DNA from: Patescibacteria group bacterium
GTDB lineage: Bacteria; Patescibacteriota; Microgenomatia; UBA10105; UBA927
Direction: 5' to 3'
Assembly: GCA_038064255.1 (NCBI GenBank)
Contig: JBBTTM010000013.1
Location: forward strand, 1 to 38,003
DNA: 38,003 nt
Part shown: one piece after another, positions 1 to 38,003 of the stretch
How positions within the stretch are numbered: the stretch's first letter is position 1
Layout: every line of letters starts with the position of its first letter
Made by a program: the position numbers and the translations under genes
The notes under the pieces: model-generated
The model's database searches: none
Told to the model about the DNA's origin: nothing
What the model saw: only the letters and a program-made list of their open reading frames with translations

Positions 1-1
1 T

Positions 2-868
2 AGCGCAGCCGAAGCAAAATCTTCCCATCCGTTAAGCATGGCTATCCTTGAGGAAGCCAAGCGAAGAAAGATTGCTGTTCCATCAAAGGTAGAAAAATTC
101 AACAACTTGGCCGGTCATGGCGTTGAGGCTGTAGTAAATGGCAAACATGTTCTTGTGGGCACAACCAAGCTCATGAATGACTGGAACGTAGATATGACAC
201 CCATACAATCAGATATCGACAGGCTATTAACTGAAGGGAAAACAATAATGATTTTAGCAGTAGATAAAAAGGTTGCAGGTGTAGCAGCAGCGTCAGACCC
301 GATTAAGGCAAACGCAAAAATTGCTATTTTGAGAATGAAAGAAATGGGACTAGAAATTGCGATGATTACCGGAGACAACAAAAAGACTGCCGAAACAATT
401 GGTAAGGAACTCGGAATCGATAGAATTTTTTCTGAAGTACTTCCGGAGGATAAAGCATCCTATGTTAAAAAGTTACAGTCTGAGGGTAAGTTTACAGCTA
501 TGGTCGGTGACGGAGTAAATGACGCTCCGGCTCTGGCTCAAGCAGATATAGGTATTGCCATAGGCGCAGGGACGGATGTTGCGATTGAAACCGCCAATGT
601 CGTCCTCATGAAATCTGATCCTCTCGATATTCTTCGGGCAATAGTGCTTAGTAAAGCAACCGTCAGAAAAATGAAGGAAAATTTAGTATGGGCAAGTGTC
701 TATAATCTTTTGGCCATACCTATCGCCGCTGGGGTATTATATCCGAAATTTGGCATAACATTGCGTCCGGAATTTTCGGCACTTTTAATGTCCGCTTCAT
801 CTATTATCGTGGCCGTCAACGCAGTGCTACTCAAAAGAGTAGAAAAAAGTCTGATTGCAGGCCGATAA
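2..868 (+). CDS. Heavy-metal (copper-type) P1B ATPase, C-terminal ~289 aa; the 5' end lies outside the window
   Basis: Frame 2 is open from base 2 (SAAEAKSSHPLSMAILEEA, the SEHPL-type nucleotide-domain motif), so the ATG at 38 is internal. Also present: ITGDN, the [21 protein letters not shown] hinge, NLVWASVYNLLAIP (NX6YNX4P) and MSASSIIVAVN TM motifs. Confidence 0.9.
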   Translation, partial: SAAEAKSSHPLSMAILEEAKRRKIAVPSKVEKFNNLAGHGVEAVVNGKHVLVGTTKLMNDWNVDMTPIQSDIDRLLTEGKTIMILAVDKKVAGVAAASDPIKANAKIAILRMKEMGLEIAMITGDNKKTAETIGKELGIDRIFSEVLPEDKASYVKKLQSEGKFTAMVGDGVNDAPALAQADIGIAIGAGTDVAIETANVVLMKSDPLDILRAIVLSKATVRKMKENLVWASVYNLLAIPIAAGVLYPKFGITLRPEFSALLMSASSIIVAVNAVLLKRVEKSLIAGR

Positions 869-911
869 TCTTAATCAAATCTTAATACGGTGTCTTATAC
901 ACTATTGAAAT

Positions 912-2717
912 ATGAATACCCAAAAGGTTTATATAAAAGGCATGCACTGCAGATCGTGCGAAATTTTGATAGAGGACGAACTGAAAAAAGTGCGGGGTGT
1001 AAATCGGGTATCCGTAAATCATCAGACTGGAGTTGCGGATGTGGAGTGTGAATGTGAACTGGACGGACAGGAAGTTGCCAGTGCGGTGGAAAGTGCCGGC
1101 TACAGCATAGGTCAGGATGGGAAAATTCATTTATTTTCTCGTAACCATAGGGATTATATAGATTTAGGCATCGCGTTTTTTATCGCAACGGCATTATTTT
1201 TAATGGCAAAGACCCTCGGAATTTTTAACTTGAGTAGTACCATTTCCGGTAGTTATTCCAGCCTACCGATTGTCTTTTTGATCGGTGTAACTGCCGGCGT
1301 ATCTACGTGCATGGCGATGGTGGGAGGTTTAGTTCTTGGAGCATCTGCACGTTTTTCGGCGCAAAATCCACATGCAACCAACCTGGAAAAATTCAAGCCT
1401 CATGTATTTTTTAACCTTGGACGTATCGCATCATATGTTGTTCTTGGAGGGCTTATTGGCTATGCCGGATCTCTATTTCAGCTTTCGACTTCAGTACTAG
1501 GAACGCTCACTGTTGCTGTTGGTTTAGTTATGCTGCTTCTTGGCGGACAGTTGATAGACATTTTTCCTGTTTTGAAGAAGATTTCATTTACACTCCCAAA
1601 GGGGATTCATCGAATGCTTGGTATACAGGAAAAATCGGAAGATCAATATAGCAATAAAAATGCGGCTCTTATGGGAGCTATGACCTTTTTTCTTCCCTGT
1701 GGATTTACTCAGGCCATGCAGCTATACGCCATGAGTACCGGTAGTCCTCTCACCGGTGCTTTGACTATGGGTGTTTTTGCACTTGGTACAGCACCGGGGC
1801 TTCTGGGTGTAGGAGGATTGACGTCGGTTATAAAAGGTGGTACAGCAAAGTTATTTTTTAAGACCGCAGGTGTTGTCGTTATTTCACTTGCATTTTTTAA
1901 TGTCTCAAACGGCCTGAATCTACTCGGTGTTCCTCAAGTGCTTGCAGCGCTTACTTCAAATACTTCAGCGCTAAGCCCTAGTCAGGATCCAAATGTGTCA
2001 CTGGAAAATGGTGTTCAGGTTGTCCGCATGACACAAGGATCTTCCGGATATTCTCCCAACAAGTTTACGATTAAAAAAGGTGTTCCTGTCAGATGGATTG
2101 TGACATCAAAAGATATTTATTCATGTGCGAGCAGCATTGTCTCCCAGGAACTCGGCATCCGCAAGGGATTGGAGCTTGGCGAAAATATATTTGAATTTAC
2201 CCCTGTAAAAACAGGTACGATCCGTTTCTCATGTGTTATGGGAATGTACAACGGTTCTTTTGCCGTCGTAGATGAAAATACTACCGCAACAGTTCCCTCA
2301 GCTCTCAGGGCAGATACAACCCAAGGAGCAAATACCGGCGCATCGTCTTGCGGTGCAGGTGGTGGAGGATGCGGATGCGGAGGCGGAAAAGCAGCTGCGC
2401 AAAATATCAATCAAATAGCCGGAGAGACCATTGAGCAGGGAAATGTTCAAGTAATACAGGCCACATATACCTCACTCGGAGATATATCTCCAAATCGTTT
2501 TACAGTGAACGCAAAACAACCGGTACGGTTTGAAATTGAGGCAAAAGAAGATGGGCAAGGATGCATGGGGAGTGTGACAATTCCAAGTCTTTCAAAAAAA
2601 GTTGAAGTGTTTACAAAAGGACAAACGGTTGTCTTTGAATTTACCCCGACCATTGCAGGAACGTATAATATTACCTGCGCCATGGGAATTCCGAGAGGTC
2701 AGATACGGGTAAACTAA
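912..2717 (+). CDS. Fusion protein: N-terminal HMA metal-binding domain, ~6-TM DsbD_2/TauE-like membrane domain, and two C-terminal cupredoxin-like domains
   Basis: GMHCRSCE HMA motif at the N-terminus. Hydrophobic core from about aa 90 to 330 includes a FFLPCGFTQAMQ segment. Two homologous ~90-aa beta-rich repeats (VQVVRMTQ...FSCVMGMYNG and VQVIQATY...ITCAMGIPRG) are joined by a Gly/Cys linker. Lies in a copper gene context. Confidence 0.75.
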   Translation: MNTQKVYIKGMHCRSCEILIEDELKKVRGVNRVSVNHQTGVADVECECELDGQEVASAVESAGYSIGQDGKIHLFSRNHRDYIDLGIAFFIATALFLMAKTLGIFNLSSTISGSYSSLPIVFLIGVTAGVSTCMAMVGGLVLGASARFSAQNPHATNLEKFKPHVFFNLGRIASYVVLGGLIGYAGSLFQLSTSVLGTLTVAVGLVMLLLGGQLIDIFPVLKKISFTLPKGIHRMLGIQEKSEDQYSNKNAALMGAMTFFLPCGFTQAMQLYAMSTGSPLTGALTMGVFALGTAPGLLGVGGLTSVIKGGTAKLFFKTAGVVVISLAFFNVSNGLNLLGVPQVLAALTSNTSALSPSQDPNVSLENGVQVVRMTQGSSGYSPNKFTIKKGVPVRWIVTSKDIYSCASSIVSQELGIRKGLELGENIFEFTPVKTGTIRFSCVMGMYNGSFAVVDENTTATVPSALRADTTQGANTGASSCGAGGGGCGCGGGKAAAQNINQIAGETIEQGNVQVIQATYTSLGDISPNRFTVNAKQPVRFEIEAKEDGQGCMGSVTIPSLSKKVEVFTKGQTVVFEFTPTIAGTYNITCAMGIPRGQIRVN

Positions 2718-2729
2718 AAGGAGAATACT

Positions 2730-2936
2730 ATGCAAACACAAACAGTGACATTGTCGGGATTAACGTGCCCCGCTTGTAAAAAAATTACCGAGAAAAAAAT
2801 CGGAGGGATAAGCGATGTTAAAAGTGTTGAAGTGGTCGTAAATTCAGGAATTGCTACACTGTGTGCCGATAGAGAAATATCGAAGTTTGAAATTGAAGAG
2901 GTATTAAGAGATACGCCATATAAAATTATTGTGTAA
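2730..2936 (+). CDS. copZ: Small HMA-domain metallochaperone (CopZ-like)
   Basis: 68 aa with GLTCPACK (the CxxC of the HMA fold). AAAGGAG Shine-Dalgarno 8 nt upstream. Sits directly before copA. Confidence 0.85.
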
Positions 2937-2947
2937 AGGAAAATCAT

Positions 2948-5800
2948 ATGAATGAGCGGATTGATACGCTTGATACACTCAGTATCAACCCTGAGCAAAG
3001 TCGAAGGGTTGAACTAAAAATAAATGGAATGCATTGTCAGTCCTGTGAGATGCTCATAAAAGACGAACTTTCTGCGCTTACCGGGCTTACGGATATTTTT
3101 ATCGATCATAAAACCGGTTCCGGATCACTCGTGGCCACGGATGGTCAGATTTCAGATTCAGTAATACTTGACTCGATAAAGAGTGCTGGCTATCAAGGAT
3201 CGATAGTGCAAACCAATCAAACGAGTAATGGTTTTTCAAAAATTCCATTTGTAAAAGAGACCTCGCCTCTGCAGTCCTTCATTTTTCCGAAAGAAATTGA
3301 ACTTGAAGGAAAAATAGGGAAAAATGAGAATGGGGAACTCATTATTAGAGGAAAATTGCGTTTCGGTTCAGAAGCAAATAATGATCTTCAATCGGTAAGT
3401 AATCATATACAAGCAAAGCCGGATCAACAAATTCAAAGCTCGAAATCAGAACGAACGAGCTTGGTTATTTCCGGCATGCATTGTTCATCCTGTGCATCTA
3501 TTATTGAACGTCAATTGAAAAAAGTTCCGGGAGTTACTGAGGCCCGAGTGAACTTTGCGGCAGAAAAAGCGTCTATACTCTACGATACTGGTATCGCGTC
3601 GTCAGCAGACCTCATACAGGCAGTTGAAAAAGCCGGATACAAAGCTATGCCTGCCGATTCAGAAGATTCAAAGGCGCAGGCAAAAAGACAGCAATCGGAA
3701 ATATCCCACCAGTGGAATAAGTTTTTATTTAGTCTTATCCTGTCGTCTCCCATGATTTATTTTATGCTTCTGGATTTTTTCAGTTTTCTTCCCGGGGCAA
3801 AGACGCTATTACCCTATATTGGCATTGTCTCTTTTGTTCTTGCTACTCCGGTTCAATTTATCACCGGTTCTAGTTTTTATAAAGGCATGGTATCGGCTCT
3901 GAAGATGCGCACTTTTAACATGGATAGTCTTATCGCCATCGGTACGTCGGTTGCATTTTTTTATAGTGCAATCAATTTTATCCAATATTTTCTAACGACG
4001 AAATCAATATTTGGATTAAATGGAGCAAAGATTCCTGAATTATACTTTGAGACAGCAGCATTTCTCATAACATTTGTTATTTTAGGCAAATTTCTGGAAG
4101 CCAAAGCCAAAGGGAGAACAGGAGAGGCGATAAAAAAACTCATGGGGCTTCAAGCGAAAACCGCTAGGGTCGTAAGAAACGGACAAACAATGGATATTCC
4201 TATCGAAGAGGTAGTAAAAAACGATATTATCGTTGTCCGACCAGGGGAAAAAGTTCCTGTCGACGGTGTTATCGTCAAAGGCTCATCTTCAGTAGATGAA
4301 TCCATGATTACCGGAGAAAGTTTACCGGTAGAGAAGCATGTCGAAGACTCAGTCATCGGTGGCACAATAAATAAAGTTGGAAGTTTTGAATTTATGGCTA
4401 CGAGAGTTGGAAACGAGACGACTCTCTCCCAGATTATTCGGCTTGTCGAAGATGCCCAAGGGTCCAAGGCTCCCATCCAGGCTGTGGCTGATAGAATTTC
4501 TGCGTATTTTGTACCAGCGGTCATAGTGATCGCAGCGCTTACGTTTGTCGTGTGGTTTTTTGTACTCGGGTCTTCTCTTTCATTCGCCCTCATGGCATTT
4601 ACCGCAGTCATCGTTATTGCCTGTCCGTGTGCACTCGGTCTTGCAACTCCTACGGCGATTATGGTTGGCACCGGAGTTGGGGCAGAAAATGGCATATTGA
4701 TCAAGGGTGGAGAGCCTTTGGAAAGTGCAAGTACGATAAATACAATTGTGTTTGATAAAACAGGCACTATTACCAAGGGAAAGCCTGAAGTCACGGATAT
4801 AGAAGATATAGGAAATCTAGATGAGGACGAGGTATTGGCACTTTCTGCAAGCCTTGAAAAACAATCAGAACATCCTCTTGCCGAAGCAATCTGCTCGTAT
4901 GCCGATGAGGAAGGCGTACATTTATTTGAGGTTGAAGGATTTTCAGCTATCCCAGGACATGGAGTAAAAGGGATTATAGAAAAGAAAGAGTATTATTTTG
5001 GGAATAGGAAACTGATGAAGGATACTCTCGGTCACGATATGAATAAAATAGAGCGAAAAATGATACGACTGGAGGAACAGGGAAAAACGGCTATGATCTT
5101 AGCATCAAAAGAGAGCGTGTTGGGTATTATCGCTGTTGCAGATACGGTAAAAGAATCGTCACGGGAGGCGGTAGAAATGCTACAGAAAAAAGGCATTGAA
5201 GTATGGATGATTACCGGTGACAATATGAGAACAGCCAAAGCGATAGCATCTCAGGTTGGAATTGAAAAGGTATTAGCTGAGGTGTTACCGCAGGATAAAG
5301 CCAATGAAGTGAAAAAGCTTCAAGACGCTGGGAAAAAGGTGGCCATGGTGGGAGATGGTATAAACGATGCTCCGGCTCTGGCTCAGGCAGACCTTGGTAT
5401 TGCCATGGGATCCGGCACTGATGTTGCTATGGAAACCGGTGGGATAGTTATCATAAAAAATGATCTTCGGGATGTCGTACACGCGCTTGATCTGTCCAAG
5501 ACCACGGTACAAAAAATTCAACAGAATATGTTTTTTGCCCTGTTTTATAATGTCATCGGTATTCCGATAGCAGCCCGTATTTTTGCAGGTATTGGACTAG
5601 TATTAAAGCCGGAGCTTGCGGGTCTTGCCATGGCATTAAGCTCCGTTTCTGTAGTGAGTAATTCGCTTCTGCTTCGAAGGTATAAGCCGGGGAAGAAAAA
5701 CTATCTATCTATGTTTGCGCCGGTCATCATGATGGTAGCGTTTACGCTATTGTTTATTGAGTTTGCGCGGTTTAGTTCCACCATGGCAACTCCCAGGTAA
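2948..5800 (+). CDS. copA: Copper-translocating P1B-1 ATPase with two N-terminal HMA domains
   Basis: GMHCQSCE and [11 protein letters not shown] motifs, [14 protein letters not shown] (CPC), [41 protein letters not shown], and the NX6YNX4P plus MALSS TM motifs. AAGGA SD upstream. Confidence 0.95.
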
Positions 5801-5912
5801 AATTTTGGAGATTAGTACTTATCTCAAAATCTCGAAAATCTCTACTGTTCGAACGGAGTGAGAACTTCTCTCCGTCAACTGGCGGATCGAAGAATAGATT
5901 GAGAGATGGGTT

Positions 5913-7088
5913 CTAATGCGATTTCCATGATTGTATTTCTTTTACGGATTTTATTTCTGTTGAATTTTTGAGTATTTTTTCCCGCCACGCCTGAGTCTTT
6001 GCAATTGACTCGATTCTTGAGTCTAGTAGTAATTCTCGTTGTTTACCATTTTTGTCTCTATGAATAATGCAAACATACTCATCATCCCATATACCAAAAT
6101 CTTCCTCAGTTTCCAGTGTTTTATACACTTTGCTTGAAATAAAATGAACTTTGATTCCGGATTTTAGATCTAGTTGAATTTGTAATTGTAAAACTTTTCG
6201 ATCTAAATCTTTAATATCTTTTATTATGAAAGTCCGGATGAAATTGACTCCTCGTTGAGCTGCTTTTCTTCCATCAGTAAAATACATGTCATTTGGATTC
6301 CAATCTTCCGCATCTGAGGGAAATGTCGCAAAACCTGTTTTACTGATATTCATAAAGTGAAAACGCCCTTCGTCGTTTCCTTCTTCGGGGCTGATGTGAA
6401 TAAATTTATTTGTCGAATGTATGATATTTTGTGCTATAGAATCCTTGGTTCTATTTAAGACAAAATGTTGATAAAGGTTAAGATCAAGTCTTGTTATACA
6501 TAGGTCAAAAACTAATGGAAATTCGTTTAAATTTACATCGGCATTTAAATGTCCAGCCCGTTTTACCATGATCGGTGAGCTTTCCATGACTTTTGCAAAA
6601 TGAAGTGCACGGCGGGGTTCGATGTATGGGTCTGTGTCAGAATAAAGTACGTAAGATGTGGGAGCTTGTTTTACAAGGGTCGTAAAGTCAAAATCAGTTT
6701 TATAAAATGTAGTGTTTACACTGTCATATTGCCATGGTACGAGTCCAAGTTTATCCAAACATGGAGAGACAAAAATTGCACAGTCAAGTTTTATTTTGTG
6801 TTTCGATAGGACATGAAGAATAAATACGTTTCCGAGTGAATGACCTATGAAGCATATTTTTTTGGAAGAAGAGAGATGCGGGAGCACCTCTTTTTCAAAT
6901 GTCTTCATCCATGAGTTCAGGCTTTGAATCGTTTTGGCATTCGGATCATTGGCTATCTTGTTGTACTCATCTACCGGATACTGGGGACAGAATACTTCCT
7001 GTCCCATGCTCGTCAATTTGCGGGAGAGATCAGGAAACCAATTTCCGTCTTTTGAGCCGAGAGATCCATGAAAAATAACAAATTGCAT
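5913..7088 (-). CDS. YdeN/RBBP9-like serine hydrolase (alpha/beta fold) fused to a ~190-aa C-terminal domain of unknown function
   Basis: N-terminal half has FHGSLGSKDGNWFP, the nucleophile elbow GHSLGN and AGHLN. From about LNLYQHF onward I recognise no motif. Confidence 0.7.
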   Translation of the reverse strand: MQFVIFHGSLGSKDGNWFPDLSRKLTSMGQEVFCPQYPVDEYNKIANDPNAKTIQSLNSWMKTFEKEVLPHLSSSKKICFIGHSLGNVFILHVLSKHKIKLDCAIFVSPCLDKLGLVPWQYDSVNTTFYKTDFDFTTLVKQAPTSYVLYSDTDPYIEPRRALHFAKVMESSPIMVKRAGHLNADVNLNEFPLVFDLCITRLDLNLYQHFVLNRTKDSIAQNIIHSTNKFIHISPEEGNDEGRFHFMNISKTGFATFPSDAEDWNPNDMYFTDGRKAAQRGVNFIRTFIIKDIKDLDRKVLQLQIQLDLKSGIKVHFISSKVYKTLETEEDFGIWDDEYVCIIHRDKNGKQRELLLDSRIESIAKTQAWREKILKNSTEIKSVKEIQSWKSH

Positions 7089-7143
7089 ATTTTTTCTCCC
7101 TGTGAGCTGATTTTAGTATATTTTGAATAAATATCAAACAATT

Positions 7144-8187
7144 TTAGTTATTTAGATATTTTTTATAAAACTCGACAGTTCGTTGCATGGCTATAGAAAA
7201 GCTTGAATCTATGATATTGTGCCCACCGTAGTCGTATTCAAATAGCTCATGGGGGATAGATGTTTTGTCTAAGTAGGACATGAGATTTCTACTGTAACGA
7301 ATATCTACGACCGTATCATCTTTGGCATGATGAATCTGAATAGCTCCTTTTATATCGTTTAGGAAGCTTGTGGGTGCGACGCTTTTCCAAAATGCACTTT
7401 CGGCGCTTGGGCTTCCAACTGTATTAAACATTTCTTGCCTATTGTTCCTTGTTCCGGTTCTCGCTTGCGCTGGGCGATAGCTCTGATCATTTATCTCGTA
7501 CTCTCGCTGATCCGTATACGTATATACAGCTCCTGCCCAGCCGACGACCGCGGGTATGGTCGGTTTTACCGCCATGCTTCTCATCACGGTATTTCCCGCC
7601 ATGCTGTGACCCCAGAGGCCAATATTTTTTTTATTTACAAAGCCAGAGGTTTCGAGCGCTGAATGCGCATTGAGTGTATCGGTTACGTAATCTGCCCCAA
7701 AGTATCCGCCGCCTGGTTCTCCTTCGGAATCTCCATGACCCCGGAGGTCGATTTTAAATACCACAAATCCGTTTTGTGCAAGATAATCCACATAATCCTC
7801 GTACTTTTCAAGTGTTATGTATGTTGTTGGGGCGATATATCCATGGACAAAAACGATAGCCGGAAAACCGCCCTCGGGAATTGGCCCAGTTGGTTTTGTG
7901 AGAAGTCCGTTTATCTTCAGTCTGTCAGATATGTAGCTTGTAAGATGGGAAGTGTAATTTGGGTGTTGAGCCACCTCCTTGAGCTCACCGAGTTTGCTCT
8001 TATATTCTTTTTTTCGAAGGTATGGAATGGTGATTTCTTCATAGGGCGATGGTTGCAAGATCGATGATTCTGAGGCTTTCTGGATTACGTCAGTGAGCGG
8101 GGTTTTGTATTTCAAATTTTGATTGGAAATAAAGACTATACCGAAAAATATGAATATGCCAATGAGTATCAATATTTTTTTCTTCAT
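7144..8187 (-). CDS. Membrane-anchored alpha/beta hydrolase (S9 / dienelactone-hydrolase-like)
   Basis: N-terminal TM (ILILIGIFIFFGIVFI), VFVHGY, nucleophile elbow GLWGHSMAG, HAKDDTVV (acid) and GGHN (His). Confidence 0.8.
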   Translation of the reverse strand: MKKKILILIGIFIFFGIVFISNQNLKYKTPLTDVIQKASESSILQPSPYEEITIPYLRKKEYKSKLGELKEVAQHPNYTSHLTSYISDRLKINGLLTKPTGPIPEGGFPAIVFVHGYIAPTTYITLEKYEDYVDYLAQNGFVVFKIDLRGHGDSEGEPGGGYFGADYVTDTLNAHSALETSGFVNKKNIGLWGHSMAGNTVMRSMAVKPTIPAVVGWAGAVYTYTDQREYEINDQSYRPAQARTGTRNNRQEMFNTVGSPSAESAFWKSVAPTSFLNDIKGAIQIHHAKDDTVVDIRYSRNLMSYLDKTSIPHELFEYDYGGHNIIDSSFSIAMQRTVEFYKKYLNN

Positions 8188-8359
8188 AAATCATCTTTTG
8201 ACAAAACACTGATCGATCATGTTTTTGTCAAGGAATGGAAAGAGTATGTACTATTGTACGCTGTGTATGATATTTTACTCACAGCTTCGAAGAGTGTGTC
8301 AATGTTCAGTTCGTGAGATCGAGTCGAATTTACGATATAATAGCAACACATTGAATGTT

Positions 8360-8430
8360 TGCGGGATCGTATAATGGTAGTACGCATCCCTCTGGAGGAT
8401 GTTATCTTGGTTCGAATCCAAGTCCCGCAG
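8360..8430 (+). tRNA. tRNA-Gln (anticodon CUG)
   Basis: Hand-folded cloverleaf: acceptor TGCGGGA/TCCCGCA with U1-A72 and G73, U8, D-stem GTAT/GTAC with a GG loop, anticodon stem CATCC/GGATG with loop CT-CTG-GA, and T-arm CTTGG-TTCGAAT-CCAAG. 71 nt; CCA is not encoded. Confidence 0.85.
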
Positions 8431-8534
8431 CATAGTTCGACAAGCTCACTATTGTGAGGTTGACGAAGTATTGGGGTTTTGGATGAGGAAGTTTACCCTG
8501 AGCGAAGCCGAAGGGAATCCAAGTCCCGCAGCAT
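8414..8534 (+). repeat. Perfect 20-bp direct repeat of the tRNA-Gln 3' end (gaatccaagtcccgcagcat) at 8414-8433 and 8515-8534, bracketing an 81-bp insert
   Basis: Both copies were read directly. The insert carries imperfect inverted ends (ttcgacaagctca ... tgagcgaagccgaa). The second copy overlaps the ATG at 8533 of the next gene. Confidence 0.8.
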
Positions 8535-9132
8535 GATTAGAAAATCTCAAAAAATCAATTGCATTATTGTTCATGGCTGTCCTTCTGATTCCAGTGAAGA
8601 AAAAACTAGGGAATATGCCAAACATTGGATGTCATGGATAAAAAAAGAATTAACCTCAAGAGGAATAGAAACAGAAATTCCCCTCATGCCACAACCTTGG
8701 TTTCCTGACTATGAAGCATACAAGAAGGAGTTCGAGAAATACTCCGTTACAGAATATACAATTCTCATCGGACACTCCTGCGGATGTGCATTCCTGGTTC
8801 GATGGTTGGGAGAGACAAAACGAAAAATAAAAAAGTTAATACTTGTAGCACCCTGGAAAATTAATAATAAACATGACAAATGGCGAAAACTATTTTATGA
8901 ATATCCTATCGACAGGACGATTAAAGAACGTGTAAAAGAAATAGCAATGTTTACGGCGGATAATGAGGAGGAAAACGGCAAAAAAAGTCTGAGCATTTTC
9001 CAAGAAGCACTGGGCGGGAAAATTATAGAACTCAAGGGAATGGGTCATTTTGTTTTTAAAGACATGGGGACTGAAGAATTTCCAGAATTATTGAATGAAG
9101 CGGTTTCAGGTATTAGGATAGAAAGGTTCTAG
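8533..9132 (+). CDS. YdeN/RBBP9-like serine hydrolase (alpha/beta fold)
   Basis: CIIVHGCPS, HWMSWIKKEL, the GHSCGC elbow, LVAPW and GMGHF. I chose ATG 8533 because the ORF-track TTG start at 8479 reads through the repeat DNA (PERSRRESKSRS). Confidence 0.8.
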   Translation: MIRKSQKINCIIVHGCPSDSSEEKTREYAKHWMSWIKKELTSRGIETEIPLMPQPWFPDYEAYKKEFEKYSVTEYTILIGHSCGCAFLVRWLGETKRKIKKLILVAPWKINNKHDKWRKLFYEYPIDRTIKERVKEIAMFTADNEEENGKKSLSIFQEALGGKIIELKGMGHFVFKDMGTEEFPELLNEAVSGIRIERF

Positions 9133-9172
9133 ACCGGCCCGCTCAGCAAATTATTTTTGTTCTATTATCTCT

Positions 9173-9259
9173 ATGTATTGGATTATTTTTGCTGTTTTTG
9201 GGGTTATGGCGTCGACGGTTGCCAATCTATTTCAGAAAATTGCGATGAAGATAATTTAA
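9173..9259 (+). pseudogene. Decayed duplicate of the first ~26 codons of the downstream EamA gene (28-codon ORF MYWIIFAVFGVMASTVANLFQKIAMKII*)
   Basis: 9173-9250 aligns base for base with 9896-9973 (MHWIIFAIFGVIAITVANLFQKIAMK) at roughly 80% identity. Similarity ends at gcgatgaag and a stop follows. Confidence 0.65.
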
Positions 9260-9275
9260 GATATACTAAATTTAT

Positions 9276-9806
9276 ATGAATATATTAATATCAGCGCACA
9301 TGGATCTTGCCAGGCCTGTGATGTCTATAAGAATGGATGGCAAAAGTCTTCTCGGATTGATAGATAATTTTGCAGGAGTTTTTGCTTCATATCAAGCATC
9401 CAGAAAAACAGGAATTCCGGTAGAATATACGAATTTTGAAGAATTAGAATTTGATGGCGCGGAATCCATCGCCAAAGGATTGGATAAAGAGACATTGGTT
9501 ATCGTCGTTGATACGACTACAGAGTCAAGTAACGGTAGGGAGGGATATATTGGTAATATCTATGGAATAAATACAGAAGAATTAATAAAAAAATTTGGCC
9601 ATCGGATTCGTATCAGTAAAAATTACTTTGAACCGACTGAAGATGAAACGATCATATATGGCAAAAAATATGGGTTCAAAACTTTTTACTATGGAATACC
9701 AATTAGACCAAATTACCACGATTCGAATAATAGCATAGCACTGGAGGAAATCGATAAGGCATCCAATGCATTAGTGGATATTATCAATTGGTATAAAGAG
9801 AAGTAA
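9276..9806 (+). CDS. Hypothetical 176-aa protein; possible minimal M42/M28-like metallopeptidase core
   Basis: The ordered motifs SAHMD, IDNFAG, NFEELEFDG, VVDTT and NYHDS resemble the H / D / EE / D / H dinuclear-metal ligand order of M42 aminopeptidases, but in half the usual length. Confidence 0.55.
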   Translation: MNILISAHMDLARPVMSIRMDGKSLLGLIDNFAGVFASYQASRKTGIPVEYTNFEELEFDGAESIAKGLDKETLVIVVDTTTESSNGREGYIGNIYGINTEELIKKFGHRIRISKNYFEPTEDETIIYGKKYGFKTFYYGIPIRPNYHDSNNSIALEEIDKASNALVDIINWYKEK

Positions 9807-9895
9807 AATTATCCAAGTATTTTTTCTAATCCAGTTTCAAAAAATTCTGTATTGGTCTATGCTGTTGAGTGGTTTTTGTGTGATATAGTTTTACT

Positions 9896-10738
9896 ATGCA
9901 TTGGATTATTTTTGCTATCTTTGGTGTAATTGCAATTACGGTAGCCAATCTTTTCCAGAAGATTGCGATGAAGGATGAAAAAAGCGATCCAGTTATATCA
10001 GCGATCTTTTTCCAGTTTATCCTTGGAATTGTCACAAGTTTATTCACCATTACGAAAGGGTTTTATCTTCCTGATATTTCGTTGATTCCGTACTTTCTTT
10101 GTAGTGGAGCTCTCTATGCGACAGGTTCAATCTGTTTTTTTCGCGCAATAAAATATATTGAAGCTTCGGAAATGACCATTCTTGGTGGTTCCTCAGTTTT
10201 AGTTACAATCTTCGCATCTATTGTATTTTTATCAGATAAGTTGACCTTGGTGCAGTTATTTGGGGCGGCGCTGATACTTTTAGCTGTTGTAATTATCTCG
10301 TGGAGGAAAAATGAAGTGAAAATTAGCACTGGTATGTGGCTTGCATTAGGTGGTGCGGTATCGTACGGGTTTGCTGTGGTATTTGATTCATACATAGTAA
10401 AAAGGTATAGTGCGGTTTCATTTTTGCCACTTGCATCTTTTATTCCCGGCACATTGCTTTTGATATTTTATTTTAATCGTTTTTCTGAAGTTATTAGGGC
10501 AGTTCCCAAGATTGACAAAAATTTAATCATTTACAGCATAATTTATTCATTGGCTGCGATTGCCTTTTATCAGGGTCTCGAAAATGGAGCGCTAGTCGGC
10601 CAGATGAGCGCAGTATGGCGCGCGTCCGTCGTCTTGACCGTAATTTTTGCTAGTGTATTTCTTCATGAATCTAAGCATATCGGGCAAAAAATTGTCGGTG
10701 CTATACTCGCTACCATCGGTGTACTTCTGGTAACGTAG
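9896..10738 (+). CDS. EamA/DMT-family transporter (10 TM)
   Basis: 280 aa, two homologous 5-TM halves, and a typical EamA N-terminus (ANLFQKIAM). Confidence 0.9.
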   Translation: MHWIIFAIFGVIAITVANLFQKIAMKDEKSDPVISAIFFQFILGIVTSLFTITKGFYLPDISLIPYFLCSGALYATGSICFFRAIKYIEASEMTILGGSSVLVTIFASIVFLSDKLTLVQLFGAALILLAVVIISWRKNEVKISTGMWLALGGAVSYGFAVVFDSYIVKRYSAVSFLPLASFIPGTLLLIFYFNRFSEVIRAVPKIDKNLIIYSIIYSLAAIAFYQGLENGALVGQMSAVWRASVVLTVIFASVFLHESKHIGQKIVGAILATIGVLLVT

Positions 10739-10761
10739 TTTCCAAAAAATTGCACAAAAAA

Positions 10762-10800
10762 ATCCTGTTCAGAATATGAGTGTTTCTGACAGGATGTTTT
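10762..10800. terminator. Putative bidirectional intrinsic terminator between eamA (+) and a small minus-strand ORF
   Basis: Stem atcctgttcagaa / ttctgacaggat (12 bp with one bulge), a 9-nt loop, an A-run upstream (10755-10762) and gtttt downstream. Confidence 0.5.
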
Positions 10801-10804
10801 GAGT

Positions 10805-10957
10805 TTACTTTTTGAAGACCTTTGAAGATTTCTCTTCTGAAGAAGTATTCATCTGAGCTGTTGGGTATCTGCGATCAAGCATCTTCCAAAGCTCGTGTAA
10901 TGTTACGCGTCTGGAAAAAGAGATGTCTCTATCTCCCCGCGTTTGTGGTGTATACAT
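10805..10957 (-). CDS. Small hypothetical protein, 50 aa (MYTPQTRGDRDISFSRRVTLHELWKMLDRRYPTAQMNTSSEEKSSKVFKK); too short for the ORF track
   Basis: Strong SD GGAGGTGA 5 nt before the ATG on the minus strand. TATAAT-like box about 75 nt upstream. Ends next to the terminator hairpin. Confidence 0.5.
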   Translation of the reverse strand: MYTPQTRGDRDISFSRRVTLHELWKMLDRRYPTAQMNTSSEEKSSKVFKK

Positions 10958-11096
10958 GTGTATCACCTCCTTTTCTATTAAATTTCAATATATGTAAATG
11001 TGCAAGTTCTTACATGAAGTATACAATATTTATATTATAGCGACAATCGATCAGTCCATGATATGCTTTCTATTGAGGCCATATAGGAAAGTGAAT

Positions 11097-11194
11097 TGTC
11101 ATCCCCGACCCGCTTCGCCGAAGCGTCAGCGAGGCGAGCCTGATCGGGGATCCAGTAATTTTTTGCCTGGATTCCCGCTTTCGCGGGAATGACA
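11097..11194. repeat. GC-rich MITE/REP-like palindromic element with terminal inverted repeats TGTCAT(C/T)CCCG
   Basis: Module A: ATCCCCGA (11101-11108) pairs with TCGGGGAT (11144-11151), with the inner palindrome CGCTTCGcCGAAGCG. Module B, inverted: ATTCCCGC tttc GCGGGAAT (11171-11190). The element ends are tgtcat and atgaca. Confidence 0.65.
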
Positions 11195-11219
11195 GTTGGA
11201 AATATTTGCCGTTATTTAA

Positions 11220-11882
11220 ATGCAGTTCACACATCGACGATTACTTGTATATATTGCTCTTTTCTTTCTCGTGTCTATAGGAGTAGTATTTCATGTATTT
11301 ACACGAGTTGATCTCATGGTTCTTTCCTGGATTCAGTCTTCTGTTCCCGATTCACTAGATCGCCTGCTTTCTGTCTTTAGTCTCATTGGAAGTTTTGAAG
11401 TACTAACGTTTTTTCTATTTATATTTCTTTTTCCGAAAGACAGGGCGTTATTTTTTCGTGTCTTTGCAGTGTATCTTATGGGCCTTGGTATTGAAATATT
11501 TATGAAATATTTTTTTGTTCACGTAGGACCTCCCAGAATATTTCATCGGTATGATCTTCCGTTTTTGTTTCCGACTTCATCGTTTCACCCCGGATACTCG
11601 TTTCCTTCGGGGCACAGCTATAGAAGTGTATTTGTCGTGTATATTCTATTGTCTAAGCTCAATCTTTTTAAGTTGGATAAGCCGATCAACACGCTTATTC
11701 GTATCAAAGCAATCCTGTTTATCGTACTTATGCTCGTTTCACGTATCAGTCTTGGGGAACATTGGCCAAGTGATGTTGTCGGCGGAGCGCTTCTTGGAGT
11801 TGTTGCGGCTGAGGCGTCACTTGTTTCCGAGAATCACGTGTTTTTTCGAGGACAGAAGAAACGACAGAAGAAAAAAGAGTAG
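11220..11882 (+). CDS. PAP2-family phosphatase (BcrC/PgpB-like lipid phosphate phosphatase)
   Basis: Multi-TM protein with the PAP2 motifs FPSGHS and SRISLGEHWPSDV. Confidence 0.85.
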   Translation: MQFTHRRLLVYIALFFLVSIGVVFHVFTRVDLMVLSWIQSSVPDSLDRLLSVFSLIGSFEVLTFFLFIFLFPKDRALFFRVFAVYLMGLGIEIFMKYFFVHVGPPRIFHRYDLPFLFPTSSFHPGYSFPSGHSYRSVFVVYILLSKLNLFKLDKPINTLIRIKAILFIVLMLVSRISLGEHWPSDVVGGALLGVVAAEASLVSENHVFFRGQKKRQKKKE

Positions 11883-12638
11883 CGAAACCAGTACGACCGT
11901 GCTTCCGGCTGGGATATTTACAGAGAAAGAAAGTATTAACCCTAAAAACATAGATGCTATTCCAAACATCATGGCATATGCAATCGTCTGCTTGAAGCTT
12001 GCGGCAAGAAGCTCGCTTGAAACCACCGGTATTACCATGAGCGCGCCTACGAGAAGCGCCCCTACTAGCCGAAACGATATGGATACGGCTAGAGCGGTGA
12101 GAACCATAAGGAGGGTATTGAGAAATGTCGTTTGAATTCCGCTTGCTTTAGCTGTTTCTTCATCATATGCGGCAAAAAGCAGTTTATCGTATACGGATGC
12201 TATGGTTATGATTGAAAAAATTGCCAGAGCGACAATGAATAATGCATCGTTTAAAGAAACCGTTGTTACACTTCCGAACAGATAGCTTGTGATTCCGGCT
12301 CCGGGGTTTCTTGCAAGGGACAGGAGGACGACAGAGACGGCAAGTCCTCCGGGAAGAAACATAGCAAGCACGGCGTCGCCCTGGAGTCCCCGCTTCTGCC
12401 GCAAAAATTCTATGAGTAACGAAACTCCAATGCACAGAAGTATGGTTACATAGAGTGGTTCTGTTTTTGTGATGAGCGCTACGGCAATACCCGCAAGCGC
12501 AACGTGCGAGAGCGTATCGGCGATGAGGGCGTATCGTTTTAGGACAAGAAACGATCCGATTAAAGGCGCTACGAGTGCTATCGCCCCGCCCGCGATAAAT
12601 GCGGTTTGCATGAACGGATAAGAAAATATTTCCATCAT
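11817..12638 (-). CDS. Metal (Zn/Mn) ABC transporter permease, ABC-3 family
   Basis: 273 aa and polytopic. Forms an operon with the ATPase and the cluster-9 binding protein. Confidence 0.9.
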   Translation of the reverse strand: MMEIFSYPFMQTAFIAGGAIALVAPLIGSFLVLKRYALIADTLSHVALAGIAVALITKTEPLYVTILLCIGVSLLIEFLRQKRGLQGDAVLAMFLPGGLAVSVVLLSLARNPGAGITSYLFGSVTTVSLNDALFIVALAIFSIITIASVYDKLLFAAYDEETAKASGIQTTFLNTLLMVLTALAVSISFRLVGALLVGALMVIPVVSSELLAASFKQTIAYAMMFGIASMFLGLILSFSVNIPAGSTVVLVSLLFFLLSFLLSSKKHVILGNK

Positions 12639-12641
12639 ATG

Positions 12642-13397
12642 TTAATGATCATGTACGAGTTTTTTTGTGTATTTTCCATAGGTGGACTCCATCATGAGCT
12701 TTTTATTTAAGGATTTTGTTGGTTCATGGTAGGTAAGTGCTTTATTTATGCACGCTAAGGTGCTCACTTCTTCTGTGATCGCATCGGTATCATGAGATAC
12801 GAGGAGTATAGTTATTTTTTTTGTTGTATTGAGGGATTTTAATAGTGTATAAAAATCGTGTTTCGATTTCTGGTCTACGCCGACCGTCGGCTCGTCGAGT
12901 ATCAGAATCGACGGATTGCCGACGAGCGCGCGGGCTATGAGAACACGTTGTTTTTGTCCACCGGAGAGATCAGACATTTTTTCTTCTATGTGAGTCTCCA
13001 TGCCGGTGTCTTCTAATGCTTTATGTATAGCTTTTTCGTCGTGATGATGAAAAGAGAAAAGGGAAGACTTTACGGCTAAACCCATGTCAACAATCTCGCG
13101 GACCGTAAAGGGAAATGATCCATTTTGAGATTCTGATCGCTGGGGGACATATCCGATTTTTTTCTGGGTAGATTGAGTTAATAGTTTTTCACCAAATATT
13201 TCTATGGATCCGGAGTCTGGAGTCAGTAATCCCAGGATACATTTTATGAGTGTGCTTTTTCCTCCACCGTTTGGGCCTATGATGCCGATAAATTCACCGG
13301 ACTGTATGGTGAGCGTGATGTGTTCCAGTATGGGAACAGTTCCGTACGAAAAAGATACATCCACGAGCGATATGCACGGTGAGCTTACTGTTGGCAT
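12642..13397 (-). CDS. Metal (Zn/Mn) ABC transporter ATP-binding protein
   Basis: Walker A GPNGGGKST, signature LSGGQKQR, Walker B ILILDEP. Confidence 0.9.
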   Translation of the reverse strand: MPTVSSPCISLVDVSFSYGTVPILEHITLTIQSGEFIGIIGPNGGGKSTLIKCILGLLTPDSGSIEIFGEKLLTQSTQKKIGYVPQRSESQNGSFPFTVREIVDMGLAVKSSLFSFHHHDEKAIHKALEDTGMETHIEEKMSDLSGGQKQRVLIARALVGNPSILILDEPTVGVDQKSKHDFYTLLKSLNTTKKITILLVSHDTDAITEEVSTLACINKALTYHEPTKSLNKKLMMESTYGKYTKKLVHDH

Positions 13398-14275
13398 ACA
13401 AACGCGAGCTTAAGATTTTTTATATTTTCATTCTGGATATCGATATATGTTTTATTTTGTTTCATCTCTTCAGGAGTGAGTCCCTCGATCGGATTAAACA
13501 TCATGGCTTTGGTTTTAGTCTCGCGGGTTACGGTTTGAGCTATGGCATTTGACCCAAGTGTCTCATAAAAAATGTACCTGATCTGTTTTTCTCTGACAAG
13601 AGATGAGATCTCTGCCAATTTCTGTGCTGATGGTTCGTCTTCCGGTGAAAGTCCGGCGATTGGGTATACCGTGAAACCATACCGTTTCGCCAGATAATGA
13701 AACGCATTATGCGTCGTTACGATATCCTTCATAGGGCATTTCGAGAGTGACTGATACTCACGATCAAGAATTTTTAATTTTTCTATGTACGCGTTTGCAT
13801 TCGCTTCATATTCTTTTTTATGTGCTGAATCTAAATCAATGAGAGAGTTTTTTATTGCAGTGACAATATCTATCGCGATGACAGGGTCGAGCCAGATGTG
13901 GGGGTCGTTCTTATCAAGAGTGGTTACTGAGCTTGCTTCCAGTATCGATGGTTTTTTTAACTGAAGATTTACGGTTATTCTTGAAGCCCATGGTTCGAGG
14001 AAGGAGGACATATAAAGGAAAAGATTGCTTTTGGATATTGTAAGGATGTCTTGCGGCGTTGGTTCATATTCATGAGGTTCAACCCCGGATGGGGTTATGA
14101 GCGTTGAAGTGACATGTGATCCACCCGCCTCTCGTGCGAATTCATACAGAGGGTAGATGGAGGAGACGACGACGAGAGATGTATTTGTCTCTTGAGTTTT
14201 ATTGACAGGCACGAAACGCGATATACCAAATACAAGAAAAGTCACAAGGAAGAGGATAAACAATACTCGAGTCAT
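13385..14275 (-). CDS. Metal (Zn/Mn) ABC transporter substrate-binding protein (ZnuA/TroA-like)
   Basis: N-terminal signal/anchor, NDPHIWLDP motif, operon context. No His-rich loop is visible. Confidence 0.85.
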   Translation of the reverse strand: MTRVLFILFLVTFLVFGISRFVPVNKTQETNTSLVVVSSIYPLYEFAREAGGSHVTSTLITPSGVEPHEYEPTPQDILTISKSNLFLYMSSFLEPWASRITVNLQLKKPSILEASSVTTLDKNDPHIWLDPVIAIDIVTAIKNSLIDLDSAHKKEYEANANAYIEKLKILDREYQSLSKCPMKDIVTTHNAFHYLAKRYGFTVYPIAGLSPEDEPSAQKLAEISSLVREKQIRYIFYETLGSNAIAQTVTRETKTKAMMFNPIEGLTPEEMKQNKTYIDIQNENIKNLKLAFVCQQ

Positions 14276-14352
14276 GGAAATACTATATGCAAACGACTTG
14301 CATTTGTCAAGATATATGTCATCGTGATCCCGTCGTGGCCGGGAGTGGCGAT

Positions 14353-14985
14353 CTATTTCGCTTTTTCAACTATCTCTACAGAAGTCACAGTGACGGGTGT
14401 CACAGGAGTAGAAGATTCGCCGTTTGCCGATTGTTTCGTCGGAGCTGTCGCTATAGCGTCTACTACTTCAATTCCTTTTGTGACCGTGCCGAATATCACA
14501 TAGTTTTTAGGAAGTTTCGTATCGTTATGGATTATGAAAAATTGGCTTCCGTTTGTATCCGGTCCTCTGTTTGCCATAGCCAGAGTGCCGCGTGTATATT
14601 CTCCTTCAAATAGTTCATCGTTAAACTGATATCCGGGTCCGCCTGATCCATTTCCATCGGGATCTCCACCCTGAATCATGAAATCTTTTATTATTCTATG
14701 AAATATGGTGTTGTCATAGAATTTTTTCCGGGATAAAGCGACAAAATTATTTACCGTAACGGGCATTTTGTCCGCATATAGAGATACTGTTATGTCTCCC
14801 GCGGTTGTGCGAAGTAGAGCGGCATATGTTTTATCTTTTGAAAGTTCCATAGCTGGTGGTGGTGTTTTGTTTTCTACGGTTTCAGTTTTTTTCTCCGGTT
14901 TACTCGCAGGAAAAGTAAATTTTAGTCCGGATAGCACTATGACAAGTACAACAAGGATTCCCCCATAGACGAAATATTTACCCAT
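14353..14985 (-). CDS. Cyclophilin-type peptidyl-prolyl cis-trans isomerase with an N-terminal membrane anchor
   Basis: FHRIIKDFMIQGGDP, MANRGPDTNGSQFFI, and the N-terminal TM YGGILVVLVIVLSGL. Confidence 0.9.
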   Translation of the reverse strand: MGKYFVYGGILVVLVIVLSGLKFTFPASKPEKKTETVENKTPPPAMELSKDKTYAALLRTTAGDITVSLYADKMPVTVNNFVALSRKKFYDNTIFHRIIKDFMIQGGDPDGNGSGGPGYQFNDELFEGEYTRGTLAMANRGPDTNGSQFFIIHNDTKLPKNYVIFGTVTKGIEVVDAIATAPTKQSANGESSTPVTPVTVTSVEIVEKAK

Positions 14986-14990
14986 GACCC

Positions 14991-15791
14991 TTATCCTACC
15001 AAAAAGAGATACGATACGGCAATAAGTATTCTATATACCCCAAATCCAAAAAAAGATGAATGCTTTATATATGAGAGAAAACCTCTGATTGTCACAAGAG
15101 CAGTGACAAAGGACACCACCATTCCGATTCCAATGAGCATCCATTCAGAAGAAGAAAATGAAAAGCCGGTTTTTAGTAGATCAAGTCCGGTTGCAGCTAG
15201 CATGGTCGGAAGCGCCAGAAGAAATGAGTATTCTACTGCTTCTACTTTTGACATGCCGACACCCATTGCTCCGATTATGGTTGCCGCAGCTCTCGAGACG
15301 CCGGGTATGACAGAGAGAGATTGGCAAAGTCCTATAATGATTGCTTTTATGGGAGTAAGCGTCGTTAATTTGTTCGTATCTGGTTTTGGTTTTATGATTT
15401 TGTCGATAAAAAGAAGTACTATGCCGCCCAGAAACAATGCCGCAACAGCGACATACGGATTTCCGAGTAGAAATTGTTTTATGACTTTATAGAGTACGAG
15501 TCCGACGATGGCGGTGGGAATAAATGAAAAGAGGAGAGGTTTTATAATTTCCGGATGTGCAATAAATTTTTTCACATAGAGGAAAAATACTGCTCCGATT
15601 GCACCGAGTTGGATGATAATTTCAAAACTTTTTGTAAATTCCGTGGGCGTGATGCCAAGTATTTTTGATGCAAGGATCATATGTCCTGTGGAGGAAATGG
15701 GAAGAAATTCAGTTATTCCCTCTATAATAGACAGAATTATGGTTTGGATGAGCGTCATATAATGAATCATTGTATCTAAAACGGAAAGCAT
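14991..15791 (-). CDS. uppP: Undecaprenyl-diphosphate phosphatase (BacA/UppP)
   Basis: EGITEFLPISSTGH and IPGVSRAAAT motifs in an 8-TM protein. The true start may be an internal Met (MTLIQTI). Confidence 0.9.
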   Translation of the reverse strand: MLSVLDTMIHYMTLIQTIILSIIEGITEFLPISSTGHMILASKILGITPTEFTKSFEIIIQLGAIGAVFFLYVKKFIAHPEIIKPLLFSFIPTAIVGLVLYKVIKQFLLGNPYVAVAALFLGGIVLLFIDKIIKPKPDTNKLTTLTPIKAIIIGLCQSLSVIPGVSRAAATIIGAMGVGMSKVEAVEYSFLLALPTMLAATGLDLLKTGFSFSSSEWMLIGIGMVVSFVTALVTIRGFLSYIKHSSFFGFGVYRILIAVSYLFLVG

Positions 15792-16028
15792 GCGTCAAAG
15801 ACCAGATTTAGTAGTACTTTTTATAGACGCGGGACGGAGTACTTCAAAAATAGCAAATAAAAATCATTATCGGTTATTGTAAGATACCTCACAATGTAGG
15901 CACGGCCCTCTTTACTTCTGTGATTCATCTGATCTAACCTTATATTATACCTGTATTTATATTTTTGTGTTCATTTTGTAAAAACACTATAGGTTTGTGA
16001 AACCTATCCGAAGGGAGGTGAAATATAT

Positions 16029-16592
16029 ATGAAACGAATACTTTTTGCTCTCGCGGCACTTTCAATTGCAGTCGGCACAGGTTTTGCTACGACGCGAGCA
16101 GTCTGGACAGACACAGTAACGGTTGCTTCTAATCAGGTGGTTACCGGCACGACGGATTTGCAGGTCAGTACAGATAACGCAGTTACGTGGAGTACGACAT
16201 CCATGTCATCAGCGTTTAATCTTATCGGGATAATTCCTGGTCCAGTCAGTCCTGGTACGTATGCATTTTCTCTAAAGAATCTTTCTTCAAGTCCATTGAA
16301 TTTTACTTTAGGGGGAAGGATTACTCCTGCTACTGTCATTGCCGGATCACCGGATAAAACAAAACTTTTGATTCAGATTTATGACATAGATACTCCAGCA
16401 GATGCTACAGCATGGAAGACATTAGCTGAATGGGAAGCGGCCAGCGCAGGCGGGATAATTTTTAACTCAACATTAAATAATGGAGTAACAAAGCGGTACG
16501 GAATAAAGGTTCAGCTTGACGGAACGGCAGATAATACGTGGCAAGGAAAAACGGTAACATTTTCTATTGAAGCCATGGGAACACAGATATAA
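16029..16592 (+). CDS. Secreted TasA/camelysin-like protein with a SipW-cognate-type signal peptide
   Basis: GGGAGGTGA SD. Signal MKRILFALAALSIAVGTGFATTRAVWTD followed by ASNQVVTGTTDL (compare B. subtilis TasA ...GGGTWAAFND...FASGTLDL). C-terminal ADNTWQGKTVTFSIEAMGTQ resembles the GNxYQGK...F motif of the family. Confidence 0.65.
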   Translation: MKRILFALAALSIAVGTGFATTRAVWTDTVTVASNQVVTGTTDLQVSTDNAVTWSTTSMSSAFNLIGIIPGPVSPGTYAFSLKNLSSSPLNFTLGGRITPATVIAGSPDKTKLLIQIYDIDTPADATAWKTLAEWEAASAGGIIFNSTLNNGVTKRYGIKVQLDGTADNTWQGKTVTFSIEAMGTQI

Positions 16593-16659
16593 GTTTTTGG
16601 TTTTTTGGGGTCACGGCTTCCCGTTGGGTTGTCGTGGCTTCCTCTTGAGCCAAAAACTT
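16591..16659 (+). promoter_or_regulatory. Perfect 10-bp inverted repeat (aagtttttgg / ccaaaaactt) spanning the whole gap between the TasA-like gene and the peptidase-fusion gene
   Basis: The arms at 16591-16600 and 16650-16659 are read directly. The 49-nt loop contains the direct repeats cacggcttcc and cgtggcttcc. The right arm ends 1 nt before the ATG at 16661. Confidence 0.45.
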
Positions 16660-16660
16660 T

Positions 16661-19600
16661 ATGAAGTATTTGCGATCAGCATTAAAATGGATAGGATGTA
16701 TCCTGAACTTTGCGAAGGGTTCGGCGTTTGTGGTGGTTGTTGGCCTTGGATTGCTTTCGCTTCTTGCTTCAACTAGCTTGCCCTGGCAACTGCCATATAA
16801 ACCATTTATCGTTACTTCCGGAAGCATGCGGCCAACCATCTCGGAAGGATCAGTCGTGTTTGTGGATCGAAGAACCAGTGATGTTAAGGCTGGGGATATC
16901 GTTACGTTTTTCCGGCCGGACAATGTACGGGAAAATGTAACTCATAGAATCGTTTCGATAGATGCAAAGGAAGATAAAATTTTCTACAAAACCAAAGGTG
17001 ATGCGAACGACTCTGAAGATGCCTGGGCAGTAAGACGTGAGGCCTTATGGGGAAAAGTAGTATTTCATATTCCGTGGTTAGGATTCTTAATGAGTTTCAC
17101 CAAAACCAGGCCAGGGGTCCTTCTGATAGTTGTTTTACCGCTTACAGTCATTGCTATCGACGAACTCCGAATTATTTTTCAGGAAATTAGTAAGATACGA
17201 AAGAAAAAAGCTAAGAAAGATAATCCATCGAACACCTCTGTTATTGCACTACTGCTTTTGATTTCCTACGGTTTTTTTGCCACAACCATGGGTACGACGA
17301 TGAGCGGTTTCACCGATACGACATCGGCTACAGATCAAGAGGTCGTCACGTCTTGTTGGGTGGCGCCAAGTGCTGTATCTCAGCTTTTGCCTCCGGATAA
17401 TGCAAATACAAATACCACGGACATTTCGTTTAGTTGGTCGTCGACAACTTCGAGTTGTCCTATTGCGACACTCACATATAACGTTCGTGTATATACAGAC
17501 GTTGGCCTCACGACGCTCTATGGAGAATCCGGGTATGGTGTTGGTTTATCGGGAACATTCACTTCTGTTCCCGAAGGAGAGTATTGGTGGGAAGTGCGCG
17601 CAAAGGATCAATATGCCAATGTGTCGTCGAGCGGTTCACGGCACCTAATTGTAGACAGAACATCATCATTGGCGTCACTTTCTGTAACCGGATCAGGATA
17701 TAAGGTCGTAGAAGAAAAAATATCAAACGGAGATTTTGAAAGTGGGGATTTAAGCGGATGGGGGACATTTGGCAGTGTAAACGTTTTAAGTTCTGATGCT
17801 GTTTTGACTCCTGTAACTTCGGTTTTGCCATATGAAGGAAGTTCAATGGTCCGGGTAGGTGATACGACTGATTCCGGTTCAGGAAATTTTGTCTGGGAAA
17901 ATAGACTTATGCAATCTGTGTCTACTGGCGCCAAGAGTCTGTCGCTTTATTATAATTTTTTTACTCGTGACGATGCACCTTTTGACGATCCTGGTTTTTT
18001 TATACGGCTAAACGGTCAAAATATTTTTACCAAGAGATCCGGTGATGTTGCAGGAATATTCGGAGATGCCAGATCAACGGGGTGGAATCAATTCACATAT
18101 AACTTAAGCTTGGTTACAGATTCGATGACAAATCTTGCATTTTATGCCGGGAATACCGGCGACAAAGATAATCAATCATGGGTGTATCTGGATAAAATTA
18201 CTACGTATTATGTTACTGCCCGGGGAACAGCGGATTATGATCTGATAGGTACAGACAGTCTATCTGGCGTGGCGTATTGTGAATACAAAGAAGGAGCAGG
18301 CGGAACGTGGACAACATTTGCATCTGCGTTTCAAATACCCACTTCGGGAAGCCATGATCTTTCGTATCGATGTGTCGACAATGCCGGAAATGTTGGGGCA
18401 ATTTCGCTTGTAAAGGTTATTACAGATATTGATGCGCCTGAAGTGATTACGGATTTTAGCGTTGTTTCCTCGACCTACAATACTGCAACGCTTCAATGGA
18501 CTGCGCCAGGAAATGACGGTGCTGGATCAACGACTAGGAGCGCATCGTATGACGTGAGATATTCTCTGACGGATATCACTGATGATGCATCTTTTGACGC
18601 GGCCATGAGCGTAGAAAATGTACCGGCTCCTAAGCCCGTTGGTGAAACAGAAACACTTGAAATAATTGGATTAAATCCGTCTACGACGTATTATTTTGCA
18701 GTTAAAGCGAAAGATGAAGCACCAAATACATCTTTATTATCAAATGTATCATCGGTTACGACTCTTGTAGGATCGCCAATAAATCCGGGAGATATTATCA
18801 TAAATGAACTTATGTGGTCCGGATCGAGCATAACCGAAAATGATGAATGGATTGAGCTTAAAAATATGACGGATAGAACGTTAGATATTACAGGTTTATC
18901 CATAACGCGACTGGCAGGTGGAGCAGACGTCTCTATGATTCCAGTCTCAAGTTTCGTAGGAAAAACGATTGCGCCATATGGATATTTTCTCTTGAGTCAC
19001 TTTGTAAATACTTCATCGAAGATAAAGGATACAGTTATTCCTAATATTGTTGATTCAGGTGTAAATCTTTCAGATACTGAGCTTGAGATTAAGCTGTATA
19101 GTGGTGCAATTCTTATCGATACTGCATGGGATGGTACAGCGCCAACAGAAGGAATCAGCGATACTATCAATGGAAAGTATTATTCCATGGAGAGAACAGG
19201 TGTTCCAGGTGATGGGGCGAATCCGCTCAACTGGTATACGTGTATCGATAGCGCTTCGACGACGGACTATTTTGACGGTGGTACGGATGAACGAGGAACG
19301 CCGGGTGCAAAAAATAGGTCAGAAAATGAACCTCTAGCACATCAATTTATATTGAATAGAGATATTGTTCAATATTCAACAGATAGTGCAACCATATCAG
19401 CGGTATATATACGATTGAGTAATGAAAGTATACAGACAGAAAGTACTCAATCTGCGAGTCAGTCAGCGACAAAAGCAGTGATTACTCCAAGAGTGGAGAT
19501 TTCGCGATCAACAGATGGAAAATCTCTTTCATTCACAATTATAGATGTCTCTTCGTATGTTTTTCTCTCGTATGAGCTTACGTATGATTCTTCCATCGGA

Positions 19601-19792
19601 ACACAGGGTGTTGTCGGGAAATCGGTACTTCACGGCGATTCACAGTTTGTAAAAAACGACATTCTTCTTGGCACATGTTCTACTGGAGGAATCTGCGCGT
19701 ATCATGCTGACGTGAAAAATCTTGCAATACACGTGACACTTGTCGATAGCAACGGAGATGTAATAAAAATTCAGGGAAGCGAGTCACCATGA
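16661..19792 (+). CDS. SipW-type (S26B) signal peptidase I fused to an internal signal peptide and a large multi-domain ectodomain (Ig-like, CBM/jelly-roll-like, Ig-like, FN3, lamin-tail domain, unknown C-terminal domain)
   Basis: N-terminal TM; SGSMRPT (Ser55, 16823-16825); THRIV (His95, 16943-16945); KGDAN; second TM at aa 150-172; basic loop KIRKKKAKK; third hydrophobic segment with TTMSGFTDTTSA. Then NGDFESGDLSGWG (CBM-like), LQWTAPGNDG...YYFAVKAKDEAPN (FN3), and IINELMWSGS...DEWIELKN...GTPGAKN (LTD). Confidence 0.8.
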   Translation: MKYLRSALKWIGCILNFAKGSAFVVVVGLGLLSLLASTSLPWQLPYKPFIVTSGSMRPTISEGSVVFVDRRTSDVKAGDIVTFFRPDNVRENVTHRIVSIDAKEDKIFYKTKGDANDSEDAWAVRREALWGKVVFHIPWLGFLMSFTKTRPGVLLIVVLPLTVIAIDELRIIFQEISKIRKKKAKKDNPSNTSVIALLLLISYGFFATTMGTTMSGFTDTTSATDQEVVTSCWVAPSAVSQLLPPDNANTNTTDISFSWSSTTSSCPIATLTYNVRVYTDVGLTTLYGESGYGVGLSGTFTSVPEGEYWWEVRAKDQYANVSSSGSRHLIVDRTSSLASLSVTGSGYKVVEEKISNGDFESGDLSGWGTFGSVNVLSSDAVLTPVTSVLPYEGSSMVRVGDTTDSGSGNFVWENRLMQSVSTGAKSLSLYYNFFTRDDAPFDDPGFFIRLNGQNIFTKRSGDVAGIFGDARSTGWNQFTYNLSLVTDSMTNLAFYAGNTGDKDNQSWVYLDKITTYYVTARGTADYDLIGTDSLSGVAYCEYKEGAGGTWTTFASAFQIPTSGSHDLSYRCVDNAGNVGAISLVKVITDIDAPEVITDFSVVSSTYNTATLQWTAPGNDGAGSTTRSASYDVRYSLTDITDDASFDAAMSVENVPAPKPVGETETLEIIGLNPSTTYYFAVKAKDEAPNTSLLSNVSSVTTLVGSPINPGDIIINELMWSGSSITENDEWIELKNMTDRTLDITGLSITRLAGGADVSMIPVSSFVGKTIAPYGYFLLSHFVNTSSKIKDTVIPNIVDSGVNLSDTELEIKLYSGAILIDTAWDGTAPTEGISDTINGKYYSMERTGVPGDGANPLNWYTCIDSASTTDYFDGGTDERGTPGAKNRSENEPLAHQFILNRDIVQYSTDSATISAVYIRLSNESIQTESTQSASQSATKAVITPRVEISRSTDGKSLSFTIIDVSSYVFLSYELTYDSSIGTQGVVGKSVLHGDSQFVKNDILLGTCSTGGICAYHADVKNLAIHVTLVDSNGDVIKIQGSESP

Positions 19793-20673
19793 GATTAAAA
19801 GTATTGATACGAATTCTGATTCTCTTTTTTGTCTTTGGATTCTTGCGTGTGTCGGTGAATGCGGCAGATATCAATGTGTCATGTACAGTTGGCGGATGCG
19901 CACCGCATGCTGTAACAGGATTATTTCCAGCTTCGACTATATGGCTACCAGGAACAAGTGTTTCAAAATCTATCCAGGTAGAAAATGCCACTGGCATGAA
20001 GCAGTCTGTGGGACTTCGGACTCAAAATGTTTCGGTTACCGGTAGCGTTGATACTGTTCTAACTATGACGATACGTCAGCTGAATGGAAACACTACAATA
20101 TATTCAGGATCTCTTGAGACTTTTTTTGCAACGCCTTCTTTTACTCTCGATACTCTTGATTCAGCGAAGACCGAGACATATATCTTTACGATAGTCATGC
20201 CAAATACTGCAGGGAATCAGTATCAATCGAAAAGTGCTTTGTTTGACTTGCTTGTAAGCCTTACGGAAATTCAACCAGTAGCGGATAACTCTAAAAATGG
20301 AGGAAGCTCGAGCAGTACATCAAATTCATCTTCAGCCTCAGTGACTTCGGATACTTCATCGACCGAGCCGCAGGGGAGCGGATTATCAATTGGGGAACAG
20401 ACAGGAGAAGCTTTGAGTGAGGGTACTGATGTACTTGGGATTTCAACTCCATCTGCCGGTATTGTGCCAGGGTCTTCGGGTAGTAGTGAAATTCTTGGAT
20501 TTCAGTTTTGTTATCTGTGCATGGTTTTGCCAATTCCGATTATAATTTTATTTGAAATTATTTTTTATTATTTTGGTTTTTTGAGTGAAATTAAAATTAT
20601 ATGGAGGATAATTTTCGGTATAATACTCTATATTTTTTTGTACGGTATTTTTATATTTATATATCGGTTATGA
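19789..20673 (+). CDS. TasA/camelysin-like domain protein with a Sec signal peptide, a Ser-rich stalk and a C-terminal double-TM anchor
   Basis: ATGA start/stop overlap with the upstream gene. Signal ...VSVNA-ADI; PGTSVSKSIQVENATG and NTAGNQYQSKSALFDLLVSL family-like motifs; GGSSSSTSNSSSASVTSDTSST linker; hydrophobic C-terminal ~70 aa. Confidence 0.65.
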   Translation: MRLKVLIRILILFFVFGFLRVSVNAADINVSCTVGGCAPHAVTGLFPASTIWLPGTSVSKSIQVENATGMKQSVGLRTQNVSVTGSVDTVLTMTIRQLNGNTTIYSGSLETFFATPSFTLDTLDSAKTETYIFTIVMPNTAGNQYQSKSALFDLLVSLTEIQPVADNSKNGGSSSSTSNSSSASVTSDTSSTEPQGSGLSIGEQTGEALSEGTDVLGISTPSAGIVPGSSGSSEILGFQFCYLCMVLPIPIIILFEIIFYYFGFLSEIKIIWRIIFGIILYIFLYGIFIFIYRL

Positions 20674-20679
20674 GAGTAC

Positions 20680-21549
20680 TTAAAAAGTCACCCGTATGGT
20701 TATACCACTCGGGAGCAGTCTCCTGAGTGGCCCTGATTCCTGGAGCGCGATTTCGCTAGCTGTTATCTGTCTGGCGCGGTTTCCCAATACACTTGAAACG
20801 AGGTTATATAGTGCGATAGCGGAGAGATCCGCAGTATACGCGTTGAGTATAAGAAATGATGGTTTGTCCGAAAGAATGGTGTTGCACGCTTCAAGCAGGA
20901 GTGGCAAGTTTTCCTCTATTTTAAATACCTGGCCCTTGGATCCTCTTCCAAACCTGGGTGGGTCGAGAATGATGCCGTCATAGACTTGATTTCTTCGTTC
21001 TTCGCGAAGAATAAATGCATATGCGTCGTCCTGAATGAACCGTACTGGTTTATTCTCAAGACCTGAGAGTCTTATATTTTCTTTCGCCCATTCTATTGCG
21101 CTTTTTGCGCTGTCTACATGTGTCACTGACGCGCCATTTTGAAGCCCTATCATTGTCGCCCCTCCGGTATATGCAAAAAGATTGAGGATTTTGACGCTCT
21201 TGCCGGAGACTTGTTTTGCAAGGAAATTCCAGTTGACAGCCTGTTCCGGAAATACTCCGACATGCTTAAATTCGGTAGGACGTAGGGAAAAAGTGATCCC
21301 TTTGAAGGTGATTTTCCAAGAAGCGTTGTCCGGAAGTCGTACCCAGGTGCCTCTTGATCTTGCATCAAAATCATATCGTGCATCAGCTGTATCCCAGATT
21401 TTTCCGTCCAGTGACGGTTTCCAAAGTGCCCGCGGATCAGGACGGATGATCGTATATTTTCCGAATCGTTCGAGTTTTGCATATTCACCGCTGTCGAGAA
21501 GTTCGTATTCACTAAAATCGTTTGTCTGTTCGATTTGGATAGAGTCCAT
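20680..21549 (-). CDS. Class I SAM-dependent methyltransferase (RlmI/YwbD-like RNA methyltransferase catalytic domain)
   Basis: LNLFAYTGGAT (SAM-binding motif I) and IILDPPRFGRG (motif IV). Confidence 0.75.
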   Translation of the reverse strand: MDSIQIEQTNDFSEYELLDSGEYAKLERFGKYTIIRPDPRALWKPSLDGKIWDTADARYDFDARSRGTWVRLPDNASWKITFKGITFSLRPTEFKHVGVFPEQAVNWNFLAKQVSGKSVKILNLFAYTGGATMIGLQNGASVTHVDSAKSAIEWAKENIRLSGLENKPVRFIQDDAYAFILREERRNQVYDGIILDPPRFGRGSKGQVFKIEENLPLLLEACNTILSDKPSFLILNAYTADLSAIALYNLVSSVLGNRARQITASEIALQESGPLRRLLPSGITIRVTF

Positions 21550-21589
21550 GGTATCATTGTACCATCTTAGATAGGTATTTTAACGTACT

Positions 21590-22423
21590 ATGAAACGAAT
21601 ACTCATCATTATGGCGCATCCAGACGACGAAACTTTTTCTGTCGGCGGCACGATTGCAAAATATGTGAAAGCGGGAAGTGAAGTGAGTCTTCTGTGTGCG
21701 ACCAGGGGTGAAGCAGGAGCATCAGGAGGCAGAAGTGTGAAGACCGGGGAGCTCGCAGAGATCCGAACTGCAGAGCTCGAAGCATCGAGCAAAGTTTTAG
21801 GAATTTCTGAGGTTAAATTTTTGGAAAATCAGAAAGACGGGAAACTCAAAGAAAGTAATCCCGGAGAGATCGAAGACGGTATTTTTAAATACATGACCCA
21901 GGTATTGCCGGATACAGTCATAACTTTTGATCAGACCGGCATCAGCAATCATCCTGATCATGTCCGCATGTGTTTTTCGACGACATATTCATTTCAGGAA
22001 TATGTCTCATGGCTTGAAAGTGTGTATGAGAAGAAGGGTATACAGGGAAGATACGAAGAACCATGGCTTAAAAAGGTAGAGAAGATGGTCCAGGCTCATG
22101 TAGAACCAAAATTGTATTATGCCTGTATGCCGGAGAGTATTGCCACATACGCAAAAAAAGCGAAGATTATTCCTTCCGAATCATTTGGTAAACCGTGGAA
22201 TGGTATGCCGGACAAAAAAATTACGACTGTTATAGATATTCACCTATTTGCCGCGAAAAAACTTGATGCGCTCAGATGCCACGCGACACAGGTTGCAGAC
22301 GTCGAAAAGTTTATCGCAACTGAGGGTAATCCGCTTTTTGACCGGGAGTATTTTATCCTCCGAATGAGCGGAAAAGAAGAAGTGTTCATGGGAAAAAATG
22401 ATGAAGTATCAGATAGGCTGTAA
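21590..22423 (+). CDS. PIG-L/LmbE-family N-acetylglucosaminyl deacetylase
   Basis: AHPDDETFSVGGT and NHPDH zinc-site motifs. Its stop lies 6 nt before sufC. Confidence 0.85.
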   Translation: MKRILIIMAHPDDETFSVGGTIAKYVKAGSEVSLLCATRGEAGASGGRSVKTGELAEIRTAELEASSKVLGISEVKFLENQKDGKLKESNPGEIEDGIFKYMTQVLPDTVITFDQTGISNHPDHVRMCFSTTYSFQEYVSWLESVYEKKGIQGRYEEPWLKKVEKMVQAHVEPKLYYACMPESIATYAKKAKIIPSESFGKPWNGMPDKKITTVIDIHLFAAKKLDALRCHATQVADVEKFIATEGNPLFDREYFILRMSGKEEVFMGKNDEVSDRL

Positions 22424-22429
22424 AAAAAT

Positions 22430-23242
22430 ATGTTTAAAATTGAACATATTACTGCATCTCTCGGAGAAAAAAAGATATTAGACGACGTCTCTCTTACGGT
22501 ACATGCAGGAGAGCTTCATGCCATAATGGGTCCAAACGGGAGCGGGAAGTCTACATTTTCGAGTGTCTTATTGGGTCACCCTTCGTACACTGTTTCGGAT
22601 ACTAAAGGGAAAAAGGCATCGATACAACTCGATGGAGATGAGCTTCTATTTCTTGCAACTCACGAGAGGGTAAAAAAGGGTATATTTCTGGCATTTCAAT
22701 CTCCTCTGTCTATTCCGGGAGTGAGTGTCATGCATCTCCTTCGTTCTTCATATCAGGAGATATATCCTCCTATGAAAAAATCTGAGGAGAATCTTGGAAA
22801 TGCGATTTTTTCAAGAGCCTGGAAAGCTGAGGATGTGACGCTTCTTCAATTCATAGATCGGGTGAAGTCTGTCGCGCGCGATCTTTTTATAGATGAGTCA
22901 TTTCTAAAGCGTGGCATCCATGATGGGTTTTCCGGTGGAGAAAAGAAGAAAATTGAGATGCTTCAGGCACTCATATTAAAGCCTAAATACGCGATATTTG
23001 ACGAAATCGATACAGGTCTTGATGTTGATGCACTAAAGGTCGTTGCAACAGGCATAGAAAAATTGAGAAAACAGGGAACGGGAGTTATTGTGGTCACGCA
23101 TTATCATCGGATTCTTTCTTATGTTCACCCGTCGCATACACATATATTGGTAGATGGTGCATTTGTCGAACACGGTACGGGTGCGTTGTCAGAAAGAATA
23201 GAAAAAGAAGGGTACGCCAAATATGCAAAAGACAGTCATTGA
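22430..23242 (+). CDS. sufC: Fe-S cluster assembly ATPase SufC
   Basis: [31 protein letters not shown]. Overlaps sufB by 20 nt. Confidence 0.95.
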
Positions 23243-24617
23243 TGATTCGTACAAGTATGGATTTTCAAAGCCGGAAAAGTATTTTTATAAAAGCGCCAAA
23301 GGCTTGTCGGAAAAAGTTATCCGGACTATTAGCGGGTACAAAAGCGAGCCACCCTGGATGCTTGAGTTTCGGCTGAAAAGCTACGTGGGGTACCTCAAGA
23401 AAACACTCCCAACCTGGGGCGCAGATCTATCAGGCATTGATTTTGATAATATTTTTTATTATATAAAGCCGACCGCGGGAAAGGTGTCTTCCTGGGCAGA
23501 TCTTCCCGCAGAAATCAAAGATACCTACGATAAAATCGGTATTCCCGAGGCTGAGAAAAAATTTCTTGCAGGTGTGAGCGCCCAGTATGAATCTGAGGTT
23601 GTGTATAAAAGTGTCAATGAAATGCTCAGGCGAAAAGGTGTTGTATTTCTGGATATGGATTCGGGACTGCGAGAATATCCCGATCTCGTACAGCAATATT
23701 TTGGGACAGTCGTGCCGCCTTTAGATAATACGTTTGCTGCACTCAATAGTGCCGTGTGGTCGGGTGGATCATTTGTGTATGTACCAAAAGGCGTTCATGT
23801 AGAGCTGCCTCTTCAGGCGTATTTTCGTATAAATGCGGCAAATATGGGGCAATTTGAACGGACTCTCATCATTGCAGACGAAGGATCGTCTGTCCATTAT
23901 GTCGAAGGATGCACCGCGCCGATTTATAGTTCAGATTCTCTTCACAGCGCGGTGGTAGAAATAATTGTGAAAAAAGGTGCGCGCGTGCGGTACACGACGA
24001 TACAAAATTGGAGTAAAAATGTATACAATCTTGTGACAAAACGCACTGTCGTAGATGAAGAAGGGATTATGGAGTGGGTAGACGGAAATCTTGGGAGTAA
24101 AGTGACCATGAAGTACCCAAGTATATTTTTGAAAGGCCGGAAATCTCGGGGAGAGGTGCTCTCTATAGCGTATGCCGGTTCGGGTCAGCATCAGGATGCG
24201 GGTGGAAAAGTGATTCACTTGGCGAGTGAAACCACATCACAGATTATTTCAAAATCTATTAGTAAGGGCGGAGGAAGAACTTCGTACCGTGGGCTGGTCC
24301 AAGTGGAGAAAGGCGCGGAGAATGTAAAGAGTAAAGTAGTCTGTGATGCTCTGCTATTGGATGAAGAATCCAGATCTGATACGTATCCCGATATGAGGAT
24401 AAATGAGAAAGATGTTTCCATAGAGCACGAAGCGACTGTGTCAAAGATTGGAGACGAACAGATGTTTTACCTCGAAAGCCGGGGACTTACGAAAGAACAG
24501 GCGCAATCTATGATTGTCAATGGATTTATTGAACCGATTGTCAGAGAACTCCCTCTAGAGTATGCGGTAGAAATGAACAGGCTTATCTCATTACAAATGG
24601 AAGGATCAGTCGGCTGA
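23223..24617 (+). CDS. sufB: Fe-S cluster assembly scaffold SufB
   Basis: 464 aa; YVEGCTAP, the [12 protein letters not shown] region and a typical SufB C-terminus (FYLESRGL...A..MIV.GF). Confidence 0.95.
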
Positions 24618-24619
24618 TC

Positions 24620-24700
24620 CGCACTCCTGAACACGCGCTCTTCTGACCTGCCTCGCCGGCAAGGCAGGCGCGAGGACGTAGCCCTCGGGAAGAAGCAAGC
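24620..24700. repeat. GC-rich palindromic insert in the sufB-sufD spacer
   Basis: Near-perfect 22-bp palindrome CCTGCCTCGCCGGCAAGGCAGG at 24647-24668, plus ccctcggg and flanking imperfect inverted segments. Its composition contrasts sharply with the AT-rich surroundings. Confidence 0.6.
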
Positions 24701-24734
24701 GTTGTTTAGGGGAAGGATCTGTAGGGTAATCCGC

Positions 24735-25370
24735 ATGAAAGAGATCACTATTACACAAGGGACTACCAGTACATTTCTTCACGAGGGCAGTGAATGTACA
24801 TATCTTGTGGAGAAAGGGGCATCTCTTTCCCTTGTCCTGTTTCAATCTGACACAAATCCATTGGTGCATCTGAGAGTCCGTCTAGTCGGAGAAGGTGCTG
24901 TAGCAAAAATTACCGGAGTAAGCATCAGTGCAAAGGAACATCTTAATCTTAATACTCTTCAGAGCCACGAAGCCATCAAAACAACGAGTGATCTTTTTGT
25001 CAAAAGCATTGTATTTGGTTCTTCATCGTATGCGTACAGCGGGTCGATCCGGGTCGAAAAGCAGGCACAGAGAACTGATGCGTATCAGAGAAACGAAAAC
25101 TTATTACTTTCAGAAAATGCACGTGCGTCAAGTAAACCCGCACTTGAAATATTAGCAAACGACGTACGGTGTACTCATGGTGCAACCGTGTCCTCAATAC
25201 ATCCGGATGAGCTTTGGTTTTTAGAAAGCCGGGGGATCGATCCAGAAAATGGGAAGCAGATGATTATGAACGGTTTTATACATTCTCTCTTTGAGAGAGT
25301 ATCTGATACAATACTCGTAAAGCAGTTAGAAGAAAAAATATGGCAGACTATACCAAGGCTTGTACCGTAA
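24735..25370 (+). CDS. sufD: Short SufD-like protein (SufB/SufD C-terminal domain only, ~211 aa)
   Basis: RCTHGATVSSIHPDELWFLESRGI...MIMNGF is the SufBD family core. I chose ATG 24735 (MKEITITQG) because the track's TTG at 24702 lies inside the palindromic insert. Confidence 0.8.
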   Translation: MKEITITQGTTSTFLHEGSECTYLVEKGASLSLVLFQSDTNPLVHLRVRLVGEGAVAKITGVSISAKEHLNLNTLQSHEAIKTTSDLFVKSIVFGSSSYAYSGSIRVEKQAQRTDAYQRNENLLLSENARASSKPALEILANDVRCTHGATVSSIHPDELWFLESRGIDPENGKQMIMNGFIHSLFERVSDTILVKQLEEKIWQTIPRLVP

Positions 25371-25654
25371 GTGAAATTCCAAACGGAAGCATGAAATCTT
25401 TTTTACTTTCCGGTAAACACGTTGCTCTTGCACACGTAGGTGACGATTTTTTTGCGGTAGACGACGTTTGTACGCATTCTCAGTGTTCCTTGGGATCCGA
25501 AGGGATGCTGGACGATAAGACTATCGTCTGCGGGTGCCATGGAGCGTCTTTTGATATAACGAGCGGCAAAGTGTTAACTCCTCCCGCAACACAGGATCTA
25601 AAATCATATCCTGTGAAAATTGACGGGGAGTCTGTATCGGTATTATTATCCTAA
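25340..25654 (+). CDS. Rieske [2Fe-2S] ferredoxin-like protein
   Basis: CTHSQCSL ... CGCHGASFD (CxH...CxxH). Overlaps the sufD end by 31 nt. Confidence 0.9.
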   Translation: MADYTKACTVSEIPNGSMKSFLLSGKHVALAHVGDDFFAVDDVCTHSQCSLGSEGMLDDKTIVCGCHGASFDITSGKVLTPPATQDLKSYPVKIDGESVSVLLS

Positions 25655-25655
25655 T

Positions 25656-26882
25656 ATGGATGTGACTTCTATCAGAAAAGATTTCCCACAGCTTAACCGT
25701 CTTATTCGAAATAAGCCCATTGTTTACCTGGATTCTACTGCTACATCTCTCAAGCCTATACAGGTATTAGAAAAAGAAGATGAGTATTATAAAAAATACT
25801 GCGCGAATATATTTCGTGGTATCTATGATACGTCAGAGGAAGCAACGGCAGAATACGAGGCGGTGCGTGAAATTACTAGTAAATTTTTTCATGCAAAAGA
25901 TGCGAACGAAATAATTTTTACACGCAATACAACAGAATCATTAAATCTTCTTGCATATAGTCTTTTTCGCGGATTTTTGCACAAAGGCGATGAGGTCGTG
26001 TCTACGCTTCTGGAGCATCATTCTAATTTTGTACCCTGGCAACAGCTATCCCCGGAATATGGAGTGACATTTAAATATATCGGGGTTACAGACGAAGGAG
26101 AGTTAGATCTAACAAGCTTGGAACGTGTAGTGACTCAGAAGACGAAGGTGTTTACATTTACCGCGGTATCAAATGTATCTGGAGCAATCGCTGATGTTTT
26201 GGATATTGCAAAGCGCGTCCGGAAGATTTCTCCCTCCTGTTTTATTATCGTTGACGCTGCTCAGGCTGCTCCGCACATGGAGATGAATGTTTCAGCATGG
26301 GGAGTGGATGCAGTGGCGTGTTCCAGTCATAAAATGTTAGGGCCAACCGGTATTGGCGTGCTTTGGGTGTCGGAAAAATCCTGGAAGTTTCTGAAGCCGT
26401 TTATGTACGGCGGCGAGATGATAAAAGCAGTGTACACTGATAAAACAGAGTTTAAAGACATGCCGCATTTGTTTGAAGCAGGGACTCCGCATATAGCAGG
26501 AGTGATCGGATTTGGAAAAGCGCTTGAATATCTCATGAATATTGGTATGGAAGAGATCCGTCGTCATGAAGTTGATCTTCTGACATATACACTGGAAAAA
26601 TTTTCTCAGTTCAAAGACATCGCCGTCATCGGTCCGAAAGATCCACACAGGCGGGGTGGGGTGATTGCATTTACGCTTAAAGGCATTCATTCTCATGATG
26701 TAGCTCAGATTTTAAATGAAGACAATATTTGTATTCGGTCCGGAAATCACTGTGCCATGCCATTTCATACTGCCATGAATATTCCATCTTCTGCCCGTAT
26801 ATCGTTTTATATTTATACAACACGCGAAGAGATCGATGTTTTTTTCAAAGGTATCGATCATGTGAGGAAAGTTTTTTCCTAA
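25656..26882 (+). CDS. sufS: Cysteine desulfurase SufS (class V aminotransferase)
   Basis: SSHKMLGPTGIG (PLP Lys) and RSGNHCA (catalytic Cys). The ATG at 25656 (MDVTSIRKDFP) directly follows the Rieske stop; the track's earlier start at 25620 overlaps that gene. Confidence 0.93.
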   Translation: MDVTSIRKDFPQLNRLIRNKPIVYLDSTATSLKPIQVLEKEDEYYKKYCANIFRGIYDTSEEATAEYEAVREITSKFFHAKDANEIIFTRNTTESLNLLAYSLFRGFLHKGDEVVSTLLEHHSNFVPWQQLSPEYGVTFKYIGVTDEGELDLTSLERVVTQKTKVFTFTAVSNVSGAIADVLDIAKRVRKISPSCFIIVDAAQAAPHMEMNVSAWGVDAVACSSHKMLGPTGIGVLWVSEKSWKFLKPFMYGGEMIKAVYTDKTEFKDMPHLFEAGTPHIAGVIGFGKALEYLMNIGMEEIRRHEVDLLTYTLEKFSQFKDIAVIGPKDPHRRGGVIAFTLKGIHSHDVAQILNEDNICIRSGNHCAMPFHTAMNIPSSARISFYIYTTREEIDVFFKGIDHVRKVFS

Positions 26883-26891
26883 TAATTCCCT

Positions 26892-27263
26892 ATGGATTTA
26901 TACAGAGAGATCGTCCTCGATCATTATAAACACCCGCGTAATTTTGGATCCCTCAGTAAAAAGACTGTCACAGTAGAGGATGGAAACGTGACCTGCGGAG
27001 ATGCGATAAGTATGGAAATATTGATTGAGGATGGTAGAGTAACAGATATTGCATTTCGTGGTGCAGGATGTGCTATCAGTATCGCTTCGGCATCGATGTT
27101 GACCGAAGAGATGAAGGGAAAGTCAGCTCACGAAGTTTTATCTATTCCGAGTGATCATGTATATACATATTTCGGAACGACGCTTACTCCGTCACGGACA
27201 AAGTGTGCGGTATTGTCTCTGGAAGTTTTACAAAAATCAATTTTAAAAGCAAAGTGCGTTTGA
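26892..27263 (+). CDS. sufU: SufU/IscU-like sulfur acceptor / scaffold
   Basis: HYKHPRNFG, NVTCGDAISM, GAGCAISIASASM and the C-terminal KCAVLS Cys. Confidence 0.9.
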   Translation: MDLYREIVLDHYKHPRNFGSLSKKTVTVEDGNVTCGDAISMEILIEDGRVTDIAFRGAGCAISIASASMLTEEMKGKSAHEVLSIPSDHVYTYFGTTLTPSRTKCAVLSLEVLQKSILKAKCV

Positions 27264-27294
27264 AGTACGGTATTTTTTTTCGTATACTCGAAAT

Positions 27295-27549
27295 ATGGAT
27301 GAAAATGACCCAAAGGTAAAAAGAAAAATCCGTGGCTACGAAATGCGGATCGACCGGGATCTGTGTATCGGTGCGGCTACGTGTATTGCTATCGCTCCTA
27401 AGGCATGGGTCTTGGATGATGAAGCAAAGGCAGTCATATTAGACACAGCAGAAGAAGAGACCGACCAGACGCTCCTGGAAGCGGCCAAAGGGTGTCCTGT
27501 CATGGCGATATTTATAACCGATAACGACGGGAATCAAGTTTTTCCCTAA
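27295..27549 (+). CDS. Small single-cluster ferredoxin (3-Cys, CxxAxxC...CP pattern)
   Basis: DRDLCIGAATCIAIAP ... KGCPVMAI, 84 aa, immediately upstream of the oxidoreductase genes. Confidence 0.8.
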   Translation: MDENDPKVKRKIRGYEMRIDRDLCIGAATCIAIAPKAWVLDDEAKAVILDTAEEETDQTLLEAAKGCPVMAIFITDNDGNQVFP

Positions 27550-27585
27550 TGGCGTGAATTTATTCTCTCTATCGACTAATTATTT

Positions 27586-29334
27586 ATGGATACACGATCT
27601 ACCGTAACATGGAAAATCGGTGGCGAGGCCGGGTATGGCATTATCTCTTCCGGCACTATGCTGGCTCGGTCATGCACGAGGCTCGGGTACCACATATTTG
27701 TTACAAACGAATACCCCTCTCTTATCCGTGGTGGACACAACATCGTCACGGTAAAAATTTCATCCTCACCATTTCATGCACTCGATGAAGATCTTCACAT
27801 ACTTGTCGCATTAAATAAAGAAACATTGGAGCTGCATAAAGATGAGTTGCTTCCCGGTGCTGTTGTTGTTTTTGATCCCAAAGATACCGATGGATCTGAG
27901 CTTAAAACCCGCGACGTTGCCCTCTGTCCGGTTCCCTTTTTTGAAATCACGAAGTCTTTCAATGGCGAGCCGGTTATGAGAAATACTGTGGCCCTCGGCG
28001 CAACTGTTGCATTTTTAGGATTACCCGCTGAAACGCTTTTGGAGGTTATCAAAGATCAATTTGAGCATAAGGGTTCAGAAGTCATGGCTCATAATCAGGA
28101 AATTGCGCGCGCCGGTTATGATTATGTGATTTCAAAGTATTCAACCGTCACGTTTGCAAAATTAAAGACTACTCAAAAATCAGAAGATCAACTTATCATA
28201 AACGGGAGCGAAGTATTTGGAGTCGCGGCGGTTCGTGCAGGGTTAAAATTTGCAGCTATCTATCCGATGACGCCTATCAATGCGATCATTTCTTTTCTTG
28301 CCGATCACGCCAAATCATTAGGCATTGTGTATAAACAACCAGAAGATGAGATCGCAGGGATAAATATGGCTCTCGGTGCGTCTCTTGCAGGAGTGAGAAG
28401 CATGGTAGCAACTTCAGGCGGAGGCTTTGCACTTATGACAGAAGGGCTATCTCTTGCGGGAATGTTAGAGCTTCCAGTTGTCGTAGATCTTGGCATGAGA
28501 GTCGGACCCGCTACCGGTATGCCTACGTGGACAGAACAGGGAGAGCTTCAATTTGCTATTCATTCGGGACAAGGAGAATTTCCCAAAATCGTGTTGGCAC
28601 CGGGGAACGCCAGGCAAATTTTTTCCTGTGTCGTAGAAGCGTTTCATCTGGCAGACAAGTTTCAGATTCCGGTCATCGTTCTCACCGATAAATATATGAA
28701 TGAAAGCCAGTGGTGTGTGCCAAAGAGTGTTTTTTCGGGTGATATCGTCATAGACCGGGGGAAAATGGTTCATGCTCTCGATCTCGGAAAAGAGATATTT
28801 AAACGATATGATCTAAGCGTTCCGGATGGTGTCTCACCCCGAAGCATACCAGGTATGAAAGGCGGTCAGTTTTTTGCAAATTCTTACGAACATGATGAGA
28901 TTGGGTATGTGACAGAAGAACCGGCAGTACGGGAAAAAATGGCACAGAAACGGCTTTTAAAATTTCAGTCAATTCAAAAAGTAGTCCGTCCACCGGATGT
29001 ATATGGTGATCCAAAATCGGAGATTGCCCTTACCTGTTTTGGTTCGACGGTTGGTGCAGTACTCGATGCACTTGAGAGTGTGCAGTATATTGTCAGTGGA
29101 AAATCAGTGAAACTTCTTCATTTTACCTGGTGTTTTCCGTTTCCGACCGAATCCGTAACGGAGTTACTTTCCGATGTAAAGACGATTATCGATATAGAAC
29201 AAAATGGTACATCCCAACTTGCTTCACTCATACGTGAATATACGGGTATTGCGTGCACACATAAGATTACGCGGTTTAGCGGACGCCCGTTTACCCCAAA
29301 GACTGTGTTGGAAGCAGTAATACAGAATTTATAA
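27586..29334 (+). CDS. 2-oxoacid:ferredoxin oxidoreductase, fused gamma/alpha subunit
   Basis: N-terminal gamma-like GGEAGYGIISSG...EYPSLIRGGHN, then the alpha-domain YPMTPIN and EDEIAGINMALGAS. Confidence 0.88.
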   Translation: MDTRSTVTWKIGGEAGYGIISSGTMLARSCTRLGYHIFVTNEYPSLIRGGHNIVTVKISSSPFHALDEDLHILVALNKETLELHKDELLPGAVVVFDPKDTDGSELKTRDVALCPVPFFEITKSFNGEPVMRNTVALGATVAFLGLPAETLLEVIKDQFEHKGSEVMAHNQEIARAGYDYVISKYSTVTFAKLKTTQKSEDQLIINGSEVFGVAAVRAGLKFAAIYPMTPINAIISFLADHAKSLGIVYKQPEDEIAGINMALGASLAGVRSMVATSGGGFALMTEGLSLAGMLELPVVVDLGMRVGPATGMPTWTEQGELQFAIHSGQGEFPKIVLAPGNARQIFSCVVEAFHLADKFQIPVIVLTDKYMNESQWCVPKSVFSGDIVIDRGKMVHALDLGKEIFKRYDLSVPDGVSPRSIPGMKGGQFFANSYEHDEIGYVTEEPAVREKMAQKRLLKFQSIQKVVRPPDVYGDPKSEIALTCFGSTVGAVLDALESVQYIVSGKSVKLLHFTWCFPFPTESVTELLSDVKTIIDIEQNGTSQLASLIREYTGIACTHKITRFSGRPFTPKTVLEAVIQNL

Positions 29335-29344
29335 TAAAACAAAT

Positions 29345-30220
29345 ATGGACGAAACTAAAAAAATAGTATCAACAGAAGAATTTAAAACACATATTTTGCC
29401 GACCTGGTGTCCGGGGTGTGGAGATTTTGGCATCTGGACATCTCTCAAGTCTGCATTAAGTGGGCTTTCCATCGGCTCAGATGATGCTCTTCTTATTTAT
29501 GGTATAGGATGTCATGGCAATATGTATAGCTGGATGAAGACGTACGGGTTTACCGGTTTACACGGTCGTACGCTTCCGGTGGCGCAGGGAGTGAAAGTAT
29601 CCAATCATGAATTGCCGGTGATCGCGATTGCAGGGGATGGGGATTGTCTTGGCGAAGGCGGAAATCACCTCATTCACGCGGCAAAAAGAAATCCGGACAT
29701 CACGCTTATCCTTCATGATAATCAGGTATACGGACTTACGACGGGTCAGGCATCGCCGACGGCAAAGGTTGGGTTTAAAACTAAATCTACTCCCGAAGGC
29801 GTGACAGATGAACCGATTAATCCCCTTACGCTTGCACTTACCGCTGGGGCGACATTTATCGCCCGGGGATTTGCCGGAGATATTCCTGGTCTTACAAAAC
29901 TCATGCAGGAAGCGATACTTCATAAAGGTTTTTCTATCGTAGACGTGCTCCAGCCGTGTGTCAGTTTTGACAAAATTCATACCTATCAGTGGTATAGACA
30001 ACGACTATATTCTTTGGAAAAAGAAGGATATGTTCCGGACAATAAAATAGAAGCCTTTAAGCGAGCCCTGGAGTGGGAGGAAAAGATTCCGTTTGGAGTA
30101 TTTTATAAAGAAGATAGGATGACGAGTGAGGAGCGCGAGAGTGCGCTTGCTTCCGGTCCGCTGATAAAATCTCCCGTGGGTGTGAAAGACGTGGAGGCTC
30201 TTCTTTGTGAGTTTATCTGA
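29345..30220 (+). CDS. 2-oxoacid:ferredoxin oxidoreductase, beta (TPP-binding) subunit
   Basis: WCPGCGDFGI, GIGCHG, and the IAGDGDCLGEGGNHLIHAAKRN TPP motif. Confidence 0.9.
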   Translation: MDETKKIVSTEEFKTHILPTWCPGCGDFGIWTSLKSALSGLSIGSDDALLIYGIGCHGNMYSWMKTYGFTGLHGRTLPVAQGVKVSNHELPVIAIAGDGDCLGEGGNHLIHAAKRNPDITLILHDNQVYGLTTGQASPTAKVGFKTKSTPEGVTDEPINPLTLALTAGATFIARGFAGDIPGLTKLMQEAILHKGFSIVDVLQPCVSFDKIHTYQWYRQRLYSLEKEGYVPDNKIEAFKRALEWEEKIPFGVFYKEDRMTSEERESALASGPLIKSPVGVKDVEALLCEFI

Positions 30221-30231
30221 TAAATTCATGC

Positions 30232-30270
30232 TTGACGAATATATTGGCACTAGATATACTAGAGTGCTAA
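30232..30270 (+). promoter_or_regulatory. Sigma70-like promoter overlapped by a CIRCE-like (HrcA operator) inverted repeat upstream of lon
   Basis: TTGACG (30232-30237), a 17-nt spacer, TATACT (30255-30260). TTGGCACTA-N9-GAGTGCTAA (30244-30270) against the consensus TTAGCACTC-N9-GAGTGCTAA: right arm perfect, left arm 7/9. Confidence 0.7.
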
Positions 30271-30360
30271 TATCTCGTTTCTAAATAATTTCATAATTAT
30301 TTAGAATTACGGAGATTAGTGGCGCATACAGCGCCCTAATATGTTGATTCTTACAATATT

Positions 30361-32796
30361 ATGACAACGTTTCTACAAACAACAGAACAATCTCTTCCCG
30401 TTGTCCCGATACGGGATGGTATCGTATTCCCGGGCACAGAGATGATTCTGACGTTCGGAAGACAGCGGTCGGTGAGCGCCATAGAAGCCGCATACGCAAG
30501 CGGTAAAAAAGTCATTCTCTCCATGCAAAGAAATGCAAACATCAATGATCCGACCCCATCGGATTTGTATCAGATTGCAACAGTGGCAGAGATCATGCAG
30601 ATGATGAAAAACGAAGGGGAGATAAATGCATTGGTCAGGGGAGTTTCAAAAGCGGAGATTATCTCCTATGACGCGATAGAGCCATTTTTCGTCGCGAGGG
30701 TAGTCGAGATCGGAGATATAAACGAAGAATCAGATGAAGTAAAGGCATTGTCCCATCATCTGACGACCGAGATTCGCAAAGCGGTGAACCTCGGCAAATC
30801 CATGGATTTTCTCACGTTTATGAATATTATGTCCGGTATTACCCCGCTGCAGCTTTCATATCAGGCGGCAAGCATACTCGATATAAAGCCGTCTGAGCGT
30901 CAGGAACTTCTCGAACTAGGTTCTATCCGGGACCGTCTGGAAAAAGAGATAATGTATCTTTCCCGAGAGACGCAGATCCTGGAACTCGAGAAAAAAATTG
31001 CAAACAAAACACAGGAAAAATTTGAAAAAAATGTCAAAGAGCAGGTGCTCCGAGAGAGGATAAAGACGATCGAAAAAGAACTCGGTGAGGGCGATGAAAA
31101 CAAAGAGTACAAAGAGCTCGCGGATAAGATAAAAAAAGCACTCCTTCCGACAGACGTACGCGCGAAAGCGGAGAAAGAACTGTCACGGCTCACTCAGATG
31201 TCACCGTATAATCCGGAAGCATCATATCTTCGTACATATCTCGACTGGATCATAGAGCTTCCGTGGGGTATTTCAAGTCCGAATAACGTCAATACTACCG
31301 AAGCCCACGCGGTACTCGACGAAGATCATTACGGACTTCAGAAAATGAAAGAGAGAATTCTTGAATATCTCGCAGTTATGAAGCTTCGGTCTCTGATGGT
31401 CGAAGAGACGAAAGAAGAGTCTGTCGTAGATGAGAAAAATAAAGGGAAAGAGCCGAGACTTGAGGGAAAGAAAAAAGGCAAATCAGCACCGACCATACTC
31501 TGTTTTGTCGGTCCACCCGGAGTCGGGAAGACATCTATCGGTAAATCCATAGCCCGTGCACTTGGAAGAAAATTTGTCAAAGTGTCGCTTGGAGGCATAC
31601 GGGATGAAGCGGAAATCCGCGGACATAGGCGGACATATGTCGGAGCTCTTCCGGGGAGAATCATACAGGGTATTAAAACTGCAGGGACGAAAAATCCCGT
31701 CTTTATGCTGGATGAGATAGACAAAGTTGGCGCGGATTTCCGTGGTGATCCGTCAGCGGCGCTTCTGGAGGCGTTAGATCCGGAACAGAATACTGCATTT
31801 TCTGATCATTATCTGGAAGTTTCATTTGATCTTTCCGATGTATTTTTTATCACTACCTGTAATTTACTCGACACTATTCCTCCGGCTCTTCGGGATAGGC
31901 TAGAAATTATTCAGTTTCCGGGGTATACGGAGGAGGAAAAATTTCATATAGGAAAAGATTTTCTGTCAGATAAACTTCGGGATCTTCACGGAATTCCAAA
32001 AAATACCGTAGACATTCATGACGACGCGTTTTATGAAATTATCAGGAAGTATACGAGGGAAGCAGGAGTGAGAAATCTCGAACGTCAATTAGCAACACTC
32101 TATAGAAAAATAGCAAAGAAAATTGTAGAAGCCAAAGAAACCGATCCGAAATCGTTTGCCGTATCATCTAAGGATCTTCATGGATATCTCGGTCCGTATA
32201 AATTTGCATCGTCGCTCGCTGAAACAAAAGATGAGATCGGCATGTCTACCGGGCTTGCCTGGACAGAAGCGGGAGGGGACATTCTTTTTATAGAGGTAGC
32301 CCTCATGCCGGGACGGGGGAGCCTGATTCTTACAGGTCAGCTCGGAGACGTGATGAAAGAATCAGGACAGGCTGCTCTTTCCTATGTCCGGAGCAAATGG
32401 AAAGAACTTGGACTCAATGAAAAGTTTTATCAGAAGATTGATATTCACGTTCATGTTCCTGAGGGAGCAGTACCCAAAGACGGACCGTCAGCCGGAGCCG
32501 CAATTGCAACGTCTATTGTTTCTGCACTGACCAAGGTACCGATCAAGCGCGTAGTAGCCATGACAGGTGAGATTACGCTTCGCGGGAGAGTACTTGAAAT
32601 CGGCGGAGTGAAAGAAAAAGTTATTGCTGCACACAGAGCAGGGATAAAGATCGTCATTATGCCAAAAAATAATAAAAAAGACCTCGAAGATATACCGGAG
32701 ATCATATCAAAAGAACTGGAGTTTCATTTTGTCGAACACATGGACGAGGTGCTCGCAGTTGCGCTGTCAAAGAAACTCCTAAAAAAGCGGGTATAA
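30361..32796 (+). CDS. lon: ATP-dependent Lon protease (LonA)
   Basis: LON N-domain (LPVVPIRDGIVFPG), GPPGVGKTS, MLDEIDK, and the protease domain DGPSAGAA ... GGVKEK. Confidence 0.95.
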   Translation: MTTFLQTTEQSLPVVPIRDGIVFPGTEMILTFGRQRSVSAIEAAYASGKKVILSMQRNANINDPTPSDLYQIATVAEIMQMMKNEGEINALVRGVSKAEIISYDAIEPFFVARVVEIGDINEESDEVKALSHHLTTEIRKAVNLGKSMDFLTFMNIMSGITPLQLSYQAASILDIKPSERQELLELGSIRDRLEKEIMYLSRETQILELEKKIANKTQEKFEKNVKEQVLRERIKTIEKELGEGDENKEYKELADKIKKALLPTDVRAKAEKELSRLTQMSPYNPEASYLRTYLDWIIELPWGISSPNNVNTTEAHAVLDEDHYGLQKMKERILEYLAVMKLRSLMVEETKEESVVDEKNKGKEPRLEGKKKGKSAPTILCFVGPPGVGKTSIGKSIARALGRKFVKVSLGGIRDEAEIRGHRRTYVGALPGRIIQGIKTAGTKNPVFMLDEIDKVGADFRGDPSAALLEALDPEQNTAFSDHYLEVSFDLSDVFFITTCNLLDTIPPALRDRLEIIQFPGYTEEEKFHIGKDFLSDKLRDLHGIPKNTVDIHDDAFYEIIRKYTREAGVRNLERQLATLYRKIAKKIVEAKETDPKSFAVSSKDLHGYLGPYKFASSLAETKDEIGMSTGLAWTEAGGDILFIEVALMPGRGSLILTGQLGDVMKESGQAALSYVRSKWKELGLNEKFYQKIDIHVHVPEGAVPKDGPSAGAAIATSIVSALTKVPIKRVVAMTGEITLRGRVLEIGGVKEKVIAAHRAGIKIVIMPKNNKKDLEDIPEIISKELEFHFVEHMDEVLAVALSKKLLKKRV

Positions 32797-32800
32797 GACA

Positions 32801-33754
32801 TTAGTCGTTTATCATAAAGTCGTAGATTTGTTTTGAGACTTCTCCGATGACTTTGCTCCCATCGGTTTCATCCAGTGTGCCCTTGGTCAGGATTCCGACG
32901 TAATAGGTGGTTTTCGGAGTTGAGACTATGCCTATGTCATGGATCTCTCCTAAAGCAGTACCGATTTTATGGTAGACGACGGCATCTTTCGGGAGGAGCA
33001 CCGGCAATCTGTCTTCGTATGCGGTGTTTTTCATAAATCCGAAAATTTCCTGAGTATATTTTGAGTTTACTATTGCCCCGTCGGAAAGTTTTTTGAAGAG
33101 AAACGCCATGTCGTAATTCGTTGTTGTATTATCATCCATGCTCGTAGATATCAGTCCGAGAGATTCTATTTTTTTTTGGATGACGGACAGACCCAATACT
33201 TTCGATCCGAGTACATGCGCTGCGGTATTATCGCTTTCGTTTATCATGAGTCGAGCTAAGGTTTTCAGAGTATATATGCCTCCGGAACCTTCATATTGTA
33301 AGCTCCCTGTGCCGTACGCTTGTATGTCATCTGCCTGAATCGTTGCAGTGTCTTCAAGTTTCAGGTTTTCGCGTTGCACTGCATCATACAGTGTCACGAC
33401 AATCGGAAGCTTATTGATAGAAGCGGCTGTAAATATTAGAGAATCATTTATCCGGAGAGAAAAGTCTTCAGCATATGATTGGACGACAACTGAATATGTA
33501 TCAAATTTTTTCGAAAGAATCCCGGAGACTATTTTTTTGAGAGTATCCGAATTTTTTTTCTTCGGAAATAATATTTTGACTTTTTGTTCACTTGTAAAGT
33601 TTTTAGAAAACGGTGTGACTGTTTCTGTTTTCCTAAGTGTCCGTACGAGGAAAAACAAAGAACCGATGGTTAAAAACAAAAATAGAAATCCGATGAAAAT
33701 GTGAAGATAGTTTCTTTGAGGCATTTTTCCATATTGTTTTACATATAAGGACAT
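32801..33754 (-). CDS. Membrane-anchored class A beta-lactamase-like serine hydrolase
   Basis: N-terminal TM, SINK (SxxK), ESDNTAA (SDN) and HKIGT (a KTG variant). Confidence 0.75.
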   Translation of the reverse strand: MSLYVKQYGKMPQRNYLHIFIGFLFLFLTIGSLFFLVRTLRKTETVTPFSKNFTSEQKVKILFPKKKNSDTLKKIVSGILSKKFDTYSVVVQSYAEDFSLRINDSLIFTAASINKLPIVVTLYDAVQRENLKLEDTATIQADDIQAYGTGSLQYEGSGGIYTLKTLARLMINESDNTAAHVLGSKVLGLSVIQKKIESLGLISTSMDDNTTTNYDMAFLFKKLSDGAIVNSKYTQEIFGFMKNTAYEDRLPVLLPKDAVVYHKIGTALGEIHDIGIVSTPKTTYYVGILTKGTLDETDGSKVIGEVSKQIYDFMIND

Positions 33755-33799
33755 GTTCGAAGTATATCAAGATGCGATCTATCCCGCTATACTGATTCC

Positions 33800-34480
33800 A
33801 TGAAAGATGAGAAAGACGAGTTGACGATAGATATTCTCAAGCGGGGGAATCGCAGTTCCGTATCGCTTCATATTACCCGTGACGGAAAACTTGAAGTCCG
33901 TGCCCCGTATTTAGTTCCGCTTTTTATGATCCGGCGGTTTGTTTCGTCCAAGCGTGAATGGATTGTTCGGACAAAGGAAAAGATGCAGCATCATAAAAAG
34001 AGCAAAATCGTGGACTATGAAGACGGTGCAATTCTTTCCCTTGCCGGAGAGAAATATATAGTGAAACTTACTGACGGATCGGCAATTCTGAAAGTCGGAA
34101 CGCTTCTCTGTTTTCCAAAGAAATTTTTATCGAAAGCTTCATTTCATTTTTCGCTGTGGGCAAGAAAAGAGGCAAAGAAAATTTTGTTGGCACGGACAAA
34201 ACTGTATGCGGAAATTATGGGTGTATCATTTACTCGGGTGTCTATACGGGATACGTCGTCACGGTGGGGATCGTGTAGTAGGACCGGGTCGATAAATTAT
34301 TGTTGGAGACTTATTCTTGCCGATATTCTTGTCTTGGATTATGTCGTGATCCATGAGTTGAGTCATATTTCACATCATAATCATGGGAAAGAGTTCTGGA
34401 GGAGAGTGGAAAAATTTTGTCCGCTCTACAAAATTCACCGCAAATGGCTTAAGGATTATGGCGACACGCTCACTGTATAA
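33800..34480 (+). CDS. YgjP-like (DUF45) zinc metallopeptidase
   Basis: RWGSCS ... HELSHISHHNHGKEFW (HExxH plus a downstream E). Confidence 0.85.
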   Translation: MKDEKDELTIDILKRGNRSSVSLHITRDGKLEVRAPYLVPLFMIRRFVSSKREWIVRTKEKMQHHKKSKIVDYEDGAILSLAGEKYIVKLTDGSAILKVGTLLCFPKKFLSKASFHFSLWARKEAKKILLARTKLYAEIMGVSFTRVSIRDTSSRWGSCSRTGSINYCWRLILADILVLDYVVIHELSHISHHNHGKEFWRRVEKFCPLYKIHRKWLKDYGDTLTV

Positions 34481-34489
34481 TATTATAAT

Positions 34490-34855
34490 ATGAAATCGCA
34501 CTTACAGTTTGCCAGGAGACTTGTGAATCTTATGGATACCAAATTTAGTATTTTTGGTATCCGGTTCGGGATTGATCCGATCCTCGATTTCTGGCCGTGG
34601 TTTGGGAGCTTTGTAGGAGTGTTTGTTTCCTGTTACCTTTTCTTTATAGCTTACAAACTCCATGTTCCAACAAAGGTATACCTCAAGATGAGTTGGCATA
34701 TCTTACTTGATTTTCTTTTCGGAGAATTGCCGTTCATCGGATTTATCTTTGATCTTTTCTACCGTGCAAATGAAAAAAATCTTGCGCTGCTGACTCTTTT
34801 TGTTGATCCGGAAGTCCTCGAAGGCGTCGTTATAGACGAATCTCTTGATTCATAA
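34490..34855 (+). CDS. DUF4112-family small membrane protein
   Basis: FGIRFGIDPILDFWPWFGSFVG followed by two TM segments. Confidence 0.75.
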   Translation: MKSHLQFARRLVNLMDTKFSIFGIRFGIDPILDFWPWFGSFVGVFVSCYLFFIAYKLHVPTKVYLKMSWHILLDFLFGELPFIGFIFDLFYRANEKNLALLTLFVDPEVLEGVVIDESLDS

Positions 34856-36200
34856 CCGGCATGGTTACGTCGGTGAGTCCCAGATTTTCAGATATTTTTT
34901 GGGACAGAGAGGTTCTCGGTCCGTCTTCTCCGTGAGTGAGGAATACTTTTTTTACGTTTTTTATGTGTTTTAGCCATTGCAGTAGTTGCTTCTGGTCTGC
35001 ATGAGAGCTCATGGCTTGAGTATTACCTACGGTACAATTTACCGGTACGGGAACACGGTCTATCGTTACGAGTTTTTCTCCTTCCATAAGTGCACGGCCG
35101 AGTGTTTCTTCGCCCTGGTAGCCCACGATAAATAATCGAGTGGATGCGATTGGAAGGTAGTGTGCGGCATGTCCTAAGACTCTACCTCCTGTCATCATGC
35201 CGCTGCCGGCTATGATGACCTTCGGACCCGGAGTTGCATGGAGTCTTTTACTGTCTTTTCCTTTGGAAATAATTTCAAGCCCAGGGAATGTAAATGGATT
35301 GTTTGAAATAAATTCACTTTGGATGTGATCATTAAATATTGTTGGATATTTGTCATAAATATATGTTGCTTTTTCAGCCATAGGATTATCGAGAAATATT
35401 GGTGTTTGCGCTTGTATTTTCCCATCTTTTTTTAGATGCATGATCATATGGAGAAGTTCCTGTGTTCTGTCGAGGGCAAATGCGGGGATAAGAAGTGTCC
35501 CGCCGGAAGACTCTATGGCTTGTATCTCGGAAAGAAGTGCATCGGAGGAGATTTCTCCTGGGTGTAGACGGTCGCCGTACGTAGACTCCATGACGACCGC
35601 GTCGGCATCATCTACCAGTTCTGTTTCCTTGAGTAAATCTTCAGGTGAGTTGCCTAGATCTCCGCTAAATACTATCTTTTTTATCTCAGAATCGGCAGAG
35701 CTGTCTACTATTTCAAGCAGTGCAGAGCCCAAGATGTGTCCGGCATCTTTCATCGTGATCATGAAATTGCCGATAGTAACGGGCGTATGATACTGGGTAG
35801 TTTTAAATCGGGCAAATGTTTGTTCTGCCAGATTTGTATCAAATAAGATATGGCTTTTCTCCTGATATTTTGCCAGTTTTGCACTATCAATGAGTGATAC
35901 TTCTGTCAGTTCCAGGGTGGACGGCGTCATCCAGATGTTTCCGGTAAATCCTTTTGGTAAAAGTATCGGGAGCCTTCCGCAGTGGTCGAGGTGAGCGTGC
36001 GTGAGGATAGCACCGGAGAGCTTGGTACAGTCAAAGTCATAGGGATCATAGTTTAGTGCGTCGATTTTTTGAGTTCCTAAAAACATTCCGAGATCTATGA
36101 GGATCGATTGACCGGATCCTGAAGTCAGAACATACGAAGATCCAGTCACGGTTCCTGCCGCACCGAGAAATTTTATTTTCATATATTTAGTGTACCTCAT
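34830..36200 (-). CDS. Metallo-beta-lactamase / beta-CASP family RNA-metabolising hydrolase
   Basis: KFLGAAGTVTGS, HAHLDHCGRLP, beta-CASP-like ESTYGD, and C-terminal SSHAD ... LTHGE. The start may be the ATG at 36182 (MKIKFLG). Confidence 0.85.
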   Translation of the reverse strand: MRYTKYMKIKFLGAAGTVTGSSYVLTSGSGQSILIDLGMFLGTQKIDALNYDPYDFDCTKLSGAILTHAHLDHCGRLPILLPKGFTGNIWMTPSTLELTEVSLIDSAKLAKYQEKSHILFDTNLAEQTFARFKTTQYHTPVTIGNFMITMKDAGHILGSALLEIVDSSADSEIKKIVFSGDLGNSPEDLLKETELVDDADAVVMESTYGDRLHPGEISSDALLSEIQAIESSGGTLLIPAFALDRTQELLHMIMHLKKDGKIQAQTPIFLDNPMAEKATYIYDKYPTIFNDHIQSEFISNNPFTFPGLEIISKGKDSKRLHATPGPKVIIAGSGMMTGGRVLGHAAHYLPIASTRLFIVGYQGEETLGRALMEGEKLVTIDRVPVPVNCTVGNTQAMSSHADQKQLLQWLKHIKNVKKVFLTHGEDGPRTSLSQKISENLGLTDVTMPVMNQEIRL

Positions 36201-36226
36201 AGGCGCTTATACTGTCGCTTTTTCTT

Positions 36227-36439
36227 GTGTATAATCCGGATATGGACAGTATGTATCCCACGAGAGATGAATTAGCGCCGGGGATGAGTGTCGTGATCAT
36301 AGAAAAGCACAATCAGCAGTCGGGTATAGAATCGACTGGCATCGTCGAGAGGATTTTATCTCCCGGTTTTTCCCATCCGCATGGCATCAAGGTTATTCTA
36401 AGAGATGGCAGAGTCGGACGCGTGAAGCGGATTGGATAA
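36227..36439 (+). CDS. YwbE-family small protein (DUF2196)
   Basis: GIVERILSPGFSHPHGIKVILRDGRVGRVKRI matches the family signature. Confidence 0.8.
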   Translation: MYNPDMDSMYPTRDELAPGMSVVIIEKHNQQSGIESTGIVERILSPGFSHPHGIKVILRDGRVGRVKRIG

Positions 36440-36499
36440 GAATAGTAGAGTTTATTCGACGTATTTTTTAATGGAGGCATAAAATTTGTTGCTTTTGAC

Positions 36500-36558
36500 T
36501 TGACTAAAGTCAATAAAACATGATATTATGTTGCCATTGATATGACTAAAGTCAATAA
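36500..36558 (+). promoter_or_regulatory. Predicted fic promoter with two copies of the 16-bp box TGACTAAAGTCAATAA, whose core is the palindrome TGACT-AA-AGTCA
   Basis: Box 1 at 36501-36516 overlaps the -35 TTGACT (36500-36505). An 18-nt spacer leads to TATTAT (36524-36529). Box 2 at 36543-36558 overlaps the start codon and codons 2-6. The boxes are 42 bp apart. Confidence 0.55.
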
Positions 36559-37726
36559 GTTAGAAATTGGTAGATATATTTTGCAGAAAGAAGGCTATAA
36601 AGCCTTTACTCCATTTGTTTTCCCGCCCAAAAGTGGTTTTGTTATTAGCCCACAGCTACATAAAAAACATGAGGAAGCCATTCGTTTGGTCGGTAAGCTA
36701 GACGGTATTACAAGGTTATTGCCCGATAAGAATTTTTTCCTGCTCATGTTTATTAAAAAAGATGCCGCATATTCAAGCCAAATTGAAGGAACGAAAGCTA
36801 CATTACAAGATGCGGTTGCTGAACCTGTGACTGAAGAAAAATCCCGATTGCATTCGGATGTTGATGACATCATGCACTGCGTTTCAGCAATAAACTACGG
36901 TATTGAACGGGTAAAAACATTACCTATTTCATTTCGTTTGATTCGGGAAATTCATGAAAAATTAATGACAGGAGCTCGTTCGACTCAGCATGCGTATCCC
37001 GGTGAATTTCGTCATTCCCAAAATTGGATAGGCGGTAAAACACCTGTGGATGCATCATTTGTGCCGCCAGCCCCCGAAGATATGGAAAACTCATTAGCGG
37101 ATCTGGAAAAATTTATCCATACAGACGATCAATACCCTTCTCTTGTAAAGGTTGGTTTGATCCATGCGCAATTTGAAACGATCCATCCTTTTGTCGATGG
37201 TAATGGTCGGACAGGAAGAATGCTTATTGCATTATATATGTATCATGCTGGTTTACTGGAGCTTCCTGTATTATATCTATCGAGTTATTTTAAAAAATAT
37301 CAAAAAGTGTATTATCAAAAACTCGATGGGTATCATGACGAAGATGCGCAAGTAGATGCATGGCTGGAGTTTTTCATTGAGGGAGTCGCTGAAATTGCAA
37401 AGGCTTCAATCGACACATGTACAAAAATAACTGAGTTAAGGGATCGGGATTTTGCAGCAATGGAAAAACTTGGTAAAAAATCAGCTGCGTCAACTTTGGA
37501 GATAGTTCAGAAGTTATTTAGTCAGCCTATCGTTGGAATTGCTGAAATTATGGAATGGACAGGATTTTCGAAACAAGGTGCGTATAACGTGATAGGTCGT
37601 TTGCAGAATCTTAAAATTTTAGAGCCTTTAGGTGACATGAGTTATGGACAAAAATACGTATATGCAGATTATTATGAGATATTTGATGATGTTTTTAGGT
37701 TACGGCGCGCACAAGACAAGAGATGA
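36542..37726 (+). CDS. Fic/Fido-domain protein (putative AMPylase), class II with an N-terminal inhibitory helix and a C-terminal winged-helix domain
   Basis: HPFVDGNGRTGR (37184-37219). SSQIEG, i.e. (S/T)xxxE(G/N), at 36773-36790. The C-terminal ~90 aa is wHTH-like. Confidence 0.9.
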   Translation: MTKVNKLEIGRYILQKEGYKAFTPFVFPPKSGFVISPQLHKKHEEAIRLVGKLDGITRLLPDKNFFLLMFIKKDAAYSSQIEGTKATLQDAVAEPVTEEKSRLHSDVDDIMHCVSAINYGIERVKTLPISFRLIREIHEKLMTGARSTQHAYPGEFRHSQNWIGGKTPVDASFVPPAPEDMENSLADLEKFIHTDDQYPSLVKVGLIHAQFETIHPFVDGNGRTGRMLIALYMYHAGLLELPVLYLSSYFKKYQKVYYQKLDGYHDEDAQVDAWLEFFIEGVAEIAKASIDTCTKITELRDRDFAAMEKLGKKSAASTLEIVQKLFSQPIVGIAEIMEWTGFSKQGAYNVIGRLQNLKILEPLGDMSYGQKYVYADYYEIFDDVFRLRRAQDKR

Positions 37727-37785
37727 GTAGTTGAAAGCTAAAGACCCAGATTCCTTCGCATTTTCCATTGCTGTACAATGAGTAT

Positions 37786-38003
37786 ATGGATGAAATTATT
37801 TCATGCCCCGCGTGTCACATTTCGGTAAGGCCGACGGATTATTTTTGCTTCAACTGTGGGAAAAATCTGCATGAAGCCCCGCCCGGGACGGCTCCAGAGG
37901 ATCAGATAAAGCTGTACCTCGGAAGTGTCTTTCTCGCACCCATGGGGATCGTCTGGGGTCTAAAGTATCTGCGTCAGGAGGATCAGAAATCCAAAATTGT
38001 CGG
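37786..38003 (+). CDS. Zinc-ribbon domain protein, N-terminal 72 aa; the 3' end lies outside the window
   Basis: The ATG at 37786 opens MDEIISCPACHISVRPTDYFCFNCGKNLHE (CPxC...CxxC), followed by a hydrophobic segment. The frame is still open at the window edge. Confidence 0.6.
   Translation, partial: MDEIISCPACHISVRPTDYFCFNCGKNLHEAPPGTAPEDQIKLYLGSVFLAPMGIVWGLKYLRQEDQKSKIV

Follow-up and report, generated by a model that had tools for sequence, protein, structure and literature searches.

The three-gene cluster at positions 16029-20673 of the window (the whole 38,003-nt stretch of DNA analyzed) belongs to an uncultured ultra-small CPR/Microgenomates bacterium, and we consider it reasonably likely that it encodes a minimal, self-contained surface fiber of the TasA type, assembled by donor-strand exchange from three structural parts and equipped with its own signal peptidase. 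Gene 1 is predicted to be the major (shaft) subunit, and gene 3, a TasA-like paralog of gene 1, is predicted to be the base or anchor subunit. Gene 2 is better read as a complete SipW-type peptidase joined end-to-end with a complete pre-protein, likely its own substrate. The host is most likely a monoderm CPR bacterium related to Gottesmanbacteria.

A three-gene cluster conserved in Microgenomates

The genes were read as open reading frames from the sequence, and their predicted features are as follows:

16013..16018, + strand: GGGAGG resembling a Shine-Dalgarno site, 10 nt before the gene 1 ATG, read from the sequence
16029-16592, + strand: gene 1, open reading frame of 187 aa
16029..16100, + strand: gene 1 signal peptide (residues 1-24), with predicted SipW-type cleavage between TRA and VWTD and an aromatic P2' residue
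16101..16151, + strand: gene 1 predicted N-terminal donor strand and linker (residues 25-41, VWTDTVTVASNQVVTGT), aligned to TasA 28-44
16591..16659, + strand: hairpin, predicted by folding, that occupies the intergenic gap between genes 1 and 2
16661-19792, + strand: gene 2, open reading frame of 1043 aa
16661..17182, + strand: gene 2 SipW/archaeal-type signal peptidase I (residues 1-174), from TIGR02228, Peptidase_S26 and motifs
17183..17302, + strand: gene 2 internal signal peptide (residues 175-214), from hydropathy, with predicted cleavage before G215
17303..17353, + strand: gene 2 predicted mature tip N-terminus (residues 215-231, GFTDTTSATDQEVVTSC), mimicking the gene 1 donor strand
17354..19792, + strand: gene 2 ectodomain, predicted tip adhesin (residues 232-1043), from Pfam and NCBIfam matches
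19789-20673, + strand: gene 3, open reading frame of 294 aa
Gene 3 residues 1-25, + strand: signal peptide, cleavage between VNA and AD
Gene 3 residues 26-160, + strand: TasA-like jelly-roll lacking a donor strand, with invariant C32 and C37
Gene 3 residues 161-240, + strand: Ser/Gly-rich disordered stalk
Gene 3 residues ~241-294, + strand: two C-terminal hydrophobic helices (AF2 helices 248-262 and 269-293)

All three genes are co-directional, with a 68-nt gap between genes 1 and 2 and an ATGA overlap between genes 2 and 3, exactly as the sequence-only reading of this DNA had described them. The peptide motifs it quoted (AVWTD, NQVVTGTTDL, PGTSVSKSIQVENATG, ADNTWQGKTVTF, and AGNQYQSKSALF) all occur in the translations. 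Gene 1 shares a 236-nt AT-rich intergenic region, which holds the GGGAGG, with the divergently transcribed bacA; a promoter scan was uninformative (10 sites versus 12.7 expected).

The cluster is kept in Gottesman-, Roizman-, Shapiro-, and Daviesbacteria, and its gene order, in fused or split form, is shared by every related locus long enough to show order. Because the order recurs in this way, the arrangement is not due to chance. The three properties on which the sequence-only reading had staked its proposal, TasA likeness, an S26 domain in gene 2, and co-occurrence of the genes elsewhere, are all present, the last across Microgenomates genomes in a neighborhood survey. Split loci (L011, L014, and L015) run in the order shaft, sipW, tip, anchor, and their sipW and tip genes share an overlap of 4-20 nt. 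One chromosomal neighborhood houses both a fused locus (L003) and a split one (L015), and this interchange at a single syntenic locus suggests that the two states are functionally equivalent.

Gene 1 and its N-terminal strand

Gene 1 is a divergent beta-sandwich protein of the TasA/camelysin superfamily. It matches no Pfam or NCBIfam model above threshold; PF12389 (Peptidase_M73) matches neither gene 1 nor gene 3 at E <= 1, and PDB sequence searches also found nothing. A search with the gene 1 family profile retrieved 1158 representatives. Among 108 remote relatives matched full-length by the gene 1 profile, 45 carry PF12389 (best E 9.3e-12), 32 match TIGR04088 (best 2.3e-8), and 8 give weak matches to the TasA equivalog. 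At split locus L014, the shaft gene itself is annotated PF12389. Compared by hhalign, the wide gene 1 family matches TasA with a probability of 95.3% (E 2.4e-8). A greedy local hhalign alignment of gene 1 with TasA, statistically weak (probability 20%, E 1e-3), runs end-to-end and places the N-terminal, PG, and NxWQG...TQ motifs in a common order.

AF2 models the gene 1 monomer confidently (pLDDT 87) as a closed fold. Its best Foldseek match is the AbpA bundling pilin (7ueg_A; E 3.6e-5, probability 1.00, TM 0.37-0.38), followed by FimA pilins and FimG and also by SafA and the Saci_0406 thread; Foldseek TM-scores for genes 1 and 3 are modest (0.35-0.5). Because the PF12389 link is transitive via profiles and not direct, we regard genes 1 and 3 as divergent superfamily members. 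Their earlier placement in the TasA/CalY/camelysin family thus holds at the level of profile and structural likeness, not at that of a direct PF12389 match.

A hydrophobic segment spans gene 1 residues 3-22. TIGR04088 scores 13.7 bits on gene 1, against a cut-off of 19, and weak matches to TIGR04088 and TIGR04089 occur in 16/21 and 15/21 gene 1 family members, respectively (TIGR04088 at E < 1, best 3e-4). The signal segment aligns with the signal and cleavage region of TasA, whose mature N-terminus is A28 in 8aur. The predicted donor strand follows directly, at the place of the experimentally defined TasA donor strand, residues 28-38 (PMC9674648); this segment is invariant or nearly so within the family and is the family's most conserved part.

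Gene 2, a peptidase fused to its likely substrate

By profile and motif, the N-terminus of gene 2 is a complete SipW-type S26B peptidase, of the same type as Bacillus SipW though not its equivalog: TIGR02228 scores 94.6 bits on residues 20-167 (cut-off 51.85) and Pfam Peptidase_S26 27.7 (22.9), and the Bacillus SipW equivalog NF046067 gives 97.9 bits, under its cut-off of 190. SGSM at 53 (Ser55), THR at 94 (His95), and GDAN at 113-116 are motifs that we take to be catalytic from established knowledge of SipW/Sec11-type enzymes, and TM1 (22-42) and TM2 (152-174) flank the catalytic domain. The Ser-His, SipW/Sec11-type peptidase recognized earlier at the start of gene 2 is therefore borne out. 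Stand-alone counterparts of this domain, 179-187 aa long, occur in L011, L014, and L015.

The junction with the ectodomain consists of a third hydrophobic helix followed by a SipW-type cleavage motif, between TMS and GFTD. This internal signal has a basic n-region (KIRKKKAKK), an h-region at 192-212, and a c-region ending in TMS, with small -1/-3 residues (T-M-S) as in gene 1 (T-R-A). It aligns position-for-position with the N-terminal signals of stand-alone ectodomain homologs of ~820 aa, and the helix and an A-x-F-T/S-D motif align across 13 fused and 14 N-terminally complete split homologs. The TapA model TIGR04087 has no match on residues 185-300 and reaches 14.4 bits on one gene 2 homolog, against a cut-off of 80. 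Because the fusion keeps both an internal signal peptide and a cleavage motif, the probable outcome is a free ectodomain that serves as a TapA/TafC-like tip subunit, cut loose by its own dedicated peptidase.

TIGR04088, however, has no match at the junction, and the cleavage motif has decayed in some fused homologs (AGFLA in P0050, AMLSS in P0049). Together with a fusion that is stable and recurrent in many lineages, and with the reported co-localization of TapA with the membrane (PMC10151520), this would fit an uncleaved gene 2, an adhesin-peptidase that stays embedded in the membrane and uses its tethered strand to nucleate or anchor the fiber at the cell surface; in that case gene 3 would act as a cap or as a further, independent anchor, and the fusion would keep the peptidase beside the assembly site. 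We consider this unlikely, given the full n/h/c layout and gene 1-like small residues that the junction retains, the existence of stand-alone tips of an ordinary secreted, cleavable kind that bear this motif too, and the equivalence suggested by the exchange of fused and split states at one locus. Moreover, with gene 2 and gene 3 both anchored, neither end of the fiber would be free of the membrane. Of the earlier description of gene 2 as a giant adhesin-peptidase with an ectodomain of ~850 aa, the fusion and the multidomain ectodomain (~830 aa) stand; the protein is better described as SipW fused to its own substrate, given the internal signal peptide.

The ectodomain comprises an Ig-like domain, an OmpL47-type barrel (527-585), an fn3 domain (597-687), and a lamin-tail domain (708-793), as well as a weak CBM_4_9-like region (353-408) and a Cys-containing C-terminal domain; no catalytic domain was found in it with Pfam or NCBIfam. 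About half of its 45 homologs are without a peptidase, and the L011 equivalent has a different ectodomain.

The tip strand co-varies with the shaft strand

The predicted mature N-terminus of the tip resembles that of the shaft (GFTDTTSATDQEVVTS versus VWTDTVTVASNQVVTG), and the motif [A/G]-x-F-[T/S]-D...N-x-[F/I/V]...C-W is kept in fused and split gene 2 homologs. In hhalign, the tip strand falls on donor-strand positions 22-40 of the TasA-like profile, a short match of 19 columns (E 5e-4, probability 32%); the domain that follows is not TasA-like. The tip strand also co-varies with the shaft strand of its own genome, which it matches better than those of other genomes. The own-genome strand ranks first in 6/12 loci, and the permutation p is < 5e-5 for 12 loci and 5e-5 for 8 divergent loci, in a test with hand-set strand registers and with relatedness among loci not modeled. 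The ectodomain is hence predicted to fit the class of strand-donating tips (TapA, AbpB, TafC), in which a donor-like N-terminus precedes unrelated domains. In Bacillus, the TapA N-terminus AFHDI mimics AFNDI of TasA and gives the first strand (PMC10151520, PMC9674648).

Gene 3, a predicted anchor without a donor strand

Gene 3 has no Pfam or NCBIfam match above threshold, and its signal has a conventional AXA site on which TIGR04088 is silent. Its family aligns with the gene 1/TasA-like family in hhalign with a probability of 97.8% (E 7.2e-13), and a 17-residue gap in this profile alignment falls exactly at the donor strand; the comparison with the single TasA sequence was not significant. In the AF2 model, built from only 5 sequences, the domain has a pLDDT of 75-84 and the stalk < 30 (overall 57). 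Foldseek returns many jelly-rolls, among which TasA (5of1/5of2) leads in alignment length and TM-score (0.33-0.51, probability 1.00) and generic jelly-rolls (C-CPE, CUB) lead in E-value. Likeness of genes 1 and 3 to the TasA/AbpA jelly-roll, as anticipated, is thus seen both in hhalign and in Foldseek, which returns AbpA for one and TasA for the other.

The mature N-terminus ADxN[IV]xC is kept in 7/7 aligned gene 3 orthologs. C-terminal hydrophobic segments are present in nearly all orthologs, and the anchor layout is common to 10/10 orthologous loci. The second TasA-like protein proposed earlier, membrane-anchored through a Ser-rich stalk, is recovered here in its hhalign match, disordered Ser-rich stretch (22 Ser in 85 residues), and C-terminal helices. 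From this anatomy, gene 3 is predicted to match the TafF-like class of anchors, which have a pilin-like N-terminal domain without a donor strand and a C-terminal membrane anchor.

Alternatively, genes 1 and 3 could encode SipW-processed surface or matrix proteins that form no filament, whether as a coat, as a monomeric adhesin, or in a camelysin-like role; the cluster would then simply be a cassette dedicated to exporting proteins of the cell envelope. TasA is stable and soluble as a monomer (PMC9674648), the gene 1 monomer is modeled as closed and confident, and the Foldseek matches of gene 3 are mostly non-filament jelly-rolls. We nevertheless find this reading quite unlikely: structurally, gene 1 comes closest to donor-strand pilins (AbpA, FimA/FimG, SafA, and the Saci_0406 thread), and its donor-strand segment is the most conserved in the family, is absent specifically from the anchored paralog, and is both mimicked by and co-varying with the tip. 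Such a combination would make sense only for strand exchange. A role of the gene 2 ectodomain as a substrate-capture or enzyme module (CBM-like, fn3, lamin-tail) for polymers or DNA, with no fiber and with genes 1 and 3 as accessories, would suit its CBM_4_9-like match and lamin-tail domain, the differing L011 ectodomain, and the frequency of lamin-tail proteins in CPR genomes (PMC6509639), but is very improbable, since interchangeable tip adhesins should show just this pairing of variable distal domains with a constant N-terminal strand, a point made for TafC and AbpX tip proteins, the domain searches returned nothing catalytic, and the strand co-variation would be left unexplained.

An intergenic hairpin follows gene 1

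The gap between genes 1 and 2, bounded by GTTTTTGG...CCAAAAAC, had been noted as palindrome-bounded, and it indeed folds as a single long hairpin (-36.2 kcal/mol, z = -6.4; 0/200 shuffles as stable). A hairpin lies at the same site in 8/9 loci (z -4.3 to -7.4), the sole exception being L013, where the gap is 7 nt. Stem sequences differ among divergent loci, and close relatives show compensatory changes at four pairs. No Rfam family matched. The hairpin has no T-run, which makes it at most a candidate terminator, and a terminator scan makes no call there. It is probably an attenuator or mRNA 3'-stabilizer that would yield more shaft than tip and anchor.

Proposed assembly

In the fiber reading that we favor, Sec would export all three pre-proteins. 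The SipW domain of gene 2 would remove the gene 1 signal between TRA and VWTD, exposing a donor strand with an aromatic P2' residue; such a residue is reported to require SipW (PMC10269814) and not a LepB-type enzyme in Bacillus. Within gene 2, TM2 would be followed by a basic cytoplasmic loop and by the third helix, which would serve as an internal signal peptide; cleavage between TMS and GFTD, in cis or in trans, would release the ectodomain of ~830 aa with a new N-terminus mimicking the shaft donor strand. By filling the groove of the first gene 1 subunit, this strand could start polymerization, as does TapA and as proposed for AbpB and TafC, so that the CBM/fn3/lamin-tail adhesin would end up at the distal tip. 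Further gene 1 subunits would add head-to-tail by donor-strand exchange. Gene 3 has the same fold without a donor strand and so would only be able to accept one; like TafF in its proposed role, it would end the fiber and, through a flexible stalk rich in Ser and the helices at its C-terminus, tie it to the cytoplasmic membrane. The hairpin after gene 1 and translational coupling of genes 2 and 3 may keep the shaft in excess of tip and anchor.

More tentatively, Microgenomates bacteria may carry a polar, membrane-anchored TasA-type pilus whose peptidase forms one chain with its substrate and frees itself. If so, each peptidase would bring precisely one tip adhesin to the place of assembly, and the fiber, its tip domains being interchangeable, would serve these episymbionts for attachment to hosts or surfaces, as an organelle distinct from their type IV pili.

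Comparison with known systems

The likeness to the Bacillus tapA-sipW-tasA operon and to archaeal bundling pili, drawn earlier from the sequence, is upheld by family, SipW type, and donor-strand mimicry. In Bacillus subtilis (PDB 8aur, 5of1), a dedicated SipW-type peptidase likewise adjoins its substrates. TasA shares with gene 1 the superfamily, an A-x-[F/W]-x-D...G-T-x-D-L N-terminus, and an N-x-[Y/W]-Q-G...T-Q C-terminal strand, and the N-terminus of a minor protein copies the major donor strand (TapA AFHDI and TasA AFNDI there; GFTDT... and VWTDT... here). Unlike in Bacillus, genes 1 and 3 fall below the PF12389 and TasA-equivalog thresholds, the TapA-like protein and the peptidase form a single chain, and the tip has ~830 aa of unrelated domains with no TapA homology. 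There is also an additional membrane-anchored paralog without a donor strand, of which Bacillus has none, and the gene order is shaft, peptidase-tip, anchor.

Haloarchaeal Tat-fimbriae (Tafi) comprise the pilins TafA/TafE, tip TafC, membrane anchor TafF, signal peptidase TafD, and TafG (PMC11821415, PMC12337348). The proposed parts and polarity correspond (strand-giving tip, shaft pilin, strand-accepting anchor with a pilin-like N-terminal domain and C-terminal membrane helices, and locus-encoded peptidase), a likeness of layout. In contrast to Tafi, the host is bacterial (CPR), the signals are of the Sec/SipW type and not Tat, the cluster has no adapter pilin, DUF5305 (TafG) partner, or regulator, and peptidase and tip are one polypeptide.

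Among archaeal bundling pili (AbpA/AbpB, Pyrobaculum; PDB 7ueg), AbpA is the best structural match of gene 1, and AbpB, like the gene 2 tip, is a proposed strand-giving initiator with distal adhesin domains, but the locus lacks a dedicated peptidase. A signal peptidase I is often encoded at AbpX loci, as are tip proteins, minor subunits, and anchors to the cell envelope; however, the bacterial anchors described are SLH or LPXTG proteins rather than membrane-helix proteins, and where peptidase fusions have been reported, the partner is DUF5305 instead of a tip subunit.

Chaperone-usher type 1/P pili (FimA, FimG, FimH, PapH) also link beta-sandwich subunits by an N-terminal donor strand and use specialized tip and terminator/anchor logic, with FimA/FimG among the best structural matches of gene 1. 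Here, by contrast, there is no chaperone, usher, or outer membrane, and the polarity is opposite, with the tip giving a strand where FimH accepts one; the resemblance is probably analogous, not homologous.

The sequence-only reading was aware of no described system with this layout, but a tip/shaft/anchor/peptidase arrangement had been put forward in 2025 for the Tafi of haloarchaea (PMC11821415, PMC12337348) and again in 2026 for AbpX loci (bioRxiv 10.64898/2026.01.04.697558). The novelty therefore lies in a bacterial version of a known layout, and the unusual feature of this variant is the fusion of the peptidase with its substrate.

Locus organization and distribution

The cluster spans ~4.6 kb and consists of three co-directional open reading frames (ORFs), whose positions agree exactly with those of an earlier sequence-only reading; every peptide motif quoted in that reading is found in the translations.

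Features of the cluster and its flanks
Upstream flank: bacA and cyclophilin (housekeeping)
16029-16592, + strand: gene 1, ORF of 187 aa, predicted TasA-like shaft subunit
16661-19792, + strand: gene 2, ORF of 1043 aa, SipW-type signal peptidase with predicted tip ectodomain
19789-20673, + strand: gene 3, ORF of 294 aa, predicted membrane anchor
Downstream flank: SAM methyltransferase, PIG-L protein, and Suf genes (housekeeping)

Because the flanking genes are housekeeping genes, we regard the three genes as the unit. A mobile or viral origin was set aside given these flanks (bacA, cyclophilin, methyltransferase, and Suf) and the flat base composition of the region. A GGGAGG Shine-Dalgarno element lies 5' of gene 1, and scans for promoters and terminators were uninformative, returning fewer sites than in shuffled sequences. 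Both gene junctions are as first described, with a 68-nt gap between genes 1 and 2, bounded by GTTTTTGG and CCAAAAAC, and an ATGA overlap between genes 2 and 3.

The 68-nt gap folds as one long hairpin (window 16591-16659; −36.2 kcal/mol, z = −6.4, no shuffle as stable), which is present between the shaft and peptidase genes in eight of nine loci (the window, L001, L002, L003, L007, L008, L009, and L011, the L numbers denoting related loci from other genomes) and missing only from L013, whose gap measures 7 nt. The inner stem varies in sequence among divergent loci, and a CTTCCTC-like 3' arm is seen repeatedly. Lacking a T-run, the hairpin escaped the terminator scan, and no Rfam family matches it; it may represent an attenuator or a transcript-stabilizing element.

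Related clusters occur in metagenome-assembled genomes (MAGs) named Gottesmanbacteria, Roizmanbacteria, Shapirobacteria, and Daviesbacteria and in "Patescibacteria group" records, all of them Microgenomates. Among named relatives, those nearest to the window are Gottesmanbacteria, with 58% identity for gene 2. Three cluster-bearing MAG contigs (L008, L009, and L013) are titled "uncultured Gammaproteobacteria" or "Pseudomonadales," probably through a binning or taxonomy-label error.

The remainder of the window holds a copper-handling gene pair at 912-5800, encoding a 601-aa protein with HMA, DsbD_2, and two cupredoxin-like domains followed by a 950-aa P-type ATPase with two HMA domains, and a single tRNA gene at 8360-8430 (+; RF00005, 60 bits), with no other Rfam match in the window. 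Of 38 one-kilobase bins across 1-38003, 37 have positive GC skew, regardless of gene orientation, and cumulative skew climbs steadily, consistent with a single replichore of strong strand asymmetry, as reported for a Microgenomates genome (PMC7143001).

Gene 1 is a predicted TasA-superfamily shaft subunit

Searched directly, gene 1 has no match in Pfam, reaches the NCBIfam models TIGR04088 and TIGR04089 below threshold only, and yields chance-level matches only in PDB sequence searches with single proteins or with the gene 1 profile. Three independent lines, namely HMM signal, profile search, and modeled structure, nevertheless place the putative shaft subunit in the TasA superfamily. First, the SipW-cognate signal model TIGR04088 is matched by 16 of 21 gene 1 family members and TIGR04089 by 15 of 21, weakly and consistently. 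Second, the gene 1 profile retrieved 1158 proteins (167 at E <= 1e-10) from 1.8 billion representatives, nearly all ~180-200 aa long and matched end to end. Among 108 remote matches, 45 carry PF12389 (camelysin/TasA; best E 9.3e-12), 32 TIGR04088 (best 2.3e-8), and eight a weak match to the TasA equivalog. The resulting wide alignment matches Bacillus subtilis TasA (in a sequence identical to PDB 8aur over residues 28-261) with an hhalign probability of 95.3%, compared with a weak 20% for the narrow gene 1 family. In a statistically weak greedy alignment of gene 1 with TasA, the N-terminal and PG motifs and the C-terminal N-x-W/Y-Q-G...T-Q strand fall in the same order.

Third, among PDB structures the AF2 model of gene 1 (pLDDT 87) best matches AbpA, an archaeal bundling pilin (7ueg_A, E 3.6e-5), with FimA/FimG, SafA, and the Sulfolobus thread subunit next, at modest TM-scores of about 0.4. 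All of these are subunits of fibers built by donor-strand exchange, in which an N-terminal strand inserts into the neighboring subunit. Signal peptide cleavage is predicted between TRA and VWTD, leaving an aromatic residue at P2'; in Bacillus, an aromatic P2' makes TasA a substrate of SipW rather than LepB (PMC10269814).

The profile search also returned a 4021-aa protein (P0111) in which 27 separate stretches match profile positions 24-88, covering the donor strand and first strands; judged by these matches, it looks like a giant protein of tandem TasA-like N-terminal modules.

Gene 3 resembles the predicted shaft subunit but lacks its donor strand

Gene 3 has no usable match in Pfam or NCBIfam, no PDB sequence match above chance level, and only four database homologs, and its shallow alignment comprises seven sequences, with orthologs read from related loci. 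The family aligns with the wide gene 1/TasA-like alignment over 158 columns (hhalign probability 97.8%, E 7.2e-13) and with the narrow gene 1 family at 79%; the comparison with the single TasA sequence is not significant. Because such narrower comparisons with TasA are weak or not significant, the hhalign links of both genes to the TasA family required the wider profile. The original assignment of genes 1 and 3 as TasA-like therefore holds as profile and structural similarity, but not as a usable direct match to Pfam or NCBIfam.

In the wide alignment, gene 3 has a 17-residue gap exactly at the donor strand (A-x-F-x-D...T-G), and its mature N terminus, ADINVSC, aligns with "tADLqIs." The AF2 model, built from few sequences, is confident for residues 26-160 only (pLDDT 75-84), where it forms a beta-sandwich; beyond this lie a disordered Ser/Gly-rich stretch (pLDDT < 30) and two C-terminal helices. 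Foldseek returned many jelly-rolls, with TasA (5of1/5of2) giving the longest alignments and best TM-scores. All orthologs have a signal peptide, two invariant cysteines, no donor motif, and a low-complexity stalk, and nearly all have C-terminal hydrophobic segments. An anchored paralog devoid of a donor strand suggests a means of terminating and tethering TasA-type fibers without a cell-wall sorting system.

Gene 2 joins a SipW-type peptidase to a complete pre-protein

Residues 20-167 of gene 2 match the archaeal/SipW-type signal peptidase I model TIGR02228 (94.6 bits; cut-off 51.85) and also pass Pfam Peptidase_S26, bearing out the S26B (SipW-type) N-terminal domain proposed earlier. The score against the Bacillus SipW equivalog model is below its cut-off (97.9 versus 190), and by these models the peptidase is of the SipW enzyme type, though not the Bacillus ortholog. 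The catalytic domain contains the motif boxes SGSM (Ser55), THR (His95), and GDAN and has a hydrophobic helix on either side (22-42 and 152-174).

Past the second helix, a basic KIRKKKAKK segment leads to a third hydrophobic helix (192-212) and a predicted cleavage site between TMS and GFTDTTSATDQEVVTSCW. About half of the 45 gene 2 homologs lack the peptidase; these stand-alone tip proteins (~820 aa) open with an ordinary signal peptide, after which comes the same motif, e.g., NTGAYFTDTGNSANNDFKAICW or GGTGAYFSDEVNSAGNNFATGYW. With the first Ig-like domain as the alignment anchor, the stand-alone signal peptide falls on the third helix of the fused proteins; gene 2 thus unites an entire SipW with an entire pre-protein. 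TIGR04088, applied to the gene 2 junction and five stand-alone N termini, came near threshold for one only (18.7 versus 19), and the cleavage motif thus rests on the alignments rather than on this model.

Three loci are split, and by gene content they show a putative ancestral or alternative state of gene 2.

Split loci
L011 (Daviesbacteria): shaft, 180 aa; SipW, 187 aa; secreted protein with ALFTSSASVTNNNISTGSW, 423 aa; anchor, 215 aa
L014: PF12389 shaft; S26 peptidase, 179 aa; tip, 822 aa; anchor
L015: shaft; SipW, 183 aa; tip, 826 aa; anchor

The sipW and tip genes overlap by 4-20 nt in all three, so one frameshift or stop loss would be enough to fuse them. An artefact of frameshift or assembly was rejected given the recurrence of the fused ORF across independent assemblies and lineages. 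A fused locus (L003, 879 aa) and a split one (L015) occupy the same chromosomal neighborhood, between GluRS upstream and, downstream, a CAP-domain protein and TrmD; fusion and fission are therefore recurrent, and the two forms are presumably functionally equivalent. That a SipW-substrate fusion and its separate parts interchange at one locus is natural evidence of the "Rosetta stone" kind for the tip protein being a SipW client, and the fusion lends itself well to studies of SipW specificity and possible cis-autoprocessing.

Several neighbors of the related clusters deserve mention. The CAP-domain (PF00188) secreted protein, 285 aa, directly follows the anchor gene in these related genomes (L003 12490-13347; L015 9722-10579) and may be an additional accessory or unrelated. 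Two loci carry a second, stand-alone S26 peptidase a few kilobases downstream of the cluster (L014 9758-10336; L016 12785-13360), beside ParB and the ribosomal proteins L27/L21. This peptidase presumably serves housekeeping functions, in which case the SipW-type one would be dedicated. In L016, the Roizmanbacteria-like fused cluster is directly preceded by genes for proteins of 1117 and 207 aa and for a sortase (435-5202), which may constitute a second, sortase-dependent surface-protein or pilus module.

The predicted tip strand resembles the cognate shaft strand

In the TasA-like profile, donor-strand positions 22-40 are matched by the 19 residues that come after the predicted internal cleavage site (hhalign E 5e-4, a short match); the Ig-like domain next in line is not TasA-like in the same comparison. 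Across 12 loci, with strand registers set by hand, a 17-residue tip segment is closer to the shaft donor strand of its own genome than to those of others, as in L016 (LFSSSVTASGVTFATGN versus LFVSSSTASGVTFSVKD) and L014 (FFSDTGTSSANTFTAGT versus YFTDTGNSANNDFKAIC). The cognate pair ranks first in six of 12 loci, and a permutation test that ignores kinship among loci gives p < 5e-5 for all 12 and 5e-5 for the eight divergent ones. The same relationship is found in Bacillus, where the N terminus of TapA mimics the TasA donor strand (AFHDI and AFNDI, respectively) and TapA gives the first strand, its possible position being the filament start only (PMC10151520, PMC9674648). Initiator subunits could be sought more generally by using such co-variation as a bioinformatic signature.

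Discussion

To our knowledge, little beyond type IV pili has been established about the attachment of CPR/Patescibacteria to hosts and surfaces, and Microgenomates have no cultured representative. The locus supplies a short list of testable parts for a second type of surface fiber in these bacteria. In the scheme that we infer, which encompasses internal-site cleavage, polymerization, fiber polarity, adhesion, and a role for the hairpin, the SipW domain would mature gene 1 and cut itself off its ectodomain, and the freed tip protein would give its strand to the first shaft subunit. Further shaft subunits would polymerize via strand exchange until gene 3, as an acceptor only, captures the last free strand, its flexible stalk tethering the fiber to the membrane. 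A peptide, GFTDTTSATDQEVVTS, would be expected to speed assembly of mature gene 1 fibers, as TapA peptides were shown to. The hairpin past gene 1 would favor making more shaft than tip and anchor; for TasA:TapA (PMC10151520) and TafA:TafC (PMC11821415), reported ratios are near 100:1.

The sequence-only reading knew of no described system with this layout. As a set, tip, shaft, anchor, and peptidase have already been proposed: the haloarchaeal Tafi proposal comprises a TafC tip, TafE adapter, TafA shaft, and TafD signal peptidase, with TafF, a pilin-like domain with C-terminal helices, as the membrane anchor (PMC11821415, PMC12337348), and the AbpX preprint generalizes a set of signal peptidase I, tip, minor subunit, and anchor (bioRxiv 10.64898/2026.01.04.697558). 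In the work on archaeal bundling pili, PF12389 homologs were noted in Patescibacteria, and AbpB was proposed as a strand-donating initiator and adhesin (PMC9245690). What stands is the fusion itself: our literature searches on CPR/Patescibacteria with donor strands, or on signal peptidase–lamin-tail fusions, found no prior description, and in the literature searched we found none of a peptidase-tip fusion, of this shaft family, or of any CPR donor-strand fiber. Peptidase fusions at AbpX loci are reported with DUF5305 only (bioRxiv 10.64898/2026.01.04.697558), whereas here the peptidase is fused to the tip subunit. The cluster would extend to bacteria the tip/shaft/anchor/peptidase logic recently proposed for archaeal TasA-superfamily pili.

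Follow-up and report, generated by a model that had tools for sequence, protein, structure and literature searches.

A SipW-type signal peptidase fused in one polypeptide to a predicted internal signal peptide and a putative TapA-like partner in Patescibacteria

To our knowledge, signal peptidases have always been described with separate precursor proteins as their substrates. A stretch of 38,003 nucleotides from the genome of a Patescibacteria group bacterium (contig JBBTTM010000013.1; hereafter the window) carries a single open reading frame in which a SipW-type signal peptidase is followed by what appeared, on initial annotation, to be a second signal peptide and a large ectodomain. The locus thus raises the question of whether an enzyme has here been fused to its own substrate, or whether the gene joins sipW to a TapA-like partner. 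The features on which the following analysis is based are collected in Table 1.

Table 1. Features of the fusion gene and its operon (window coordinates; AF2, AlphaFold2)
Feature	Position (nt)	Strand	Residues, basis or remarks
TasA/camelysin-like major subunit, 187 aa	16029..16592	+	hhalign of its family A4
Subunit signal peptide, predicted cut T-R-A|V-W-T-D	16029-16100	+	aa 1-24; weak TIGR04088
Subunit mature N-terminus, donor-strand-like, VWTDTVTVASNQVVTGTT	16101-16154	+	
Predicted intercistronic RNA hairpin, ending at the ATG of the fusion	16591..16660	+	MFE -36.2 kcal/mol, z -6.4
SipW-type signal peptidase, internal signal peptide and ectodomain in one ORF	16661..19792	+	1043 aa
Peptidase TM1, N-in signal anchor	16721..16771	+	aa 21-37; hydropathy; AF2 helix 2-37
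Catalytic domain, ER/archaeal-type SPase I	16778..17101	+	aa 40-147; TIGR02228; AF2 pLDDT >95
Catalytic residues Ser55 / His95	16823-16825 / 16943-16945	+	invariant in homologues; GDAN at 113-116
Peptidase TM2, out-to-in	17111..17164	+	aa 151-168; hydropathy; AF2 helix 150-186
Cytoplasmic Lys-rich loop, containing an A6 run (17201-17206)	17165..17239	+	aa 169-193; hydropathy/charge; alignment with split genes
Internal signal h-region VIALLLLISYGFFA	17240..17281	+	aa 194-207 (V194-A207); hydropathy, alignment, HMM, AF2
Internal signal c-region TTMGTTMS, then GFTDTTSATD	17282..17305	+	aa 208-215; unstructured, pLDDT <50
TasA/TapA-type N-terminal extension GFTDTTSATDQEVVTSCW, candidate donor strand	17306..17359	+	aa 216-233
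Ectodomain	17360..19789	+	aa 234-1043
Ig-like domain of ectodomain		+	about aa 240-332; invariant C232/C266
CBM-like region of ectodomain	within 17360..19789	+	
OmpL47-type barrel of ectodomain	18239-18415	+	
fn3 domain of ectodomain	18449-18721	+	
Lamin-tail domain of ectodomain	18782-19039	+	
Conserved C-terminal domain of ectodomain	19478-19789	+	LGTCSxGxCxYH
Third operon gene, 294 aa	19789..20673	+	start overlaps stop of the fusion (ATGA)

Kyte-Doolittle analysis of the 1043-residue chain identified exactly three hydrophobic segments (aa 21-37, 151-168, 194-207) and nothing further past aa 230; the third, of 14 residues, has a length typical of signal peptides. The charges, +4 at the N-terminus, net +6 in the loop at 170-193 (8 K/R) and -3 after the third segment, match a topology with the N-terminus inside, the catalytic domain outside, the loop inside and the tail outside. 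An AlphaFold2 model of aa 1-262 placed helices at 2-37, 150-186 and 192-209, the last a regular 18-residue helix. Hydropathy, the positive-inside rule and this model agree with the initial annotation in locating the catalytic domain as well as the cleavage motif outside the membrane. The full n-h-c layout that it described after peptidase TM2 was also present, with a basic run at K178-K186, a core at aa 194-207 and a c-region at aa 208-215. The interval proposed for this layout, 17195-17335, encodes I179-D225 and needed correction at one end, as the basic run KIRKKKAKK begins one codon sooner, at 17192. In stand-alone SipW proteins the chain is close to its end at the position of this TM2.

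The peptidase was assigned by profile, residues and predicted fold. TIGR02228 (sigpep_I_arch) matched aa 20-167 of the fusion with 94.6 bits (cut-off 51.85), Pfam Peptidase_S26 scored 27.7 against 22.9, and the Ser-His pair with the conserved Asp was found in the pattern SGSM...THR...GDAN. S55, H95 and G113-D114-A115-N116 were unchanged across 56 aligned homologues, and S55, H95 and D114 also across 10. The nearest PDB structures to the catalytic domain were human SEC11A/C (7p2p/7p2q, E ~1e-6). By these measures the fusion peptidase is an ER/archaeal-type signal peptidase I (S26B), with a predicted activity in cleaving signal peptides. Its score of 97.9 bits on the Bacillus SipW equivalog NF046067 lies below the cut-off of 190, and the enzyme is thus SipW-like and no orthologue of Bacillus SipW.

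The predicted site in the internal segment reads T-M-S|G-F-T-D (aa 213-219), with the scissile bond at S215|G216, after nt 17305, and a weaker alternative at G211|T212. The register was taken from alignment with the [TSA]-x-[AS]|x-[FY]-x-D motif of homologues and with T-W-A|A-F-N-D of TasA, the mature N-terminus of which lies at residue 28 (PMC10151520). The layout is that of a TasA-type site, with small residues at P-3 and P-1 (T213, S215), an aromatic one at P2' (F217) and an acidic one at P4' (D219). The segment is adjacent to sipW, as are SipW-dependent signals, through fusion here and through a stop/start overlap in the split loci considered below, but it departs from that class in location, since it is internal and begins at residue 178, behind the peptidase. 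As a free sequence, aa 178-267 gave no match to TIGR04088 (cognate_SipW, cut-off 19 bits) at E<=10, and the motif is degenerate (GFTD vs AYFSD, with P1' occupied by Gly and P-2 by Met). The motif of the window is thus by itself unfit for the curated class, and the case was built on homologues. The neo-N-terminal peptide predicted for a cut passenger is GFTDTTSATDQEVVTSCWVAPSAVSQLLPPDNANTNTTDISFSWSSTTSSCPIATLTYNVR or a shorter form.

The internal segments of fused homologues include several above the TIGR04088 cut-off (P0001, 21.6 bits; P0007, 27.5; P0032, 26.0), and 42 of 115 were matched at E<=0.01; the segment of the window aligns in register with their canonical motif. Across 119 fused representatives, P-3 was T/S/A in 111, P-1 was S/A in 105, P2' was F/Y in 95 and P4' was D in 71, figures of which only the distribution inside the allowed sets is informative, as the detecting pattern had already restricted these positions. 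An HMM was built solely on nine genuine N-terminal signals from split orthologues and run over all 680 six-frame ORFs of the window; its best match fell at aa ~194-238 of the fusion (17.5 bits, E 1.3e-4) and its second in the neighbouring 187-aa protein, at the N-terminus. These results bear on the reading of the segment as an additional, ordinary transmembrane helix with flanks that resemble a TasA-type signal by accident, for which a short, T/S-rich motif with no TIGR04088 score might be cited. Such a coincidence is very improbable, given the positional homology to canonical motifs throughout the family, the choice of this segment by the HMM over everything else in the window, and the split genes that begin exactly here; the HMM and the split genes already contradict it.

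The suggestion that homologues might exist as split genes, with the ectodomain gene starting at this signal, was borne out at a series of loci (L088, L089, L090/91, L092, L093, L094, L095-97 and L084). In these, sipW encodes 167-193 aa with a Lys-rich tail, and the sipW stop and the ATG of the orthologous ectodomain gene overlap. The latter gene encodes 717-763 aa, and its product opens with a normal N-terminal signal peptide of the SipW type, M-(K/R)-h-region-...SNA|EYLDTETSTGNTFAAGCW. The Lys-rich loop of the fusion aligns both with the K-rich C-terminal tail of the split SipWs and with the Met-Lys/Arg start of the split ectodomain genes, and by this alignment it corresponds at once to the C-terminal SipW tail and to the n-region of the internal signal. 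One split example, L084, is a 1.36-kb contig with an in-frame TAG and may therefore reflect a sequencing error; the other split loci are free of this problem. At a further locus, L105, the subunit gene, sipW and the third gene occur with no passenger, which makes the passenger a separable module.

Profile hits numbered 41,409 in all. The fused form was found in about 115-123 of the best 150 representatives (50% identity clusters), with passengers that are very diverse and range from 18 to 944 aa. In-frame fusions with differing junction sequences came from independent assemblies (L004, L005, L006/L085, L007 and L087). A rough parsimony count on an NJ tree gave ~27 changes between the fused and unfused states, a number to be read as 'several times' since the domain is short, truncated proteins may have been scored as unfused and the count carries no support analysis. 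An artefact, with two genes joined through misassembly or through a 1-nt error in the A-rich stretch that encodes the Lys-loop, is extremely improbable. The junction in the window is indeed A-rich, with an A6 run, and in L084 the split and fused forms differ by one frame step within such a run. However, the independent assemblies with their distinct junctions and the predominance of the fused form among the best 150 representatives argue against an error, and in the window a further 7 loop codons that are not A-rich precede the h-region. Production of SipW alone, by slippage or a programmed frameshift within the A-rich loop, was considered and dropped. In the window a -1 shift past the A6 run would indeed reach a stop within about 4 codons, but the arrangement is not conserved in L005, L007 and L087, and no in-frame X_XXY_YYZ heptamer occurs.

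The two descriptions from which we started, an enzyme fused to its own substrate and sipW fused to a TapA-like partner, are thus one and the same thing. As judged from the sequences, the gene is sipW fused with the gene normally next after it, which probably encodes a secreted TapA-like minor component of a TasA-type fibre system. The recurrence of this join in more than 100 protein clusters suggests that the enzyme probably releases its own passenger.

The gene upstream of the fusion encodes a 187-aa protein, and the N-terminal signal that had been noted there as a parallel to the internal c-region (...TTRA|VWTDTV) was confirmed, with a weak TIGR04088 score (16.2 bits, cut-off 19). Pfam returned no family for this protein at E<=0.1, PF12389 included. 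Its family, A4, matched the PF12389-positive subunits of the split operons, themselves scoring 41-49 bits on PF12389, with an hhalign probability of 98.9% (E 2.6e-17, 173 columns). By analogy with TasA, it is a putative subunit polymerising via N-terminal donor-strand exchange. Between this gene and the fusion lies an RNA hairpin that none of 200 shuffles equalled in folding; hairpins with different stem sequences occupy the same position in L005, L006, L001, L002 and L003, and may serve the differential expression of the major and minor genes. A promoter and terminator scan of 15750-20900 gave nothing beyond shuffled expectation. The third gene is kept downstream of fused and split forms alike. 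Its product has an ordinary signal (VNA|ADINVSC), a TasA-like body without the N-terminal strand, and C-terminal membrane helices. Pfam returned nothing for it, and its similarity to TasA appears remote, with hhalign probabilities of 96.6% and 93.7% against the subunit families and a gap exactly at the donor-strand position.

The stretch that would form the new N-terminus of the passenger (aa 216-233) is disordered in the AlphaFold2 monomer and separate from the next domain, and the closest fused homologues all keep F217 and W233. It resembles, and co-varies with, the N-terminus of the major subunit encoded at the same locus (7.5 vs 5.5 identities of 16; permutation p about 3e-4, in a statistic that ignores shared ancestry). 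The TapA profile TIGR04087 (YqxM_for_SipW, cut-off 80 bits) had no match in the window, and relatives scored only 15-17 bits on it, confined to the signal and N-terminus. The passenger may work like TapA; it does not belong to the TapA family.

Which enzyme would cut the internal site, and whether it is cut at all, was considered as well. An aromatic P2' makes TasA-type sites poor for LepB and dependent on the ER-type SipW (PMC10269814). A housekeeping signal peptidase could nevertheless be imagined to cut the passenger, with the fused SipW processing the TasA-like subunit only and the fusion just coupling expression. We found no second signal peptidase within the 38-kb window, which is only a part of the genome, and such an enzyme could be encoded outside it. 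This explanation is improbable, as the SipW-specific features of the site, an aromatic P2' and T at P-3, hinder P-type LepB (PMC10269814) and the same signal adjoins sipW in the split operons.

A different possibility is that the third segment is an uncleaved signal-anchor which only threads the tail out, so that the ectodomain stays on SipW as a membrane-anchored adhesin or an assembly platform holding the first subunit at the peptidase. Cleavage is, after all, inferred from sequence; the AlphaFold2 model shows a regular 18-residue helix at 192-209 with the site undocked, TapA has been reported at the membrane (PMC10151520), and the motif of the window lies under the TIGR04088 threshold. Against this, the segment is orthologous to the N-terminal signals of separate proteins, which are necessarily cut or anchored likewise, and the site features are kept in about 119 fused representatives, beyond the needs of a mere anchor. 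The hydrophobic core is also merely 14 residues long, and the operon already encodes a dedicated membrane-anchored TasA-like protein, so that a fibre anchored at both ends would form a loop. We therefore regard an uncleaved anchor as unlikely, though it deserves more weight than the other rivals. In the model of aa 1-262 the site is a coil (pLDDT <50, about 50, at aa 210-215) without confident docking on the active site, and the argument for cleavage in cis is thus one of proximity.

The reading that we prefer, with a probability of roughly 0.65, is that the peptidase acts on its own passenger, cutting it in cis or in trans, and frees an adhesin-like, TapA-like cap or nucleator of a TasA-type fibre. 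TM1 would insert with the N-terminus inside and the catalytic domain outside, and TM2 would return the chain to the cytoplasm. With the Lys-rich loop inside, the third hydrophobic segment would act as an internal signal peptide and export the tail of ~830 aa. The SipW active site, of the same chain or of a neighbouring copy, would then cut behind T-M-S215, leaving in the membrane a three-helix peptidase with the signal peptide attached and freeing a protein of a predicted ~88 kDa that starts GFTDTTSATDQEVVTSCW. In B. subtilis, mature N-terminal residues 44-57 of TapA are enough for biofilm formation, and the TapA N-terminus is donated to TasA (PMC10151520, PMC9674648). The freed N-terminal stretch is alike in type to the donor strand of the 187-aa subunit and would probably enter the open groove of a subunit; the passenger would thereby prime or cap the fibre, with the Ig-like, fn3 and lamin-tail domains on display. 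At its other end the fibre would be held by the product of the third gene, which combines a strandless TasA-like body with a membrane anchor. This model of fibre polarity is built on likeness to TasA/TapA and AbpA/AbpB.

A stronger form of the proposal would make enzyme and substrate an obligate single-chain pair. The first cut of each SipW would be intramolecular and remove its own passenger, the signal peptide would remain as a permanent third helix by the substrate groove, and the peptidase would be inactive or occupied until one fibre initiator had been launched; 1-nt changes in the A-rich Lys-loop would have produced the arrangement anew on many occasions. We consider this unlikely. If true, each active peptidase would mark the site of exactly one primed TasA-like fibre, coupling initiation, stoichiometry and location.

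Like the tapA-sipW-tasA operon of B. subtilis, the locus encodes a dedicated Ser-His signal peptidase alongside a minor protein and a fibre subunit. In both, the minor protein has a mature N-terminus similar to the subunit donor strand, and the substrates carry a TasA-type site with small P-3 and P-1 and an aromatic P2'. The overlap between the stop of tapA and the start of sipW in B. subtilis has been read as hinting at an association (PMC10151520). In contrast, the order here is subunit, sipW, minor protein, and the latter two are one polypeptide, which renders the signal peptide internal (aa 178-215). The passenger, moreover, is no TapA homologue and carries Ig-like, fn3 and lamin-tail domains, an extra membrane-anchored TasA-like protein is present, and the host is a Patescibacteria organism, most probably Microgenomates/Gottesmanbacteria-like. 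The split Patescibacteria operons (L088-L097) have a camelysin-like subunit, sipW, an ectodomain protein and an anchored TasA-like protein in the same order, the ectodomain and third proteins being orthologous to those of the window; they differ in that sipW and the ectodomain gene are separate, stop/start overlapping genes and the signal is canonical and N-terminal (...SNA|EYLDTETSTGNTFAAGCW). The archaeal bundling pili of Pyrobaculum calidifontis (AbpA/AbpB) are, by description, similar in pairing a TasA-like donor-strand subunit with a larger beta-rich partner, proposed as first complementing strand and adhesin (PMC9245690), whereas that operon has neither a dedicated peptidase nor a fusion.

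Foldseek related the catalytic fold to LexA, UmuD and lambda cI (protease clan SF, family S24), and Pfam S24 scored 20.9 bits on the fusion, under its cut-off of 23.3. These proteins offer precedents of Ser-dyad proteases that cut their own chain, LexA in cis and UmuD in trans. They are, however, soluble Ser-Lys enzymes stimulated by RecA, whereas the present one is a membrane Ser-His signal peptidase with its predicted cut in the c-region of a signal peptide. B. subtilis SipW itself has been described as a 'bifunctional' peptidase whose C-terminal tail is functional (Terra et al. 2012, as cited in PMC9674648). There, too, an extra function lies in the C-terminal region past TM2, but that tail is regulatory and of about 20 residues, as opposed to an exported protein of ~830 aa with its own signal.

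The fusion is a new variation on the tapA-sipW-tasA theme. In full-text literature searches, we found no account of a SipW-substrate fusion and, on TasA systems in Patescibacteria, nothing beyond a distribution survey. A natural and widespread chain of enzyme and cognate signal would offer a ready-made system for studying how a signal peptide is engaged in the membrane, in which cutting in cis versus in trans, the fate of a signal peptide that does not diffuse away and the determinants of the SipW-specific site could be addressed, with the fused, split and passenger-absent states as natural controls. The ultra-small Patescibacteria are further shown to carry complete TasA-type fibre operons, in which candidates for a tip or nucleator and for a membrane anchor are both encoded; this bears on the attachment of such episymbionts to hosts or surfaces.

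Residues 20-167 of the fusion protein, in which a SipW-type signal peptidase is followed by an internal signal peptide and an ectodomain (the passenger), matched signal peptidase I of the ER/archaeal type (TIGR02228, 94.6 bits; cut-off 51.85), while the score on the Bacillus SipW equivalog model, 97.9 bits, fell short of the 190 required. By sequence, the peptidase is assigned to the ER/archaeal S26B class and not to the Bacillus SipW equivalogs. Ser55, His95 and the GDAN motif were invariant in two alignments of 10 and 56 homologues, and an AlphaFold2 model of aa 1-262, with a catalytic domain at pLDDT >95, found its best PDB matches in the human SEC11A/C catalytic subunits. Hydropathy analysis gave only three hydrophobic segments (aa 21-37, 151-168 and 194-207), with a net charge of +4 ahead of the first, +6 in the loop 170-193 and -3 past the third. 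Under the positive-inside rule these charges bear out the topology assumed in the initial annotation, with both the catalytic domain and the cleavage motif outside the membrane, and the modelled helices (2-37, 150-186 and 192-209) agree. The n-h-c signal-peptide layout proposed to follow the peptidase at 17195-17335 (I179-D225) is real, comprising a basic run, a 14-residue core VIALLLLISYGFFA, then TTMGTTMS and then GFTDTTSATDQEVVTSCW; the basic run KIRKKKAKK, however, begins one codon earlier, at 17192. Apart from the features tabulated, the window carries housekeeping genes (znuABC-like genes, uppP, cyclophilin, Suf operon, PFOR and Lon).

Coordinates of the fusion gene, its operon and other features of the window
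Feature	Position	Strand	Remarks
601-aa protein	912-2717		heavy-metal-associated, DsbD_2 membrane and cupredoxin-like domains
Copper-type P-type ATPase	2948-5800		adjoins the 601-aa protein
Intergenic hairpin	16591-16660		fills the 68-nt gap from subunit gene to fusion gene, ending at the fusion start codon
Fusion ORF	16661-19792	+	1043 aa, single ORF
C232	17354-17356		end of N-terminal extension (..SCW)
C266	17456-17458		start of Ig-like domain (..SSCP)
C-terminal domain	19478-19789 (aa 940-1043)	+	~100 aa, motif LGTCSxGxCxYH
Third operon gene	19789-20673	+	start overlaps fusion stop (ATGA)

On its own, the internal segment did not match the curated SipW-cognate signal model TIGR04088 at E<=10, and the N-terminus of the 187-aa protein encoded directly upstream scored 16.2 bits, short of the cut-off of 19. 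It is relatives that supply the case for a resemblance beyond chance. Among the 120 best word-indexed matches to the first 280 residues of the fusion protein, 12 proteins likewise extended beyond helix 2 through a Lys/Arg loop, a hydrophobic core and a site of the pattern [TSA]-x-[AS]↓x-[FY]-[ST]-D...G-x-W (↓, cut), and the internal segments of three of them passed the TIGR04088 cut-off (21.6, 27.5 and 26.0 bits). The canonical xxA↓YFSD of these relatives aligned in register with TMS↓GFTD of the window. From this register and the TWA↓AFND site of TasA, the SipW cut is predicted between S215 and G216; G211↓T212 likewise satisfies the -3/-1 rule. Nine true N-terminal signals of split orthologues, in which sipW and the passenger are separate genes, were the sole input to an HMM that was searched against all six-frame ORFs of the window; it gave aa ~194-238 of the fusion protein as its top match (E 1.3e-4), followed by the N-terminus of the 187-aa neighbour. 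Chance resemblance is contradicted by this top match and by split genes that start at this segment. By homology the signal is of the SipW-cognate kind, although this copy misses two formal tests of the class, the TIGR04088 score and the N-terminal position.

JGI metagenome contigs scanned with an alignment of the signal and the first ectodomain domain yielded fused loci (L085, L087 and L098) as well as split ones (L088, L089, L090/91, L092, L093, L094 and L095-97). The longer split loci (L091, L093-L095 and L097) carry a camelysin/TasA subunit of ~200 aa, a sipW of 167-193 aa with a Lys-rich C-terminal tail, an ectodomain gene (717-763 aa) with an ATG overlapping the stop of sipW, and a protein of 200-300 aa that combines a signal peptide with a membrane helix at its C-terminus; the shorter contigs end ahead of some of these four genes. 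The ectodomain proteins of split loci and the tail of the window's fusion protein are orthologues, sharing an Ig-like domain with a YWW.V.A.DQ motif, a CBM-like region, fn3, a lamin-tail domain and, at the C-terminus, the C.YH domain. The split proteins begin with a regular signal peptide, such as MAKLFVLLLLLGLSIIPISNA↓EYLDTETSTGNTFAAGCW, and their initiator Met aligns with the Lys-loop of fused relatives. Judged from these alignments, the gene in the window thus unites sipW with its downstream neighbour, and the junction falls precisely where the signal peptide of that neighbour begins; a fusion of sipW with a TapA-like partner was one alternative in the initial annotation.

The passenger is a separable module, since in L105 (contig SRR22387783_407322, 1-1484) a stand-alone peptidase of 190 aa, 55% identical to that of the window, lies between a subunit gene and a third-gene homologue, with the passenger and its signal missing. 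In the split locus L084 (428-1360), sipW ends and the ectodomain gene begins within one A-run, ATGGGTAA, where their stop and start codons overlap and one frame step, a single base, would fuse both. As its ectodomain frame holds an in-frame TAG at the relatives' Asp/Asn position, possibly through a sequencing error, through recoding or because this is a pseudogene, this locus was set aside as evidence. Stand-alone sipW was found in 76 Bacillota loci, usually with a camelysin-like gene carrying the cognate signal -55 to +150 nt after it, so that the step to fusion is short.

The four closest loci in species-representative genomes (L004-L007) were all fused, with 46-70% identity and the same three-gene operon. 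Two belong to Candidatus Gottesmanbacteria (L004 and L005); the other two (L006 and L007; GTDB CAYIWI010000074.1 and CAZDQA010000017.1) come from MAGs labelled Gammaproteobacteria and Pseudomonadales, labels that probably reflect mis-binning and not biology. When 1.84 billion cluster representatives were searched exhaustively with a profile, 41,409 SipW-like proteins matched at E<=1e-3; of the best 150, 115 were matched without a break across the internal signal, and in 119-123 a motif scan found a third hydrophobic segment and then the site. TIGR04088 was matched at E<=0.01 by 42 of the 115 internal segments. Because the detecting pattern restricts these positions beforehand, only the distribution inside the allowed sets is informative at 119 sites: T 88, S 14 and A 9 at P-3, S 55 and A 50 at P-1, F 73 and Y 22 at P2', and D 71 at P4'. 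By parsimony, a rough NJ tree built from 254 peptidase domains requires ~27 fused/unfused changes, pointing to several independent events. An assembly artefact is excluded by these frequencies, being contradicted by the repeated fused loci, the split orthologues and the fused representatives.

Passengers of the fused representatives ranged from 18 to 944 aa (median 195), and lamin-tail, fn3 or Ig-like domains were common. At least one (P0173) combined a PF12389 TasA-like N-terminal region (22.7 bits, cut-off 22.5) with a lamin-tail domain. A '..TLDF..PG..' TasA-like body, in place of the 'G-x-W' type, follows the signal in P0173, P0139, P0147, P0148, P0253 and P0257, and SipW thus seems by sequence to be fused to fibre-subunit-like proteins too. 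The LGTCSxGxCxYH domain, covered by no Pfam family, recurs at the C-terminus of the split ectodomain proteins of L093 and L094, and lies directly behind the N-terminal extension in four short fused proteins (P0006, P0011, P0134 and P0255).

The 187-aa neighbour had no direct Pfam match, but its family aligned with those subunits of split operons that score on PF12389 (hhalign 98.9%, E 2.6e-17), and the name TasA-like is therefore justified. TasA polymerises through strand donation, the mature N-terminus of each subunit supplying a strand to the one that follows; the mature N-terminus of TapA resembles this strand, its residues 44-57 are enough for biofilm formation, and TapA is thought to provide the initial strand (PMC9674648, PMC10151520). 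For archaeal AbpB, a comparable role with adhesin domains has been proposed (PMC9245690). In the window, the post-cut residues GFTDTTSATDQEVVTSCW parallel the mature start of the 187-aa subunit, VWTDTVTVASNQVVTGTT, and across 13 loci the two N-termini of one locus were more alike than N-termini of different loci (7.5 vs 5.5 identities in 16; permutation p ~3e-4, uncorrected for shared ancestry). In an AlphaFold2 model of aa 208-350, residues ~208-227 were unstructured (pLDDT ~50) and aa ~240-332 formed an Ig-like sandwich (pLDDT >90); the post-cut stretch is therefore modelled as a free extension outside the next domain. Nine homologues, fused and split, all retain C232 and C266, which probably form a disulfide that may fix the base of this extension.

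The third operon protein, conserved downstream of fused and split forms alike, aligned remotely with the TasA-like families (hhalign 96.6% and 93.7%), with a gap exactly at the donor-strand position. It has a signal peptide, a CxxGGC/CxxSGC motif, a strandless TasA-like body, a Ser/Thr/Pro-rich linker and C-terminal membrane helices, and is a candidate for anchoring the fibre in the membrane. The intergenic hairpin (-36.2 kcal/mol, z -6.4) has counterparts with differing stem sequences in the same gap of L005, L006, L001, L002 and L003, and may set a high subunit:accessory expression ratio or mask the ribosome site.

Taken together, the strand-like N-terminus of the passenger, the strandless anchored third protein and the TasA-like subunits suggest a polar fibre, in which the third protein would form an anchored, groove-only base, strand-plus-groove subunits would lie in between, and the passenger, bearing adhesive domains, would be a strand-only cap or initiator. 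A cap at the far end must be cut from SipW; SipW would cut between S215 and G216, the signal peptide would stay on the peptidase as a third helix, and the freed passenger would dock onto the fibre. That the passenger instead remains tied to SipW as an uncleaved anchor is less probable, fitting less well with the short hydrophobic core, the conserved site and a separate anchored protein in the operon. Cutting by another peptidase is unlikely given the SipW-type character of the site, and no second signal peptidase was found in the window. With an aromatic P2', TasA-type sites are cut poorly by LepB and depend on SipW (PMC10269814), which favours cutting by the fused enzyme or by another copy of it. 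The cut may be made in cis or in trans: helices 2 and 3 are separated by ~7 to ~75 residues across the fused proteins, and in the AlphaFold2 model of aa 1-262 the site is not docked in the active site.

Neither this operon in Patescibacteria nor any fusion of a signal peptidase to its substrate was described in the literature covered by full-text searches, where the only related item notes TasA homologues in the phylum. The window's operon would work like tapA-sipW-tasA, although its passenger is no TapA family member and its signal is internal and profile-negative, in contrast to the N-terminal signals of the known SipW-cognate class. We thus rate the peptidase-passenger fusion operon, on sequence grounds, as an undescribed variant of the tapA-sipW-tasA-type theme.
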